Positions 1 to 64,000 of a DNA stretch of 64,000 nucleotides are shown one piece after another. The notes under the pieces were generated by a model. The model was not told the origin of the DNA and did not search any database. It saw only the letters and a program-made list of their open reading frames with translations. A program made the translations under genes and the position numbers. Within the stretch, counting starts at the first letter, position 1. Every line of letters starts with the position of its first letter. The DNA comes from an uncultured Candidatus Saccharibacteria bacterium (GTDB lineage Bacteria > Patescibacteriota > Saccharimonadia > Saccharimonadales > CAYZZS01): contig CAYZZS010000001.1 of assembly GCA_964483035.1 (NCBI GenBank), positions 6,979 through 70,978 on the forward strand. The letters run 5' to 3'.

Positions 1-1
1 G

Positions 2-490
2 CTGCTTCAAGACCCTGATTTTATACCCAGCTGCAATCTGAACCCGATACTGAGCTGCGGCTCTGTCATGATGAGTGATCAGGCTTCCGCATTTGGTTTT
101 CCGAATCCGTATATCGGGATCGCCAGTTTTGCAGTCCTCATCACTGTCGGCATGGCTATGCTGGCAGGCGCGACGTTCAAGCGTTGGTTCTGGCTGGGGC
201 TGCAGGCAGGTACAGTCTTTGGTGTGTCATTTGTGCACTGGCTGATGTATCAAAGTATTTTCAATATCGGCAGCCTGTGTCTGTATTGCATGTTGGTGTG
301 GGCGGTGACGATACCAATCTTCTGGTATACGCTGCTCATGAATATTACAAGCGGACATATTACGGTGCCGTCTAGGTTGCGTGGCGCTGCTGACTTTGCA
401 CTCAGACATCACTTCGATGCGCTCATCGTGTGGTATCTGCTTATTGCAGGAGTGATCCTGAAGCACTTCTGGTATTACTTCGGCGGATAG
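2..490 (+). CDS. Vitamin K epoxide reductase (VKOR) family membrane oxidoreductase, 5' end cut by window edge
   Basis: Frame of ORF 68-490 stays open to base 2 (..PSCNLNPILSCGSVMM..). It has a loop Cys pair C-x7-C, hydrophobic helices and a CLYC (CxxC) motif, the VKOR signature. Confidence 0.75.
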   Translation: MLQDPDFIPSCNLNPILSCGSVMMSDQASAFGFPNPYIGIASFAVLITVGMAMLAGATFKRWFWLGLQAGTVFGVSFVHWLMYQSIFNIGSLCLYCMLVWAVTIPIFWYTLLMNITSGHITVPSRLRGAADFALRHHFDALIVWYLLIAGVILKHFWYYFGG

Positions 491-1803
491 TTTCGGGCAA
501 GGTCTATAGTTAGAGCGGCTGTCCAGGAGAAATCCTTGGCACCGGCAGGTGATCCATCCAGCGGGGAAAAGTACTCGTAAAAGCCTGAAAGCTTAACAAG
601 CTCTAGCGTTGATTCAGTTAATGCGGCGGCGTGGTCGTCAAATCCATAACGCTTCAGTCCGTCAATGATCAGCCAGTTGATGTTGATCCAGGTCGGACCC
701 TGCCAGTAGCTGTGTGGCTTGAAGAACTCAGAATTGATCGGTGTGCTCGGTACAGGATAAACGGTTCCGAACTGCTGCTCGTCCTCCAGTAGCTTAACCA
801 GCTCTGCCGCCCGCTCTTTGCTGATTGAACCGGAGTAAAGCGGTAAAAGTGCGCCCACGCTACTGTCTTTGAGTAGGCGATGGGTTACGAATTCCCGCGA
901 GTAATATTGCTTGTCGTGCTGGTCATACAGCAGCTCAAAGGCGTTTTCGGTCCGCTGCATGCGCTCCAGGAGTTCCGGCGGCAGCTCTTTCTTGATATAT
1001 TTTGCGATTTCAACCAGCCGCTGATTGGCTCGGATGAAAATAGCGTTGTAATTGACGTCTTCGATGGCGAATATCGAATGGCGCAGGATACGCTTGATGT
1101 CGTAGTTTTTGCGTCGCAGTCTACGCTGAACGCTGTAGAGTGCCAGCGCATCAACGGTGGGAAGGCGCTCTTCTGCGGGAATGTATTTGGTGTCACTCCT
1201 GAGCCAGGTCACGAGCGGAGAAAGCTTCAGGGTGTCTATGGCGCGAATCCATAGCGGCAGCTGATGATCTCGGAGTTCATGCATCCATGGCGGCGTGCTG
1301 TCGAGACCAGTCTCCCAGGGGTGGATTTGCAGCACCAGTCCCTCGCTATGCGGGTCGCGCTCGTCATACAGCCATTGATGAAACATCACCAATGGTTCGT
1401 AGACTGTTTTATACCATGTTCTGCGTTCGGCTCCCGGAAGTTTCTCGCCGATGCGCACGACGGCTTCGGCAATCATGGGAGGTTGCGTGATACCGCTGGT
1501 GCGAACACCTTCGGGGGCGTAAGGGTTGAGCCAGCTTCTCCAGACGTGGCCGTCACGGGCTCCGCGCAGACTGCTGTTTAAGATCATGTTTGGCACCATG
1601 CCGTTGGCCCATTGGCCGCGAAAGAGGCTGAGGATTTCCCGCTTGGCGCGTTCGATATCGTAGTGGCGAAGGCCGATGGCAATAAAACAGCTGTCCCATA
1701 GCCACTGGTGCGGATACAGGCCGTTTGCCGGAATAGTATATTCGCCGCGATCGTTCGCCTTTAGAACTTCTTTGGCTTGTGCAACTAAAGCTGCATCGTC
1801 CAT
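475..1803 (-). CDS. GH63-like (alpha/alpha)6-barrel glycoside hydrolase (mannosylglycerate/glucosylglycerate hydrolase-like; often annotated as amylo-alpha-1,6-glucosidase/debranching-like)
   Basis: 442-aa ORF with motifs YPHQWLWDSCF, HPWETGLDSTPPW, GPTWININW and DFSWTAA, typical of this hydrolase family. Its 3' end overlaps the VKOR gene by 16 nt (convergent). Confidence 0.55.
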   Translation of the reverse strand: MDDAALVAQAKEVLKANDRGEYTIPANGLYPHQWLWDSCFIAIGLRHYDIERAKREILSLFRGQWANGMVPNMILNSSLRGARDGHVWRSWLNPYAPEGVRTSGITQPPMIAEAVVRIGEKLPGAERRTWYKTVYEPLVMFHQWLYDERDPHSEGLVLQIHPWETGLDSTPPWMHELRDHQLPLWIRAIDTLKLSPLVTWLRSDTKYIPAEERLPTVDALALYSVQRRLRRKNYDIKRILRHSIFAIEDVNYNAIFIRANQRLVEIAKYIKKELPPELLERMQRTENAFELLYDQHDKQYYSREFVTHRLLKDSSVGALLPLYSGSISKERAAELVKLLEDEQQFGTVYPVPSTPINSEFFKPHSYWQGPTWININWLIIDGLKRYGFDDHAAALTESTLELVKLSGFYEYFSPLDGSPAGAKDFSWTAALTIDLARNYPPK

Positions 1804-1809
1804 GCAGAT

Positions 1810-1815
1810 AGTATA
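1810..1815 (-). promoter_or_regulatory. -10-like hexamer TATACT 6 nt upstream of ATG (leaderless-type promoter of the glycosidase gene)
   Basis: Minus strand reads TATACT-atctgc-ATG with no SD. The same architecture recurs at many operon starts in this window. Confidence 0.4.
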
Positions 1816-1848
1816 GCGTGAGCGCTATTATTGTTACCAGCCCGGCTT

Positions 1849-1872
1849 AAAAACCCCCTATTTAATAGGGTG
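1849..1872 (-). terminator. Intrinsic terminator after yajQ
   Basis: Minus strand reads CACCCTAT-TAA-ATAGGGGG followed by TTTTT, immediately after the yajQ stop. Confidence 0.6.
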
Positions 1873-1873
1873 A

Positions 1874-2371
1874 TTATCGGTAATTCGTGAACTGGAGCGG
1901 AAAGTCAAAGTCCTGTGTCTTAAGGAGTTGGATGATGGATTGAAGTTCGTCTTTACTGCTGCTGGTTACCCGCACTGTGTCACCCTGAATCTGCGACTTT
2001 GCCTTAGGGAATTTTTCTCTTATGAGTGAGGTGATTTTCTTTGCCTTTTCCTGATCCAGGCCTTTGATGAAGGGCACCTGTTTAGTGGTCTTGATATTGC
2101 TTACGTTCGGACTCTTAGAGGTGTCCAGTACTTTTTGGCTTTGGTTGCGGGCGGCGAGCTTTTTGCGGACGATGTCTAGAATGGCGTCGATTTGCCAGTC
2201 GCCGTTGCCGGTAATCTCAAGGCCGTTCTTATCATTGTCAATCCATTGAACCGCAGCCGGCGTGCCTTTGAAGTCATAACGGTTTGCAAGTTCGCGTTGC
2301 ACTTGGTCGAAGACGTTATTCATCTCCGCCTTGTCATAGTCTGAAACGATATCGAATGAATACGTAGCCAT
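1874..2371 (-). CDS. yajQ: YajQ family (UPF0234) nucleotide-binding protein
   Basis: MATYSFDIVSDYDKAEMNNV... matches the canonical YajQ N-terminus and length. The ATG at 2371 is preferred over the upstream TTG at 2386. Confidence 0.85.
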   Translation of the reverse strand: MATYSFDIVSDYDKAEMNNVFDQVQRELANRYDFKGTPAAVQWIDNDKNGLEITGNGDWQIDAILDIVRKKLAARNQSQKVLDTSKSPNVSNIKTTKQVPFIKGLDQEKAKKITSLIREKFPKAKSQIQGDTVRVTSSSKDELQSIIQLLKTQDFDFPLQFTNYR

Positions 2372-2410
2372 ACACCTAGCATACAACAGATGATATACTT
2401 CGTACTAACT

Positions 2411-3445
2411 ATGGAATATGCCAATCAGAAAATCGCAGAAACTGCAGATCTGCTCAAGCGCCGGCTTGAAGAATCTGACGACAAGAGGTCCATACTTCGC
2501 GCAGTCGAGCTCAAGGCTTTGTATGCGGAGATTCCGCTACTGCCGCCCGAGCAGCGAGCTACGTTCGGTAAGGAGATTAATGCACTTCGACAGGATCTGG
2601 AGCGGCTTGTTGAGGCGCACAAAGAGCAGGCTGAGGCTCTGCCGCCGATCGACGTGACAGCACCGTTTGATGTGAACGTGCCTGTAGATATGAAGCCGCG
2701 AACCCTGACGGCGGAGACGGGCAGTATCCATCCGCTTATGAGCGAGCTGGCAGTCATCGCCGACATCTATCAGCGCATGGGTTTTATGGTTGAAGCTTCG
2801 CGTGAGATTGACGATGACTATCATATGTTTGAGAGCCTAAACTTTCCCGAAGGGCATCCTGCCCGCGACGATTACGACACTTTCATGACCGAAGAAGGCC
2901 TGATTGCGCCGGCCCATACCAGTACTATGCAGAACCGAGTGCTTAAAAAATATCAGGGCAATCTGGAGCGGGGCGAGCCAATCGCTGTTGTTATTCCCGG
3001 GCGCGTATTTCGGAATGAAGATTTGGATGCCACGCATGAGCATACCTTTTATCAAATAGAGGGCGTCTATGTTGATCGGGGTGTCACTGTCGGTAACCTG
3101 ATAGCCACACTTGGCGCGTTCATGAACGAATACTTTGGCCAGGAGCTGGAGACCAAGCTGCAGCCATTCTATTTTCCGTTTACCGAGCCAAGCTTCGAAT
3201 TTGCGATTGAACGGCCCGAGATGCTTCGTAAGGATGACAGTGAGGAGCAGAAGTGGCTGGAGCTGCTCGGATGCGGCATGATTCATCCGAATGTACTCAA
3301 AATGGCAGGTATTGATCCGAGTGTTTACACCGGGTTCGCCTGGGGCGGTGGTATCGAGCGGCTGGTCATGATGAAGCACAATATAGAAGACATCCGCCAT
3401 TTTGAATCGGCAAACCTTAAGTTCCTGAGGCAGTTTACGAGATGA
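2411..3445 (+). CDS. pheS: Phenylalanine--tRNA ligase alpha subunit
   Basis: Class II aaRS core (HPARD, FRNE, GCGMIHPNVL, GFAWGGGIERL). The alternative start at 2390 would place the TATACT box (2394-2399) inside the CDS. The stop overlaps the pheT start (ATGA). Confidence 0.93.
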   Translation: MEYANQKIAETADLLKRRLEESDDKRSILRAVELKALYAEIPLLPPEQRATFGKEINALRQDLERLVEAHKEQAEALPPIDVTAPFDVNVPVDMKPRTLTAETGSIHPLMSELAVIADIYQRMGFMVEASREIDDDYHMFESLNFPEGHPARDDYDTFMTEEGLIAPAHTSTMQNRVLKKYQGNLERGEPIAVVIPGRVFRNEDLDATHEHTFYQIEGVYVDRGVTVGNLIATLGAFMNEYFGQELETKLQPFYFPFTEPSFEFAIERPEMLRKDDSEEQKWLELLGCGMIHPNVLKMAGIDPSVYTGFAWGGGIERLVMMKHNIEDIRHFESANLKFLRQFTR

Positions 3446-5979
3446 AAGTAAGTATTAACCTGGCGCAAGAATACGCCAACGTCGATATCAAAAGTATTCC
3501 AAGAGACGAGCTGCTTCGTCGTATTGGCGCGCAATTGGGCGCGGTTGAGGATGTCACTGAATGGGCGGCAAAGTTTGAGGGTGCTGTTATCGTCCGGATT
3601 GTTTCGTGCGAAAAGCATCCGGACGCGGACAAGCTAAGCGTGTGTCGTATTGATGATGGCGGCATGAATCAATCAGTAGATCGCGGCGAAGACGGCCTGA
3701 TCCAGGTTGTTTGCGGAGCCCCAAATGCGCGGACTGATATGTTTGCAATCTGGCTGAGTCCTGGCGTGATCGTGCCAAGTACACGGGACACTGATCCATT
3801 CGTGCTCGAAGCCCGTGAGATCCGCGGTGTAATGAGCAGTGGCATGCTCGCGAGTGCCTCAGAGTTAGGCATTAGTGATGATCACGCTGGCATCGTGGAA
3901 GTTACGGCTGAGGACGCCGGTAAAGAGCCGGCTCCGGGTGAGCCGCTGACATCATATTTCGGTTTGGATGATTTTGTAGTTGATTGTGAGAATAAGATGT
4001 TCACCCATCGCCCGGATTGCTTTGGGGTATTGGGTGTGGCGCGTGAGCTGGCAGGTATTAGCGGCCTTGCGTTTGAGAGTCCGGATTGGTATCTGCGAAC
4101 ACCTCAGTTCGAGGACAAAAACGATCTGCAAATCACGGTGAAAAACGATATACCAGAGTTCGTGCCGCGTTTTATGGCGGTGGCAATGCAAGGTGTCACG
4201 GTCAAGCCAAGTCCCATGTGGCTCCAGGCGGCATTGACACGGGTAGGGATCAAGCCGGTCAACAACGTAGTTGATGCCACGAACTATGTCATGCATTTGA
4301 CTGGCCAGCCGCTGCACGCTTTTGATTATGACAAGATCAAAGAGCGATCCGAGGCACCCGGCATCTTCCCCCGGATGAGCAAGAAGGGCGAGAAGATCAA
4401 GTTGCTCGGAGGCAAGGAAATAGAGCTAACCGGAGAGGAAATAGTCATTAGTACTGACAAGCAGGCGGTAGCTCTGGCGGGTGTCATGGGCGGCATCGAT
4501 ACTGAGGTTGATATGAATACCAAGAATATTATTATCGAATGCGCAACGTTCGATATGTACAGCATCCGCCGCACCAGCATGCGCTACGGGCTGTTTACTG
4601 ATGCGGTCACTCGCTATACCAAAGGTCAGAGTCCGCTACAAAATGATCGTGTCCTAGTATTTGCCATGCAAAAGATGGCTGAACTGACTGGGGCTCGACA
4701 GGTATCGAAAGTACACGATTTCCAAGATACAGGTGTGGGCGCAAAGGAGGGGGTTGAGGTAGCTGCAGAGTTTATAAATTCCCGTCTCGGCACTGAGTTG
4801 TCCAGCTCTGAGATTGCGACGATATTGCAGAATGTTGAGTTCGATGTTGAGGTTGCTACCTCTGGAGAGTTAAGAATTGTGCCGCCGTTCTGGAGAATGG
4901 ATATTAAGATTCCTGAGGATATAGTAGAGGAGATTGGGCGGCTGTATGGCTATGACAAGCTACCGGTAGCGCTACCAAGGCGTACTGCTAAGCCAGCACC
5001 AAAGAACGAACTACTTGAATTCAAGCAGCAGCTACGACTTGCGCTCAAGCAAGCTGGGGCGAATGAAGTGTTGACCTATAGCTTTGTGCACGGGAACCTG
5101 CTGGACAAGGTTGGTCAGGACAAGAGCGATGCTTATCGTCTTAGTAACGCACTAAGCCCTGATCTGCAGTACTATCGCCTCAGTCTGCTTCCTAGTCTGC
5201 TGGACAAAGTGCATGCCAATATCAAAGCCGGTTATGATGAGTTCGGTATATTTGAATTAAACCCGGTTCATGCGAAAAACCATGTCGATGAGGAAGACGG
5301 GTTACCGAGAGAGGTGCAGCGGCTGGCGTTTGTATTTGCTGCCAGCGACAAGATGGTGTCAGCAGGATATGCGGGAGCACCGTACTATCATGCTCGTAAA
5401 TACTTGACCGGACTGTTGGCGGACTTGGGGATTATTGCTTCATTTGAGCCGCTGGCTTCGCAGGAGCCGGAGACGGTAGTCAGTAAAGCAGTGGTTGCGC
5501 CATTTGAGGCCGGAAGAGCGGCATATGTCAAATCGCAAAACGGCACTCTGCTTGGTGTGCTCGGAGAGTTTAGGTCCGGAGTGCGCAGCAGTCTGAAGCT
5601 GCCATCATATATTGCTGGGTTTGAGCTAGATACAGAGCAGGTCATGCATGAGGCTAGCAAGCAGTCAGAATATGTGCCGTTGCCGAGGTTTCCAAAAGTT
5701 AGCCAGGATATCTCTTTGAAGGTGCCGGCGGATTTGCCATACGCTACGCTATTCGATGCCATATGGCAGGCACTTGGAGAGCTGCAGCCTGATAGTACGC
5801 TTCCTATGCTTGGCCCGATTGACATCTATCAGGGAGCGGATGACCCGTCTCACAAGCACGTGACCTTCCGCTTTACTATCACCTCGTACGAGCGGACCTT
5901 GACCACCGAGGAGGTGGCAGTCATGCTCGACAGGGCCGCGGAGCGATTACGCACAGAGCTGAGTGCGGAGCGTATATAA
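3442..5979 (+). CDS. pheT: Phenylalanine--tRNA ligase beta subunit
   Basis: 845-aa bacterial-type PheT with an N-terminal tRNA-binding domain, B3/4, B5 and a C-terminal anticodon-binding-like domain. It is translationally coupled to pheS. Confidence 0.93.
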   Translation: MKVSINLAQEYANVDIKSIPRDELLRRIGAQLGAVEDVTEWAAKFEGAVIVRIVSCEKHPDADKLSVCRIDDGGMNQSVDRGEDGLIQVVCGAPNARTDMFAIWLSPGVIVPSTRDTDPFVLEAREIRGVMSSGMLASASELGISDDHAGIVEVTAEDAGKEPAPGEPLTSYFGLDDFVVDCENKMFTHRPDCFGVLGVARELAGISGLAFESPDWYLRTPQFEDKNDLQITVKNDIPEFVPRFMAVAMQGVTVKPSPMWLQAALTRVGIKPVNNVVDATNYVMHLTGQPLHAFDYDKIKERSEAPGIFPRMSKKGEKIKLLGGKEIELTGEEIVISTDKQAVALAGVMGGIDTEVDMNTKNIIIECATFDMYSIRRTSMRYGLFTDAVTRYTKGQSPLQNDRVLVFAMQKMAELTGARQVSKVHDFQDTGVGAKEGVEVAAEFINSRLGTELSSSEIATILQNVEFDVEVATSGELRIVPPFWRMDIKIPEDIVEEIGRLYGYDKLPVALPRRTAKPAPKNELLEFKQQLRLALKQAGANEVLTYSFVHGNLLDKVGQDKSDAYRLSNALSPDLQYYRLSLLPSLLDKVHANIKAGYDEFGIFELNPVHAKNHVDEEDGLPREVQRLAFVFAASDKMVSAGYAGAPYYHARKYLTGLLADLGIIASFEPLASQEPETVVSKAVVAPFEAGRAAYVKSQNGTLLGVLGEFRSGVRSSLKLPSYIAGFELDTEQVMHEASKQSEYVPLPRFPKVSQDISLKVPADLPYATLFDAIWQALGELQPDSTLPMLGPIDIYQGADDPSHKHVTFRFTITSYERTLTTEEVAVMLDRAAERLRTELSAERI

Positions 5980-6017
5980 TAGAATCACACTGTATCATTC
6001 GCAGCGCAAGGGAGGGA

Positions 6018-6560
6018 GTGATGGTAGAGAGGTCACGAATGCACAAGCCGGAGCGCAGCTTCTATTTCAAGGTAGCATTGCAAGCAGCACTTTTCTTTAG
6101 TGATCTTGATGAGAGGACGGTTCCCAAGGGGTCTCGCCCGAGGCCGGAGCGGCAGCAGCTGAGCGAGAGATCGGTGACTGAGAAGCGACATACGATAGCG
6201 GAATTCCTGGCTACTCTCCACCCTTCATTGCCATACGTTGCCGTCGAGCTATTGAAGCCGGATGTTAACATGCACGATAAAAAGGACTTAACTCCAGTCT
6301 ATCTTGGTGAGCCGGCAAGGGGCTACTTCCAGGATCCGTTCAACGAGCCTACGCCAGGCGCTATGTCTGGAGCGGTCTCGATCCTGGCTGCCGGGCTAAA
6401 TAGGTTCGTGGTAGCGGATGTTGAGGGCAGGGCGCTGTGGGCCGGCCCTCAGGATAACCCGCAACAGACGTTTGAGCGTTATAGTCTCGGCAGCCTGTTG
6501 ACGGTTACGGAGTCCCGAGAATATGTACACTGGCTTCAGCGGCATGGCGTCGATGTATGA
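6018..6560 (+). CDS. Hypothetical protein
   Basis: 180-aa ORF preceded by AAGGGAGGGAG. The GTG at 6018 or the ATG at 6021 could be the start. No recognisable motif. Confidence 0.4.
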   Translation: MMVERSRMHKPERSFYFKVALQAALFFSDLDERTVPKGSRPRPERQQLSERSVTEKRHTIAEFLATLHPSLPYVAVELLKPDVNMHDKKDLTPVYLGEPARGYFQDPFNEPTPGAMSGAVSILAAGLNRFVVADVEGRALWAGPQDNPQQTFERYSLGSLLTVTESREYVHWLQRHGVDV

Positions 6561-6747
6561 ATATTGACAAAAACAGCAACGCATGTACTATAAATTTACT
6601 TGGCTGACATCTAAATATTGGCCAATGTATTTTGACAGGTAATGGGAAAGTAATATTAAGTAATCGGGACATCGACTCCATAGGCAGTTTTGTTTGGTTG
6701 ACATTGCCAGCCAGACATAACTGTCTATGTTACTAGACAATCGTCCT

Positions 6748-6931
6748 GGACGTGTAGCTCAGTGGTGTATTGCCCTGCAGGATTAAATACCCTGCGCGAG
6801 AATAGCGAGAGGCTTTACGGCCAAAACCTATCTTGAAAGTGGTAAATCAGAGCATCCAAAGTCAGAACTCAGCAGCCGCGTAACGTCTGACGCTAATTGG
6901 AAGGTCATGGGTTCGATTCCCATCACGTCCG
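6748..6931 (+). tRNA. Atypical 184-nt tRNA-like element (isotype undetermined; an intervening-sequence-containing tRNA, a tRNA-derived ncRNA or a pseudogene)
   Basis: A perfect 7-bp acceptor stem pairs GGACGTG (6748-54) with CACGTCC (6924-30), with discriminator G and no encoded CCA. The D-stem halves are GCTC (6757-60) and GAGC (6850-53). The T-arm is ATGGG-TTCGATT-CCCAT (6907-23) and the variable loop is AGGTC. The anticodon stem pairs TCCAA (6855-59) with TTGGA (6897-6901). The D-loop carries a ~77-82-nt insert flanked by direct AGTGGT repeats, and the anticodon loop is replaced by a 6-bp hairpin (GTCAGA/TCTGAC) with a 19-nt loop. Confidence 0.45.
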
Positions 6932-6932
6932 C

Positions 6933-7270
6933 TTCTGGGGAGCGAGCGCTATTATGGGCTCACGCCTATCGGTGCTCGGCACGAATGCGAAGGGATCGAC
7001 CGCAACTCGTAGCCTCGGCTTCCTGCCAGTGTGGCATGCCGGCTCCCCTTCTTCGCGCAAGCACTTTCCGCTTGCCACATTCGGCTCCTGCGTACCCAGC
7101 GGATTGATGCATCACCCTCCTTGAATCATTCTGCAGAGGTACGCAGGAGCCATCCGGCTCACCGATAAGCATTCTGTTTACCGCCGCCAACTTCACTTAA
7201 CTTAAATCACCTATTACCTGTCACATCTCCCGGTGCCTGTGAATTTCGCAGTCAGCGGGAGATGTTTTTT
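6933..7270 (+). ncRNA. Unclassified structured RNA candidate ending in an intrinsic terminator
   Basis: Perfect helices: 6937-43/7042-48 (GGGGAGC/GCTCCCC), 7024-28/7032-36, 7057-62/7070-75 and a 13-bp helix at 7083-95/7139-51. A long-range 8-bp pairing 6967-74/7160-67 crosses the first helix, so a pseudoknot is possible. ORFs in both strands look non-coding. A terminator lies at the 3' end. Confidence 0.45.
7223..7270 (+). terminator. Intrinsic terminator
   Basis: A 10-bp stem pairs ACATCTCCCG (7223-32) with CGGGAGATGT (7256-65), followed by TTTTTT. Confidence 0.7.
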
Positions 7271-7331
7271 GATTATTTAAGTGATGCAGGTTGTGTATCG
7301 CACGCCGGCAAATGTACAATGATTTGAGTTT

Positions 7332-9110
7332 ATGAGATATATCTGGAGAATTATTACTTTTACCGGCAATCTGTGGCCGTATTATGTGGCTATATCTGTT
7401 TTTACGGTACTGCTGGCTGCCATGAGTCAGTTAACACCGCTACTTACTAAGGGAGCGGTCGATGAGATTGGCAGGCTTGCCGGCGGAGGCGAGGCGAATG
7501 TGCGGCTTGTCGCCTTGCTGGCGGTGTTGATATTTGCAGCTGATGCTGGTCAGACCATATTCAGTAATATATCCGGCTATTTGGGCGATATGCTGATGAT
7601 CAAGCTGAAGCGTCAGCTGAGCGAGCGGTATTATGAACATCTGCTTAGTTTGCCGCAGCGGTATTTTGACAAAGAGCTATCTGGGAAGATTATTAACCGC
7701 ATGAGTCGGGGTATTCAGCAGATCGGTGACTTTACACAGATGGTGAGCAACAACTTCCTGCAGTTTATTGTCAGTACGGTATTTTCACTAATTATCGTCG
7801 CATATTATTCATGGCAGGTGGCGGTAATGCTTGGTTTGCTGTATCCGATTTTCATGTGGATGACAGCAAAGACCAGCAACAAATGGCAGCGATATCAGAA
7901 GACAATCAATGAGGCGCTGGACATCGCCAGCGGTCGGTTCGCCGAAAGCATCGGTCAGGTCAAGGTCGTTAAGAGCTTTATCCAGGAAGATCGAGAGCTA
8001 CGATTTTTCCGCAAGCATATCAGTAAGGCGGTGAATACAACCCGCCCGCAAAGCCGATACTGGCACAGGCAAGATATTGCTCGGCGGCTGGTGTTGAATA
8101 TTATATTTTTCGCGGTGTTTGCCTATATCTTCATCGAAACGGCGCGAGGCAACTATACCATCGGTGAAATGATTCTACTGATCCAATATGCGATGTTGAT
8201 TCGCATCCCCATCTTCAGTATTAGCTTCCTGATAGATCGCACTCAGCGGGCGATTGCTGACAGTAAGGATTACTTTGAGGTTATGGATGAGGCGGTGGAG
8301 GCTTCGGATGATGAGCGGGCCAAGGAACTGCAGGTGAAGCGGGGTGAGATCCAGTTTGATTCGGTTTCGTTCTCATATGACAAGGTGCCGGTGCTCAGTG
8401 ATATTTCCTTTACGATCAAGCCGGATACTAAAGTAGCACTGGTCGGTGAGAGCGGCGAGGGTAAAACAACGTTGACGAATCTGCTCATGAGGCTGTATGA
8501 GCCGGACGCTGGCCGAATAATAATTGATGGCCAGGATGTAAACGATGTTACCCAGCGCTCATTAAGGAGGCAGATTGGCGTGGTATTCCAGGACCCAGCG
8601 CTGTTTAGTGGCACAATCAAGGAGAATATCAGCTATGCTCGGCCGGGAGCGAGCGAGGCGGAGATAATTTCAGCCGCAAAAGCTGCCAATGCCCATGAAT
8701 TCATTGAAAAGCTTGAGAAAGGATATGATACCGAAATTGGCGAGCGGGGATTGAAGCTTTCAGGGGGTCAAAAACAGCGAATCGCAATTGCCAGGGCACT
8801 ACTCAAGGATGCCCCGATACTTATACTGGACGAAGCCACCAGTAGTCTTGATAGCAAGAGCGAGGCTATGGTTCAGGAGGCCTTGCAGCGGCTCATGAAG
8901 GGCCGTACGACGATTATTATCGCCCACCGTCTTAGTACGATCCAGAATGTGGATTTGATTGTGACGCTGAAGAGCGGTAGGGTTAATGAGCTTGGTCCGC
9001 CCAAACAGCTGGCAAAAAGCGGTGGCATCTATGCTCAGCTTCTCAGACTGCAGCGCGGCACAACAGAAGCGACCAAGAAGAAGTTACGTGAGTTTGAGAT
9101 TGCCACGTAG
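7332..9110 (+). CDS. ABC transporter, fused permease/ATP-binding protein (exporter type, MsbA/MdlB-like)
   Basis: Six-TM N-terminal half, then Walker A GESGEGKT, signature LSGGQKQR and Walker B ILILDEATS. Confidence 0.9.
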   Translation: MRYIWRIITFTGNLWPYYVAISVFTVLLAAMSQLTPLLTKGAVDEIGRLAGGGEANVRLVALLAVLIFAADAGQTIFSNISGYLGDMLMIKLKRQLSERYYEHLLSLPQRYFDKELSGKIINRMSRGIQQIGDFTQMVSNNFLQFIVSTVFSLIIVAYYSWQVAVMLGLLYPIFMWMTAKTSNKWQRYQKTINEALDIASGRFAESIGQVKVVKSFIQEDRELRFFRKHISKAVNTTRPQSRYWHRQDIARRLVLNIIFFAVFAYIFIETARGNYTIGEMILLIQYAMLIRIPIFSISFLIDRTQRAIADSKDYFEVMDEAVEASDDERAKELQVKRGEIQFDSVSFSYDKVPVLSDISFTIKPDTKVALVGESGEGKTTLTNLLMRLYEPDAGRIIIDGQDVNDVTQRSLRRQIGVVFQDPALFSGTIKENISYARPGASEAEIISAAKAANAHEFIEKLEKGYDTEIGERGLKLSGGQKQRIAIARALLKDAPILILDEATSSLDSKSEAMVQEALQRLMKGRTTIIIAHRLSTIQNVDLIVTLKSGRVNELGPPKQLAKSGGIYAQLLRLQRGTTEATKKKLREFEIAT

Positions 9111-9182
9111 TCTGGCGGCAATAGTTGACGAATCACCAGCTGAGAAGCTACCATACCAAACAATAATTAGAGGAATGAGTCC

Positions 9183-12044
9183 ATGCCGAAGCCGAATTCT
9201 ACAGCGGAGAGAAATAAGCGATACGGCATGCTTGTTCGGCTGACCACTCTATTTTTCAATCGGCCACGCATAACTGCGCTGCTCTGGCTAGCGCTGATGG
9301 TATTCGGGATATTTAGCTACACGACACTTTTAAAGCGCGAGGGTTTCCCTGATGTTCAAATTCCGATCTCTGTTGTAACGGGAGTCTATCCGGTAAATGA
9401 CCCGGCCCGGGTAGACGCAGAGGCAGCCAGGCATGTCGTTGGTGCGGCACTTGCTATGGATTCGGTAAGTGCAGTCAAATCATCCAGTTCAGGTAATTTC
9501 TTTACGGTATCAATCCAGTTCAAAGGGGGAACTGATGCCGAGGCTGCAACTTCCGCCCTAGAGCAGGAGGTGCGTGACCAGGGGTTGGTTCCACCGAATG
9601 CTTTGATGCAATACAATGTGCCGTACTTTGGTGCGACCGGTGGAGATATTGAGCCGATAGACATTGCCGTGTCGCTGTACCGAGAGGGGCAGGTTGAGAC
9701 AGACATCACGGCCCTAACTGCTAAAGCAGAAGAGGCAGCGGAGTGGTTGCGCAGCCAGAATCTAAGCCAGGTGGATCAAGTGTTTGTCAAAAGCCCGTTT
9801 GAGCAGACGATTGGACCGGACGGCCAACTGGCAGTCATCCAGCGATCATTTGATAGGTTCGGAGAGCGTGAGAATGGCAGAACCGCGTTTCACCCGTCAG
9901 TCATTATCGGCCTGAGTATGAAGGCTGATGCTGATATTCTGAAGCTGGATAAAGAGGTGGAGGATGCACTCCATGTGTTAGCTGTTCAACCGCAGTTCGA
10001 GGGGTATGAAGCGCAGATAAGCGCCAGTTTTGCGCCGTCGATAGAAGAGAATATCAGCGAACTGCAGCGCGTATTGCTTGAGGGGTTGCTGGCAGTGCTG
10101 GTTGTCGGCTCATTGGTCATTGCTGTACGGGCCTCTATTATTACCGTCATTTCCATGGTGACAGTGCTCTTCATCAGCTTGGCCTTCCTCTATGTTATTG
10201 GATATACGCTCAACGTCATTACGCTGTTTGCACTCATTTTAAGTCTGGCACTAATTGTTGACGATACCATCATTATGGTAGAGGCAATCGATGCTGCTAG
10301 GCGCCGAGGTACAAGCCGCCTAGCAATCGTCAAAGACGCCACTAGCAGAATAAGTCGGGCGATGGTGGCCGCTACCTTAACAGCAGCGCTTAGCTTTGCA
10401 CCGCTGTTGTTTGTCGGTGGTATTCTGGGCAGCTTTATTCGGGCCATTCCCATCACCATTATCGCATCGCTTCTGATCAGTTTGCTGGTGGCGCTGGTGT
10501 TTATTCCGTTCTTTTCGCGCGTCATATTACTACGGAAGCTTGATGTAAAGCGACAGTCTGCAGGCGGTATGGCGCGACTGGAGGATGGTCTGGCCTCATT
10601 TATCACTTGGCCAATGCGCAAGGTGCGCAATGCTCCGCGCAGGCTGTTTGCCGTGTGGCTAGTGACGGCAGTGATCGGTGTAGGGTTCGTGCTTGGCGGG
10701 TTGGCAATCGGCCGGAATGTGATCTTTAACATCTTTCCTCCCTCTAAAGATACCAACGGCCTGGTTGTCAGGCTGAATTTTCCGCAGGGTACGGATTTAC
10801 AGGAAGCGGCTGCCATCTCAGAGAAAGCCGATGCGATCATCTCGGCCGCTGTCGGCGAGAACTTTTCAAAGGCATCCTACTATGCGACCGGTTCGGCGCA
10901 ATCGGCAACTGTTCAGATACAGCTCACGCCATACACCGAACGTGAAGTGACATCACCGGAGCTGGTGCGGCAGCTGCAAGAGCGTTTCAATGCAGACTTT
11001 CCTGAAGCTCGAGCTGCCGTTGGGCAATTGGATGTAGGTCCGCCAACTTCGGACTTTACGGTTCTAATCACGGCTGATGATCGGGAGGCTGCGTATCGAG
11101 CCGCTAATGATATTGCTGATTTTATGCGAGTGACTCGCTTAGAGCGACTTAACGGAACGGCCGCACAATTTGTCAATGTGTCAGTATCGAGCGCTGATGA
11201 ATTTCTGCGGGTCGGTAACCGACCTGTCGTACAGGTAACTGGTGGCTTCGATGGCGACGATATTTCCACTCTGGTCTCACTTGCAGAAACGGCTGTCAAT
11301 GAGCGGTTTGACGAAGCCACACTAGGTCAGTACGGTCTATCGGCAGATGCGGTCACGTTTGATATCGGTCAAGAATCGGAAAACCAAGAGTCGTTTAATT
11401 CGCTCTTGTTGGCATTTCCTGCCATGCTTGTAGTGATGTATCTTCTGCTGGCGTTCCAGTTCCGTTCGCTACTGCAGCCGCTGTTGATCTTCCTGGCAAT
11501 CCCCTTTAGCCTGTTCGGGATTATGCTTGGTCTTGATGTGACGAACAATGCTATTAGTTTCTTTGCTATGCTTGGATTTTTCGCTCTGGTTGGCCTCAGC
11601 ATTAAGAACACTATACTACTTACCGATTATGCGAATCAGGCCCGCCATAGGGGCGAGTCGGCAGTTGATGCTTCGGTTGATGCGCTTCGGGAGCGATTCC
11701 GTCCGCTGTTTGCTACCAGCTTAACCGCTGTAGTCTCGCTTATTCCGCTGGCAATCGCCAGTCCGTTCTGGGAGGGTTTGGCGGTAGTGCTGATCTTTGG
11801 GCTGTTATCCAGCACCTTCCTGGTAGTGACCGTGTTTCCATACTATTATCTGGGCGCCGAATATTTACGCGGCAGATTTGGGCGTCTACAGACCATTGTC
11901 TGGCTGATCGTGCTTGTTGGCGGTACTGTTATATTGGGAATCACCGGGAATGCAGAGTATATTCCGGTAATTATATTGGCATGCCTGCTCGTCTTTCCGG
12001 TGCATTGGACACTCAGAAAAATCGTAGCCGGAATAATATCGTAA
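9183..12044 (+). CDS. RND superfamily efflux permease (AcrB/AcrD/AcrF-like)
   Basis: 953-aa protein with two 6-TM bundles separated by large extracytoplasmic loops. The N-terminus (FFNRPRITALLWLALMVFGIFSY) is typical of RND pumps. Confidence 0.8.
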   Translation: MPKPNSTAERNKRYGMLVRLTTLFFNRPRITALLWLALMVFGIFSYTTLLKREGFPDVQIPISVVTGVYPVNDPARVDAEAARHVVGAALAMDSVSAVKSSSSGNFFTVSIQFKGGTDAEAATSALEQEVRDQGLVPPNALMQYNVPYFGATGGDIEPIDIAVSLYREGQVETDITALTAKAEEAAEWLRSQNLSQVDQVFVKSPFEQTIGPDGQLAVIQRSFDRFGERENGRTAFHPSVIIGLSMKADADILKLDKEVEDALHVLAVQPQFEGYEAQISASFAPSIEENISELQRVLLEGLLAVLVVGSLVIAVRASIITVISMVTVLFISLAFLYVIGYTLNVITLFALILSLALIVDDTIIMVEAIDAARRRGTSRLAIVKDATSRISRAMVAATLTAALSFAPLLFVGGILGSFIRAIPITIIASLLISLLVALVFIPFFSRVILLRKLDVKRQSAGGMARLEDGLASFITWPMRKVRNAPRRLFAVWLVTAVIGVGFVLGGLAIGRNVIFNIFPPSKDTNGLVVRLNFPQGTDLQEAAAISEKADAIISAAVGENFSKASYYATGSAQSATVQIQLTPYTEREVTSPELVRQLQERFNADFPEARAAVGQLDVGPPTSDFTVLITADDREAAYRAANDIADFMRVTRLERLNGTAAQFVNVSVSSADEFLRVGNRPVVQVTGGFDGDDISTLVSLAETAVNERFDEATLGQYGLSADAVTFDIGQESENQESFNSLLLAFPAMLVVMYLLLAFQFRSLLQPLLIFLAIPFSLFGIMLGLDVTNNAISFFAMLGFFALVGLSIKNTILLTDYANQARHRGESAVDASVDALRERFRPLFATSLTAVVSLIPLAIASPFWEGLAVVLIFGLLSSTFLVVTVFPYYYLGAEYLRGRFGRLQTIVWLIVLVGGTVILGITGNAEYIPVIILACLLVFPVHWTLRKIVAGIIS

Positions 12045-12061
12045 TTGGTATACTTGATGGT

Positions 12062-12535
12062 ATGAGAAGAGCGGTACGTGCGATCATTATCAGGGATGAC
12101 AAGTTGCTGGTGATGCATCGAAACAAGTTCGGGGAAGAATATTATACGCTGCTTGGCGGAGGTGTTGATTTTGGAGAAGCTCCAGAGCAATCCCTCTTTC
12201 GGGAGGTGCGGGAAGAGTCGGGCCTGCAAGTAGGTCACTGTAGACTAGTATTCATTGAAGAGGCCGGTAATCCTTATGGGACGCAATATATCTACCTGTG
12301 TGACGATCCGGGTGGGGAGCCGGTGCTGGATCCTCAGTCAGCCGAGGCATCGATTAATGAGTTGGGCCAGAACATACATACGCCAATGTGGCTTTCTATA
12401 GAGGAGCTCAAGCGCTCTCCATTTTTGTCAGAGACTTTGAAACATGCAATACTAAATGGCATACAAAATGGGTTTCCAGAATCGCCGGTGACCTTGAGGC
12501 CGTCAGCATTTCCGGAACATTCAGCTAAGGAGTAA
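12062..12535 (+). CDS. NUDIX hydrolase
   Basis: Nudix box GGGVDFGEAPEQSLFREVREESGL. The ATG at 12062 is chosen because the ORF-track start (11981) overlaps the RND gene. Confidence 0.8.
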   Translation: MRRAVRAIIIRDDKLLVMHRNKFGEEYYTLLGGGVDFGEAPEQSLFREVREESGLQVGHCRLVFIEEAGNPYGTQYIYLCDDPGGEPVLDPQSAEASINELGQNIHTPMWLSIEELKRSPFLSETLKHAILNGIQNGFPESPVTLRPSAFPEHSAKE

Positions 12536-12547
12536 GAGGGAGTAGGT

Positions 12548-13156
12548 ATGGCTCGAAAACGCGAACGGGCAATGGCGTGGGTTGGTGTGATAATTTTCTT
12601 TTTGTCATCCGTGGCATTCAGTGGTCTGGTGTTGTGGCAAATGAATCAGGATAGCAGTTCAAGTCAGTCAGCACTGGAGGATGCGCTAAATCAATCACAG
12701 CAAGCTAATTCGACATGTACCATCAGCAGTGTTCCGGGGGGCGAGATTATGAATGCGCCGGAGGTCTTTAAGCCAAACGGCGATGTTACTGAGCTGCAGG
12801 CCACTGATCTTGAGTCGGGAGACGGTCCGGTAGTGGAGGTCGGCGACTGCTTAACAGTTAAGTATCAGGGTTCACTAGCGAGTGACGGTACCGTATTTGA
12901 TGGCAACTTTGAGCAAGAAACGCTTTTGAAGCTGGCTGTCGGGCAAGGTTATGTTATCAAGGGCTGGGATGAAGGGCTGATTGGCATGAAAGAGGGCGGA
13001 TTGCGGCGTCTCGTAATACCGAGTGAGCTGGCTTATGGTGCAAACGGATCTTGCGCTCGGTACTCTCAGGAGGACGGCAGTTGCGCGGAGTATAGCATTG
13101 AGCCGGATGCCGACCTGGTCTTTGTGGTCAGGCTTGTCGGGGTTGAGAAGCGGTAA
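12548..13156 (+). CDS. FKBP-type peptidyl-prolyl cis-trans isomerase, N-terminal membrane anchor
   Basis: FKBP core (VKYQGSLASDGTVFD, GWDEGLIGMKEGGLRRLVIPSELAYG, LVFVVRLV). The SD AAGGAG is upstream. Confidence 0.85.
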   Translation: MARKRERAMAWVGVIIFFLSSVAFSGLVLWQMNQDSSSSQSALEDALNQSQQANSTCTISSVPGGEIMNAPEVFKPNGDVTELQATDLESGDGPVVEVGDCLTVKYQGSLASDGTVFDGNFEQETLLKLAVGQGYVIKGWDEGLIGMKEGGLRRLVIPSELAYGANGSCARYSQEDGSCAEYSIEPDADLVFVVRLVGVEKR

Positions 13157-13204
13157 GCGCAACGCCCAACAGTTTCATTCGCAGCAAATGGCAAAAAACA
13201 CAAC

Positions 13205-13239
13205 ATATAGCGTACTTGTGCTATATCGCTACGCTATAT
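13205..13239. promoter_or_regulatory. Perfect 10-bp inverted repeat (ATATAGCGTA-N15-TACGCTATAT) overlapping a putative promoter of the glutaredoxin/trxB genes
   Basis: Arms at 13205-14 and 13230-39, with a third GCTATAT copy in the spacer. A candidate -35 TTGTGC (13216-21) and -10 TAGAAT (13239-44) are 17 nt apart. Confidence 0.35.
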
Positions 13240-13284
13240 AGAATAGTAAGCATAAACAAATAACACAATAAGAGGCTATCTATA

Positions 13285-13533
13285 ATGGCAAAAAGTATCA
13301 CTATCTTCACCACTAATACATGCGCGTATTGCGTCATGGTGAAGCGCTGGCTGAGCTCTAAGGGGCTTAGCTATGAAGAGGTAAACCTGGACACCAATCC
13401 TGAGCGACAGGCAGAGGCGTTGGAGTTGAGCGGTGCATTGACCGTCCCTGTTACGGTAGTCACCAAAGAGGACGACACTAAGGAAGTGATTGTGGGCTAT
13501 AACCTTGCCAAGTTAGCGCCAGCTGTTGCGTAG
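13285..13533 (+). CDS. Glutaredoxin-like / NrdH-type small redoxin
   Basis: 82 aa with a thioredoxin fold and CAYC active site near the N-terminus (ITIFTTNTCAYCVMVKRWL), plus TVPV. Confidence 0.75.
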   Translation: MAKSITIFTTNTCAYCVMVKRWLSSKGLSYEEVNLDTNPERQAEALELSGALTVPVTVVTKEDDTKEVIVGYNLAKLAPAVA

Positions 13534-13635
13534 AGCACTGGTACACAGTGTGCGAGCCGAAGTAGCCGCAAAAGTTCGTTAGCTATTAGCTAAATAAAAA
13601 GTACAGACATAATCACTAGCAAAGGAACGAATAGT

Positions 13636-14583
13636 ATGGCGATCGACAAGTTGTGGGACGTAGTAATGATAGGGGCTGGACCTGCTGCATTGTCGGCGGC
13701 CATCTATACCACGCGCGAAGATATTGAAACGCTGCTTATAGAGAAAGGTGTCGTGGGAGGTCTTGCGGCTATCACTGACTGGGTCGATAACTATCCAGGA
13801 TTCCCCCAGGGTTTAGCCGGATTAGAGCTGGCTGAAGGATTGCGTCAGCAGGCTGAGCGTTTTGGGGCCCAGTTTGAGTACGGTGAAGTGCTGAAGGTTC
13901 ATGATGAAGGTGCGGTGAAGCGGTTGGAGACGACCAGTGGCGATATCAGGGCAAAGACTGTTCTGATTGCAACTGGCAGTGACTATAAGAAACTCGGGAT
14001 ACCTGGTGAGGCAGAGTACTACGGAAGGGGTGTGCATTATTGTGCAACCTGTGACGGCGCTTTTTACCGCGACAAACGACTAGTGGTTGTTGGTGGTGGC
14101 AACTCAGCGCTCCAAGAGGCGATATTTTTGACCCGATTTACATCAAAGATTGACCTTTTAGTTCGTGGTGAGGCTATGAGGGCTTCTGACATACTACAGA
14201 AGGAGCTAGGGAAGCACACTGATAAGATTACGGTTCACTTGAATACCACGACAGATGAGATTATTGGCGAGAATAATCAGGTAGTTAAGGTGATTGGAAC
14301 GAACAAAAAGACCGGTGAAAGAGTCGAATTTCCAACCGACGGTGTTTTTGTCTTCATCGGTCTGCTGCCGAATACCGGCTTCCTCAAGGACAGTCAGATC
14401 GAACTTGATGAAGTAGGCATGATAAAGACCGACAGCTCGCTGCAAACAACCGTGCCTGGAATTTTTGCAGCTGGTGACGTGCGAAGCGGCGCGACAATGC
14501 AGATTGCTAGTGCAACTGGCGAGGGAGCAACTGCGGCGCTCATGATTCGAAAGTATTTGGAAGAGGCAGAGCGAGATTCCTAA
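13636..14583 (+). CDS. trxB: Thioredoxin-disulfide reductase
   Basis: GAGPAAL FAD motif, redox CATC (HYCATCDG), GGGNSALQEA NADPH motif and C-terminal GDV motif. Confidence 0.9.
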   Translation: MAIDKLWDVVMIGAGPAALSAAIYTTREDIETLLIEKGVVGGLAAITDWVDNYPGFPQGLAGLELAEGLRQQAERFGAQFEYGEVLKVHDEGAVKRLETTSGDIRAKTVLIATGSDYKKLGIPGEAEYYGRGVHYCATCDGAFYRDKRLVVVGGGNSALQEAIFLTRFTSKIDLLVRGEAMRASDILQKELGKHTDKITVHLNTTTDEIIGENNQVVKVIGTNKKTGERVEFPTDGVFVFIGLLPNTGFLKDSQIELDEVGMIKTDSSLQTTVPGIFAAGDVRSGATMQIASATGEGATAALMIRKYLEEAERDS

Positions 14584-14642
14584 CTTTTTGGCTGCCAGAG
14601 CGTAGTAAAATGCTCCTAATGCCAAACAGCAAAGGAGTGCAT

Positions 14643-15098
14643 ATGAATAAGATTGGCGTTATTGTCACAGGGGTAATAGTCGGAGCAGTGCTGCTGGTAC
14701 TGTTGATTATAGCGCTTGGCGGATCTGGTGAGGCGCCGTCATCTGATGTAAGTACCTCAGATATGAACAATGTGGCTAACGAGCAGGCCGCAAATACTGA
14801 CGAAGGCTCAGAGGCAGGCAATGACGTGCAGGATAGTGCAGAGGTGGCGATAGCTGATTTTAGGTATACGCCAGATGACATAACGATCCGGGTGGGCACT
14901 ACAATTACTTGGTCAAATCAGGATAACGTGACACATACGGTGACACCTGATAAAGGGTATGAGACTGATGAGTTTCAAAGCAGTGGCGCCATGCTGCCTG
15001 GGTCATCATTCAGTGTAACGTTTACTGAGCCCGGAACGTACTTGTATTTTTGTGAGCCGCACCCGAGTATGAAGGGTCGGATTACTGTAATTGACTAG
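14643..15098 (+). CDS. Membrane-anchored cupredoxin (plastocyanin/amicyanin-like type-1 blue copper protein)
   Basis: N-terminal TM helix, then a cupredoxin domain with type-1 Cu ligands H (NVTHTV) and C-x2-H-x4-M (FCEPHPSMKG). The ATG at 14643 follows AAAGGAG. Confidence 0.75.
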   Translation: MNKIGVIVTGVIVGAVLLVLLIIALGGSGEAPSSDVSTSDMNNVANEQAANTDEGSEAGNDVQDSAEVAIADFRYTPDDITIRVGTTITWSNQDNVTHTVTPDKGYETDEFQSSGAMLPGSSFSVTFTEPGTYLYFCEPHPSMKGRITVID

Positions 15099-15106
15099 TC
15101 TGTTTG

Positions 15107-15808
15107 CTATATGCTCGTATAGCCTGGAAAGAAGTCAGTTATGATGCTGCTGCTCGCGACGCCGAGCAACTTCAAGTCATTGCTTAAAGTTTCTATCATT
15201 GGCTCGGGGCCAGACAGGTAAACAAGACTTTCATCCAGATCACCGCTAATTTCAAGGATATTTTTCGCGGTAAGATGGCCGGTTCGCCCCTTCCATCCCT
15301 CGGGTGGTGAGGAAAGGATTAGTTCCGGCTCGATGCCGTACGCCTCAAACATGCTTAGAAAAGCGGCAAAATCTAGGCTTTGCATGGCATAGATAAGGCG
15401 TATATTGCGCTTTTCGCCTGTATCCAACAGCCATTTAACCATGCTCCGCATTGGTGTAACGCCGATGCCCCCAGCTACGAATAGGAGCGGTATAGTGGGG
15501 TCTTTCGGTAGTACGAAGTCACCCATTGGTTCAGATATGGTTATGCTGTCGCCCGGCTGCAGGCTTTTTAGGGCGGCCTTAAAAGTACTGCTCGGATCTG
15601 AGAACTTGGTTGTGATACTAATAAGTTCCTCTGTGGGTGAAGATGAGAGTGTGAACCAGTGCTTTTCTCCGCGCTCATCAGGATTCTCATGCGGAATCGT
15701 TGCTTCAATGAACTGGCCGGCAGTGTAGCGTAGTGACTCCTCGGTCTTGAATCGGAAAGTGATAATATTCTTTGCTTCGTTGTTAGTGTGGTCGAGGGTT
15801 GCTTTCAT
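15107..15808 (-). CDS. Ferredoxin-NADP reductase-like FAD/NAD(P)-binding oxidoreductase
   Basis: FNR-family layout: RxYS/T-like FAD barrel (LRYTAGQF, HWFTLSS), then a GGIGVTP NAD(P) motif. Confidence 0.7.
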   Translation of the reverse strand: MKATLDHTNNEAKNIITFRFKTEESLRYTAGQFIEATIPHENPDERGEKHWFTLSSSPTEELISITTKFSDPSSTFKAALKSLQPGDSITISEPMGDFVLPKDPTIPLLFVAGGIGVTPMRSMVKWLLDTGEKRNIRLIYAMQSLDFAAFLSMFEAYGIEPELILSSPPEGWKGRTGHLTAKNILEISGDLDESLVYLSGPEPMIETLSNDLKLLGVASSSIITDFFPGYTSI

Positions 15809-15822
15809 GTTTACTCCTGCCG

Positions 15823-16491
15823 CTATCTGCGCTTGTAGCGGTCGGGATAGTCGGTAATCACCCCTGCTATCCCGTAACGTTCAAAACGCCTTATCTTTGT
15901 AGGATTATTCATAGTATAGCAATAAAGCTGTTTTTCTTGGCGCTGTAGGCTTCGTATAAAACCGCCCCACAGCCATAGATGATTCATGGCGATATGGTCA
16001 GTTCTGGAGTTGTGTGCTTTGTAGGCAGCTCTGATTCCTGACCATCTCTCTAGTACTATCCGCCTAATTTCAGGCAGCTGCTGGCGGCAGTTTCGTAAAA
16101 TTGATGTGTCGTATGAGGCAAGGTAAAAGTCGGCAGGTGTCCAGCCTTTGCGTAAGTACATCTTCAGCTGGTCGATGATTGGTTGGCATCGAACATCCGG
16201 TTTAATTTCAATCATCAAAATACAATTCCGATCAACCGTTATGACGGCCTCATTAAGTGTCGCAAGGTCGGGGAGGTTGTTTTTCAGCTCTTTGAGTGTG
16301 ATGTCGCTGATATTGGTTTTCTTGCCACGATATCGGTGGGATTTGCCATGAAATAATACCGGCTGACTATCTTTAGTCACCCGCACATCAACTTCTATGG
16401 CGTCGACACCGCATGTTAGGCCGGCTTTGATAGCCGCAATTGTATTCTCGGGAGCCAGCCCTCGTGCCCCTCGATGGCCGATAATTTGCAT
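15823..16491 (-). CDS. Glycerophosphodiester phosphodiesterase family protein
   Basis: N-terminal IGHRGARGLAPENT and EVDVRVTKD motifs of the GDPD domain. Confidence 0.8.
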   Translation of the reverse strand: MQIIGHRGARGLAPENTIAAIKAGLTCGVDAIEVDVRVTKDSQPVLFHGKSHRYRGKKTNISDITLKELKNNLPDLATLNEAVITVDRNCILMIEIKPDVRCQPIIDQLKMYLRKGWTPADFYLASYDTSILRNCRQQLPEIRRIVLERWSGIRAAYKAHNSRTDHIAMNHLWLWGGFIRSLQRQEKQLYCYTMNNPTKIRRFERYGIAGVITDYPDRYKRR

Positions 16492-16536
16492 CTTATGAAA
16501 TAGTGTACAATAAGACGGAAAGACAAGGAGAAAATC

Positions 16537-17064
16537 ATGGCAGATTACGATGCTCTCTATGAATTTGGGAAGAAGGGCGAGTATATCAATACTGTATCGG
16601 AGATACCAAAAGGCTCGATGCTGAAAATTGAGTATGATCGAGAGAAGAAGGTATTTATTCTTGACCGGGTCGAGCCGGGTATTTTCGCAAAGCCGGTCAA
16701 TTACGGCTTTATTCCTCAGACGCTAGACGAAGATGGCGACGCACTCGATACGCTTATTCTGACCGATGAGCCGCTTCCGACTGGAGTTGTAGTGAAGGCG
16801 AAAGTTGTGGGCGTGCTGAACTTTGAAGATGGCGGAGAGAACGATCATAAGGTCATCTGCGTTCCTGAAGACGATCGTCACTGGGGCAACGAGATCAATG
16901 ACATCGCTGATGTTTCCGAGGCCTGGAAGAGGCAGGTCGAGCACCACTTCAATCACTACAAGGATCTTAAAAAAGCCGGCACCACTAAGGTCTTGGGCTG
17001 GGGTAATGCTGCCGAAGCCTGGAAGGTGATCGAGGCGTGCGCTCAGGAGTACGCCAAAGCGTAG
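16537..17064 (+). CDS. ppa: Inorganic diphosphatase (family I)
   Basis: YGFIPQTLDEDGDALD, DHKVICV and 175-aa length. SD AAGGAG. Confidence 0.9.
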   Translation: MADYDALYEFGKKGEYINTVSEIPKGSMLKIEYDREKKVFILDRVEPGIFAKPVNYGFIPQTLDEDGDALDTLILTDEPLPTGVVVKAKVVGVLNFEDGGENDHKVICVPEDDRHWGNEINDIADVSEAWKRQVEHHFNHYKDLKKAGTTKVLGWGNAAEAWKVIEACAQEYAKA

Positions 17065-17091
17065 CTTGACTGCTGCCGGCCAAGATTTACC

Positions 17092-17124
17092 GAGCGCTCC
17101 GTTGGTGTACGGAGCGCTTTTTTG
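17092..17124 (+). terminator. Intrinsic terminator after ppa
   Basis: GAGCGCTCCG-ttggtgta-CGGAGCGCT followed by TTTTTT. Confidence 0.75.
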
Positions 17125-17147
17125 TAACCAAAAAAGCAGGACGAACC

Positions 17148-17176
17148 TTGAGCTTTAAACCGTAAGCATATACAAT
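17148..17176 (+). promoter_or_regulatory. Sigma70-type promoter of the gap/pentose-phosphate block
   Basis: TTGAGC-N17-TACAAT, located between the ppa terminator and gap. Confidence 0.45.
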
Positions 17177-17202
17177 ACCACTGAAGAGAAAAGGGGAATG
17201 GT

Positions 17203-18267
17203 ATGAAGACACGCGTAGCGATTAACGGGTTTGGCCGTATTGGCCGTAATGCGTTTAAGGTGGCGTATGACCGTTCGGATATTGACGTCGTTGCCATTAA
17301 TGACCTGACAGACACAAAAACACTGGCCTATTTATTGAAACATGACAGTAATTATGGCACCTACCAATATGAGGTCGGGCACAATGATGAGGTAATCACT
17401 GTCAACGGTAGTCATATCAAGGTCCTGTCTGAAAAGGATCCCGCTAAACTGCCCTGGAAAGACATGGATGTCGATGTAGTTATTGAGTCTACTGGCTTGT
17501 TTGTAGATCCCGAGAAAGCTAAGGCCCATATTGAAGCAGGGGCGAAAAAAGTTGTCATATCAGCTCCGGCGAAAGGTGAGGGTGCGACGACAATCGTCCT
17601 TGGCGTTAACGAGGATAAGCTGGAAAAATCAGGAGACGTTATCAGTAATGCCTCGTGCACGACGAACTGTATTACTCCGGTGGCCGCTGTCATGGAGCGA
17701 ACATTTGGCATCGAGAAGGCTATGATGACCACGGTGCACAGCTATACGGCAAGCCAGCGGCTGCAGGACGCGCCAGCTAAGGATTTACGCGAGGCACGGA
17801 ATGCTGCGGAGAACATCGTCCCGACGACGACTGGTGCTTCAGTCGCAGCGGCAAAAGCACTACCGGCTTTGGAGGGCATATTCGGGGGGCTGAGTGTTCG
17901 TGTACCAACCCCGGTCGTGTCCCTAAGCGACTTTGTGATTCTGACAAAAAAGAAGGTTACTGTCGAAGAGGTCAATAATGCCTTTATCGAAGCAGCAAAA
18001 GAGCCGTTCTATCAAGGGATCCTGGCTGTCACTAAAGAGGAGCTGGTGTCGAGTGATTTTATCGGCGACAGCCATTCTGCTACGGTAGATCTGAATCTGA
18101 CGGCGGTCGTAGGTGGCAACATGGTGAAGGTCGTTGCCTGGTATGACAATGAGTGGGGATACAGTAACCGTCTTGTGGAGGTTGTGTCTGATGTTGGCAG
18201 GATGCTGCGCCATAAGGATGGAGGAGGCAAAGGAGCCTATCAGCGGCCAGCTGAGGCGGCGCTCTAG
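17203..18267 (+). CDS. gap: Type I glyceraldehyde-3-phosphate dehydrogenase
   Basis: INGFGRIGR and SNASCTTNC active site, plus WYDNEWGYS. Confidence 0.93.
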   Translation: MKTRVAINGFGRIGRNAFKVAYDRSDIDVVAINDLTDTKTLAYLLKHDSNYGTYQYEVGHNDEVITVNGSHIKVLSEKDPAKLPWKDMDVDVVIESTGLFVDPEKAKAHIEAGAKKVVISAPAKGEGATTIVLGVNEDKLEKSGDVISNASCTTNCITPVAAVMERTFGIEKAMMTTVHSYTASQRLQDAPAKDLREARNAAENIVPTTTGASVAAAKALPALEGIFGGLSVRVPTPVVSLSDFVILTKKKVTVEEVNNAFIEAAKEPFYQGILAVTKEELVSSDFIGDSHSATVDLNLTAVVGGNMVKVVAWYDNEWGYSNRLVEVVSDVGRMLRHKDGGGKGAYQRPAEAAL

Positions 18268-18317
18268 CTCTGCTCAGCCTCATGGGTGTCAAGTAAATCT
18301 GCAAGGAGGTGAGATTG

Positions 18318-18764
18318 ATGAGAATATACATCGGAGCCGATCATAATGGCTATAAGCTGAAGGGTATTGTTTCGGAGTATCTCAAAAAACGAGGCTACGA
18401 AGTTGTCGATGTCGGGGGAGATCAGTTTGATCCTGATGATGACTTCCCGCAGTTTGCAGGCCGGCTATCAAGCGAATTGCTCGCGAGTGATGATCATGAT
18501 GCTAAGGGCATACTGATATGCGGTAGCGGTCAGGGGATGTGTATGGCAGCGAACCGGTTCAAGGGGATACGAGCCAGCCTTGTCTGGGATTCCCAAGAGG
18601 CTGTAGAGGCTCGCAATGATAGTGACAGTAACGTGTTGTGTCTGCCGGCGCGGGTACTTAGCAAGGATGAGGCGTTCAAGATTATCGATGTTTGGCTGTC
18701 CACTCCGTTTGCTGGGGCAGCGCGGTATATCAGGCGAGTCAAGCAGTTGGATGAGCTAGGGTAG
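18318..18764 (+). CDS. rpiB: Ribose-5-phosphate isomerase B (RpiB/LacAB family)
   Basis: MRIYIGADHNGY.., ILICGSGQGMCMAANR. The ATG at 18318 lies 5 nt after AAGGAGGTGA. Confidence 0.88.
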   Translation: MRIYIGADHNGYKLKGIVSEYLKKRGYEVVDVGGDQFDPDDDFPQFAGRLSSELLASDDHDAKGILICGSGQGMCMAANRFKGIRASLVWDSQEAVEARNDSDSNVLCLPARVLSKDEAFKIIDVWLSTPFAGAARYIRRVKQLDELG

Positions 18765-18770
18765 GTAGCA

Positions 18771-19403
18771 ATGCCTGTAGTGTGCCCAACTGTCCTTGCT
18801 ATTAATAAAGCTGACTATGAGCGGCAGATGCAACGCGTAGGTGGCCTGGCGCCCCGTATGCAGATTGATCTCGTTGACGGGGATTTCTCCTCAGCCAAGA
18901 CAATTGCACTGCGCGAAGCGTGGTGGCCCAAAAAGGTCCAAGCAGATATTCACCTAATGTATCGTCGGCCTATGGATGAGATACTAAAGCTTGTCCGCCT
19001 GCAGCCACATATGGTTATAGTGCATGCAGAAGCAGAGGGGGATTTCGTGGCCTTCTCTGACGCCATGCGCAGCTCGGGTGTCAAGGCTGGTGTAGCTTTG
19101 CTGCAGGAGACTTCACCTGAGCTGATTAGGAAATTCGTACGCCATATTGATCACGTATTGATCTTTTCCGGCAATCTCGGCTATTTCGGCGGCAGCGCCG
19201 ATCTGTCTCTGCTCGATAAGGTTAGGGCTATCAAGGAATTTGCGCCGGATATGGAGATTGGCTGGGATGGCGGCATTAACGCTGATAATATTCAGAAGCT
19301 GGTGGCTGGTGGCGTAGATGTGCTGAATGTCGGAGGGGGTCTACAGGGGGCTGATGATCCTGCCGCAGCTTATGCTACACTGGTATCATTAGCAGAAACA
19401 TAG
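18771..19403 (+). CDS. rpe: Ribulose-phosphate 3-epimerase family protein (divergent)
   Basis: TIM-barrel RPE landmarks are present but divergent: IDLVDGDF, IHLM, VLIFSGNLGYFGG, IGWDGGI. Confidence 0.6.
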   Translation: MPVVCPTVLAINKADYERQMQRVGGLAPRMQIDLVDGDFSSAKTIALREAWWPKKVQADIHLMYRRPMDEILKLVRLQPHMVIVHAEAEGDFVAFSDAMRSSGVKAGVALLQETSPELIRKFVRHIDHVLIFSGNLGYFGGSADLSLLDKVRAIKEFAPDMEIGWDGGINADNIQKLVAGGVDVLNVGGGLQGADDPAAAYATLVSLAET

Positions 19404-19411
19404 AGAAGAAA

Positions 19412-20275
19412 ATGGGAAAGCAGACTAAACTTACTACTGAACAGCTTGCATTAACAGCTAACCTGATTCGTCAGGATATTATTAAAATGCTTGAGCATGC
19501 CGGCAGCGGCCATAGTGCAGGACCGCTTGGGCTGGCTGATATATTCACTGCACTTTATTTTGATATATTAAAGCACGATCCGAAGCGGCCGGATTGGGAC
19601 CAGCGCGATTTGTTGCTGCTGTCTAACGGACACTGTGTACCGGTCCAGTATGCCGCTATGGCACACGCTGGCTACTTTGACCGCAAGGAGTTGTTGACGC
19701 TCCGTCAATTTGGCTCTCGGCTGCAAGGACATCCGGAGCGGGAAGTGTTACCGGGGATTGAGACAACGAGCGGGCCGCTCGGCTGTGGATTGAGTCAGGC
19801 CTGTGGCATGGCACTGGCTATGCGTATGAATTCCAGTACGCACCGGTGGGTCTATGTAGTGATGGGTGACGGTGAGCTGAATGAGGGCAATATTTGGGAA
19901 GCAGCTATGCTGGCGTCAAAGTATCGGCTGAATAATGTCATCGGTATCATTGATCGCAATAGTATACAAATTGACGGCCAAACCGAGGATGTCATGCCGC
20001 TGGAGGATTTGAAAAGCAAATGGGAGTCATTCGGCTGGGCAGTAATAGAGATCGACGGAAATAATATAGAGGCGGTAATTGATGCCTGTTCGATGGCACG
20101 AGCGATTGTCGAGAAGCCGACAATGATTATTGCGCATACGATCCCTGGCAAGGGCGTAGATTTTATGGAGTATGATTTCCGGTGGCATGGAACTCCGCCC
20201 AATCGTGAGCAAGCCAAGGAAGCATTGAAGGATCTAAGGACACTGCAAGGCAAGATCAGGAGCGAACACCAATGA
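19412..20275 (+). CDS. Transketolase, N-terminal (TPP-binding) subunit
   Basis: GSGHSAGPLGLADI, GDGELNEGNIWEA. Split-type tkt whose stop overlaps the next start (ATGA). Confidence 0.9.
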   Translation: MGKQTKLTTEQLALTANLIRQDIIKMLEHAGSGHSAGPLGLADIFTALYFDILKHDPKRPDWDQRDLLLLSNGHCVPVQYAAMAHAGYFDRKELLTLRQFGSRLQGHPEREVLPGIETTSGPLGCGLSQACGMALAMRMNSSTHRWVYVVMGDGELNEGNIWEAAMLASKYRLNNVIGIIDRNSIQIDGQTEDVMPLEDLKSKWESFGWAVIEIDGNNIEAVIDACSMARAIVEKPTMIIAHTIPGKGVDFMEYDFRWHGTPPNREQAKEALKDLRTLQGKIRSEHQ

Positions 20276-21246
20276 GCCAGAATGTATATCTGATTGATGA
20301 TTTATTTGCGAAAGATATCGCCATGGAGCCGATTCGAAAGGGCTTCGGGCGTGGGCTTAAGGCGGCCGGTGAGCAGGACGAACGGGTAGTGGCAGCTTGT
20401 GCCGATCTTACTGAGTCGACTCAGATGCACCTGTTTCGTGATGCGTTTCCGGAACGGTTTGTGGAGATAGGAGTCGCAGAGCAGAACTTGGTAACGGTAG
20501 GGTCTGGCTTGGCTGCTATGGGGAAGATCCCTTTTGTGAGTAGCTATGCGGCATTTAGTCCTGGCCGGAACTGGGAGCAAATTCGGACGACCATAGCACT
20601 TAATAATCAACCAGTGAAGGTTGTCGGATCTCATGCCGGCATTTCGGTTGGGCCGGATGGCGCAACCCATCAGATGCTCGAAGATATTGCAATCATGCGA
20701 GCGATGCCAAATATGGTGGTGTTGGCGCCGGCCGATAGCATGGAGGCGGAGAGAGCGACTATGGCTCTTGCTCAAGATGGTCGTCCGGCATATATGCGGC
20801 TCGCCAGGGAAGCTACACCGGTTTTTACAACCGAAAAGACCCCTTTTGAAATTGGCAAAGCTTACGTTTTGACGCAAGGTACGGACGTGACAATAGTCGC
20901 AACAGGCACCATGACGTATGAGGCGTTAGTGGCTGCCAAGAAGCTGGAGGCGGACGGTGTCAGTGCCGAAGTTGTTCATGTGCCGACCATTAAGCCGCTT
21001 GATAAATCGACGATACTTGGCAGTGTTTCGAAGACGAAAGCTGTCGTGACTGCAGAAGAGGCTCAGGTAACTGGTGGCTTGGGCGGTGCAATTGCCGAGC
21101 TGCTCGGTGAAGAGCTGCCCCGACCGTTGCGGCGAGTAGGGGTTAAGGATCGCTTTGGCGAATCGGGCAAGCCAGGTGAACTTATGGAGCATTTTGGCTT
21201 GACCGCTCGGTATATCGTTATGGCAGTGCATAGCGTAATAGATTAA
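20272..21246 (+). CDS. Transketolase, C-terminal (pyrimidine-binding/C-terminal domain) subunit
   Basis: FVEIGVAEQNLV, GPDGATHQMLEDIAIMRAMPNM. Confidence 0.9.
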   Translation: MSQNVYLIDDLFAKDIAMEPIRKGFGRGLKAAGEQDERVVAACADLTESTQMHLFRDAFPERFVEIGVAEQNLVTVGSGLAAMGKIPFVSSYAAFSPGRNWEQIRTTIALNNQPVKVVGSHAGISVGPDGATHQMLEDIAIMRAMPNMVVLAPADSMEAERATMALAQDGRPAYMRLAREATPVFTTEKTPFEIGKAYVLTQGTDVTIVATGTMTYEALVAAKKLEADGVSAEVVHVPTIKPLDKSTILGSVSKTKAVVTAEEAQVTGGLGGAIAELLGEELPRPLRRVGVKDRFGESGKPGELMEHFGLTARYIVMAVHSVID

Positions 21247-21317
21247 TAGCTGTTTAGCTCTGGTATTGCTTTGCCAGACTGGAAATAACAACCATAAGCG
21301 TTTACAATACAGATATT

Positions 21318-22229
21318 ATGTCCCTAACACTCAGACAAATACGAGAAAATTGCCAAAAAGCACGCGAGGCCATGAATCGAGCCCGGCGGGGCCGCTATGC
21401 GCTCGGTGCGTTTAATATTGACGATCAAGAAACATTGATTGCAGTTGTGCGCGCTGCCAAAAAGAAGAATGCGCCATTGATGGTTGAAGTTAGCCAAGGC
21501 GAAGTTGATGCCATGGGGCTGGATAACGTGCGGGATATGGTTGATAACTACAAGCAAGAGTATGGTGTCGAGATGTACATCAATCTTGACCACTCCCCGA
21601 GCGTTGAAGCGGCTGTTGCCGGAATAGAGGCTGGCTTTGAGTTTATTCATATAGATATATCCCAAGCTGATCGCGAGGCTAGCGAAGAGGAGATTATTGC
21701 TAAGACAAGAGAGGTAGTGGCTTGCGCAAAATTAACTGGCGCGCTTGTTGAAAGTGAACCGCATTACTTCAGCGGCAGCTCTAATCTGCATAAGGAAAAG
21801 ATTAATTATGACGAAATAAAGAAGTCATTCAGCACTCCGGAGGGCGCTAAGCGGTTTGTGGACGCGACCCGAATTGATACGTTTGCAGCTGCAGTTGGTA
21901 ACCTGCACGGTAAATATCCCGTGCCAAAGATGCTAGACCTAAAGCTACTTCAAGATATTCGTAATGCAATATCATGCAATATCAGCCTTCACGGCGGTAG
22001 TGGCACGCCGGCACACTATTTCCGGGACGCGGTACAGATCGGAGTTACAAAGGTTAACATCAACTCGGACATGCGAATAGCATACCGGAAGACATTAGAG
22101 AAGGTATTAGCTGAGAACGAAGACGAATATGCAGTCATGAAGCTCATGCCAAAAGTGATCGATGCGGTGCAGGCGGTCGTGGAAAGCAAGATAGACATGT
22201 TCAACGCTGCCGGCAAGGCTCGCCCGTAA
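21318..22229 (+). CDS. fba: Class II fructose-bisphosphate aldolase
   Basis: GAFNIDD, NLDHS, SLHGGSG and LHGKY motifs of the class II FBA/tagatose-bisphosphate aldolase family. Confidence 0.85.
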   Translation: MSLTLRQIRENCQKAREAMNRARRGRYALGAFNIDDQETLIAVVRAAKKKNAPLMVEVSQGEVDAMGLDNVRDMVDNYKQEYGVEMYINLDHSPSVEAAVAGIEAGFEFIHIDISQADREASEEEIIAKTREVVACAKLTGALVESEPHYFSGSSNLHKEKINYDEIKKSFSTPEGAKRFVDATRIDTFAAAVGNLHGKYPVPKMLDLKLLQDIRNAISCNISLHGGSGTPAHYFRDAVQIGVTKVNINSDMRIAYRKTLEKVLAENEDEYAVMKLMPKVIDAVQAVVESKIDMFNAAGKARP

Positions 22230-22294
22230 GGTTGCATAAAGATATTTAACAGGTATCATAAGATAAGCATTAGCAATAAAAAAGGTGGAGAAAC

Positions 22295-23293
22295 ATGGCA
22301 CTCGAAGTCCTTTCAATAGGTGATACAGTCACCGACGCATTCATCAAGCTGTTTGACGACCGAGCCGTGACGTATGAGAACGATCAGGGTCAATGGATCG
22401 CAATGCCTTTTGGTACGAAGATTCCCTTCCAGGAGGCTCATGTTGTCAAAGGTGTAGGTAATGCAGCAAATGCTGCGGTCAGTTTTGCGCGGCTGGGAAT
22501 CCATAGCGGATTAATAAGCAATGTTGGTGGCGATGAGTACGGCCGCGATATCATTGACGCGCTTGAGCACGAGCGGGTAGATACCCGATTTGTTCGAATC
22601 CATCACGACAAGAAGACAAACTACCACTACGTACTGTGGTACAAGGAAGAGCGGACAATCCTGATAAATCATGAGGAGTATAACTATCAGTTCCCGCGCT
22701 TTACCAAGAACGATATACCAAATTGGGTATACTTCAGCTCCATTAGTAAGAATGCGCTTGATAGGTATCACGATATGGTGCTGGATTGGCTTGATGAGTA
22801 TCCGCATATCAAGCTAGTCTTCCAGCCAGGAACATTCCAGCTGGAGGCGCCTATCGAGAGCTTGAGTAGGCTGTATGCGCGCACCGAAGTTGTGATTATG
22901 AACCGCGAAGAGGCGGTGCAAGTAACCAATGGCAACTATGACGATATGCATGATCTATTCAATAAGTTTCATGCGTTAGGTCCTAAGATTGTCGTCATCA
23001 CTGACGGGCCGAGTGGCGCCTACGCCAGCGACGGAGAGAATCGCTACAAGATGCCACCATACCCTGATCCAGCACCTCCTTATGAGCGCACGGGCGCGGG
23101 TGATGCGTTCTCTTCAGCTTTTGTTGGCGCACTTATTAAGGGTAATACTATCGAGGGTGCGCTGCAGTGGGCACCGATAAACTCTATGAATGTCGTTCAG
23201 AAGGTTGGTGCCCAGGAAGGATTGCTCCGCCAGGCACAGATTGAGGAGTTTCTAGCATCGGCACCGGATTGGTACAAGCCTGAGCGAATATAA
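22295..23293 (+). CDS. PfkB-family carbohydrate kinase
   Basis: Ribokinase-like fold with the C-terminal TGAGDAF anion-hole motif. Substrate not assignable from sequence. Confidence 0.75.
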   Translation: MALEVLSIGDTVTDAFIKLFDDRAVTYENDQGQWIAMPFGTKIPFQEAHVVKGVGNAANAAVSFARLGIHSGLISNVGGDEYGRDIIDALEHERVDTRFVRIHHDKKTNYHYVLWYKEERTILINHEEYNYQFPRFTKNDIPNWVYFSSISKNALDRYHDMVLDWLDEYPHIKLVFQPGTFQLEAPIESLSRLYARTEVVIMNREEAVQVTNGNYDDMHDLFNKFHALGPKIVVITDGPSGAYASDGENRYKMPPYPDPAPPYERTGAGDAFSSAFVGALIKGNTIEGALQWAPINSMNVVQKVGAQEGLLRQAQIEEFLASAPDWYKPERI

Positions 23294-23315
23294 CGGTAGT
23301 TAAACACGCCCGAAG

Positions 23316-23355
23316 AGCCAGTCTGCAATGTATATGTGCAGGCTGGTTTGCATTT
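23316..23355 (+). terminator. Intrinsic terminator after the PfkB kinase gene
   Basis: CCAGTCTGCA (23318-27) pairs with TGCAGGCTGG (23337-46), with one G-U pair, followed by TTTGCATTT. Confidence 0.6.
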
Positions 23356-23404
23356 CAGGGCTAGGCTGGAGCTTTACAGCTAGGGACTGAGCTTCGAGCA
23401 TGTT

Positions 23405-24694
23405 ATGCTAATGGTAATTATGTGTCGAACGTTGTCTGAGCTATTAGGGGCTGCCGAACCAATGTTTACGCAGGCATTGCGTCATTTGGAGCATGTCACT
23501 GGTAATCCCAGTGCAGATGTAAGACTGCAGGCGGAGATACTCGGTAAGGTTCAACAGAAGAGGCGATATCTTGTGCCGTACGCGGATGATGCGACCGGTA
23601 AGGAGATATATGCGGCATTACTCAGGAAAGTGCACGACCATGACATCAGCCTCGTCCGTGCACTAGGTGGTAGCAATGCGGCTGATGCTGCTGATGTATT
23701 TGAGCGGGTTATAAAGGCGGTGCCCAAGCTTGATGATAATCAGACCTGCTGGGCCCTCAAGTACAGCGTAGCCAAGCGGCTGATAAAGCAAAGTCCGCCC
23801 AAGAAGACTATGAAAGCTCTTGGCTATAAGTCAGTTGACTCCATGCTAAAGCGCGAGCACGTTGCCAAGCTCTATGCTGCCATGCAGCTCACTGAGACTG
23901 ATGAGTGGTTAAAGACATTTCATGCAAAATACAAATCACTGACACCTCAGAATTTTGAAAAGCGAAAAATAGACATTGTGACGGTTTCGGGTGTCAAATG
24001 GCAGAAATTTGCAGAGCTCTACACTCATAATAATCGTCATACTATTCTGGCCTTCAGGGAGCTAGGTGCTATTGTGGCGTTCCCGGTTCCAGTGAAGTCA
24101 ATGCCGGGGCTTGCGATTACGTTACTTACGCTTTTGCTCCGGTACTGCAGCGAGCTACGAATGTACAGTGCATACTTCAAGCTGCATCAAATGAAGTCGA
24201 CATTTGGCAAAGAAGTGCTTGAGGCCCTCTTTGCGGAGGATCTGCATGTGGCTCGACTGGCCGGACAGCCGGTCAGATGGCGCGTGCTGCACCGTCACTA
24301 CAGTAGAAACGGTTCGCATCCGGAAGTGCTCGAGCCGCATATCCAGCCGGAAGATTTACACTGGCGTCACGCAGGTTTGGTGCTGGCGAAGCTGGTGCCA
24401 GATATGCTGTTCTGGCACGACACGGATTTTGTCGGCATGATGAGTAGCGGTCAGCCAATATCCTTTAATTTGATTGATACGGCGATAAATTATTGCAACA
24501 AGATTGCCTTTGAGGACCGAGTCCATAGCCATATGCGGGACGCACTCTGGAACGAGATTATGGCTCGCTATGTCGGGCAGGAGCAGTTTGAGTCGGCTGT
24601 ACTGAGGCAGCTGGATGAAGCACATTTTGAGACAGGCAGCCTTAAGCGGCCGGAGGCAATGGCCGCCTTCAGAGCGGTACAGGAGGGGATTTGA
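23405..24694 (+). CDS. Hypothetical protein (429 aa, no recognisable domain)
   Basis: Long ORF with coding-like composition; start uncertain (three ATGs within the first 6 codons). Confidence 0.5.
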   Translation: MLMVIMCRTLSELLGAAEPMFTQALRHLEHVTGNPSADVRLQAEILGKVQQKRRYLVPYADDATGKEIYAALLRKVHDHDISLVRALGGSNAADAADVFERVIKAVPKLDDNQTCWALKYSVAKRLIKQSPPKKTMKALGYKSVDSMLKREHVAKLYAAMQLTETDEWLKTFHAKYKSLTPQNFEKRKIDIVTVSGVKWQKFAELYTHNNRHTILAFRELGAIVAFPVPVKSMPGLAITLLTLLLRYCSELRMYSAYFKLHQMKSTFGKEVLEALFAEDLHVARLAGQPVRWRVLHRHYSRNGSHPEVLEPHIQPEDLHWRHAGLVLAKLVPDMLFWHDTDFVGMMSSGQPISFNLIDTAINYCNKIAFEDRVHSHMRDALWNEIMARYVGQEQFESAVLRQLDEAHFETGSLKRPEAMAAFRAVQEGI

Positions 24695-24897
24695 AACGCA
24701 GAAATTTACTACTTGCTTTAGTTGGTGTTGCTATAGTTGTGGCAGTTATGGCTGCGTATGTTCTTGCAAACAGGTCCAGTCAGGAAGGCGGTATTAACAG
24801 CTTCGAGGAGTGCGCAGCTGCCGGTAATCCGATCATGGAGAGCTATCCACGCCGCTGCAATGCTAATGGTGAGACTTTTACAGAAGTCATAGAATAG
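24691..24897 (+). CDS. Small membrane-anchored/secreted protein
   Basis: 68 aa with an N-terminal TM or signal segment and a Cys pair in the C-terminal half. The TTG start overlaps the preceding stop and AGGAGGGG lies upstream. Confidence 0.5.
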   Translation: MKRRNLLLALVGVAIVVAVMAAYVLANRSSQEGGINSFEECAAAGNPIMESYPRRCNANGETFTEVIE

Positions 24898-24909
24898 GCC
24901 TTTGCCTGT

Positions 24910-24915
24910 TAGAAT
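24910..24915 (+). promoter_or_regulatory. -10-like hexamer TAGAAT 6 nt upstream of the uvrB start
   Basis: TAGAAT-acttgt-GTG, no SD. Confidence 0.35.
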
Positions 24916-24921
24916 ACTTGT

Positions 24922-26886
24922 GTGAATAAGTTTCAAATTACTTCTGACTATAAGCCGATGGGTGATCAGCCGGCGGCGATTGAGGCGTTGACCAAAGGGT
25001 TGCGTGGCGGTGTGAGGGAGCAGACACTGCTCGGCGTCACCGGTTCCGGCAAGACATTCACGATGGCAAATGTGATTCAGAATATACAGAAGCCAACACT
25101 TGTCATCTCACACAACAAGACGCTCGCTGCTCAGCTGTACTCAGAGTTTAAGCGCTTCTTTCCAGACAACGCCGTGCACTACTTTGTCAGCTATTTCGAC
25201 TACTATCAGCCGGAGGCGTATATCCCACGTTCCGATACGTACATCGAGAAAGACAGCCAAATTAATGAAGAGATTGATCGGTTGCGGCATGCGGCGACTG
25301 ATTCCCTGCTCAGTCGCAGCGATGTGATCATTGTTGCAAGTGTTAGCTGTATTTACGGCATCGGTTCAGTTGATGATTACGACGGACTATCGATAAAGGT
25401 CGCAGTTGGCGAACTTCGAAAACGAGACAAGCTCCTCAGGCATCTCACGGATATACAGTATCAACGCAACGACATTGACTTCCATCGTGGCACCTTTCGG
25501 GTTCGCGGTGATGTAGTCGATATATTTCCGGCAGGCGAAGAAGTCGCTTACCGGATTGAATTCTTTGGCGATGAAGTGGATAGAGTCACAAAAGTTGATC
25601 CGCTGACCGGGGAAATTTTACAGTCGCTTCAAGAGATAAAGGTTTTTCCCAGCTCTCACTTTGTGACTCCACAGGAGAATCTGAAACTGGCGCTTGGTAA
25701 GATTGAGCGCGAGCTTGAAGAGCGCCTGCAGTATTTCCGGAGCCACGGCATGCTGCTCGAGGCGCAGCGTCTGGAGCAGCGAACCCGCTTTGACTTGGAG
25801 ATGCTTGAAGAAACAGGGTTTGTAAAAGGCATTGAAAACTATAGTCGCTATCTAACTCACCGCGAGCCGGGCGAGCAGCCGGCGACATTATTGGACTACT
25901 ACCCCGATGACTTCCTGATGTTTATTGATGAATCTCATATGACAATCCCGCAAATTCGCGGTATGTACAATGGTGACCGAGCGCGGAAAGAAGTATTAGT
26001 GGAGCATGGTTTTCGCCTACCCAGCGCGCTTGACAACCGGCCGCTTACCTTTACTGAATTCGAACGGCACGTTAATCAGGTAGTCTATGTGAGTGCCACG
26101 CCAGCAGAGTATGAGCTGAGCCGAAGCCCGGAGCCGGTCCAACAGGTTATTCGTCCGACTGGACTGCTTGATCCGGTTATCGAAGTCAGGCCAATTGAGG
26201 GTCAGATCGATGACCTTATCAATGAAATTAAATCCACTATCGAAAAACGGCAACGGGTGCTCGTCACGACACTGACGAAGCGTATGGCAGAGGACCTGAC
26301 GGAGTATTTGCAGGAAATCCAAATCAAAGTAACGTATCTGCACAGTGATATTGATACTCTGGACCGGACAGATATCTTACGTGATTTACGGCTCGGGACG
26401 TATGACGTGGTGGTCGGTATTAATTTATTGCGTGAGGGGTTGGATCTGCCGGAGGTTTCACTTGTAGCCATACTTGACGCGGATAAGGAAGGGTTTCTTC
26501 GAAGCGAGCAGGCACTGATCCAGACGGTCGGCCGAGCTGCCAGACATGTTGAGGGGCGGGTAGTCATGTATGCGGATACGATTACCGGCAGTATGCAACG
26601 AACGATAGATGAAACGAATCGCCGGCGCAGTGTGCAGGAGGCATACAACAAAAAACACGGCATTACTCCAAGAGGTGTGAGTAAGGAGATTGAAAAAGGG
26701 ATTAGGCCAGACCTGCCTGAAGAGGCAAAGCGCGCAAAGCTGGATCTTAAGAAGATTCCAAAAGATGAGTATTCGCATCTGATTAAGGATTTGACTGCAC
26801 AAATGGAATTAGCTGCGGCCAACTTAGAGTTTGAGAAGGCGGCAGAACTTCGGGATGTGATTGAGGATGTCCGCAGGAAGATGTAG
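24922..26886 (+). CDS. uvrB: Excinuclease ABC subunit B
   Basis: GVTGSGKT, helicase motifs, C-terminal UVR motif ([11 protein letters not shown]). GTG start. Confidence 0.95.
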
Positions 26887-26962
26887 ATTGTCGAAGATAT
26901 GATTACTTCTAATTGTATAATGCGAGAAGTTTGTCAATATAGCTCATCTGTTATGAGGCTGG

Positions 26963-26968
26963 TATACT
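26963..26968 (+). promoter_or_regulatory. -10-like hexamer TATACT 8 nt upstream of the gatC ATG
   Basis: TATACT-gaaataat-ATG, no SD. Confidence 0.4.
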
Positions 26969-26976
26969 GAAATAAT

Positions 26977-27270
26977 ATGACGAAAATAACGAAAGAAGAT
27001 GTCTTGAAGCTGGCTAGGCTTGCTAAGCTGCAATTGACCGACGAAGAGATTGAGCAATTTTCTAAAGAGTTTACTGAGATCCTGAACTATGTTCAGCAGC
27101 TGCAATCGGTAAAGACCGATGATCTTGAGCCGACTTATCAGGTGACCGGACTAAAGAATGTCACGCGCAAGGACGTGGTTAAGGATTACGGAGTAAGCAG
27201 GGCGGAGCTGCTCAAAAACGTACCACAAACAGAAGACGGCTTTATCAAGGTAAGACGGATGTTGGCGTAA
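26977..27270 (+). CDS. gatC: Asp/Glu-tRNA(Asn/Gln) amidotransferase subunit C
   Basis: 97 aa, VLKLARLAKLQLTDEEIEQFSKEFTEILNYV, typical GatC. Confidence 0.9.
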   Translation: MTKITKEDVLKLARLAKLQLTDEEIEQFSKEFTEILNYVQQLQSVKTDDLEPTYQVTGLKNVTRKDVVKDYGVSRAELLKNVPQTEDGFIKVRRMLA

Positions 27271-27291
27271 GCCAGGACAGAGCATAAGGGA

Positions 27292-28722
27292 ATGGTAATG
27301 AGCAGTTGGAAGTCAATCGAAGCTATTTCAGGTGATGTGCACTCAGGCAAGGTGAGTGCGCGCGACTTGGTTGAGCGGTCGCTGTCTATCATCGAAGAAA
27401 AGAAAGAATACGACGCCATCATTGCTTCTACGGCTGAGCGGGCTCGGGAGCGGGCCAAGTTGATTGATCAGAAAGTAGCCGCCGGTGAAGCTGTCGGTCG
27501 ACTGGCTGGTGTGCCATTTATAGCTAAGGATAACTTTTTAACATTTGGCAGTGAAACGACGGCGGCCAGCAATATGTTAAAAGGATTTAAAGCGCCATAT
27601 CAGGCTACGGCAATTGAGCGGCTCGAGGCAGAAGGTGCGATTTGTGTCGCAAAAGCAAACCTTGACGCTTTCGCGCACGGATCCAGTACAGAGAATAGTG
27701 ATTTTATGGTTACTAAAAATCCCCATGACAAAACCCGGGTTCCGGGCGGGAGTAGTGGCGGCTCAGCTGCAGCAGTAGTGCTCGATATGGCGCCGTTTGC
27801 ACTTGGTACTGATACTGGCGGTTCGATCCGACTTCCAGCTAGTTTTTGCGGCGCGGTTGGTCTAAAGCCAACATATGGCTTGGTGTCCCGTTCGGGTGTC
27901 GTGGCCATGGCCAGCAGCACGGACGTTATTGGGCCAGTTGCACGGACAGTTGACGACGCTGCGTTAGTGCTGGATGTTCTTGCTGGTAAAGATAACTTGG
28001 ATTCCACCACGATTGAGCGTGATGAGTCAGCATATGCCCCACTGGGTTCATCAGGACTCAAACAAGCCAAAGTCGGAGTTATTAAAGAATATATGGCTGA
28101 CGGTGTCGACCCGGGGGTAAAGGCGGCTATAGCCAAGGCGATTAATAAGCTGCAGGGGGCGGGTATCGAGGTCATAGAGGTTAGTTTGCCATCTCTTCCT
28201 CTGGCGCTCGCGGTATATTACATTGTTTGTCCGGCTGAAGTAAGTAGTAATCTGAGCCGCTACGATGGTCAGCGCTATGGATATAGTGCAGACAATGCTA
28301 ATGATCTGGAGACGAGCTATAGCTTGTCACGCTCTATCGGCTTTGGCACGGAAGCGAAGCGACGAATTATGATTGGCACCTATGTCTTAAGTAGCGGGTA
28401 TTACGACGCATATTATAAGAAAGCTCAGACTGTCAGGACCAAGCTGATTCGGGAGTTTGAACAGGCGTTTAAGGATGTCGATTATTTGCTGGGACCAACG
28501 TCACCATCAGTTGCTTTTAAGATTGGCGAAAATATAGATGACCCGCTTCGCATGTACCTTACAGATATTATGACTGTAGCAGCCAGTCTGACCGGCATAC
28601 CTGCTATCAGTATTCCTGCTGGCCAGAGTGAGCAGATGCCTGTAGGGTTACAGATAATGGCGCCGCAGCGCGAGGATCGTCAACTATTACGATTCGCCAA
28701 AGCTGTAGAGGAGGTATTGTGA
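27292..28722 (+). CDS. gatA: Asp/Glu-tRNA(Asn/Gln) amidotransferase subunit A
   Basis: Amidase signature GGSSGGSAAAV and GTDTGGSIRLPASFCG. Confidence 0.93.
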   Translation: MVMSSWKSIEAISGDVHSGKVSARDLVERSLSIIEEKKEYDAIIASTAERARERAKLIDQKVAAGEAVGRLAGVPFIAKDNFLTFGSETTAASNMLKGFKAPYQATAIERLEAEGAICVAKANLDAFAHGSSTENSDFMVTKNPHDKTRVPGGSSGGSAAAVVLDMAPFALGTDTGGSIRLPASFCGAVGLKPTYGLVSRSGVVAMASSTDVIGPVARTVDDAALVLDVLAGKDNLDSTTIERDESAYAPLGSSGLKQAKVGVIKEYMADGVDPGVKAAIAKAINKLQGAGIEVIEVSLPSLPLALAVYYIVCPAEVSSNLSRYDGQRYGYSADNANDLETSYSLSRSIGFGTEAKRRIMIGTYVLSSGYYDAYYKKAQTVRTKLIREFEQAFKDVDYLLGPTSPSVAFKIGENIDDPLRMYLTDIMTVAASLTGIPAISIPAGQSEQMPVGLQIMAPQREDRQLLRFAKAVEEVL

Positions 28723-29132
28723 TGGGTTTTGAGTATTTAGCCCTAGGTATTGGTGGTGGTTTTCTTCTTTTGCTAATTAGTGTAATTGTGCACATTAAGC
28801 GCCCCAAAAAGCTAAAGGTTCCGCGATTCACCGCCGAGTGGCGCGAGCTACAGGCCTTGTGTGCCGATAAGGCGACGTGGCCGGATGCAGTCATTGCAGC
28901 TGATGACTTGCTGGATAAGGCGCTCAAGCGTCGTCGATTCAAAGGCAAGTCCATGGGTGAGCGCATGGTGGCGGCTCAGAAGGTGTTTTCTGATAATGAT
29001 GCGGTATGGTTTGGGCATAACCTTGCAAAGCGGATAAAGGAGAAGTCTGTAAGTCGTCTAAAAGAGAAAGATGTTAAAAACGCACTTATCGGCATACGGC
29101 AGGCACTGAAGGACCTGGGGGCACTGCAGTGA
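28719..29132 (+). CDS. Hypothetical single-pass membrane protein inserted between gatA and gatB
   Basis: N-terminal TM helix plus a basic helical domain. GAGGAGG lies 7 nt before the ATG at 28722 (the GTG at 28719 is an alternative). It overlaps the gatA stop and the gatB start. Confidence 0.6.
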   Translation: MMGFEYLALGIGGGFLLLLISVIVHIKRPKKLKVPRFTAEWRELQALCADKATWPDAVIAADDLLDKALKRRRFKGKSMGERMVAAQKVFSDNDAVWFGHNLAKRIKEKSVSRLKEKDVKNALIGIRQALKDLGALQ

Positions 29133-30610
29133 TAAGCAGGGAGTTGCGCGACCAGTATACCGCTACAATCGGAATCGAGTGCCATGTGCAGCTCAATACG
29201 GCTACCAAGCTGTTTGCGGCAGTTGGTAATGATGCTCGAGATGCCGAGCCAAACACGCTAGTTAGTCATATTTGCTTCGGAATGCCTGGCGCGCTGCCGG
29301 TACTCAATGATGAGGTGGTCCACCGGGCAATGAAGGTCGCTTTTGCGCTCAATACCGAGCCGCAGCGAGTTAGTTATTTTGAGCGAAAACACTACTTCTA
29401 TCCTGATCTGCCGAAGGGTTATCAGATCACGCAGCTGTCAAAGCCGATTATTATTGGTGGTTCGGTGCTGATTGAGGTCGGTGACGAGCGAAGGGCGATT
29501 CGAATTAACCGGGTTCAGATAGAAGAGGACGCCGGAAAAAGCTCGCATCCTGAAGGCAAAGACTACAGCCTGGTTGATTTAAATCGTGCCGGCACGCCGC
29601 TGCTCGAGATTGTATCCGAACCGGACATTCATAGTGCTGAGGAGGCGAAGGCCTATGCTAGGGAGCTGTATTTGCTGATGCGCTACACCAATGTCTCGGA
29701 TGCTGACATGTTTCACGGGAACATGCGTTTCGATGTTAATGTTAGTGTGAGTAAGGACCAAAGCAGGCTTGGCACGCGCACCGAAACTAAGAATCTTAAT
29801 TCATTCCGAAGTATTGAAAAGGCCGTAGAATTCGAGATTAACCGGCAAATTGAGCTGCTCGAGAAGGGCAAGTCAATCATTCAAGAGACGAGAGGCTGGG
29901 ACGAGGCTAAGCAGAAAACATTTTCACAGCGAGGCAAGGAGGAGGCGCATGATTATCGATACTTCCCCGATCCGGATTTACCGCCCGTTGAGCTCGACGA
30001 GAGCAAGATTAATAAGGTTGCCGAGGAGATGCCGGTATTGCCAATGCAGTGGCGGGATCGGTTAAAGCATCTTGGGCTTGATAGTAGCCAGATCAATACA
30101 CTACTCGAGGCCGAGATTGAGGCTGCCGGAGTGAGTCACCTGGGAATTCTAGAGGAGCTCTCATCTAAAGTTGATGAAGCAAAGGCGGTGGCTAATTTGC
30201 TAGTAAACGTGGAAATTCCGCTGCGCCGTGAGGCGAAAGTAGAAAATGATATGAACAATGATGTACGAACGGCATTCTACCGCGAAATTTACCGGCTCCA
30301 GCAGGAGGGTAAATTGAGCTCCACCAATGCAAAGGCATTGCTAACGGGTGTACTCACAAGCGGCGCGCAGCCAAAGGATATAGAGAAGTACGCTACCGAG
30401 CAGGGCTACATCCAAGTTTCCGATGAAAAAGAAATAGCTGCTATCGTAGACAAGGTGATATCCGATAATCCGAAAGCTGCTGAAGATGTGAAAAATGGCG
30501 AAATGAAAGCGATTGGCTTCTTGGTCGGTCAGGTCATGAAAGCTAGTCAGGGTAAAGCCAATCCCGGTCTCACTCAGCAGCTTATACGGCAGCGCCTAGG
30601 GGTGGGATGA
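29129..30610 (+). CDS. gatB: Asp/Glu-tRNA(Asn/Gln) amidotransferase subunit B
   Basis: IGIECHVQLNT, YFYPDLPKGYQITQ, C-terminal YqeY-like tail. GTG start in a GTGA overlap. Confidence 0.93.
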   Translation: MISRELRDQYTATIGIECHVQLNTATKLFAAVGNDARDAEPNTLVSHICFGMPGALPVLNDEVVHRAMKVAFALNTEPQRVSYFERKHYFYPDLPKGYQITQLSKPIIIGGSVLIEVGDERRAIRINRVQIEEDAGKSSHPEGKDYSLVDLNRAGTPLLEIVSEPDIHSAEEAKAYARELYLLMRYTNVSDADMFHGNMRFDVNVSVSKDQSRLGTRTETKNLNSFRSIEKAVEFEINRQIELLEKGKSIIQETRGWDEAKQKTFSQRGKEEAHDYRYFPDPDLPPVELDESKINKVAEEMPVLPMQWRDRLKHLGLDSSQINTLLEAEIEAAGVSHLGILEELSSKVDEAKAVANLLVNVEIPLRREAKVENDMNNDVRTAFYREIYRLQQEGKLSSTNAKALLTGVLTSGAQPKDIEKYATEQGYIQVSDEKEIAAIVDKVISDNPKAAEDVKNGEMKAIGFLVGQVMKASQGKANPGLTQQLIRQRLGVG

Positions 30611-30924
30611 GCAGCGGCGAGCGAGGCCGAGATTACGGTAGGCAGTATGGGCAGTCGCACCCCGCGCTGAAGGTATTAGCTGCAGCTGCAGTTGTCGTTG
30701 GGTCGGCTAAGATGGCTCTTGACGCGTCCGATGCCTATAGGGCATTCAGGGAGTCTATAGCAAGTTTCTCGTATGGTGTGACTGCTGATGGACAGGAGAC
30801 GGTGGATGCTATTGGCGATGTGTCAATCGATGCGGCAATTATTCTGGGCGGCATAGCTGTTGGTAGTAGGGCGTATTCTCAGAATGATATCATCCGGCGC
30901 AAGGAACAGAAGGAGGAGGTGTGA
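30607..30924 (+). CDS. Hypothetical small membrane protein
   Basis: 105 aa with two hydrophobic segments. ATGA overlap with gatB and GTGA overlap with galU. Confidence 0.5.
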   Translation: MSSGERGRDYGRQYGQSHPALKVLAAAAVVVGSAKMALDASDAYRAFRESIASFSYGVTADGQETVDAIGDVSIDAAIILGGIAVGSRAYSQNDIIRRKEQKEEV

Positions 30925-31817
30925 GTCAACAAAAAGTAAGAAAGGCAGTGATAGCGGCGGCAGGCTTTGGAACGAGATTTTTACCGCAAACCAAAGCTAT
31001 GCCCAAGGAGATGTTACCGCTTGTTGACAAGCCGATCATTCAGTATGTCGTCGAAGAGCTGGTCGGTGCTGGTATCGAGGATATCGTTATCGTTACTGGC
31101 TATCACAAGCGGTCAATTGAGGATCATTTTGATGGATTGAGCGCAGACCTGGCTGGGAATTTACTCGATGCTGGGAAGAAGGAGTTGTACGAGGAGACGA
31201 AAAAGGTTTCTGAGATGGCAAACTTCGCATACATCCGACAAAAAGGACCATACGGGAATGGTATGCCAATTCTCAATGCCGAGCATCTCATTGGTCGTGA
31301 GCCGTTCATATATGCCTTTGCCGATGACTTCGTAAAAGCCGAACCGAGCAGATTCCGGCAGCTATGCGACACATATGAGCAGCGGCAGGGCTGTGTATTA
31401 ACTTGTGTGCGAGCCAAAGATAACAAGGATTATGAACGATACGGCTTTGTTGGAGGTAAGGAGGTTGAAGAAGGCATCGTCGACGTCAAGCAGATTATTG
31501 AAAAGCCCGGCAGTCCCGAGGCTTCTCCGTCTGATCTTGCATCGGTGAGCGGTTACATTTTTCAGCCAGAAATTTTTGATTACCTCCATAAGGAGTTGCC
31601 GAATTTACGTGAAGGCGAAGAGTTTACGCTTCAGGTGGCGCTACAAAAAATGATTGACGACGGCCTGAAGGTCTATGGGTGTGAAGTGCGCGGCGGAACA
31701 TTCTATGACACCGGCAACAAACTAGAGTACATAAAGACTGTCGTGGCGTTTGCGCTTGAGCACGAAGATATCAAAGATGAGTTCAGAGAGTATTTGCGCC
31801 AGATCAATACTCAATAG
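30921..31817 (+). CDS. galU: UTP--glucose-1-phosphate uridylyltransferase
   Basis: KAVIAAAGFGTRFLPQTKAMPKEMLPLVDKP N-terminal signature. AGGAGGAGG SD. Confidence 0.9.
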   Translation: MSQQKVRKAVIAAAGFGTRFLPQTKAMPKEMLPLVDKPIIQYVVEELVGAGIEDIVIVTGYHKRSIEDHFDGLSADLAGNLLDAGKKELYEETKKVSEMANFAYIRQKGPYGNGMPILNAEHLIGREPFIYAFADDFVKAEPSRFRQLCDTYEQRQGCVLTCVRAKDNKDYERYGFVGGKEVEEGIVDVKQIIEKPGSPEASPSDLASVSGYIFQPEIFDYLHKELPNLREGEEFTLQVALQKMIDDGLKVYGCEVRGGTFYDTGNKLEYIKTVVAFALEHEDIKDEFREYLRQINTQ

Positions 31818-31829
31818 CTTTAAAGTTGA

Positions 31830-31843
31830 ATACAGTACTGTAT
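31830..31843. repeat. Perfect 14-bp palindrome ATACAGTACTGTAT overlapping the -10 box of the next gene
   Basis: Self-complementary over all 14 nt. It overlaps TATACT (31841-46), which lies 7 nt before the ATG at 31854. Confidence 0.5.
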
Positions 31844-31846
31844 ACT
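31841..31846 (+). promoter_or_regulatory. -10-like hexamer TATACT 7 nt upstream of ATG (leaderless type)
   Basis: TATACT-tatctct-ATG, no SD. Confidence 0.4.
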
Positions 31847-31853
31847 TATCTCT

Positions 31854-32114
31854 ATGGATAATGCTGAGCAGCTGCTGGTAATCATACTCGCCTCCGTACT
31901 GACAGTATTCCTGCTGCTGGCAATCGTTGCCCTTATTAAAGTCATCCAGGTATTGAGTCATCTTAAGCGCATCACTGAAAAGGCCGAGCGGCTAACCGAT
32001 ACGGCTGAGGCGGTCGGAGAGTTTTTTAGTAAAACTGCTGGTCCGGTCGCTTTAGGAAAGCTGATTGCTAATATCACTGACACGGTCTTTAAGAGAAATC
32101 AATCTAAGAAGTAA
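31854..32114 (+). CDS. Small membrane protein, DUF948-like
   Basis: N-terminal TM helix followed by an amphipathic helical region. The layout resembles DUF948 proteins, which often sit next to YtxH. Confidence 0.5.
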   Translation: MDNAEQLLVIILASVLTVFLLLAIVALIKVIQVLSHLKRITEKAERLTDTAEAVGEFFSKTAGPVALGKLIANITDTVFKRNQSKK

Positions 32115-32126
32115 GGAGGCTTGCAC

Positions 32127-32528
32127 ATGGGGAAGAATACCGGAAAGTTTGCGATCGGCGCATTGGTGGCTGGAGCGGTCGGCTATGTAGCCGGCATCCT
32201 TACAGCGCCCAAAAGCGGCAAAGAAACGAGAAAAGATATTCATGACGCTGCCGTAAAGGCCAAGACAGAAGCTGAGAAAAAGCTGAAAGAGCTCCACAGT
32301 GAACTGAGTAAGCTGATTGACAAGGGTGCAAAAGAGGTTCAGACACTGAAGGAAAAGGCTAAAAAGGAGCTCGACGGTGCACTTAAAAAGGCAGGCGAAA
32401 GCCGGCAGAAGGCTCGTGAAGTATTGAGCGCAGTGCGTGACGGCCAGGCAGATGATCGCGATCTGCAAAAAGCGATCGAAGATGTCCGTAAGTCTATCGA
32501 CCACCTAAACGCATATCTTAAGAAGTGA
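32127..32528 (+). CDS. YtxH domain-containing protein
   Basis: GALVAGAVGYVAGILTAPKSGKETRKD is the YtxH signature. The ATG at 32127 lies 7 nt after AAGGAGG (the ORF-track TTG at 32121 is less likely). Confidence 0.75.
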   Translation: MGKNTGKFAIGALVAGAVGYVAGILTAPKSGKETRKDIHDAAVKAKTEAEKKLKELHSELSKLIDKGAKEVQTLKEKAKKELDGALKKAGESRQKAREVLSAVRDGQADDRDLQKAIEDVRKSIDHLNAYLKK

Positions 32529-32800
32529 TGGCCACAAAGCAGACGTCTGAGCCGAATGAGAAAGACTACCAGTATTTGGGAAAGATGCTGGTAAATATTT
32601 ACGAAAGCGGATATCTCAATAAAGCCCAGTTTTATAAAATGAACTTTATAAAAGGCCTGCTCACAGGATTCGGAAGCGTGCTGGGTGCAACTATTGTGGT
32701 CGGTTTGGTTTTGTGGATCCTGACACTTTTCGATCAAGTGCCCATTATCGGACCATTCCTAGAGAATCTCAGGTCCAGTATTCAAGAGAGCGGAATGTAA
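32525..32800 (+). CDS. Small membrane protein (DUF5665-like)
   Basis: 91 aa, with YKMNFIKGLLTGFGSVLGATIVVGLVLWIL. ATGA overlap with the ytxH-like gene. Confidence 0.5.
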   Translation: MMATKQTSEPNEKDYQYLGKMLVNIYESGYLNKAQFYKMNFIKGLLTGFGSVLGATIVVGLVLWILTLFDQVPIIGPFLENLRSSIQESGM

Positions 32801-32826
32801 TTGTTGTAATAAGTGGGAGACGGGGT

Positions 32827-32849
32827 AATCGGGCAGGCCGATTTGTTTA
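32827..32849 (+). terminator. Weak intrinsic terminator
   Basis: AATCGG-gcagg-CCGATT followed by TGTTTAT. Confidence 0.4.
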
Positions 32850-32884
32850 TAATATATACATAAGCACAGGAGAGCTTCTGTTCC

Positions 32885-35800
32885 ATGAGTAGGAAAGACT
32901 CGCAGCCAACAGCGAGTGACTATGTGCACTTGCATAACCATACCCAGTACAGTTTGCTTGACGGGCTGACTAAGCTGCCGCAACTGTTGGATTTTGTATC
33001 CGCTTCGGGTATGAAGGCTGTCGCTATGACCGATCATGGTACGCTGTCAGGAGCCATTGACTTTTATAAGGAGTGCAAGGCGCGCGACATAAAGCCCATT
33101 ATCGGAATTGAAACGTACGTCGCAGCACGCAAACACACCGACAAGGATCCACAGAAAGACAAACAGCGCTATCACCTGATTCTGCTAGCCATGAACAATA
33201 CTGGTTATCAGAACATTATGCGCCTATCCACCATTGCTAATCTGGACGGATATTACTACTATCCGCGAGTAGACCGTGAACTGCTGGAGAAGTATAGCGA
33301 AGGTGTTATTGCACTGAGCGCATGTATGGGTGGAGAGCTTGGTTCGGCACTCAAGGACGGTGACATGGAGAAGGCGGAGTCTATTGCTGCGTGGTATAAG
33401 TCCGTCTTTGGAGATAGGTATTATTTAGAGATTCAGGATCATGGCCATCCTGACAACCCGATTCCAAACGCAGAGCAGCAGGCAATAAACGAGCAAGTAC
33501 TAGAAATCGGAAAGAAGCTTTCAATTCCGGCAGTGGTCACCTGTGATGCCCACTACCTGACGCATGATGATCAGGAGGCGCATGAGGTGCTGCTCTGCGT
33601 AGGTACCGGATCCTATTTGTCGGACACGAATCGAATGACGCTGAAGGATTTTCCTTTGCATGTCACAGAGCCGGGCGAGATTATTGAACGGTGGGGAAGG
33701 TCACATCCAGAGGTGATCACTAACACCAAAGCTATTGCCGATCGTTGCAATGTTGAGCTGGATTTAGGGAAGATATTGATTCCAAAGTTTCCGGTTCCAG
33801 AAAATGAGACAGAGAAAACCTACCTACATTCGTTGGTGTATCAAGGGTTGGCATTTAGGTATGGGGGTGTAGATGAAGAGCAGGCCCGAGAGCTAAGTGT
33901 CGAGGAGGCGAAGGCCTCATTACCAACTCCTATCCGGGAGCGGGCGGAGTATGAGTTAGGCGTTATTGATTCCATGGGCTTTAATGGCTACTTCCTGATT
34001 ATCTGGGATTTTATCAAATGGGGGAAAGATAATGAGATTGTATTTGGCCCGGGAAGAGGATCGGCGGCCGGTTCAATTATCGCCTACGCGCTTAGGATTA
34101 CTGAGCTTGATCCTATCAAGTACGATTTGCTGTTTGAGCGTTTCCTGAACCCGGATCGAATATCAATGCCTGATATTGACATCGATATACAGGATACACG
34201 CCGGGATGAAGTCATCCAGTATTGTGTAGAAAAGTACGGTAGTGATCGGGTTGCAAACATTGTAACCTTTGGACGAATGGCAGCTCGTGCAGCGGTCCGT
34301 GATGTGGCGCGGGTGCTGCAGGTGCCATACGCGGAGGCTGACAAGCTCGCAAAAATGATTCCACCGCCAATCCAGGGCCGACATATTCCGCTCGAAACTT
34401 CACTCCAGGATGATATGGACCTGAAGCGTGAGTACGAAAGTAATCCAACCGCAAAGCAGGTCTTCGATATGGCGATCCGGCTGGAGGGAACTATTCGGAG
34501 TCATGGCGTTCATGCAGCCGGTGTGGTTATTGCACCGGATGATATCGTCAAATTCGCCCCCCTGGAAATGGCTCAGAAAGGTGTCGTAACGACGCAATAT
34601 TCGATGAGCCCCATTGAAGAGCTCGGGCTGCTGAAGATGGATTTCTTAGGTCTGTCAAACTTGACGATCATAAGAAACGCTCTGCGCATCATCAAGAAGG
34701 TATACAAGAAGGATATTGATATCAGTACCATACCGCTGGATGACCAGAAGACGTTCGAATTGTTCCAGCGAGGTGATACCACAGGTGTTTTTCAGCTGGA
34801 ATCTGCCGGCATGAAACGCTATCTAAAGGACCTGAAGCCGACGGTATTTGAAGACATTGTAGCGATGGTGGCTCTCTATCGCCCGGGGCCGATGCAGTTT
34901 ATTGACGATTTCATTGGCCGTAAGCACGGACTGCGCGAAATTACCTATCCGCACCCTAGCATGGAGTCGGCATTGAAAAACACCTATGGGGTATTGGTGT
35001 ATCAGGAGCAGGTGATGCAGATCAGTAAAGAGGTCTGTGGCTTTACCGGCGGTGAGGCTGATACGCTCAGAAAAGCAATCGGCAAAAAGAATGCTGAGTT
35101 GATGGCCAAAATGCGCGATAAGATGATCGAGGGCGGCCACAAGCATAGCGGAATTGATCGGCCAATTATGGAGAAGTTCTGGAAGCAGCTGGAGGACTTT
35201 GCCGCCTACTGCTTTAACAAGTCGCATGCAGCATGCTATGGGTTAATTGCATATCAAACTGCATACTTAAAGGCGCACTATCCATCGGCCTTCATGGCGG
35301 CGCTTATGACCAGCGACTTTGATGATATTGACCGGCTGGCAATCGAGATAAGCGAATGTAAGCATATGGGTATCGATGTATTGCCGCCAGATGTCAATGA
35401 ATCGTTCGTAGAGTTCGCGGTGGTTCCGAAGACGGATCAGGTCCGTTTTGGTATGGCTGCAATCAAGAACGTTGGCACCGGAGCTGTTGAGGAGATATTG
35501 CGCGCCCGCAAAGAAAACGGTCCGTTTGATAGCCTTGAATCTTTTCTTAGCAAGGTAAATTGCCGGATCGTAAACCGTAAAGCATTAGAAAGTCTTATAA
35601 AATCAGGTGCGTTTGATCGCTTCGGTAAGCGAAGCGTGCTAATAGAGAACCTGGACACTATGCTGGCATATGCTAACCGCGTTCAAAAGGAAATGAATAG
35701 TGGTCAGACTGACTTATTCGGCTCTCTGGTTGATCAGGCTATGCAGCTTGCGCCGAAGTTACAGCTCAATGAATCAGTGTCCGAGATTCCGCTTCGCGAA

Positions 35801-36520
35801 CAATTAGGTTGGGAGCGAGAGTTGCTAGGCATTTACCTGTCGCAGCATCCGCTCCAGGCGTTTGAGACGATACTTTCTGAGCAGACCATGCCACTTTCCG
35901 AAATTAAGCCGAGCTTGGATGGCAGGGCTGTGACGGTTGGTGGCGCAGTAGCTGAGATGCGCGAAATCATAACCCGTAACGGCCAGAAGATGGCTTTCGT
36001 TAAATTAACGGATAGCATGATTGATGTGGAATTGATTCTGTTTCCAAGCGTCTATCAGCAGACAGTAGGCATCTGGGAGCGTGATAGGGTTGTCCTCGTG
36101 AAGGGTAGGGTCAATTCGCGTGATCGCGAGGGGAATCAGAGTCAAGAGGCGAAAGTTGTGGTGAGCGATGCGCGGGAGATTACCCCTGAGCAAGCTGCAG
36201 CTTATCAGCCTACCGGCAAAAAGCCAAAGGTTCCCTTGAGGGGCAAGACGGTTGCACAAAGTGTTACACAGACGCCAAAAATTTCCAGCAATGCACCGAG
36301 GCGAGTGTATATTCGCTTGTCGGATGGCAGTGATCAGCAAACACTTCTGTCGCTAAAGGATGTCATTGTGGCTAACAGCGGGTCGACCGAGGTGGTGTTA
36401 GTGATGGGCCGGGCGGAGAGAAAGCAGATTATTAAGCTACCGATGAAGGTGAATGGCACCGACGATGCTGTCGGCAAGCTGGAGCAGCTGGTCGGAGCTA
36501 GCAATGTTCGTATCCAATAG
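32885..36520 (+). CDS. dnaE: DNA polymerase III alpha subunit
   Basis: N-terminal PHP domain (HLHNHTQYSLLDG), polymerase core (PDIDIDI), OB fold. 1211 aa. Confidence 0.95.
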   Translation: MSRKDSQPTASDYVHLHNHTQYSLLDGLTKLPQLLDFVSASGMKAVAMTDHGTLSGAIDFYKECKARDIKPIIGIETYVAARKHTDKDPQKDKQRYHLILLAMNNTGYQNIMRLSTIANLDGYYYYPRVDRELLEKYSEGVIALSACMGGELGSALKDGDMEKAESIAAWYKSVFGDRYYLEIQDHGHPDNPIPNAEQQAINEQVLEIGKKLSIPAVVTCDAHYLTHDDQEAHEVLLCVGTGSYLSDTNRMTLKDFPLHVTEPGEIIERWGRSHPEVITNTKAIADRCNVELDLGKILIPKFPVPENETEKTYLHSLVYQGLAFRYGGVDEEQARELSVEEAKASLPTPIRERAEYELGVIDSMGFNGYFLIIWDFIKWGKDNEIVFGPGRGSAAGSIIAYALRITELDPIKYDLLFERFLNPDRISMPDIDIDIQDTRRDEVIQYCVEKYGSDRVANIVTFGRMAARAAVRDVARVLQVPYAEADKLAKMIPPPIQGRHIPLETSLQDDMDLKREYESNPTAKQVFDMAIRLEGTIRSHGVHAAGVVIAPDDIVKFAPLEMAQKGVVTTQYSMSPIEELGLLKMDFLGLSNLTIIRNALRIIKKVYKKDIDISTIPLDDQKTFELFQRGDTTGVFQLESAGMKRYLKDLKPTVFEDIVAMVALYRPGPMQFIDDFIGRKHGLREITYPHPSMESALKNTYGVLVYQEQVMQISKEVCGFTGGEADTLRKAIGKKNAELMAKMRDKMIEGGHKHSGIDRPIMEKFWKQLEDFAAYCFNKSHAACYGLIAYQTAYLKAHYPSAFMAALMTSDFDDIDRLAIEISECKHMGIDVLPPDVNESFVEFAVVPKTDQVRFGMAAIKNVGTGAVEEILRARKENGPFDSLESFLSKVNCRIVNRKALESLIKSGAFDRFGKRSVLIENLDTMLAYANRVQKEMNSGQTDLFGSLVDQAMQLAPKLQLNESVSEIPLREQLGWERELLGIYLSQHPLQAFETILSEQTMPLSEIKPSLDGRAVTVGGAVAEMREIITRNGQKMAFVKLTDSMIDVELILFPSVYQQTVGIWERDRVVLVKGRVNSRDREGNQSQEAKVVVSDAREITPEQAAAYQPTGKKPKVPLRGKTVAQSVTQTPKISSNAPRRVYIRLSDGSDQQTLLSLKDVIVANSGSTEVVLVMGRAERKQIIKLPMKVNGTDDAVGKLEQLVGASNVRIQ

Positions 36521-36524
36521 TTCG

Positions 36525-37565
36525 CTATAGGATTGTTCCAGCGGCTCGGGTGAGCGTGTAGCCGAGAATCACAACGCCGATAACGATACTGTCAAGTACC
36601 GGGTGATGCAGGATATACTTCTCTCCGTTTACGATCAATTTACGAAGAGCTACGCCATGACGGATGAGGAATAGTAGTATGCTGGCCGTGCTAATTACGC
36701 CGATAATGAACACACTCCACGGTGCCTTGCCTTTAGTCATGGCCTGCACTCTAGTGATGTGATGCGGTGATTCAGGCATGGGTGCTTCTTCGGTTCCCGC
36801 TCCGGTATTCGCTTCCTGTTCGCTTGGTGGCTCAGGCTGTAGCGTAGCAAGCTCCGCTGTATCGGCCGGTGTGTCGCTCGGTGGTGCGGGTGATTGACTT
36901 ATGGTGGGGGCAGTAGCCTTAGGTGTCGTCGGTGGCTGCGGGGGTGTCTGGGCGATTGCCTGAGCCGGCGCTGCATATAGTGCAACGACAATAGTTTGCT
37001 GGCCGTAATTCTGGTAGTTTTCAGAATTTGCAAAGCCAAAGCCTACATGAACGTAACCGCTGTCAAGCATATTATCTCGGTGGGACGGACTGTTCATCCA
37101 CCCGGAGACGGTGCTGGCGCTATTGAGGAATCCATATGCCAAGTTTTCGCCTGCGACAGTATAGGAGTATCCGGTGCTATCGATAAAGATCCAGGGCGGT
37201 GAGCCGTCCGGTGTGTAGTGGGACCAGTAGTTCCGATTGGCCATGTCTTCGGCCTTGGCTTGAGCAGCTCTAGAGAGTTGACTGTTGAGCTCAAGGCTGT
37301 GTTTGCCATGGGCACTGCGTTGATTGTTGGTTTCTTGCAGTAGGCCCTGCTGGCTGATGTTCGTCGCGTATGCTAGTACGTTATCCTTTTGACTGCGTAT
37401 TTGCGCAGCAGGATGCCACATGCTGCTGATCGCCAAAGAAATCAATGCACTTATGACCAGTGGCAAGTATGGCCAATAGGTGTCGATAAACCTTTTTGTC
37501 TTTTTTTGGTGGTGGCCGTGTCGTTTTTTGTGTGCGACTTTGACACGGCCTTTTTTCTTAGCCAT
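36525..37565 (-). CDS. CAP/SCP (YkwD-like) domain protein with basic N-terminal tail, TM anchor, Pro/Thr-rich linker and C-terminal TM helices
   Basis: CAP core (NNQRSAHG, NYWSHYTPDG, AGENLAYGF, GWMNSPSHRDNML, HVGFG). Low-complexity PPQPPTTPKATAPT linker. Confidence 0.75.
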   Translation of the reverse strand: MAKKKGRVKVAHKKRHGHHQKKTKRFIDTYWPYLPLVISALISLAISSMWHPAAQIRSQKDNVLAYATNISQQGLLQETNNQRSAHGKHSLELNSQLSRAAQAKAEDMANRNYWSHYTPDGSPPWIFIDSTGYSYTVAGENLAYGFLNSASTVSGWMNSPSHRDNMLDSGYVHVGFGFANSENYQNYGQQTIVVALYAAPAQAIAQTPPQPPTTPKATAPTISQSPAPPSDTPADTAELATLQPEPPSEQEANTGAGTEEAPMPESPHHITRVQAMTKGKAPWSVFIIGVISTASILLFLIRHGVALRKLIVNGEKYILHHPVLDSIVIGVVILGYTLTRAAGTIL

Positions 37566-37571
37566 ATTTGT

Positions 37572-37577
37572 ATTGTA
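37572..37577 (-). promoter_or_regulatory. -10-like hexamer TACAAT 6 nt upstream of ATG (leaderless type)
   Basis: Minus strand reads TACAAT-acaaat-ATG, no SD. Confidence 0.4.
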
Positions 37578-37609
37578 TCGTGTTTATTCTCAAAGTGTAT
37601 GGTTAATTG

Positions 37610-38293
37610 CTATTTGCTTTCCGGTGCCCGGCTGCCAGCGAAGTAGTAGATTGCGCCGATGGCTGCAATTCCCAGTACCCACCAATACCATGCCAGACCA
37701 TTATTCTCACTGCTATTTTCTGATATGTCCTCGCTCTCGGCGTTTTCTGACTGCTCATTCAGCTCTACGACTGACTCATCGCCTTCCTGGCCGGTTGCTT
37801 CATTACCGATTTCGGCATTAACTGGCGTTATAGATGCTGCGGCATCAAAGTTTGCCTGGTCGGCATACCGCTGCCATGCGGCTATTTGATCATCGGACAG
37901 GGATTTGCTGTCGTCTATGCATGATTGCAGCTGGCTGAATGGTATAGTTACTTCCTCACCAACTTCTAGTAGCCGTCCGCCCATCTCGTTTACAATACGG
38001 GTTTCGCAGTAGATCGCGGCTGCGCTGCTAAGCTCAGTATCACGTGAATCGCTGTAAAGTTGCAGTGATCGCCGGACCATTAGGCTTAGGCTTCCGCCGC
38101 GCGGCGTTGTGAAGCGATAGCCTTCCCTTGTATCAACCTCAGATGTTTCTCCGTTCTCCTGCTGCTCTGCTTGTGTCGTTTGCGCTTCAATCTCTTCGTC
38201 TTGTGCGTGTGCGATTTGCCCGTAGATAGTGATAGCCAAGATGGCTAACAGAACTGCCACGAATGTCATTAAGCGGTTGGTAAGTGTTTTCAC
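37610..38293 (-). CDS. Acidic exported protein with N-terminal signal/TM, weak LysM-like segment and C-terminal TM anchor
   Basis: GTG start 8 nt after AAGGAGG. YRFTTPRGGSLSLMV...LEVGEEVTIP resembles the LysM pattern. Glu/Asp-rich flanks and a WYWWVLGIAAIGAIYYF tail. Confidence 0.5.
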   Translation of the reverse strand: MKTLTNRLMTFVAVLLAILAITIYGQIAHAQDEEIEAQTTQAEQQENGETSEVDTREGYRFTTPRGGSLSLMVRRSLQLYSDSRDTELSSAAAIYCETRIVNEMGGRLLEVGEEVTIPFSQLQSCIDDSKSLSDDQIAAWQRYADQANFDAAASITPVNAEIGNEATGQEGDESVVELNEQSENAESEDISENSSENNGLAWYWWVLGIAAIGAIYYFAGSRAPESK

Positions 38294-38486
38294 GGTGGAC
38301 CCCTCCTTATAATTGATACCACCCCCAGTTAGTCATACTTTAGCCGTTTTGGGCTAAAAAAAGCAATAAGCGGGTTGCAAAAATATGTAGTAATAATATC
38401 CACATAGGCATTCGCTCAACTATTTACTAGGGGAGTTGACTGCAGTGTGTTTAACGGGCGTGGGGTGGTGAGCTAAGCAGGGGTTG

Positions 38487-38984
38487 CTATTCTGTATACC
38501 TGCAGTGATACAGCGCCATGGCTGCAGCCTGCACGACGTTAAACGATTCTTTGTGGCCAAGCATCGGTATTTCAATAGCAGCGTCCGTTAATTTTAGGAC
38601 CTCCGACTCCAGCCCCTCAACTTCCCGGCCAAGGATAAGAACGGTTTTATCTGGTGGCACGAACTCGGGAAGCGGCACTGATTCTGCGGACTGTTCGAGC
38701 GCTATGATTGTATGACCCTCCTGTCGTAGTTTTGCTATAAGCTTCGTAATTTCTGGTTGATGCTCCCACGGAACAAGCTCTTCAGCTCCGAGTGCAGTTT
38801 TCTTTATGCGATCATGAATCTTGCATGCAAGATGAGGCAGGCGCGGGTCGGTTCGACTGATCGGGTAAGGTGTGTAGCCGGTCAGGTAGACCTTGTCTGC
38901 TCCCAGCCCTTCTGCTGTCCGCAGTATCGAGCCGACATTATGGCAGCTGCGCATATTGTGTGCTATGACGATAATTTTCCTCAT
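38487..38984 (-). CDS. SpoU/TrmH-family RNA 2'-O-methyltransferase
   Basis: HNVGSILRTAEGLGAD, LILGREVEGL and SFNVVQAAAMAL (SPOUT motifs 1-3). Confidence 0.85.
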   Translation of the reverse strand: MRKIIVIAHNMRSCHNVGSILRTAEGLGADKVYLTGYTPYPISRTDPRLPHLACKIHDRIKKTALGAEELVPWEHQPEITKLIAKLRQEGHTIIALEQSAESVPLPEFVPPDKTVLILGREVEGLESEVLKLTDAAIEIPMLGHKESFNVVQAAAMALYHCRYTE

Positions 38985-38990
38985 GCCTAC

Positions 38991-38996
38991 ACTATA
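38991..38996 (-). promoter_or_regulatory. -10-like hexamer TATAGT 6 nt upstream of ATG (leaderless type)
   Basis: Minus strand reads TATAGT-gtaggc-ATG. Confidence 0.4.
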
Positions 38997-39032
38997 GAGG
39001 CTTTCGGGGTAGCGTGAAATCGCTTGTGGTTC

Positions 39033-39038
39033 TATACT
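39033..39038 (+). promoter_or_regulatory. -10-like hexamer TATACT 7 nt upstream of the pilB-like ATG (leaderless type)
   Basis: TATACT-ctttact-ATG, no SD. Confidence 0.4.
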
Positions 39039-39045
39039 CTTTACT

Positions 39046-40647
39046 ATGAGTCAAGACGCCCGTAAGGACGAAGAGCAGGCGACAATGCGGCGTGCCCGGA
39101 TACTCGGCATGCAGTATATTGACACCTCCTTGATTGCAAATAAGCAGCTGTATAAAGACATCATGCCGCTTCAGGATATGTATAATCTGCGGATCATACC
39201 GCTGCAGGCGGATGAACACAATATAACCTTTGGTGTCACAACTTCTACGTCACAACAGACAATGAATGACATGCGGCACCGCTACCAGGATCAGCGTATC
39301 GTATATCTGCTGATTTCAGATGCGGGCTATCGGGAGTATATGCGACTATATGACCCGCCCAAGACGGTAACTTATCAGAATATTAGTATTGCTGAATCAG
39401 TGGACGAAGAGCGCCTCAAGAAGGTATCTGACATTATTGACCAAGTAAAGGCAGACGATGTCGTCGCCTATCTAGTGCAGCAGGCATATCAGCTGAAGGG
39501 TTCAGACATCCACTTGGAGTGTCAGAAAGAAGGCGTCAGGGTTCGGTTCCGCGTTGATGGTGTGCTGCATCCGATAGCGGTGATCAGTCATGAGAAATAC
39601 CGACAGGTATTGTCATCAATTGCTATTGCCGCGAATATTTCAACTGGTGCCCCTGATGCACAGACGGGACACATAAATCAAGACTACGCCATGGCGACCG
39701 GTGAGCGGGTAACAGTCAATTTGCGCGTCGAATCTGTCCCGACGGTGTTTGGCCAAGATATTGTGATGCGTATTTTTAACTTCAAGCTTGAGCTGTTGAA
39801 GTTGGATAACTTGGGGCTTAGTGAAAGAGAGCGTAGTGTTGTTGACGACATTATCCGCCACCCGACAGGGATGGTGCTGGTGGTGGGGCCGACTGGCTCC
39901 GGTAAGACCACGACGCTATATTCACTTATTAACACCCTCAATACTGAGGAGCGGAAAATTATCACGCTCGAAGATCCGGTCGAGTATTTTATGAAGGGGG
40001 TGGTACAGATTCCGGTCCGCGGTGACGATAATGAGAAAGGCTTTGCCGAGAAGTTGCGAGCGGTGTTGCGTCTCGATCCGGATGTCGTCATGATCGGGGA
40101 AATTCGTGATCAGGATACGGCACGGACCTCCCTGCAGGCGGCTTTGACTGGACATTTAGTACTCAGTACTTTTCATGCCTCATCAGCAGCAGCTGCCCTG
40201 ACCCGGATGCTGGATGCAATCGGAATAAATCCGCTTTTTGCATCCGCTATTCACTTAGTGATGGCGCAGCGTTTGATTAGGCGGCTTGATGATGCCACAA
40301 AGCAGTCGTACCAGCCCGATGAAGGACTAAAGCGGCAACTCCAGACGGTTATAGATTCACTGCCGCCACATGTTGAACGGCCGAATCTGGATACCGTGAC
40401 GCTTTATAGGCCGGGGACTTCTGCAGAAAGTCCTTTCGGCTTTACTGGGCAAATGGCGCTCCGTGAGCAGTTGCAGATGACGCCAGGTGTACAGCAGATT
40501 CTGCGATTACCGCCACAGCAGGTAACAACAGAGATGCTAGAGAAAAAGGCGGTTGAAGAAGGGATGCTCACCATGCTGCAGGATGGTGTGCTCAAGGCGA
40601 TTCAAGGGTTAACAACAATCGAAGAAGTGTACCGAGTCGTAGGTTGA
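39046..40647 (+). CDS. pilB: GspE/PilB-family type II/IV secretion (type IV pilus assembly) ATPase
   Basis: N-terminal T2SSE_N-like domain, Walker A GPTGSGKTTT, Asp box, Walker B VMIGEIRD, His box LVLSTFHA. Confidence 0.88.
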   Translation: MSQDARKDEEQATMRRARILGMQYIDTSLIANKQLYKDIMPLQDMYNLRIIPLQADEHNITFGVTTSTSQQTMNDMRHRYQDQRIVYLLISDAGYREYMRLYDPPKTVTYQNISIAESVDEERLKKVSDIIDQVKADDVVAYLVQQAYQLKGSDIHLECQKEGVRVRFRVDGVLHPIAVISHEKYRQVLSSIAIAANISTGAPDAQTGHINQDYAMATGERVTVNLRVESVPTVFGQDIVMRIFNFKLELLKLDNLGLSERERSVVDDIIRHPTGMVLVVGPTGSGKTTTLYSLINTLNTEERKIITLEDPVEYFMKGVVQIPVRGDDNEKGFAEKLRAVLRLDPDVVMIGEIRDQDTARTSLQAALTGHLVLSTFHASSAAAALTRMLDAIGINPLFASAIHLVMAQRLIRRLDDATKQSYQPDEGLKRQLQTVIDSLPPHVERPNLDTVTLYRPGTSAESPFGFTGQMALREQLQMTPGVQQILRLPPQQVTTEMLEKKAVEEGMLTMLQDGVLKAIQGLTTIEEVYRVVG

Positions 40648-40676
40648 TTGCAAAATTTTACAATATATGATATAGT
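40648..40676 (+). promoter_or_regulatory. Near-consensus promoter TTGCAA-N17-TATAGT in the 32-bp gap after pilB
   Basis: -35 at 40648-53 and -10 at 40671-76. The ATG at 40680 is only 3 nt downstream, so usage is uncertain. Confidence 0.35.
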
Positions 40677-40679
40677 AAT

Positions 40680-41036
40680 ATGAGTGAGCACGGTAGGGTC
40701 TGTAGATGTCAAAGCTGCAATATCGATCATAATATACCGTACCGTGCAATGACTGTATTTGAGTACCGCAGCCCGTTATTCGAGCGCTGGGTCGAGGCTG
40801 TGTGTCCGTCAGTGGATTGCGGTAAGCCAATTGTCATTGACAAGGACTTGAAAGAGGAGCATATGCAGACATATGTATCGCTGGGTTCGATGGTGATAGG
40901 TTTATATCCTCAGAGGAGGCCAGAGTTCGATGGTCAATCACGACATCTCGGCTCATTGCTGGAGCAAATGATGACCGCATCAAGTGAGGTATTTGATCGC
41001 TATGTACAGGCCGAGTTGCCACCGGAGGTGGACTAA
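40680..41036 (+). CDS. Hypothetical Cys-rich (zinc-ribbon-like) protein
   Basis: CxCxxC near the N-terminus plus CPSVDC about 30 aa later. 118 aa. Its 3' end overlaps the convergent malic enzyme gene by 4 nt. Confidence 0.5.
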   Translation: MSEHGRVCRCQSCNIDHNIPYRAMTVFEYRSPLFERWVEAVCPSVDCGKPIVIDKDLKEEHMQTYVSLGSMVIGLYPQRRPEFDGQSRHLGSLLEQMMTASSEVFDRYVQAELPPEVD

Positions 41037-42166
41037 GTAATGACCTTGCTGATGGTGGATACTAGACGGTCGTCAAGTACGCTTGGAATTATCATTTGTG
41101 GCGAAGGTGACTCAACGAGCTTGGCTATGGCTTCAGCTGCTGCAATCTTGTGATTGTCGGTTATCTGACTGACTTTATTGTCTAGAGCGCCCCGGAAGAT
41201 GCCGGGGAAGGCGAGGGCATTATTCACTTGGTTCGGAAAATCACTTCGCCCGGTTGCAATGATGGCCGCTCCTGCCTCCTTGGCGTCTTCAGGCATAATT
41301 TCTGGCGTAGGGTTAGCCATGGCAAAGATGATTGGATCTTTGCTCATGGACTGAACCATAGCCTTGGTCAGCAGGCCGCCCTTAGAAACTCCGATAAATA
41401 TGTCGGCATTACGCAAGGCGTCTTCTATGCTTCCTGGGCTTACTGTGTCGCCACCAAAGCTAAGTAGCAACTGCTTTTCTTCGTTCAGGTCAGTCCTGTC
41501 TGAGCTGATGATGCCCTTGCTGTCAACGGCGATAATTGATGGCTTGGCATAGGTATGAATGAGCTTGGTAATGGCAACCCCAGCTGCGCCAGCGCCGACC
41601 ACGACGATCTTGCAATCTTTGAGTGATTTGCCAGTGACTCGCGCGGCGTTAATCAGTCCGGCTAGCACCACAACGGCGGTTCCATGCTGGTCGTCATGAA
41701 AAACAGGAATATCTAGCTCTGCCTTCAGTCGTTCTTCGATCTCAAAGCATTTCGGTGCAGCAATATCTTCCAGGTTGATACCCCCGAATGATGGCGCAAT
41801 GGCTTTGACGGCGGCAATAATTTCTTCGGTATCGTGTACATCCAGGATGATTGGTACGGCATCTATGTCGGCAAAGTGTTTAAAGAGCATGGCCTTACCT
41901 TCCATGACCGGAAGTGCACCATATGGACCGATGTCTCCGAGGCCAAGCACGGCCGAGCCGTCGCTGATGACTGCCACGTTATTATTAAGCCAAGTATAAT
42001 CCCGCACCTCCTGCGGGTGTTCAGCGACATGCGAGGAGACCGCAGCCACGCCGGGCGTGTAGTAGGTGCTTAACTTTTCTTTACTGTCCAAGTCATCTTT
42101 GAGTGACAAGGATAACTTGCCTTTAAGCTGCTTGTGTTGCTGCATTGCCAATTCTTTGTAGTCCAT
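41033..42166 (-). CDS. NAD(P)-dependent malic enzyme
   Basis: YTPGVA, VISDGSAVLGLGDIG and VVGAGAAGVA (Rossmann) motifs. Short (377 aa) MaeB-type without a PTA domain. Confidence 0.88.
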   Translation of the reverse strand: MDYKELAMQQHKQLKGKLSLSLKDDLDSKEKLSTYYTPGVAAVSSHVAEHPQEVRDYTWLNNNVAVISDGSAVLGLGDIGPYGALPVMEGKAMLFKHFADIDAVPIILDVHDTEEIIAAVKAIAPSFGGINLEDIAAPKCFEIEERLKAELDIPVFHDDQHGTAVVVLAGLINAARVTGKSLKDCKIVVVGAGAAGVAITKLIHTYAKPSIIAVDSKGIISSDRTDLNEEKQLLLSFGGDTVSPGSIEDALRNADIFIGVSKGGLLTKAMVQSMSKDPIIFAMANPTPEIMPEDAKEAGAAIIATGRSDFPNQVNNALAFPGIFRGALDNKVSQITDNHKIAAAEAIAKLVESPSPQMIIPSVLDDRLVSTISKVIT

Positions 42167-42172
42167 ACCGTC

Positions 42173-42178
42173 ATTCTA
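42173..42178 (-). promoter_or_regulatory. -10-like hexamer TAGAAT 6 nt upstream of ATG (leaderless type)
   Basis: Minus strand reads TAGAAT-gacggt-ATG. Confidence 0.4.
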
Positions 42179-42260
42179 GCAACATTGCAATCCGATTACG
42201 ACGAAAGTTTTCTGATCGAGGAGTTCAGTACGGTGTCTGCTCAGTGTAGCGCGAAGCATC

Positions 42261-42289
42261 TTGCAAATTTATGAGTTTTAGGGTAAACT
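42261..42289 (+). promoter_or_regulatory. Candidate rplS promoter TTGCAA-N17-TAAACT
   Basis: Spacing and -35 are good. It predicts a ~150-nt structured 5' UTR. Confidence 0.35.
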
Positions 42290-42446
42290 CTATCGAGTTA
42301 TGCACTTCGTGAGAGCTTTTTGCGGTTTCGTAATTAAGCAATAAGCATGGAGCACAACTCTTTTAGGTTTGCCATACGAGTGCGGGCAAAATAAATTTAT
42401 TAGTAATGCTTATGGCGCAAGCCAGGCAAAAGGTCTACCACAGGAT

Positions 42447-42923
42447 ATGCAATCTGTAATCCAGAAAATCGAGCAAAAGTACAAAAAGCACGCCGTCGTG
42501 GATGTGAAGAGCGGCGATACTGTTCGCGTGCATCAGAAAATTCGCGAAGGCAATAAGGAGCGGGTGCAGATTTTTGAAGGGCTTGTCATCCGAACGGATC
42601 GCAAAGGCAGTCATACGTCTTCTATCACCATCCGCCGTGTTGCCAGTGGTGTCGGCGTAGAGAAAACCTATTTGCTGCACTCACCTTTAGTAACTAAGGT
42701 TGAGGTCGTCAAGCGCAGCAAGGTTCGACGCAACTACTTGAGCTACATGAGAGGCCTTACTGGTAAATCGGCTCGTCTGACCGGTGTCAGCTTTGACCGA
42801 GAAGCAGTGAATGACGTGCCTGACAAGCCGCAGGCTGAACCGGAAGCTGCTGAGCAGCCAGAAGTAGCGACAGCTGAAGAGACTGCCGATAAAGTACAGC
42901 CGGAAGCTAAAGAGCAGAAGTAG
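42447..42923 (+). CDS. rplS: 50S ribosomal protein L19 with acidic C-terminal extension
   Basis: VRVHQKIREGNKERVQIFEGLVI, ITIRRV..GVGVEKTY. The ATG at 42447 is chosen because the ORF-track TTG at 42369 adds a non-homologous N-terminus. The last ~40 aa are E/A/P/K-rich. Confidence 0.88.
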   Translation: MQSVIQKIEQKYKKHAVVDVKSGDTVRVHQKIREGNKERVQIFEGLVIRTDRKGSHTSSITIRRVASGVGVEKTYLLHSPLVTKVEVVKRSKVRRNYLSYMRGLTGKSARLTGVSFDREAVNDVPDKPQAEPEAAEQPEVATAEETADKVQPEAKEQK

Positions 42924-42943
42924 GAATAGTTCGATAAGTCATT

Positions 42944-42970
42944 AAACGCTGCAGTCATGCAGCGTTTTTT
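42944..42970 (+). terminator. Intrinsic terminator after rplS
   Basis: AAACGCTGCA-gtca-TGCAGCGTTT followed by TTT. Confidence 0.8.
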
Positions 42971-42992
42971 ACTTTTATCAAAGCCCATTAGC

Positions 42993-42998
42993 TATACT
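42993..42998 (+). promoter_or_regulatory. -10-like hexamer TATACT 7 nt upstream of the rnhB ATG (leaderless type)
   Basis: TATACT-ttcatat-ATG, no SD. Confidence 0.4.
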
Positions 42999-43005
42999 TT
43001 CATAT

Positions 43006-43560
43006 ATGATTGGTATAGACGAAGTCGGGCGAGGCTGTTGGGCAGGGCCATTGCTGGTTGTCGCAGCGCGAGGGAAGACTGATCTACCTCGTGGTTTGAC
43101 TGACTCAAAGATAATGAGCAAAAAGCAGCGCGAGCAGATGTTTCCGCTGATTGCCGCGACGTGCCAGATAGGCGAAGGCTGGGTTTCGGCACAAGAAATT
43201 GATGAGCATGGGTTGGGTGGTGCCATGCGGCTTGGGGTGGATCGGGCGCTTAGGGCACTGGAAGTGCTGTCGCATGAGCCGATTATCATGGATGGGCCAA
43301 TTAATTACTGCAGCCCGCGATATGGACAGGTAACGTGCGTTATTGGCGGTGATGCGCTTCACCCTATTGTCAGTGCGGCAAGTATTTACGCTAAGGTAAG
43401 TCGTGATCGGTATATGGCGGATGCCGCGTTGCAGTATCCCGGGTACGGCTTCGAGCGGCATGCAGGTTACGGCACGGCATTTCATCGGGAGCAGCTCATT
43501 AAGTACGGCGCTTGCGGAATACACCGGAAATCGTTCAGGCCAGTTAGAGAGGCGAATTAA
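43006..43560 (+). CDS. rnhB: Ribonuclease HII
   Basis: IGIDEVGRGCWAGPL, DSK and the HR..GYG pattern of RNase HII. Confidence 0.88.
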   Translation: MIGIDEVGRGCWAGPLLVVAARGKTDLPRGLTDSKIMSKKQREQMFPLIAATCQIGEGWVSAQEIDEHGLGGAMRLGVDRALRALEVLSHEPIIMDGPINYCSPRYGQVTCVIGGDALHPIVSAASIYAKVSRDRYMADAALQYPGYGFERHAGYGTAFHREQLIKYGACGIHRKSFRPVREAN

Positions 43561-43565
43561 AGCGC

Positions 43566-43907
43566 ATGAGTTCGGGGAGTCAAGCGGAGCAAGTCGCGGC
43601 TGACTATCTCGAACTTCAGGGCTATGAAGTGCTGAAGCGGAACTGGCGGACTAGGCATTGTGAAATCGATATCGTAACGAAAAAGCATAAAGTCATATAT
43701 TTCTTCGAAGTGAAATACCGGCGCAACGTGGCACAGGGTAGTGGCCTGGATTATATTACGCCGCGCAAGTTAAAGCAGATGCGGTTTGCTGCTGAAATGT
43801 GGGTCCATGACTATGGCTGGCACGGCGACTATCATGTCGGCGCTATTGAGGTCGGCGGAGCAGAGTTTGCAGTTACGGGTTTTATTGAAAGTATTACTTG
43901 GCCGTAA
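43566..43907 (+). CDS. YraN family (UPF0102) endonuclease-like protein
   Basis: AEQVAADYLELQGYEVLKRNWRTRHCEIDIV...FFEVKYR is the canonical YraN pattern. Confidence 0.8.
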   Translation: MSSGSQAEQVAADYLELQGYEVLKRNWRTRHCEIDIVTKKHKVIYFFEVKYRRNVAQGSGLDYITPRKLKQMRFAAEMWVHDYGWHGDYHVGAIEVGGAEFAVTGFIESITWP

Positions 43908-46452
43908 AGAAGTTTTTGATTTTCTGAAAGTCGCGGGCCTTCCAGTCGCTTTGCCACTCAATCATCTCAATACCCTGCTTGATTGAACGATCCAGCGCCG
44001 GACTGGTGACACTGAAAAAGAATTCCTTGTACTCGGTCAAGAATTTCTCATCACTGAAAGCTCGGCCGGCGTATATTGGATAGCGGTAAAAGCTCAGGTC
44101 GCTGCTAAGATTTTCGCTCAACCATTGCCAGTTCTGTTTCATCCACTTCCAGGTATCGTGCTTGGCGTGCCGATTAAGGAAGCTGTAGGCGACCCAGAAG
44201 CTGACATCCTGCAGGCGCACCTTATCAGTAGTAACTATTTCAAGAGCTCTTTTAATGAGCTCGGGCTGTTTGAAGCCGGTGAGGGCCGAGACGATAGTAT
44301 TGCGCTCTTCACTGCTGGTCGTTTCATCGTGCATCTTCAGTAGCTTATCGAATTCCGCTTCTCCACCGTGCCGGACAGCGGTGCCGTAAACAACGCCGCG
44401 GATATCCGGCTCAATGTCTTCCGGCTTGTTCATATCGTTAAACAGTTCCAGGGATTTTTCTACGACTGACGGCTCTTCTGCGAATGATGCCATACCAAGG
44501 ATTGTCGGCCGAAGCAGACTATCTAAGTGCGGCTCGTTCTTAGCTTTCTGCCAGCCGAGACGTGCAAGCTGTTTTTCAACCAGTCTCCGCATGTACGGTT
44601 TCATTTGGTCACGCAGCTCGTCGTCGTCCATGGCCGCACGTATGCTCGCCAGGTTACTGGAGACTATATCCCACACAACGCTGTTATCCTCTTGGTCATA
44701 GTACTGCAGAAGTGAGAGTGCTTCGGTCGTGTCGGTATGGCCCGCTTTGGCGGCTTCAAATGTGTCGCTAAGGACTCCCATTCGGTCTATGGGGCCAAGT
44801 TTGCCTCGGCGTATGAGCTCCCCGAGGCGCTCACGGTGCGTGGCGTTATAGATGGTGCGGTAAAAGCCACTATGGCCGATATTGAGCTTCGTGTGCTCTG
44901 GGTCATTGGTGGTGAATGTTCCAGAGGACTTGTCGAGAATTTCGGATGACAATGATTCTGACAGCAGCGGTACTGGCCATAGCGGGCTGACTGGTGATTC
45001 ATTTCTGGCTTTTGGATTGAGGTAGAACCGCTCCTGCTTGAGCTCGACATCGCTGCCTTCAGCGTTCGCAGTAACAATCGGGAATCCGCCTTGACTCGTC
45101 CAGGCATGCATAAAATCTTTGACCGGTTTTTGGGATACTTCTTCGAGTGCTGCCCACAAGTCAACCGTGTCAGTGTTGTTATACTCGTGTTTATTTAGGT
45201 AGTACCGAAGCCCGTCTCTAAACACCTCCGGACCGAGGTATTCGTGCAGCATGTGAATAACGCTGGCTCCCTTGCTGTAGCTAATGGCGTCGAAGATGGT
45301 GCGAATTTCATCGGGGTGCCGTACGGGGACCTCGATGGGGTGCGTGTGTTCCAGGGCATCAAGCTTAAGTGCGGCTTGCTGCTCGTCTACATTGAACTGC
45401 ATCCACATATCCCAGTCCGGATACAGGTGATCGACAGCCAAATACTCAATCCAGCTGGCAAAACCTTCATTCAGCCATAGATCAGTCCACCAGCGCATGG
45501 TAACAAGGTTCCCGAACCACTGGTGCGCCAGCTCATGGGCAATTACCATGGCGACATACTGCTTTGCGTGCAGGCTGGTGTTGACCGGATCAACCAGCAT
45601 GGTGGTTTCACGGAACGTAATACAGCCCCAGTTCTCCATAGCGCCGCTGGCAAAGTCAGGAAGCGCAATCAGATCACACTTTTCAAGCGGGTATTTTATA
45701 TTGAAATAATCTTCATAAAACTCTAGGCAGCGGACTGCTGTATCCAGTGCGAAATCAGTCTGCTCGACCTTATCCGGTGTGGCGTACGTGCGAACGATAG
45801 TGCCATTCTTGGTCTTGGCTTCCTTGTGAGCTAGCTTTCCGAAAACAAACGCCAAGAGGTATGTCGACATGTGCGGCGTCGTCTCAAAGGTGGTAGTGGT
45901 AAGTCCGTTCTTTGTCTGCTGCTCTTTTGCTGGCGTATTGCTAAGTACCGTCTCTCCTTCGGGGGTAGTTATGGTCAAGTCAAAGGTAGCTTTGGCAGCT
46001 GGTTCATCAATACAGGGGAAGGCTTCGCGGGCATGATGACTTTCAAATTGCGTTGCAATAAGTATCTGCTCAGTTCCACTCTCTTCAAAGAAGCACGGAT
46101 AAATACCGTTCATCGGTCGGGTGATTTCCCCCTTAAACTCCATGGTCACAGTATATTGCCCGGGGTAGAGCATCTCTGTCGCATGCAGTCTGACCTCATC
46201 ATAGGAGTTATGGTGATTGATGCGATCTATTTCGACTTCACGGTCTCCCTTTTTGTCATGCAGTGTGACTTTAGCCCGAGTTATTTTAAGTCCGTTCTGA
46301 TGAAAGACTAGTCGCTGGCTGGGGCGGCCGAGCTTATGCCCGGCAACTATCACTGTTCCCTGAAACGACATCGTCTTTTTATCCGGGTGGATTTGCAGTA
46401 TGTAATGATTGGGTCTGAATTGGTCTAGTAGACGCTTCACATTTTTGCTCAT
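43894..46452 (-). CDS. pepN: M1-family aminopeptidase N
   Basis: GAMENWG exopeptidase motif and HELAHQWFGNLVTMRWWTDLWLNEGFA (HExxH-x18-E). 852 aa with an ERAP1-like C-terminal domain. Confidence 0.9.
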   Translation of the reverse strand: MSKNVKRLLDQFRPNHYILQIHPDKKTMSFQGTVIVAGHKLGRPSQRLVFHQNGLKITRAKVTLHDKKGDREVEIDRINHHNSYDEVRLHATEMLYPGQYTVTMEFKGEITRPMNGIYPCFFEESGTEQILIATQFESHHAREAFPCIDEPAAKATFDLTITTPEGETVLSNTPAKEQQTKNGLTTTTFETTPHMSTYLLAFVFGKLAHKEAKTKNGTIVRTYATPDKVEQTDFALDTAVRCLEFYEDYFNIKYPLEKCDLIALPDFASGAMENWGCITFRETTMLVDPVNTSLHAKQYVAMVIAHELAHQWFGNLVTMRWWTDLWLNEGFASWIEYLAVDHLYPDWDMWMQFNVDEQQAALKLDALEHTHPIEVPVRHPDEIRTIFDAISYSKGASVIHMLHEYLGPEVFRDGLRYYLNKHEYNNTDTVDLWAALEEVSQKPVKDFMHAWTSQGGFPIVTANAEGSDVELKQERFYLNPKARNESPVSPLWPVPLLSESLSSEILDKSSGTFTTNDPEHTKLNIGHSGFYRTIYNATHRERLGELIRRGKLGPIDRMGVLSDTFEAAKAGHTDTTEALSLLQYYDQEDNSVVWDIVSSNLASIRAAMDDDELRDQMKPYMRRLVEKQLARLGWQKAKNEPHLDSLLRPTILGMASFAEEPSVVEKSLELFNDMNKPEDIEPDIRGVVYGTAVRHGGEAEFDKLLKMHDETTSSEERNTIVSALTGFKQPELIKRALEIVTTDKVRLQDVSFWVAYSFLNRHAKHDTWKWMKQNWQWLSENLSSDLSFYRYPIYAGRAFSDEKFLTEYKEFFFSVTSPALDRSIKQGIEMIEWQSDWKARDFQKIKNFFTAK

Positions 46453-46459
46453 AGGGTCA

Positions 46460-46465
46460 ATTCTA
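46460..46465 (-). promoter_or_regulatory. -10-like hexamer TAGAAT 7 nt upstream of the pepN ATG (leaderless type)
   Basis: Minus strand reads TAGAAT-tgaccct-ATG. Confidence 0.4.
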
Positions 46466-46504
46466 GCATGTCGGCAGCGTATTCATGGAGCGTGGCCAAT
46501 ACGT

Positions 46505-46533
46505 TTGATTAATTCGTTCCCCAGTAGTATAAT
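46505..46533 (+). promoter_or_regulatory. nusA promoter TTGATT-N17-TATAAT
   Basis: -35 at 46505-10 and a consensus -10 at 46528-33 with a 17-nt spacer. Confidence 0.5.
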
Positions 46534-46549
46534 TACCCGCATCAGGTCG

Positions 46550-46569
46550 GCCGAAAGGTCGGCTTTTTT
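46550..46569 (+). terminator. Short hairpin plus U6 in the nusA leader (possible attenuator)
   Basis: GCCGA-aagg-TCGGC followed by TTTTTT, lying between the promoter and the nusA start. Confidence 0.35.
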
Positions 46570-46594
46570 CATGAAAAGAAAGGATATACCAGCC

Positions 46595-47755
46595 ATGGAT
46601 TTAGACGTAAAGCAGCTAGCACTGGCAGTGCGGGCACTTGCGGAAGAGAAGAATTTACCAGAAGAAACGGTTCAAGAGGTTGTTGAACAGGCCCTAGCCG
46701 CGGCTTTTCGTCGTGATTACGGTGATCGCGAACAGGAGGTTAGGGTGGCCATGAATATCAACACCGGTGATGTTGATGCATATGTGGCGAAAGAAGTTGT
46801 AGAAACGGTTGAAGATCCGGCGGTGCAGATCAACCTTGCCGAGGCGCAAGCTGTTCGCAAGGATGCAGCAATCGGCGAAACGGTTGAAATACACCATAAG
46901 GTTGAGTCGTTCGGCCGCGTGGCAGCACAGACAGCCAAGCAGGTGGTATTGCAGCGATTACGTGAGGCGGAGCGTGAAGTAGTGATGAGTGAGTTTGAAG
47001 ACAAGATCGGCACGGTGATTAATGGCATTGTTTCTCGCGTTGAAGGCAATATTGTTCGAATCGACCTTGGTAAGGCGCAGGGTATCATGCCGAGGAGCGA
47101 GCAGATCCAAGGGGAGCGATATTATCCTGGACAGCGGCTCAAGGTATATCTGAAAGATGTAGAACGAGGTTTCCGTGGACCGCAGCTAGTTGTTTCGCGT
47201 GGCAGTACGCAGTTTCTGGAGTGGCTGTTTAGGGCTGAAGTGCCGGAGATGGAGAACGGCGCCGTTGAGATTAAGGGTATTGCTCGTGAAGCAGGCGTCC
47301 GCAGCAAGATTGCTGTGCATAGCACGGTTCAGGGCGTTGATCCTGTTGGAACATTCGTCGGAGGGCACGGTACTCGGGTGAACGCAGTTGTTAGTGAGAT
47401 CGGCGAGCAGGAGAAAGTCGATATCGTTGTATGGAGTGATGATCCTGATGCATATATTAAGAATGCCCTTAGCCCTACCAAGGTGAGTAAAGTGGACATC
47501 AATGAGTCCGATAAGAAGGCGACGGTGGTCGTGCCGGAAGATCAGCTCAGTATTGCAATTGGTAAGAGCGGCCAGAATGTGCGCCTAGCCAGTAAGCTGA
47601 CCGGCTATGATCTAGATATTGAAGCCGAGAAAGAGGCTGGCGTGAGTGAAGAAGTGACAGAAAAGACGCATCGGCCGGTGCAAAAGCTGAAAAAGAAGAG
47701 TGAGTTGGAGAGTTCACTGCTCGAGGCTATTGAAGAGCACGGTACTGAAGAGTAG
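46595..47755 (+). CDS. nusA: Transcription termination/antitermination factor NusA
   Basis: N-terminal domain, S1 and two KH domains (IAIGKSGQNVRLASKLTG). The start at 46595 follows GAAAGGA (alternative at 46571). The ORF-track start at 46409 overlaps pepN and is rejected. Confidence 0.9.
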   Translation: MDLDVKQLALAVRALAEEKNLPEETVQEVVEQALAAAFRRDYGDREQEVRVAMNINTGDVDAYVAKEVVETVEDPAVQINLAEAQAVRKDAAIGETVEIHHKVESFGRVAAQTAKQVVLQRLREAEREVVMSEFEDKIGTVINGIVSRVEGNIVRIDLGKAQGIMPRSEQIQGERYYPGQRLKVYLKDVERGFRGPQLVVSRGSTQFLEWLFRAEVPEMENGAVEIKGIAREAGVRSKIAVHSTVQGVDPVGTFVGGHGTRVNAVVSEIGEQEKVDIVVWSDDPDAYIKNALSPTKVSKVDINESDKKATVVVPEDQLSIAIGKSGQNVRLASKLTGYDLDIEAEKEAGVSEEVTEKTHRPVQKLKKKSELESSLLEAIEEHGTEE

Positions 47756-47851
47756 CAGAAAGGCAGCTACCGAGAGTAAGGGTGATGGCGTGCGATGGTG
47801 CGCCATCACCGGCTCGGGGTGGCGGGTGAGGCAATAGTCTGGCAAAGTACG

Positions 47852-47882
47852 TTAGCACTCTTGCAATGGGAGTGCTAATTTT
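47852..47882 (+). terminator. Intrinsic terminator after nusA
   Basis: TTAGCACTC-ttgcaatgg-GAGTGCTAA followed by TTTT. Confidence 0.65.
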
Positions 47883-47938
47883 GCTATGCTAGATGGTAGC
47901 GATATATATAAAACCATCGCTGAAAGTGGGTAACAATT

Positions 47939-50434
47939 ATGATGCCAAACACACCCGATTTCCATGAGTTTCTTAATCATTTGACTGATAATGCACTGCA
48001 AAGCCTGAAGCACGCAGACGGTATTGCCAGGAGCTTCGGCAGTGCCTATGTCGGAACCGAACATCTGCTACTTGGAGTGCTGGCGCAAGAAACCAGCATG
48101 GGCTCCAAGATTCTAGAAGGTGCTGGCGTGACGCTGGATAGGGCGCGCCTGGCTTTGAACCTGACACCGAAAACGCTGGTGATAAACATGGGCGCGAAGG
48201 GCCTGAGTGAAACAGCCAAGCTTACGCTGAAAATGGCTTACGAGGTAGCTCAGGATTATAGTCAGGAATACTGTGGTACCGAACATATTTTATATAGCAT
48301 TCTTAACCAGAAAAATGCGCGGGCCACGATACTGCTCCGCGATATGAATATTGACGTTGATGCGCTGATAAACGAATTAGAACAATTCCTTAATCGCCAG
48401 CAGTATGACGGCGAGAGTGAGTCTGCGGCTGAGAATAAGCAGCGGACCAAGAAACAGCGCAAGACTGCACTTGATTTCTTCGGCACCGATCTGACGGCCC
48501 AGGCTAAAAGCGGCAAGCTTGATCCTGTAGTGGGGCGTGAGGAGCAAATCCGCCGGGTGATTACAGTCTTAAACCGACGCACCAAAAACAACCCGGTACT
48601 TATTGGTGAGCCGGGCGTCGGAAAGACGGCGATTGTCGAAGGGTTGGCGCACCGTATTGTGAGCGAGGACGTGCCGGACAGCCTGCTTGACAAGCGCATA
48701 GTCATGCTTGACCTAGCTGGTATGATAGCCGGCACGAAATACCGCGGCGAATTTGAGGAACGGCTAAAGAAGGTAATGACCGAGCTTGAGAATGACAAGA
48801 AGACGATTGTCTTTATTGATGAGATGCACCTGATTGTTGGTGCAGGCGCAGCCGAAGGGGCGATGGACGCCGGAAACATCCTCAAGCCGGCGCTGGCCCG
48901 GGCTAAGATCCAAGTAATCGGTGCTACTACGACAGCCGAGTATACGAAGCACATTGAGAAGGACGCTGCACTTGAGCGGCGTTTCCAGCCGGTGCAGGTG
49001 CCTGAAGCGACGACAGCGGAAAGCTTGGCGATCCTAAAGGGGCTCAGGAAGCACTATGAGGAATTCCACGGTGTCAAAGTCAGTGACGAGATTCTGGAAG
49101 ATACGGTAAATCTCGCAAAGCGTTATATAAACGACCGATATATGCCAGATAAGGCAATAGACCTGCTGGACGAGACGGCGGCGCATATGCGTGTCGATCA
49201 AGGCAAGACCTCGCCTGAACTTCGGGCGCTGCAAAAAGAGCTGAAGCTGGTGAACGCCCGACGTGAAGACGCGGCAGAGGCCGAAGATTACGAAAAAGCT
49301 GCTGAATATAAGATGCAGGCCAGTCGCCTTCAGTCTCAGATAGACGAGCTGGCTGCTGCAGGCAACGGTGCCAAGCCGCTCATTATGGGTAGTGATGATG
49401 TGGCTCGGGTAGTAGCTAGGATGACAGGTATACCGGTGCAGAAGGTAATTCGCGCCGAAGCCAAGTACTTATTGAATCTTGAGAAGACGTTGGGCAGGCA
49501 TGTCATCGGCCAGGATGAAGCGGTCGAGGTCGTGGCGAAAGCAGTCCGCCGTAATCGTTCCGGAATCGGAAGCGCCAAGCGGCCAATCGGCTCATTCATC
49601 TTCCTAGGGCCTACCGGTGTCGGTAAGACCGAGTTGGCTCGGGTGCTGGCAAGAGAGTTCTTTGGTAGCGAAGAGTCAATGATCAAAATCGACATGAGTG
49701 AATTTGCCGAACGTCATACCGTTTCACGTCTTGTTGGTGCGCCAGCAGGGTATATTGGCTACGATGACTCCGGTCAGTTGACTGAGAAGATTCGGCGACA
49801 GCCGTATAGCTTAGTGCTGTTTGATGAGATCGAAAAAGCACATCCGGAAGTGTTTAATATGCTACTGCAGATACTTGAGGATGGTCATCTATCAGATGCC
49901 AAGGGTCGGAAGGTCGACTTTACTAATACTATTGTCATCATGACCAGCAACATTGGTGCCGATAAACTGCAAAAAGAAGTCAATCTTGGCTTCCATGCGA
50001 TCAATCGTACCGATCTGCGCGACCTGGACAAGCTCCATGCTCTCAATAAGGACAAGGTTCATGATGAGCTCAAGCGTATGATGCGTCCGGAGCTGCTCAA
50101 TCGTATCGATAAAGTCATAGTCTTTAGGGCTCTGACGCAGCACGATATCTTCAAGATTATCGATCTGCAAATTAATGACCTGCGTGATCGGCTCGCAAAA
50201 AAGGGGCTTGGTATCCAGTTAACCACCAAGGCAAAACAATACTTACTAGAGAATGGCTATGATGCCAAGAATGGTGTGCGGCCGCTCAGGCGCCTGATTC
50301 AGGATACGCTTGAAGACCAGATTGCCCTAGGCCTATTGGACAATCAGTACGAGAAGGGCGATATCATTAAAGTCGATGCCAAGGGTGGAGAGCTGGTGTA
50401 TCATACGGCTAACGAAGCTGTTCCGGCAAAATAG
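47939..50434 (+). CDS. clpC: ATP-dependent Clp protease ATP-binding subunit ClpC (class I AAA+)
   Basis: Double Clp_N repeat, two AAA+ modules (GEPGVGKT, GPTGVGKT), and a UVR-like motif between them (AEDYEKAAEYK). Confidence 0.92.
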   Translation: MMPNTPDFHEFLNHLTDNALQSLKHADGIARSFGSAYVGTEHLLLGVLAQETSMGSKILEGAGVTLDRARLALNLTPKTLVINMGAKGLSETAKLTLKMAYEVAQDYSQEYCGTEHILYSILNQKNARATILLRDMNIDVDALINELEQFLNRQQYDGESESAAENKQRTKKQRKTALDFFGTDLTAQAKSGKLDPVVGREEQIRRVITVLNRRTKNNPVLIGEPGVGKTAIVEGLAHRIVSEDVPDSLLDKRIVMLDLAGMIAGTKYRGEFEERLKKVMTELENDKKTIVFIDEMHLIVGAGAAEGAMDAGNILKPALARAKIQVIGATTTAEYTKHIEKDAALERRFQPVQVPEATTAESLAILKGLRKHYEEFHGVKVSDEILEDTVNLAKRYINDRYMPDKAIDLLDETAAHMRVDQGKTSPELRALQKELKLVNARREDAAEAEDYEKAAEYKMQASRLQSQIDELAAAGNGAKPLIMGSDDVARVVARMTGIPVQKVIRAEAKYLLNLEKTLGRHVIGQDEAVEVVAKAVRRNRSGIGSAKRPIGSFIFLGPTGVGKTELARVLAREFFGSEESMIKIDMSEFAERHTVSRLVGAPAGYIGYDDSGQLTEKIRRQPYSLVLFDEIEKAHPEVFNMLLQILEDGHLSDAKGRKVDFTNTIVIMTSNIGADKLQKEVNLGFHAINRTDLRDLDKLHALNKDKVHDELKRMMRPELLNRIDKVIVFRALTQHDIFKIIDLQINDLRDRLAKKGLGIQLTTKAKQYLLENGYDAKNGVRPLRRLIQDTLEDQIALGLLDNQYEKGDIIKVDAKGGELVYHTANEAVPAK

Positions 50435-50443
50435 CCTTACAGT

Positions 50444-50449
50444 TATACT
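50444..50449 (+). promoter_or_regulatory. -10-like hexamer TATACT 6 nt upstream of ATG
   Basis: TATACT-ggtagc-ATG, directly after the clpC stop. Confidence 0.35.
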
Positions 50450-50455
50450 GGTAGC

Positions 50456-51424
50456 ATGAAAAAGCTTGCCGGCCGGATTGGAATGCTTGCCATCAGTGCA
50501 CTGCTGCTGTTGTCGGTGATTGTGGCCATCATGCAGCGGCAGCAGTTGTACGACTGGTACATCTTACGTTCCTATGAGCCGCCTTCTGAGATAGTAGAAC
50601 TGGCGGAAGAGTCTGGCATGAGTGAATATGCCAAGCGTATATTTTTTGTCAATCGACCTAGTATCGAAGATAGCGAAACATTCAACAGCTACTGCAGGCA
50701 GAATGAATACACCATTGTCTTAGGTTGTTATATTGGCGGTCAGAGCGGTATCCATATTTTTGAAATAAAGGACCAGCAGCTTTACGGAATCAAACAGGTG
50801 ACGGCCGCACATGAAATGCTGCATGCCGGTTATGATCGGCTCTCAAGCAAAGAGCGTTCCTGGATTAATGAGCTGCTGCTGCGGTTCTATGATGAGCTGA
50901 ATGATGAGCGCATTAGAAAAAACGTAGAAACTTACAGGGCTAATAATCCCGATATTGTACCGAATGAGCTACATTCCATACTTGCAACGGAAGTGAGGGT
51001 GTTGACGCCCGAGCTTGAGCAGTACTATTCCCGATATTTTACCGACCGCCTGCGAGTGGTTGCTCATAGTGAACGGTATGAAGCGGTATTTGAAGATTTA
51101 AAGCAGCAGATAGCTGATTATGATGCGGAGCTGAGTGCGTTGCGGTATCGAATTGACGAGCTGGAATCAGCGCTTAAAACAGAAAAGGAGTATCTTGAGG
51201 GTGAAAGTAATCGTCTCGATCAATTGGCGGCAGTCAGAGATGTCGCGGCCTTTAACGCGGCAGTGCCATCATTCAACGCCCGGCTTGATTCTTACAATGC
51301 CGAAGTCGTGCGATATCAGCAGCTAATAAGCGAGTATAATGCCACGGTAGAGAAGCGGAATGAGGCTGCATATGAGCGAAGCAGCTTGGCAAATAGTATT
51401 AACAGCAAGTACGAACAGCTGTAG
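50456..51424 (+). CDS. Hypothetical membrane-anchored protein with HExxH motif and C-terminal coiled coil
   Basis: N-terminal TM helix, TAAHEMLHAGY (HExxH), and a heptad-rich C-terminal third (ELSALRYRIDELESALKTEKEYLE...). Confidence 0.55.
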   Translation: MKKLAGRIGMLAISALLLLSVIVAIMQRQQLYDWYILRSYEPPSEIVELAEESGMSEYAKRIFFVNRPSIEDSETFNSYCRQNEYTIVLGCYIGGQSGIHIFEIKDQQLYGIKQVTAAHEMLHAGYDRLSSKERSWINELLLRFYDELNDERIRKNVETYRANNPDIVPNELHSILATEVRVLTPELEQYYSRYFTDRLRVVAHSERYEAVFEDLKQQIADYDAELSALRYRIDELESALKTEKEYLEGESNRLDQLAAVRDVAAFNAAVPSFNARLDSYNAEVVRYQQLISEYNATVEKRNEAAYERSSLANSINSKYEQL

Positions 51425-51434
51425 GAGTTAATAT

Positions 51435-52790
51435 ATGGCGAAGGCCACAACACAATTTGTTTGCCAAGAGTGCGGTGCGGTGCGGAGTAAGTGGACCGGT
51501 AAATGTGACATTTGCGGCGCATGGAACAGTTATTTAGAGCAGGCGAGCTCCTCGGCTGAGTCATCGTCAGGGAAGACTGCTGGTCGTGCTTTGACGACAA
51601 TTGTTTCGTCTGAAGCGGTTAGCAGCAACAGTAAGCGGTTACTGACCGGTTTTGATGATATTGATACGTTGCTGGGTGGCGGTATTGCTGAGGGCAGTAT
51701 AATCCTAATGAGCGGTGAGCCGGGAATAGGCAAGTCAACTTTGCTAACCCAGGTCGCCATGCACCTATCGGAGCAGGCGCCAGTTCTGTACGTAAGTGCC
51801 GAGGAGTCGGCTGAGCAGGTCGGCGGCAGAGTCAAGCGCCTGGCACAGAAGCAGTCAGCTGTACAGCTTGCGAGCTCTACGAGTACGGATGATATCGCTG
51901 CGACTATTCGCTCCAAGGAATTTAAGCTGGTCATTGTCGACTCAATGCAAACGATAGCACTCGCTTCCGTTCCTTCGGCGCCCGGCTCCATTTCTCAGGT
52001 TACCAACAGTACTCATGCATTGATTGGGGCGGCTCGTGAGGCTGGCGTAACGCTGCTGGTTGTCGGCCATATCACCAAAGAGGGTTCTATTGCAGGACCG
52101 AAGCTGCTGGAGCACCTGGTTGACGTCGTGATGATCATTGAAGGGGATCGGTTCGGAGGGTTTAAGGTCGTGCGGGCGGTCAAGAATCGATTTGGCCCGA
52201 CCAGCGAAGCGAGCATCTTGGAGATGGGCGAGCAGGGGCTGGAGAATGTCGCAAACCCCTCGCAAGCACTTCTTGAGGAGCGGCTCAGGACTGATGGGTC
52301 GGTAGTGCTGGCGACCCTGGAAGGTAGCCGGCCACTGCTGGTTGAGATTCAGGCGTTGGTGAATAAGACCAGCTTCGGCTACCCAAAGCGGACAGCAAGC
52401 GGATTTGACCTTAACAGACTCAATCTTTTGATTGCAGTGCTAAACAAGCGGACCAAGCTTGACCTTAGTAGCAGCGATGTATTCGTCAATGTGGTAGGCG
52501 GGATCAGTCTAAAGGATCCTGGGGCGGATTTGGCGGTAGTTATGGCAATCGCTTCGGCGGCGAAATCAATGAGTCTGAAGGACGATGCAGTTGTCTTTGG
52601 TGAAGTAGGGTTGTCCGGAGAGATTCGACATGTGCCAAGAGCTGAAAAGCGAGCTACGGAAGCCCTTAAGATGGGATTTAAGGTCGTGCTCGGGCCAAAG
52701 CAGCGCTCCGGGTCAGGTAAATTACCTAAGGGCTTGATAGGATTGACTGATATCAGAGCTGCACTAAATCAGTACTTATCCAAAGAGTAG
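51435..52790 (+). CDS. radA: DNA repair protein RadA/Sms
   Basis: N-terminal zinc finger CQECG...CDICG, Walker A GEPGIGKST, KNRFG motif, Lon-like C-terminal domain. Confidence 0.93.
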   Translation: MAKATTQFVCQECGAVRSKWTGKCDICGAWNSYLEQASSSAESSSGKTAGRALTTIVSSEAVSSNSKRLLTGFDDIDTLLGGGIAEGSIILMSGEPGIGKSTLLTQVAMHLSEQAPVLYVSAEESAEQVGGRVKRLAQKQSAVQLASSTSTDDIAATIRSKEFKLVIVDSMQTIALASVPSAPGSISQVTNSTHALIGAAREAGVTLLVVGHITKEGSIAGPKLLEHLVDVVMIIEGDRFGGFKVVRAVKNRFGPTSEASILEMGEQGLENVANPSQALLEERLRTDGSVVLATLEGSRPLLVEIQALVNKTSFGYPKRTASGFDLNRLNLLIAVLNKRTKLDLSSSDVFVNVVGGISLKDPGADLAVVMAIASAAKSMSLKDDAVVFGEVGLSGEIRHVPRAEKRATEALKMGFKVVLGPKQRSGSGKLPKGLIGLTDIRAALNQYLSKE

Positions 52791-52848
52791 CGTTAGCGCC
52801 AAGGCCGTTAAACCTGCGGTCGTGGATACGGTTGCATTTTTTTCGCAG

Positions 52849-55770
52849 CTATACTGACGCGGAGGAGCGTATAGCAACTCTTTGGGGGGCGCCACCGGCC
52901 GCTTCTGAAGCTTCACGAGGTAGCAGGCTTGCTCCTGTCAGATATCCGTATGGCTGGTAGATTGGGAGAGTTGAAACTCTGCCGCCGTCTGCGGGGGCGC
53001 GGAGGGTTATCGGTTCCTCTTCGTCCCCCTGAGTAAAATTTACGGTTTTGGCCTCACTGCGACTAGAATAGAGCACGCTGTCTATCACCTCGGCGACGAC
53101 TCTTCTTGAGTCACTGAATGTCGGATTGTATGTCACGCTGTACGAGCTACTTTCACTGATATCGAATGTTTGTACTGTCTCGTCTCCAATCATGATATTA
53201 ATCTTGCCTGCGCCTTTATCAGTGTTGCCGGCAAGCGCATGCGTGCCTTGATGGACAGCGACAGTGAAGGTACATGAGCTGTTGCAGTTATTCGGTGCAG
53301 ACAGTGTTATTGTCGGTGGACTGTCGTCACAGTTGTGAATATCGTCCTTTTCGTTCAGATTAGCCGCACCGCCACCATTGACGAAAGTATCGCCTGAGAA
53401 ATTACTAGCTTCAGCGTTGTTTGCTTCTCTCCTGGCCAGCTCTGGCGTACAGTCTGTCGCAAGCTTATTAGAAATGATATCGATCACCTGTCGATCGTTA
53501 GAGCTCCGGCCCGGCTTTTCGTACCATGAAGGATAAAGGTCTCTCTCGGGGCTTGGTTCAATAGTGCTGCCGCCGACATGATTGCGTATGACGTATGCCG
53601 GCAACTCCTGAACACCGGAAGGTCGCTGTCGCTCTTCAGGCTGCAGGTTGTCATGGGCGCGATCCATCCAGCCCTCCCAAATTGGACGAGTCATGGTTTC
53701 CATAAAGCCTGACATCTCAACCTGGCGGTTGTGATAACCAACCCACACGCCGGCTGCGTAATGGGTTGAGAAGCCCAGCATCAGACCGTCTTTGGAGTCG
53801 TTTGTCGTACCGGTCTTTACCGAATATTTATGGCCATTGTGATTATGAATCTTGGTTGCCATATAGCTTGCCCTTGGGTCAGACATCATGTCGGCGACAA
53901 TGTAAGCAGAATCTGGGCGCACAGCCTGCTCACCCTTACTTGGCTTCCATTCGTCAAGCACTTTGCCGGTAGCATCTTCAATTTTCAGGATATAGGTTCG
54001 CGGAATATTAAGCCCGTTTCTGGAAATCGTTGCGTAGGCATGGACGTGCTCATCAAGGCGAAGGTAGGCACCGTCACCGATTGCGGACGAGGCGTAGCAC
54101 TGCGCTTCAACAGTCAGCATCTCATCGTCGTAGCACTTATAGCCACTATCGAGACCTAGCTTTTCGGCTGTCTCGATTGTTTTATCAACACCGGTTAGCA
54201 GCATTGCTTTCACGGCCGGGACGTTTCGCGAAGCGCCAAGCGCGTACCGAAGCGTTACCGGGCCAGGATAGCGGAAGTCGTAGTTCTGCAGGCAGTTGCC
54301 CCCACTTTGCGGCCGGTTCTTGTTCGTGCATGGATAGCCGTCAAGCGGTCCCTGAGTGTCATACAGTACGGTGCCAGCACCAAAGTTGTTATTATGCTCA
54401 ATCAGAGAGAGGTAGTCGTATGGCTTAAAACTTGAGCCGGGTGGAATGCGGAGCCGTGCGTAATTGTTCTGTCCGTATTCTTCGTTCGTGAAGTCAGCTC
54501 CGCCCACCAGGGCTACAACCTGTCCTGTCTTGACGTCTGATGCAACAAAAGCTGCGGTGTCACCGCCTTGGCGCCTGACCCTGTCCAGACCGCTTGTAAC
54601 CTCTTCTTCTGCGATAGTCTGCAGGCTCATATCGAGTGTTGTGGTGACTTTCCAGCCGCCTCTTTGCACTGTCTCAGCACCGAATTTCTGCTCAAGTTGC
54701 TCTTTAGCGGCCAGCACGAACCACGGGGCGCGAATGCCGGCAAATTTCTGTTTCGGCTGCTTGACCTTAGCCAAAGTGTCGACTTCTTTGGCGGCTTCGC
54801 TTTCTTCTTGCGAGACCATACCCTGCTGGGCCATGAGCGTAAGGATATAGTGCTGCCGCCCGACCAGAGCTTCAGGGTTATAGCTGGGTCCGTACGGCGA
54901 ATAGTAGGAAGGGGACTGAGGGATGGCTGCCAAAAACGCAGCTTCGTCTAGTGTCAGCTCACCCGCGCTTTTCTCAAAATAATCCCTTGAGGCAGATTCG
55001 ACGCCATATTGGACGTTGCCGTATGGCGCAGTATTCAAGTAGCCGACCAAAATCTCTTCTTTCGTATAGGTGCGCTCCAGTTCTACCGAAAGAATCAGCT
55101 CTTTAACTTTGCGGGTGTACGTCTGTTCTTTTCCGACTTCAGCCTGAGTAAGCCGCACCAGCTGCTGAGTGATTGTTGATCCGCCTTGCATTGTACCGCC
55201 GGTGGCGTTACTCCAGGCGGCACGCATAATGCCGCGCACATCAAATCCACCGTGCTCAAAGAAGTCCTGGTCCTCAATGGCTATAGTGGCCTGCTTTACA
55301 TATTCGGATATATTTTCACCTTGGACCGGAATCCGTTTTACTGCATCGAAATCTTCCCAGAGCAGAGTTTCGCCTGTGCGGTCGTAGTACTGGATGCTGC
55401 CGCCAATATTGTTGCCCGAAATATCTTTGAGGTTAGGGAGGTCTTTACGGAAGTAGGCGAACAGGCCAACTAACAGCAGGAAGCCGGCTACGACTCCGAT
55501 ACCGAATAGCTTGAGGGCCATAATGCCGCCTTCGCGGCTAAACCAGTACTGAGCCATCCGTTTCGGGTGCAGACGGTATAGGATGCGCTTGAAGCGATTC
55601 TTAGGTAGACTGCTTAAGTATGCAGCTTTGCGGCGTGCTTTAGCATCCCGCTTAGCCTTGATTCGATCCGACAGACTCTGGTTCACCTTGATGACGGTGC
55701 CGCTTTTGGTTGTGTGGTGGTTTTTGTTCGGGCGCCGTCGGCCTTTAGAACCTTTGTTACTAGGATTCAT
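52849..55770 (-). CDS. PBP1A-family bifunctional peptidoglycan glycosyltransferase/transpeptidase with a long C-terminal extension
   Basis: GT51 motifs (EDQDFFEHGGFD, GGSTITQQLV), transpeptidase SSFKP and KTGTT. Basic cytoplasmic N-tail and ~270 extra C-terminal residues. Confidence 0.9.
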   Translation of the reverse strand: MNPSNKGSKGRRRPNKNHHTTKSGTVIKVNQSLSDRIKAKRDAKARRKAAYLSSLPKNRFKRILYRLHPKRMAQYWFSREGGIMALKLFGIGVVAGFLLLVGLFAYFRKDLPNLKDISGNNIGGSIQYYDRTGETLLWEDFDAVKRIPVQGENISEYVKQATIAIEDQDFFEHGGFDVRGIMRAAWSNATGGTMQGGSTITQQLVRLTQAEVGKEQTYTRKVKELILSVELERTYTKEEILVGYLNTAPYGNVQYGVESASRDYFEKSAGELTLDEAAFLAAIPQSPSYYSPYGPSYNPEALVGRQHYILTLMAQQGMVSQEESEAAKEVDTLAKVKQPKQKFAGIRAPWFVLAAKEQLEQKFGAETVQRGGWKVTTTLDMSLQTIAEEEVTSGLDRVRRQGGDTAAFVASDVKTGQVVALVGGADFTNEEYGQNNYARLRIPPGSSFKPYDYLSLIEHNNNFGAGTVLYDTQGPLDGYPCTNKNRPQSGGNCLQNYDFRYPGPVTLRYALGASRNVPAVKAMLLTGVDKTIETAEKLGLDSGYKCYDDEMLTVEAQCYASSAIGDGAYLRLDEHVHAYATISRNGLNIPRTYILKIEDATGKVLDEWKPSKGEQAVRPDSAYIVADMMSDPRASYMATKIHNHNGHKYSVKTGTTNDSKDGLMLGFSTHYAAGVWVGYHNRQVEMSGFMETMTRPIWEGWMDRAHDNLQPEERQRPSGVQELPAYVIRNHVGGSTIEPSPERDLYPSWYEKPGRSSNDRQVIDIISNKLATDCTPELARREANNAEASNFSGDTFVNGGGAANLNEKDDIHNCDDSPPTITLSAPNNCNSSCTFTVAVHQGTHALAGNTDKGAGKINIMIGDETVQTFDISESSSYSVTYNPTFSDSRRVVAEVIDSVLYSSRSEAKTVNFTQGDEEEPITLRAPADGGRVSTLPIYQPYGYLTGASLLPREASEAAGGAPQRVAIRSSASV

Positions 55771-55914
55771 GAACTCTCTATAACTCCATAATACGTATGC
55801 GACTATTATAGCAAACCCGGGTGCATTGCAAACGGTAATCGTGAGCGTTATGACTGATGAAAAACAAGGGGTATACTAATTGGCATAGACTATGTTTCTA
55901 AGGAGAGAACAAAC

Positions 55915-57162
55915 ATGACATTATCTGAAGAATTGCAGTGGCGTGGTCAGGTTAAGGACAGGACGTTTGATGATTTGAAGTGGCTGGATGAGCCAAAGAC
56001 CTTCTACCTTGGGGCTGACGCGCAATCAGCAGACAGCCTTACGATCGGTAATCTAGCGGTATTTATGCTGGCGCGCCGGCTGAGAAAGCATGGCTGGAAG
56101 GCGGTATTACTGGTGGGCGGAGCGACGAGCCTTATTGGTGATCCCGGCGGCAAAGAGGAAGAGCGACAGCTCAAATCTAGGGAGGAGATCGAAAAAAACG
56201 TCGCCGGTATTGCTGCTCAGGTGGACCGGCTATTTTCTGGTATGGATTACATTAAGGTCGATAACTACGACTGGTTCAAAGATATAGGCTACCTTGATTT
56301 CCTAAGAGAGGTCGGCAAGCACTTCAGCATGACGGAGTTATTGCAGCGTGACTTTATTCAGGCACGTATTGGTGAGGGCGGTAGCGGAATTAGCTACGCG
56401 GAATTCAGCTACAGCCTTATCCAGGGGTACGACTATTGGCATCTCTATAAAACGCATGCCGTTACTCTGCAGATAGGCGGCTCGGATCAATGGGGCAATA
56501 TGCTGTCCGGTGTTCCACTGGTGCGCAAGAAGGAGAATGCGGAGGTCCATGCCATGAGCATGCCGCTGGTAGTCAACAAGGCAACTGGTAGGAAATTCGG
56601 CAAGAGCGAAGACGGTGCTGTTTGGCTAGATGAGACCAAGACAAACATATTTAAGTTCTATCAGTTCTGGCTTAACGTTGACGACGAAGGCGTAGAGGGC
56701 TATCTGAAAGTATTCACCGAACTGGATAAGCCGGAAGTCGAAGCGGTTATGCAGGAGTTTGAGGCCGATAGGGCAGTCCGTAAAGCACAGAAGACCTTAG
56801 CCTATGAAGTCACGAAGCTGGTGCACGGCGAAGAGCGGGCCAGGTCAGCACAGAAAATTAGCGAAACGCTGTTTGGCGGCGCGGATTACAGTACATTATC
56901 CGCGGCGGATTTTGAGCTGCTAGCAACTGAGCTGCCTACTATTCAAGCAAATTTAGGCGCCCCGCTTATTGATCTGCTAGTTGAGGCTAATTTGGCTGGC
57001 TCAAAGTCTGAGGCTCGACGATTCTTGTCAGAGAATGCAGTGTACATAAACGGTCAACAATTTCCTTTAAGCAAAACTACCATTGATAAACATGATGTCA
57101 TAAGCGGTCATATTGTGTTGCGGCGAGGAAAGAACACGATGGCGCTCGTCAAAATCGTATGA
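55915..57162 (+). CDS. tyrS: Tyrosine--tRNA ligase
   Basis: Class I aaRS with a KFGKS (KMSKS-type) loop, GGSDQWGN, and a C-terminal S4-like domain. SD AAGGAGAG. Confidence 0.92.
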   Translation: MTLSEELQWRGQVKDRTFDDLKWLDEPKTFYLGADAQSADSLTIGNLAVFMLARRLRKHGWKAVLLVGGATSLIGDPGGKEEERQLKSREEIEKNVAGIAAQVDRLFSGMDYIKVDNYDWFKDIGYLDFLREVGKHFSMTELLQRDFIQARIGEGGSGISYAEFSYSLIQGYDYWHLYKTHAVTLQIGGSDQWGNMLSGVPLVRKKENAEVHAMSMPLVVNKATGRKFGKSEDGAVWLDETKTNIFKFYQFWLNVDDEGVEGYLKVFTELDKPEVEAVMQEFEADRAVRKAQKTLAYEVTKLVHGEERARSAQKISETLFGGADYSTLSAADFELLATELPTIQANLGAPLIDLLVEANLAGSKSEARRFLSENAVYINGQQFPLSKTTIDKHDVISGHIVLRRGKNTMALVKIV

Positions 57163-57188
57163 TTTAGACATGCTATACTGTCCGGGAT

Positions 57189-58028
57189 ATGAATAAGACT
57201 GCGAAGAAAACCAACCGTTCGAAATCTAATACATCAGAGCAAGATCGTGACGCCAGGGCCGAAAAGCGAAAGGCTCAAAAGCGCGCCGATCACTACAATG
57301 ATCCGACACATAACTACCTGCATTACTGGGATGGCCGAGATTATGAACATGCTTCAGAAGAAGTGGCAATTAAGCGCCTGCTGAGCGGTAAGCGCTTTAG
57401 GCATGCTGTTGATATTGGTGGAGGTTATGGCCGTCTCTGTGTCCTGTTGAAGAATTACGCGGATAAGGTCACATTGGCCGAACCGTCTCAGCAGCAGCTG
57501 GATATTGCCAAGGAGTTCTTGAGCGACCATCCGGAAGTCGAACGCAAGCTGATGCAGGCTGATAATCTTGAGTTTGCCGATGGTTCGGTCGATCTCTTTA
57601 CGATGATTCGGGTCATGCACCACTTGCCCGATCCGTCCGCTGAGTTTGCCGAAGTTGCCCGCGCATTAAGCGACGATGGAACGCTTATCCTGGAGGTGGC
57701 AAACTATGCTCATGCCAAAAACCGATTGAGGCACTTGCTAAGGGGCAAGAAGCTACCGCAGGAGCCAGTTGATATACGCTCTGAAGAGAATCGCCGTGAG
57801 GATGAGATCGCCTTCGTGAACCATAATCCGAAAACCGTCATCAAGCAGCTGGCACACGCTGGCCTTAAGGTGGAGCGAGTGCTTTCGGTATCCAATTTGC
57901 GCTCTCCTGGACTGAAGAAACTTGTGCCCAAAAGTGTCATGGTTAGCGTTGAGAAGATTCTGCAGACACCCATGTCTAAGGTGTACTTTGGTCCGAGCAT
58001 CTTCTTCCTGGTCCGTAAAGCCTCGTAG
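57189..58028 (+). CDS. Class I SAM-dependent methyltransferase
   Basis: Motif I VDIGGGYGRL and a basic low-complexity N-terminus. Substrate unknown. Confidence 0.7.
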   Translation: MNKTAKKTNRSKSNTSEQDRDARAEKRKAQKRADHYNDPTHNYLHYWDGRDYEHASEEVAIKRLLSGKRFRHAVDIGGGYGRLCVLLKNYADKVTLAEPSQQQLDIAKEFLSDHPEVERKLMQADNLEFADGSVDLFTMIRVMHHLPDPSAEFAEVARALSDDGTLILEVANYAHAKNRLRHLLRGKKLPQEPVDIRSEENRREDEIAFVNHNPKTVIKQLAHAGLKVERVLSVSNLRSPGLKKLVPKSVMVSVEKILQTPMSKVYFGPSIFFLVRKAS

Positions 58029-58033
58029 CGTTC

Positions 58034-58039
58034 TATAAT
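58034..58039 (+). promoter_or_regulatory. -10 hexamer TATAAT 7 nt upstream of the recG ATG (leaderless type)
   Basis: TATAAT-tagtcgt-ATG, no SD. Confidence 0.4.
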
Positions 58040-58046
58040 TAGTCGT

Positions 58047-60083
58047 ATGGCGCTTAATCAGCCGGTGACGGCTATTAAAGGAATTGGCGAGGAGCTGGCG
58101 AAGAAGTACCGCATCCTGGGTATTGAGACGGTTGGACAGTTGCTTGAGTATTACCCACGGCGGTATGATGACTTTTCAAATGTGGAAACGATCGCCAATA
58201 TCAAACCGGGTTCGGTTACTATCAAGGCCGAGATTAAACAGGTGAAGGGCAGGTATGTCCGCCGCGGTATGCATGTCACGGAGGCGGTCGCTAGTGATGA
58301 TACCGGAAGTGTTCGATTAGTCTGGTTCAATCAGCCGTATCGTGAAAACGGGCTCAAGCGCGGTGCGGAGTATTTCATCTCCGGACAGTTCGAATTAAGC
58401 CGGCAGCGTCTAGCGATCATCAGTCCTTCGGCCGAGTTAGTAAGTGATTTCCCGGTAAATACTGCCCGCATTGTCCCGGTATATCGAGAGACCAAAGGGC
58501 TCAAGTCGGCGCAGATACGTAAGGCTGTCAAGGCTGCGCTTGTCTATCTCGATGGCCTGGATGAGACTCTACCGGAGTGGATTCTTGACAAGAATTCGCT
58601 GATGCCGCGAATAGCGGCGGTTCAGACCATGCACTTTCCAAGTGACAGTAAGCAGTTGGCACTGGCACAAAGACGGCTTGGATTTGAAGAAGTGCTTGAG
58701 TTGAGTCTGGCAAGCCTGCTCAATAAATATGAGCTGCTAACTGAGAAGGCATTAAGCATCCCCTTTGATCAGCAGCTCGCAAAAAAGTTTGTCAGTCATT
58801 TGCCGTTTCAGCTGACTGATGCACAGCGCAAGGTGGTGTGGCAAATCTATCAGGATATGGGGCGAACCTCGCCCATGAACCGGCTAATTGAAGGTGATGT
58901 CGGCTCCGGTAAGACGGTAGTTGCAGCCATGGCGGCGGTTATGGCAATGAAGCAGGGTTTTCAGGTAGCATTGATGGCGCCTACGGAATTGCTGGCTCGG
59001 CAGCATGCGGAAACGATGGTGCGTTTGCTGAGCCCCTTGGGTTATGGGCATACGGTGGGCCTACTGGTGGGTGGGTTGAATCCCAGGCAAAAGGACGCAG
59101 TCCGAGAGCACATAAAGAACGGCGACGCTCAGCTAATTGTTGGGACCCATGCCATCATTCAGGAAAATATAGATATGCATAACCTCGGGCTGGTTATCGT
59201 AGATGAGCAGCATCGCTTTGGAGTTGAGCAGCGTAAGCGGCTACAGGCCAAGGCTGGCCACATGCCGCATGTTCTGCATCTGACGGCTACACCAATCCCG
59301 CGAAGTCTGGCGCTGACACTGTATGGTGAGCTGGATATTTCTATAATCGACACGAAGCCGCAGGGCAGAAAATCCATAATTACAAAAATTGTTTCACCGA
59401 ACTCCAGGCGGCAACTTTACGAGAAGATTGACCAGGAGCTGGAGGATGGCAGGCAGATGTTCGTGGTGTGTCCGTTGATCACAGAATCTTCTTCGATCAA
59501 TGTGCGATCGGCAGAAGTCGTGTATACAGAGCTGCAAAAGGGTCCGTTTAAACACCGGCGGGTAGGGCTGCTGCACGGTAAGATGAGCCCACAAGACAAG
59601 CATGAGGTGATGGGACGGTTTGTGCGACACGAGCTCGACATCTTGGTTTCAACAACGGTCATAGAAGTAGGGGTCGACGTACCAAACGCAACCGTAATGC
59701 TGATAGAGGGTGCAGACCGGTTCGGCCTGGCACAGATGCATCAGTTGCGAGGCAGGGTCGGCCGTAGCGAGCACCAGGGTTACTGCTATCTAATGATGAG
59801 CGATTCTTCAGCGCCAAGCAGGCGCTTGCGAGCGATAGAAAGTTCAACTAACGGATTTGAGTTGGCAGAGCTAGACCTTGAAATCAGAGGGCCGGGGGCG
59901 ATTTATGGCACTATGCAGCATGGCCAGCTGGACCTGCGCGTTGCTCGTTTATCGGACACGAAGCTGATTGCGGCAGCTCGTCAAGCAGCCCAGGAGTTCA
60001 TTGATAAGCAGGAGGATTTGCTACAATATACACATCTACATGATCGTGTTATTCGCCTGCGGGCAGTGACTAATTTGAACTAA
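58047..60083 (+). CDS. recG: ATP-dependent DNA helicase RecG
   Basis: Wedge/OB N-terminal domain, GDVGSGKT, DEQHRFG, TATPIPR, QLRGRVGR. Confidence 0.93.
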   Translation: MALNQPVTAIKGIGEELAKKYRILGIETVGQLLEYYPRRYDDFSNVETIANIKPGSVTIKAEIKQVKGRYVRRGMHVTEAVASDDTGSVRLVWFNQPYRENGLKRGAEYFISGQFELSRQRLAIISPSAELVSDFPVNTARIVPVYRETKGLKSAQIRKAVKAALVYLDGLDETLPEWILDKNSLMPRIAAVQTMHFPSDSKQLALAQRRLGFEEVLELSLASLLNKYELLTEKALSIPFDQQLAKKFVSHLPFQLTDAQRKVVWQIYQDMGRTSPMNRLIEGDVGSGKTVVAAMAAVMAMKQGFQVALMAPTELLARQHAETMVRLLSPLGYGHTVGLLVGGLNPRQKDAVREHIKNGDAQLIVGTHAIIQENIDMHNLGLVIVDEQHRFGVEQRKRLQAKAGHMPHVLHLTATPIPRSLALTLYGELDISIIDTKPQGRKSIITKIVSPNSRRQLYEKIDQELEDGRQMFVVCPLITESSSINVRSAEVVYTELQKGPFKHRRVGLLHGKMSPQDKHEVMGRFVRHELDILVSTTVIEVGVDVPNATVMLIEGADRFGLAQMHQLRGRVGRSEHQGYCYLMMSDSSAPSRRLRAIESSTNGFELAELDLEIRGPGAIYGTMQHGQLDLRVARLSDTKLIAAARQAAQEFIDKQEDLLQYTHLHDRVIRLRAVTNLN

Positions 60084-60121
60084 AGGAATGATGACGCGAA
60101 TGAATATGCCTAAAGATTCTG

Positions 60122-60997
60122 TTGTCATGGCATGTTCCGCGCCCACAGTTAGCCAATGATTGGAGTAGAGCAATGTACGCCGGCACTACGTTGACCAGAT
60201 TCTCGGGTCGACTGTTTGGGGCGCATCAGAAGATAGACCGTGTTGCCCGGCGTCACCTGAATAAGATAACTGTAAACGGTCGACAGTTTCCTGATATTCG
60301 GTCAATTCTGCAGTTTGAAGGAAAAAACGGACCAGACGGAATTAAGCGAAAAAGTCCAGCCCGTGATGAGCCATGGCACTTTTACCAGCCATTCGCGTCC
60401 GACAGCGAGGAATTTTTCCGTTATATCCAGGAGCATTACGACCAATTAGTTAAGGAGCTAGAGCGTGGCAATCATGAGCGGTCGGCTTTTGAGGCGGCTT
60501 GGCTGGCTCATGCCATCGTGGATGGCTTAACGCCCGCCCACCACTTTCCATTTGAAGAGCAGTTAACGGAGCTTAGAGGTGGCAAGGGTCTGGCCAGCAG
60601 ATCTTCATTGAAGGAAAAGTGGCTAATGCACGGGGCTACTAAGCGAGAAAAGCTGAAGAACAACTGGAAGATGTGGGGGCCGAAAGGGTTGATTACTTCG
60701 CATGGTTTTTTTGAGTTCGGGGTGGCCAGCATAATCAAACCGCTCCGTTTTGGTGAAGCACTGCCAAGTGCGCACGACATGAAGCAGATTCAGACAATCG
60801 GTGTGGTTGAGTGGTTCCGGAGGGCTGCACGGGAGATCGGGGTGCTGGATATGTTCGGCAGTTATCACGAGAAAGGCTGGACACCGAAGCTTGCTCTGCA
60901 GGTTCGCAGCAAACTAGGCCCGGTCATTGTGCAGACTGTCACGTTAGCCTGGTATTCAGCTATGGTTGACGCTGGGCTGTGTGAGGGAGTGGAATGA
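60122..60997 (+). CDS. Hypothetical protein with a zinc-dependent phospholipase C / S1-P1 nuclease-like His/Asp pattern
   Basis: AHAIVDGLTPAHH fits H-x3-D-x5-H, the spacing of the PLC zinc ligands. The likely start is the ATG at 60173, after GGAG. The stop overlaps the rsmD start (ATGA). Confidence 0.45.
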   Translation: MSWHVPRPQLANDWSRAMYAGTTLTRFSGRLFGAHQKIDRVARRHLNKITVNGRQFPDIRSILQFEGKNGPDGIKRKSPARDEPWHFYQPFASDSEEFFRYIQEHYDQLVKELERGNHERSAFEAAWLAHAIVDGLTPAHHFPFEEQLTELRGGKGLASRSSLKEKWLMHGATKREKLKNNWKMWGPKGLITSHGFFEFGVASIIKPLRFGEALPSAHDMKQIQTIGVVEWFRRAAREIGVLDMFGSYHEKGWTPKLALQVRSKLGPVIVQTVTLAWYSAMVDAGLCEGVE

Positions 60998-61527
60998 GGG
61001 TGATTGCCGGATATCTAGGCGGGAGGTCAATTGCTCCGCCAAAAGGTCATCGGACACATCCGATGGGTGATAAGATCCGCGGAGCATTATTCAATATGCT
61101 CGGTGATATTGAGGGGTTGACTGTACTTGATGCTTTCGCGGGCAGCGGAGCAGTGAGCGTAGAAGCGATTAGTCGCGGCGCTAAGCATGTGACTGCTGTT
61201 GATGTGAGCAAGCAGGCAGTGAGCGCGATAACGGACAATATCAAGACGCTTGAACTCGAGGATGCGATTAAGCCGATACGGGCTAATGCTTCCAGCTGGT
61301 CGGACAATAATCAGGATGCGCAGTTTGATATCGTCATTCTAGACCCCCCGTATAATGAGGTTAATCCGCGCTTGCTCCAGAAGCTTTCCAGTCATGTGCG
61401 GACAGGCGGAATCATTGTGCTTTCATTGCCGCCTACCGTCGATGTGAGTTTGCCGGAGCGGTTCGATCGGCTTTCTGATAAATCGTACGGTGATGCAACG
61501 CTGGTTTTTTACCGAAGAATATCGTAA
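60994..61527 (+). CDS. rsmD: 16S rRNA (guanine966-N2)-methyltransferase RsmD
   Basis: VLDAFAGSGAVSVEAISRGA and the DPPY motif. 177 aa. Confidence 0.85.
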   Translation: MRVIAGYLGGRSIAPPKGHRTHPMGDKIRGALFNMLGDIEGLTVLDAFAGSGAVSVEAISRGAKHVTAVDVSKQAVSAITDNIKTLELEDAIKPIRANASSWSDNNQDAQFDIVILDPPYNEVNPRLLQKLSSHVRTGGIIVLSLPPTVDVSLPERFDRLSDKSYGDATLVFYRRIS

Positions 61528-61608
61528 ACTAATACGGTAATCAGTCAAGTGAGTGCGCATATTTAGCATTCGGATATGGCTGCACATAGCGCAGCGTAAA
61601 TCAGGTAT

Positions 61609-61693
61609 GGGGATGTGGTGGAATTGGTAGACACGCATGCCTTAGGAGCATGTACCGCAAGGTGTGAAGGTTCAAGTCCTTTCATCCCCACCA
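61609..61693 (+). tRNA. tRNA-Leu (anticodon UAG), CCA encoded
   Basis: GGGGATG/CATCCCC acceptor stem, anticodon arm CATGC-CTTAGGA-GCATG, 13-nt variable arm, T-arm GAAGG-TTCAAGT-CCTTT, A73 and CCA. Confidence 0.92.
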
Positions 61694-61700
61694 GAGTTTG

Positions 61701-61729
61701 AACCGGTCAGAGTGGCCGGTTTTTGTTTT
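61701..61729 (+). terminator. Intrinsic terminator after tRNA-Leu
   Basis: AACCGG-tcagagtgg-CCGGTT followed by TTTGTTTT. Confidence 0.65.
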
Positions 61730-61744
61730 AGCTACTGAGGTAAC

Positions 61745-62956
61745 CTATCTGCCGAGCGCAATCAGATGGGCGCTGATGCCCGGATACTCAGCCTCCAGTA
61801 CTGCCAGGCTGGCAAGTAGCTGGCGGTTCATACCGGAACGCATCAGGCGCGTTTCCGACGGCGCCACCAGGTGGCCGCTCAGCGCTGCTGCCATATGCTC
61901 TGCGAATCCTTCCGCCTCGTTTGTCTCGGCATAGCGACTGATATTGCGAGGATTATGAGTGACACGTACTGCAAAGAGCTGGCCGAAATAGTCCCTCTTT
62001 GCTGCCCGGGCTGATGTGCGGTCAAGTTTTTGCGGGTCGATAAGATGCGCCAGTTCATGGTTGGGTGTGGCGCTGTTCGCTCGATTCGACGCAAAGAAAT
62101 TCGATATGGCATCAGTAACATTTTCCCCCGGTATAGTATTGTCGTGAACCGATAGGCGCATGGACTGTTCTCCGCAGTTCACGACTGCTTCACCGGAAAT
62201 ATTGTGATTTAGGCTGGAGTACAGCTCCAGAAGGGTTATGCCATGGTCAGCAAATAATGATTTTGGCAAATGCGCAAAGTTGTATATGAGGTTATTGCCG
62301 AAAGCACGCCATGTCTCGACGGCTATTTCTTCAGTTATCACATCTTCGTTATACGAGGCTCCTTCGAACCCCGCCTCTGTGACGATGACCTTTACACCAA
62401 AGTGAGCCATGAATAATCTGATAACTTCCAGTGCCTGATGCGGTGTTTGTGATGAGTTGATGGCTTTTGAAAAATTCTCAACTGCATTTATTGGCATTAA
62501 GTTCGACTGATACTTTTGGGCGAATTCCCGGCTCAAAGGCTCCAGTGCTTGTCTACCGTCAGTGTTCCATGTCTCGTAGTTGCTCGCTACTCGCTCCAGT
62601 GCTGCAATGAAATCCTGTCGGATTCTTCTCCTGCGCTCCTGCCAGTTTGCGACGTATTCCGGTGAAGTGAATGAAAGTCTTTGAAAGCACTGCTGATAGG
62701 CGGGAGAATCACTCTCCGGCTCCGCAGGTATACTGTATGTCAGCTCGAGGCTGCTGGCATGCATTATTTGCGACCGCACATCGTCGCCTGCCAGTGCTTG
62801 ATCGATAATGCCGCCTGACGTATTGCCGAGAAATATGAGTGCCATTGTCAATAAGAAGGAAAAAGCGAAAACGAGATGTATCACGTGTTGGCGGAAGTAG
62901 GGTGATAGTCGGTGCATTGTAAAAAAATATACTACAATATTATAAAATTCATGCAA
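61745..62956 (-). CDS. Hypothetical membrane-anchored protein with gluzincin-like HExxH...NEA motif
   Basis: N-terminal TM helix. HELAH is followed 47 residues after the first His by TNEAEGFAEH. The start is probably the ATG at 62917 rather than the TTG at 62956. Confidence 0.55.
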   Translation of the reverse strand: MHEFYNIVVYFFTMHRLSPYFRQHVIHLVFAFSFLLTMALIFLGNTSGGIIDQALAGDDVRSQIMHASSLELTYSIPAEPESDSPAYQQCFQRLSFTSPEYVANWQERRRRIRQDFIAALERVASNYETWNTDGRQALEPLSREFAQKYQSNLMPINAVENFSKAINSSQTPHQALEVIRLFMAHFGVKVIVTEAGFEGASYNEDVITEEIAVETWRAFGNNLIYNFAHLPKSLFADHGITLLELYSSLNHNISGEAVVNCGEQSMRLSVHDNTIPGENVTDAISNFFASNRANSATPNHELAHLIDPQKLDRTSARAAKRDYFGQLFAVRVTHNPRNISRYAETNEAEGFAEHMAAALSGHLVAPSETRLMRSGMNRQLLASLAVLEAEYPGISAHLIALGR

Positions 62957-63022
62957 GAATCCTCACATCACTAAAGCAACAATTCTTGTTTTGTGACTGA
63001 ATCTATAGGAGAATAAGACATC

Positions 63023-64000
63023 ATGGCTCTCTCTATGCAACCGTATAAAGGTGCGCGGGACTTTTACCCTGAAGATAAGCGTGTACAGAAGTACATGTTT
63101 GGTATTATGCGCACGGTCAGCGAGAAGTTTGGTTACGAAGAGTACGACGCACCGATACTTGAGCCCTTAGAGCTATACCTGGCCAAAACCGGTGAAGAAA
63201 TCGTCAATGAGCAGGTATATGCCTTTACTGACCGCGGCGACCGAAGGGTAGCGATTCGCCCTGAGATGACGCCGACAGTGTCACGCATGGTAGCCGCCAG
63301 GCGACAGGAGCTGGCGTATCCGCTTAGGCTTTACAGCATACCGAACCTTTGGCGCTACGAGCGGCCGCAGCGTGGCCGGCTTCGGGAGCACTGGCAGCTG
63401 AATGTTGATATTTTCGGTGTCGCTGGCCTGGAGGCGGAGATGGAGGTTATTGAACTGGCTGATTCCATCATGAGGAAGTTTGGGGCCAAGCGCTCGATGT
63501 ATACCATCAAACTTAATAGTCGTAGACTCATGGATACAATACTTCGTGAATATTTGGAGGTAAATGAGGTTCAGGCGCACACACTCAGCAAGCTGATTGA
63601 TCGGATGCACAAGATGGATCCGGCTGCATTTATCGCGGAGGCAGATGCAGTGTTCAGTCCGTCGCAGCGCGATAGCGGCGCTGGCAACAAGTTCTTTGAA
63701 CTACTAAAAGTCGAAACACTAGATGAGCTACCTGAGGGTGTACGATCCCATGCATCCGTGCTGCAGCTCCGTGAGCTTATGGAGCTGCTGACCAATTCAG
63801 GCATCAGCAATGCCGTATTTGATATTTCCCTGATGCGGGGGTTTGATTACTACACTGATATCGTTTTTGAGGTGTTTGATACTCACCCTGACAACAACCG
63901 TTCAATATTCGGTGGCGGGCGCTATGACGGACTGGTGGGACTATTTGGTGTTGAGCCGGTTCCGACGGTTGGATTTGGTCTCGGTGATGTTACCTTGGAG
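63023..64000 (+). CDS. hisS: Histidine--tRNA ligase, 3' end cut by window edge
   Basis: Open frame from the ATG at 63023 to the window end. Class II HisRS motifs (RGARDFYPED, AIRPEMTPTVSRM, LWRYERPQRGRLREHWQLNVDIFG, GGGRYDGL). SD AGGAG. Absent from the ORF track because there is no stop. Confidence 0.88.
   Translation, partial: MALSMQPYKGARDFYPEDKRVQKYMFGIMRTVSEKFGYEEYDAPILEPLELYLAKTGEEIVNEQVYAFTDRGDRRVAIRPEMTPTVSRMVAARRQELAYPLRLYSIPNLWRYERPQRGRLREHWQLNVDIFGVAGLEAEMEVIELADSIMRKFGAKRSMYTIKLNSRRLMDTILREYLEVNEVQAHTLSKLIDRMHKMDPAAFIAEADAVFSPSQRDSGAGNKFFELLKVETLDELPEGVRSHASVLQLRELMELLTNSGISNAVFDISLMRGFDYYTDIVFEVFDTHPDNNRSIFGGGRYDGLVGLFGVEPVPTVGFGLGDVTLE

What the first reader, a model, noticed from the sequence alone, without database searches (positions are those of the whole stretch)
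6748..6931. tRNA-like element with an interrupted D-loop and a hairpin in place of the anticodon loop
All four tRNA arms can be drawn with perfect pairing.
- Acceptor stem GGACGTG/CACGTCC.
- D-stem GCTC...GAGC.
- Anticodon stem TCCAA/TTGGA.
- Variable loop AGGTC and T-arm ATGGG-TTCGATT-CCCAT, with discriminator G.
Two things break the normal tRNA plan.
- The D-loop (AGTGGT...) is split by ~77-82 nt, flanked by an exact direct repeat AGTGGT (6761-66 and 6838-43).
- The 7-nt anticodon loop is replaced by A + GTCAGA-[19 nt]-TCTGAC + GCTAA, with no U33-NNN-R37 arrangement that I can find.
Bacterial tRNA introns known to me are group I introns of about 200 nt or more in the anticodon loop. Two short insertions, one of them in the D-loop, do not fit that. 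The options are a tRNA needing unusual processing, a tRNA-mimic ncRNA, or a decayed gene. Decay would be surprising given the flawless stems.
Basis: seen in the sequence. Interest (0 to 1): 0.6.

Follow-up and report, generated by a model that had tools for sequence, protein, structure and literature searches.

The report
Interrupted, non-decoding tRNA-like gene
A Saccharibacteria (CPR) genome carries a tRNA-shaped gene with a complete tRNA core, but large insertions in the D-loop and anticodon loop mean it cannot decode, and it occurs in only one species, so it is a curiosity of unproven function.

Summary
Window 6748-6931 (+) matches the Rfam tRNA model end to end (41.7 bits, cut-off 29). 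All 21 stem pairs are perfect and the tertiary-contact bases are all present. An 82-83-nt insertion sits at D-loop position 20/21, and a 37-nt segment replaces the 7-nt anticodon loop.

It is not a spliceable tRNA:
- No single excision gives a 7-nt loop with U33.
- Neither insert has BHB junctions.
- There is no group I or II signal.
- CCA is not encoded, unlike the tRNA-Leu in the same window.

The host is a Candidatus Saccharibacteria bacterium. The element lies in a 1.35-kb segment (orphan ORF, element, 344-nt highly structured RNA) between pheT and an ABC transporter gene. That segment is absent from the same site in all ten relatives examined. It occurs only in about 99.5%-identical strains from eight sequencing runs. 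No homologue turned up in JGI metagenomes or IMG/VR.

Best reading: a young, species-restricted, tRNA-derived gene that no longer decodes. It is probably still transcribed and cut like a tRNA. Whether it has a selected function is unresolved. Interest is moderate to low.

The parts
6748..6931 (+). The tRNA-like element as a whole: acceptor stem, D-arm, anticodon arm, variable loop, T-arm and discriminator G6931. No CCA is encoded.
   Evidence: Rfam RF00005 at 41.7 bits over the full model. The cloverleaf is the minimum-energy fold. The sequence is identical or differs by one SNP in eight strain contigs.
6767..6848 (+). D-loop insertion of 82 nt at tRNA position 20/21. Its 3' part repeats AGTGGT (6838-6843), matching D-loop bases 6761-6766.
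   Evidence: Read from the sequence; Rfam places an 83-nt insert here. The fold of the insert region is not more stable than shuffles (z -0.98). The only strain SNP in the element (6833 T>C) lies here and breaks a predicted pair.
6860..6896 (+). A 37-nt segment in place of the 7-nt anticodon loop: A, a 6-bp hairpin (6861-6866 / 6886-6891) with a 19-nt loop, then GCTAA. The last three bases, UAA, equal positions 36-38 of tRNAs that read ANN codons.
   Evidence: Read from the sequence. Hairpin probability 0.94. No excision gives U33.
6704..6739 (+). Promoter-like site TTGCCA-16 nt-TATGTT (6704-6731), ending 17 nt before the element. It is overlapped by the palindrome TGTCTA-N6-TAGACA (6722-6739).
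   Evidence: Consensus scan, 9 of 12 matches. The palindrome was read from the sequence. A stronger site (10 of 12) lies at 6564-6591. Function is inferred, not shown.
6932..7275 (+). Highly structured noncoding stretch directly downstream. It contains a four-way junction (6937-7050), a 14-bp perfect hairpin (7083-7096 / 7138-7151) and a terminator-like hairpin (7223-7265) followed by a T-run.
   Evidence: Minimum free energy -145 kcal/mol, z -7.55; the minus strand gives z -3.1. It is the top outlier of 185 tiles across the window. Repeats; terminator. No Rfam family matches.
6021..6560 (+). Orphan ORF (179-180 aa) immediately upstream, in the same lineage-specific segment.
   Evidence: The only hit among 5.8 billion proteins is from its own species. 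No Pfam, NCBIfam, PHROGs or PADLOC family matches. Strain SNPs are 6 synonymous and 6 nonsynonymous. AlphaFold2 pLDDT is 40.
5980..7331 (+). The whole lineage-specific segment between pheT and the ABC transporter gene.
   Evidence: nhmmer, blastn and tblastn find no similarity in the syntenic loci of relatives. Different genes occupy this slot in each relative. No flanking direct repeats.

Best explanation
This is a young, species-restricted gene derived from a tRNA, and it can no longer act as a decoder. It keeps the acceptor/T-arm helix, the D-stem, the anticodon stem and every base needed for the L-shaped elbow. It has 82 extra bases at D-loop position 20/21, and a 37-nt segment containing a hairpin replaces the anticodon loop.

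I infer the following, none of it shown. The element is still transcribed from the promoter-like site just upstream, as the first part of a roughly 530-nt transcript that continues into the structured RNA at 6932-7275. RNase P cuts at its 5' end. An RNase Z-type cut after G6931 fits the absence of encoded CCA. The CCA-adding enzyme would then act on the product. The result would be a 184-nt L-shaped RNA with two extra arms that takes no part in decoding.

For translation it is a pseudogene. I lean towards it being a by-product of the recent insertion that created the 1.35-kb segment, rather than a tuned tRNA mimic.
For: Derived from a tRNA:
- Full-length Rfam tRNA match at 41.7 bits.
- 21 of 21 stem pairs are perfect.
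- U8, A14, G15/C48, G18 G19, A21, G46, T54 T55 C56 and A58 are all present.

Cannot decode:
- No 7-nt loop with U33 can be made by any single excision.
- ARAGORN misses it in default mode and gives only a contrived parse in intron mode.

Not spliced by a known route:
- No BHB at the insert boundaries.
- No group I or II hit at E <= 10.
- The inserts are 82 and about 30 nt, whereas the Patescibacteria tRNA introns whose sequences I saw in PMC13011429's supplement are 235 and 574 nt.

Differs from a working tRNA gene of the same genome:
- tRNA-Leu at 61609-61693 encodes CCA and has its own terminator. The element has neither.

Young and lineage-specific:
- Present only in about 99.5%-identical strains.
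- The whole 5980-7331 segment is missing from the syntenic loci of ten relatives, including one with 81% ABC transporter identity.
- The neighbouring ORF is an orphan.
- A JGI metagenome scan and three IMG/VR scans found no homologue.

Insertion scar:
- An exact 6-nt repeat AGTGGT flanks 71 nt of the D-loop insert.

Inserts not obviously structured:
- z -0.98, and the SNP at 6833 breaks a predicted pair.

Likely transcription unit:
- A promoter-like site ends 17 nt upstream, and the first terminator-like site is at 7244-7275.
Against: - Both insertions fall in the few places where a tRNA tolerates extra RNA without losing stems or tertiary contacts. By my rough estimate about 14 of 76 positions qualify, which gives about 0.03 for two random hits. 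That favours selection for the fold.
- If the AGTGGT repeat marks a single insertion, the D-loop before it was already 12 nt long. That suggests more than one event without any stem damage.
- The 771-nt intergenic region carries 5 strain SNPs against 13.2 expected from synonymous sites of the flanking genes (Poisson P 0.01, Fisher P 0.05). This hints that something here is under constraint. The element alone (1 SNP against 3.1 expected) is not significant.
- CPR genomes are compact and seldom keep junk (my own knowledge).
- Transcription and processing are inferred only. In thermodynamic folds of longer precursors the acceptor stem probability falls to 0.04-0.27.
Confidence: 0.55

Rival explanations
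1. A selected tRNA mimic. The L-shaped core serves as a handle for tRNA-binding proteins such as RNase P, RNase Z, the CCA-adding enzyme, TruB, or possibly a synthetase or a tRNA-targeting toxin. The two added arms carry the real function, for example as a decoy, a tether, or a processing and stability module for the downstream structured RNA.
For: - All stems and tertiary bases are intact, and both insertions sit at structurally permissive sites.
- The extension hairpin is stable (probability 0.94).
- SNP density in the intergenic region is lower than at synonymous sites.
- An exceptionally structured RNA follows directly, up to a terminator.
- There are precedents for non-decoding tRNA-like RNAs in bacteria: YrlA (PMC4201824) and tmRNA.
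Against: - Seen in a single species, with no homologue anywhere that could be searched.
- No covariation data are available.
- The D-loop insert fold is not better than chance, and its only SNP breaks a predicted pair.
- No partner protein is evident: the neighbouring ORF is an orphan with no recognisable fold.
- The fresh-looking 6-nt repeat suggests a recent accident.
Confidence: 0.25
2. Part of a long cis-acting leader of the efflux operon (ABC transporter 7332-9110 and RND pump 9183-12044). Transcription would start upstream of the element. The tRNA-shaped fold and the 6937-7050 junction would act together with the terminator at 7223-7275 as an attenuator or riboswitch-like control.
For: - The only terminator-like site lies 57 nt before the ABC start codon.
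- A palindrome that could be an operator overlaps the -10-like hexamer.
- The four-way junction and hairpins have riboswitch-like compactness.
Against: - Relatives run the same ABC gene with short upstream regions of 29-186 nt and no such leader.
- No riboswitch or T-box family matches even at E <= 10.
- I know of no precedent for a full cloverleaf inside a leader.
- One strain SNP (7257) weakens the terminator stem.
Confidence: 0.1
3. A genuine tRNA with two unconventional introns, removed by an unknown CPR-specific pathway.
For: - The tRNA core is perfect.
- Patescibacteria are known for tRNA genes that standard tools miss because of introns (PMC13011429).
- The 3' end of the anticodon segment reads UAA, as at positions 36-38 of ANN decoders.
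Against: - No excision gives U33 with a 7-nt loop.
- There is no BHB at the insert boundaries.
- There is no group I or II core.
- The inserts are far too short to be self-splicing.
- No CCA is encoded, unlike tRNA-Leu.
- The element is not conserved in relatives.
- A JGI metagenome scan found no bacterial tRNA sharing this anticodon stem, variable loop and T-loop; its only two hits were unrelated tRNA-Ala calls.
Confidence: 0.05

Closest known systems
Patescibacteria tRNA genes interrupted by group I introns (tRNA-Asn and tRNA-Asp, position 35/36; Nakagawa et al. 2026, PMC13011429)
   Same: - Same phylum.
- The tRNA gene is invisible to default annotation tools.
- The interruption is in the anticodon loop just 5' of a UAA.
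- The D-arm sequence GTAGCTCAGTGGTAGAGC matches the Saccharimonadia tRNA-Asn in the paper's supplement.
   Different: - The insert here is about 30 nt, against 235 and 574 nt for the two intron sequences seen in that supplement. It has no group I core, and joining the flanks does not restore an anticodon loop.
- There is a second insertion, in the D-loop.
- The acceptor, anticodon and T stems differ from that tRNA-Asn.
- CCA is not encoded.
Archaeal multi-intron tRNAs with introns at non-canonical sites, including the D-loop (my own knowledge)
   Same: Two short interruptions, one in the D-loop near position 20/21 and one in the anticodon loop.
   Different: - There is no bulge-helix-bulge motif at either boundary.
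- The host is a bacterium with a bacterial-type PheRS.
- The spliced product would not be a valid tRNA.
YrlA / bacterial Y RNAs (Chen et al. 2014, PMC4201824)
   Same: A non-decoding bacterial RNA with tRNA-like D-arm, T-arm and acceptor helix. M. smegmatis YrlA is cut by RNase P and receives CCA.
   Different: [quoted passage not shown] From my own knowledge, not from the passages read, the RNA ends form the Ro-binding stem at the anticodon-arm position. Here the topology is that of a normal tRNA.
- There is no Rfam YrlA hit.
- No Ro/Rsr (TROVE) gene was seen among the 30 window ORFs scanned.
tmRNA
   Same: A tRNA-like acceptor/T-arm domain with a large non-tRNA insertion and no anticodon.
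   Different: - The third acceptor pair is A3-U70 rather than G3-U70, and the discriminator is G.
- A full D-stem and anticodon stem are present.
- There are no pseudoknots and no tag reading frame with a resume codon.
- ARAGORN calls no tmRNA, and the Rfam permuted-tmRNA score is only 11.8 bits against a cut-off of 47.
tRNA pseudogenes and tRNA-derived relics
   Same: Clear tRNA ancestry, loss of the anticodon loop, a lineage-specific location in a variable genomic slot, and a repeat-flanked insertion.
   Different: - There is no point damage at all in 21 stem pairs or in the tertiary bases.
- Both lesions are large insertions confined to loops.
- The host genome is highly streamlined.
tRNA-like processing signals (mascRNA at the MALAT1 3' end; bacterial tRNA-mRNA co-transcripts such as thrU-tyrU-glyT-thrT-tufB; my own knowledge)
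   Same: A tRNA-shaped unit embedded in a longer transcript, whose RNase P and RNase Z cuts define the ends of the neighbouring RNA.
   Different: - Processing has not been shown here.
- The element lies at the 5' end, not the 3' end, of its presumed partner.
- It carries two large extra arms.

Membership tests
Canonical tRNA (Rfam RF00005) | Cloverleaf with 7-bp acceptor stem, 4-bp D-stem, 5-bp anticodon stem and 5-bp T-stem, scoring above the family threshold | tested here: met
   41.7 bits against a gathering score of 29, model positions 1-71. All 21 pairs are Watson-Crick.
Canonical tRNA (Rfam RF00005) | Conserved tertiary-contact bases: U8, A14, R15/Y48, G18 G19, A21, G46, T54 T55 C56, A58 | tested here: met
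   All are present when the sequence is read against standard numbering.
Canonical tRNA (Rfam RF00005) | 7-nt anticodon loop with U33 and a purine at position 37 | tested here: not met
   The loop is 37 nt. All eight 5'/3' joins giving 7 nt have C or G at position 33.
Canonical tRNA (Rfam RF00005) | D-loop of about 7-11 nt | tested here: not met
   There are 89 nt between the D-stem strands, and 12 nt even if one AGTGGT repeat unit is removed.
tRNA with group I intron (as in Patescibacteria, PMC13011429) | A group I core in the anticodon loop; the 5' exon ends in U and the intron ends in G; splicing restores a valid anticodon loop | tested here: not met
   No Intron_gpI hit at E <= 10. The insert is about 30 nt. 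The U...G join gives AGUCUAA, with G33.
Archaeal-type tRNA intron | Bulge-helix-bulge motif at both exon-intron junctions | tested here: not met
   Six relaxed BHB hits against 4.4 +/- 2.6 in shuffles, none at the insert boundaries.
Archaeal-type tRNA intron | Splicing endonuclease (EndA) and RtcB-type ligase encoded in the genome | not testable with these tools
   Only 64 kb of the genome is available. Neither was seen among the 30 ORFs scanned.
tmRNA | G3-U70 alanine identity pair, a tag reading frame and pseudoknots | tested here: not met
   The pair is A3-U70. ARAGORN finds no tmRNA. tmRNA_permuted scores 11.8 bits against 47.
YrlA / Y RNA | [quoted passage not shown] | tested here: not met
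   The topology here is that of a normal tRNA. No Rfam YrlA hit. No TROVE protein among the ORFs scanned.
tRNA pseudogene / relic | tRNA ancestry combined with loss of decoding capacity | tested here: met
tRNA pseudogene / relic | Neutral evolution and/or no expression | tested here: inconclusive
   The element has 1 strain SNP against 3.1 expected (P 0.18). The whole intergenic region has 5 against 13.2 expected (P 0.01). No expression data are available.

The most novel reading that the evidence does not exclude
The element is a functional member of an undescribed class of bacterial tRNA mimics: a normally oriented tRNA core with an expansion arm at D-loop position 20/21 and a doubled anticodon arm. 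It would be released by RNase P and RNase Z from a transcript that also yields a 344-nt highly structured RNA. It might serve as a decoy or tether for tRNA-binding enzymes or toxins in an episymbiotic CPR bacterium. Alternatively, it could be a tRNA matured by a splicing route not yet known in bacteria.
Probability: 0.12. Interest if true: 0.7.

Novelty: new variant of a known kind. Interest (0 to 1): 0.35.

Why it matters
If it is only a young relic, it matters mainly for annotation. It shows that tRNA-derived genes with large loop insertions are missed by ARAGORN and by Rfam's default filters. It also shows that the pheT-ABC slot in Saccharibacteria is a hot spot where new DNA arrives.

If the fold is under selection, it would be a rare bacterial case of a non-decoding, normally oriented tRNA scaffold carrying extra arms, in a phylum already known for odd tRNA and rRNA gene structures. 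The adjoining 344-nt RNA, the most strongly structured stretch of the window, would then be a candidate new noncoding RNA.

Tried and rejected
- Synteny. PheT-based loci (L001-L007) and ABC transporter-based loci (L009-L012) keep the gene order but have no tRNA or tRNA-like element. This holds for ARAGORN, blastn, my own scan for a T-arm plus 7-bp acceptor, and nhmmer, blastn and tblastn with the whole segment.
- Public annotated collections. There is no match in E. coli genomes, plasmids or phages.
- Pattern scans.
  - An IMG/VR scan with the 3' half found nothing.
  - A loose double-gap pattern hit only tandem phage tRNA arrays and was dropped as non-specific.
  - A tighter double-insert pattern found nothing.
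  - The single JGI metagenome scan was designed to catch both a canonical parent (7-nt loop) and the long-loop form. It returned only two unrelated tRNA-Ala calls and not even the element itself, so the species is not in that collection.
- Finding relatives through spurious ORFs called over the noncoding region. The 51-aa ORF hit only itself. The 76-aa ORF gave two junk hits at E about 5e-4.
- The orphan ORF. It has no family in Pfam, NCBIfam, PHROGs or PADLOC, no PDB relative, and an AlphaFold2 pLDDT of 40, so no fold search was made.
- tmRNA idea. The loop contains GCA GCC GCG TAA, which reads Ala-Ala-Ala-stop. I rejected this because the pair is A3-U70, there are no pseudoknots, and ARAGORN and Rfam find no tmRNA.
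- Mobile-element ends. No direct repeats flank the 1.35-kb segment, and no second copy of any part of it exists in the window.
- Pairing between the element's loops and the downstream RNA. The best match is an 8-mer, which is nothing notable.
- A look-up of the window's own orphan protein, meant to identify the source record, returned nothing.

Full report

Yes.
- acceptor stem GGACGTG 6748-6754 / CACGTCC 6924-6930
- D-stem GCTC 6757-6760 / GAGC 6850-6853
- anticodon stem TCCAA 6855-6859 / TTGGA 6897-6901
- variable loop AGGTC 6902-6906
- T-arm ATGGG-TTCGATT-CCCAT 6907-6923
- discriminator G6931
- AGTGGT at 6761-6766 and again at 6838-6843
- hairpin GTCAGA / TCTGAC at 6861-6891

ARAGORN in default mode and Rfam with its standard filters both miss the element. 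With permissive filters, the Rfam tRNA model aligns over its full length at 41.7 bits, against a gathering score of 29. The E-value is 2.4e-7 in the local search and 1.9e-5 for the whole window. The alignment has insertions of 83 nt in the D-loop and 37 nt in the anticodon loop.

In standard numbering the D-loop insertion lies between U20 and A21. The bases U8, A14, G15/C48, G18 G19, A21, G46, T54 T55 C56 and A58 are all present.

Folded alone, the 184-nt RNA takes the cloverleaf as its minimum-energy structure. Helix probabilities are between 0.55 and 0.98.

The sequence recurs in eight contigs assembled independently from eight sequencing runs, so it is not an assembly artefact.

**2. Whose genome is it, and what surrounds the element?**

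The neighbouring genes are, in order:
- a family 63-like glycoside hydrolase
- YajQ
- pheS (2390-3445)
- pheT (3442-5979)
- an ORF of 180 aa (6018-6560)
- the element
- an ABC transporter (7332-9110)
- an RND pump (9183-12044)
- NUDIX, FKBP and thioredoxin reductase genes

The rest of the window holds core genes: uvrB, gatA, gatB, dnaE, nusA, clpC-like, radA, a class A PBP and tyrS.

The closest PheT and ABC transporter relatives all come from Candidatus Saccharibacteria / Saccharimonadales MAGs. The host is therefore a CPR bacterium. The window is 50% G+C.

**3. Is it conserved?**

No, not beyond one species.

Ten syntenic loci from relatives keep the order GH-YajQ-pheS-pheT-[slot]-ABC-NUDIX-FKBP-Grx-TrxB. 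These include the closest one, with 81% ABC transporter identity. The slot between pheT and the ABC gene differs in each:
- a sugar transferase gene in L009
- DUF2207 plus NUDIX in L010
- a 186-nt spacer in L012
- three other genes in L004

None of the loci contains a tRNA or anything like the element. nhmmer, blastn and tblastn with the whole 5980-7331 segment find nothing in them.

The 180-aa ORF is an orphan. Its only hit among 5.8 billion proteins is from its own species.

One JGI metagenome scan and three IMG/VR scans produced no homologue. The JGI set does not contain the species at all. The E. coli, plasmid and phage collections have no match.

**4. What do the strains say?**

Eight strain contigs are 98.8-99.9% identical to the window over the aligned stretch.

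| Region | SNPs |
|---|---|
| pheT | 10 synonymous, 2 nonsynonymous |
| ABC transporter | 7 synonymous, 1 nonsynonymous |
| orphan ORF | 6 synonymous, 6 nonsynonymous, at three times the synonymous density of the flanks |
| 771-nt intergenic region | 5 in total |

The five intergenic SNPs fall as follows:
- 6613, upstream of the element
- 6833, in the D-loop insert, breaking a predicted pair
- 7109 and 7119, in a hairpin loop
- 7257, breaking a terminator pair

Against the synonymous-site density of the flanking genes (1.7%), the intergenic region has 5 SNPs where 13.2 are expected (Poisson P 0.01, Fisher P 0.05). The element alone has 1 against 3.1 expected (P 0.18). So there is a weak hint that something in the intergenic region is constrained, but nothing specific to the tRNA-like fold.

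**5. Can it be a spliceable tRNA?**

I tested this in four ways.
1. Joining x bases from the 5' side and 7-x bases from the 3' side of the 37-nt segment gives ACGCUAA, AGGCUAA, AGUCUAA, AGUCAAA or AGUCAGA. None has U33.
2. A scan for bulge-helix-bulge motifs finds six relaxed hits against 4.4 +/- 2.6 in shuffles. None lies at an insert boundary.
3. Rfam gives no group I or group II signal even at E <= 10. The inserts are 82 and about 30 nt. The Patescibacteria tRNA introns described recently are group I introns in the anticodon loop, mostly at position 35/36. The two whose sequences I saw in the paper's supplement are 235 and 574 nt (PMC13011429).
4. ARAGORN in intron mode returns only a contrived tRNA-Ala with an 88-nt intron, a mismatched D-stem and a mismatched anticodon stem.

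In addition, the bona fide tRNA-Leu of this window encodes CCA and has its own terminator. The element is followed by CTT and has no terminator for 330 nt.

One detail may point to ancestry. The last three bases of the anticodon segment, UAA, are those of positions 36-38 in ANN-decoding tRNAs. The D-arm also equals that of a Saccharimonadia tRNA-Asn in the paper's supplement. The other stems differ, and I could not find a parent gene.

**6. What lies downstream?**

The 344 nt from 6932 to 7275 fold at -145 kcal/mol. Shuffles give -104.9 +/- 5.3, so z is -7.55, and the centroid structure equals the minimum-energy structure. The opposite strand gives z -3.1.

Among 185 tiles of the window this is by far the strongest outlier (mean -0.5, sd 1.2, next best -3.9).

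The stretch comprises:
- a four-way junction (6937-7050)
- a small hairpin
- a 14-bp perfect hairpin (7083-7096 / 7138-7151)
- a terminator-like hairpin with a T-run (7223-7275)

No Rfam family matches it. Promoter-like sites lie at 6564-6591 (10 of 12 matches) and 6704-6731 (9 of 12 matches). The second ends 17 nt before the element and overlaps the palindrome TGTCTA-N6-TAGACA (read).

The simplest transcription unit is therefore promoter, then tRNA-like element, then structured RNA, then terminator. This is an inference; there are no expression data.

**7. How does it most likely work?**

*Shown:*
- The element derives from a tRNA.
- It has an intact L-shape core and no usable anticodon loop.
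- It has no known intron signature.
- It is restricted to one species and sits inside a lineage-specific 1.35-kb segment in a variable slot.

*Inferred:*
- It is still transcribed.
- Because the acceptor/T-arm helix and elbow are intact, RNase P cuts it at 6747/6748.
- An RNase Z-type enzyme cuts after G6931, which is the usual route for precursors that lack encoded CCA.
- CCA is then added.
- This gives a 184-nt RNA that cannot decode, and it frees the downstream RNA.

I judge a young relic somewhat more likely than a tuned mimic, for these reasons:
- occurrence in a single species
- the undecayed 6-nt repeat around the D-loop insert
- the lack of a significant fold in that insert (z -0.98)
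- the SNP that breaks a predicted pair in it

The counter-arguments are real. Both insertions fall in the few sites a tRNA tolerates, which I estimate at roughly 0.03 by chance. All 21 stem pairs are intact. The intergenic SNP density is low. The genome is streamlined.

**8. Comparison with known systems.**

- *Patescibacteria group I intron tRNAs.* It resembles them in phylum, in being invisible to default tools and in the site of interruption. It fails their defining features.
- *Archaeal multi-intron tRNAs.* It resembles them in where the inserts sit, but lacks BHB motifs.
- *YrlA and tmRNA.* Like them it is a non-decoding tRNA-like RNA. Its topology differs from YrlA, and it lacks the identity pair and tag of tmRNA.
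- *tRNA pseudogene.* It fits the broad notion, except that it has no point damage at all.

I file it as a new variant of a known kind: a tRNA-derived, tRNA-like element.

**9. Verdict.**

A spliced tRNA is unlikely (about 0.05). A non-decoding tRNA-derived relic that is probably still processed is most likely (about 0.55). A selected mimic (about 0.25) and part of an efflux-operon leader (about 0.10) remain open.

Interest is 0.35. The element is truly odd and sits in an interesting phylum, but it is confined to one species and has no evidence of function. The adjoining structured RNA may be the more promising lead.

Noticed in passing
window 6932-7275 (+): A 344-nt noncoding stretch folds at -145 kcal/mol (z -7.55), by far the strongest structural outlier among 185 tiles of the window. 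It contains a four-way junction, a 14-bp perfect hairpin and a terminator. It has no Rfam family and no relatives were found. It is a candidate new structured RNA or leader of the ABC/RND efflux operon.
   Followed up: partly
window 6021-6560 (+): An orphan ORF of 179-180 aa with no homologue outside its own species among 5.8 billion proteins. Its synonymous diversity is three times that of the flanking genes, and strain SNPs are 6 synonymous to 6 nonsynonymous. AlphaFold2 gives pLDDT 40. The tile 6244-6587 is the second strongest RNA-fold outlier (z -3.9).
   Followed up: partly
window 5980-7331, compared with L004, L006, L009, L010 and L012: The slot between pheT and the ABC transporter gene is a hot spot. 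Every Saccharibacteria relative examined carries different content there, ranging from nothing to a sugar transferase, DUF2207 plus NUDIX, or three other genes. The flanking genes stay syntenic.
   Followed up: yes
window 6722-6739 and 6557-6704: A perfect palindrome TGTCTA-N6-TAGACA overlaps the -10-like hexamer just upstream of the element, which looks like an operator. Three spaced copies of a TTGACA-containing motif (direct repeats at 6557/6625 and 6595/6689) lie further upstream.
   Followed up: no
window 9183-12044: An RND (AcrB-like) transporter gene follows the ABC transporter here, and ORFs of matching size follow it in L004 and L006. The gene is absent from that position in the closer relatives L009, L010 and L012.
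   Followed up: no
window 61609-61693 (+): A normal tRNA-Leu(TAG) with encoded CCA and its own terminator. I used it as the in-genome reference for what a working tRNA gene looks like.
   Followed up: yes
L010 5291-7699: In this relative, pheT is called as a truncated 483-aa product that lacks the N-terminal tRNA-binding domain, with a 118-aa ORF on the opposite strand in the gap after pheS. This may be a frameshift, an assembly problem or an interrupted gene.
   Followed up: no
L031 2059-2132 and L032 1410-1483: The only JGI metagenome sequences sharing the element's anticodon stem, variable loop and T-loop pattern are two tRNA-Ala(GGC) calls from one sample (Ga0126336). They are unrelated to the element.
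   Followed up: partly
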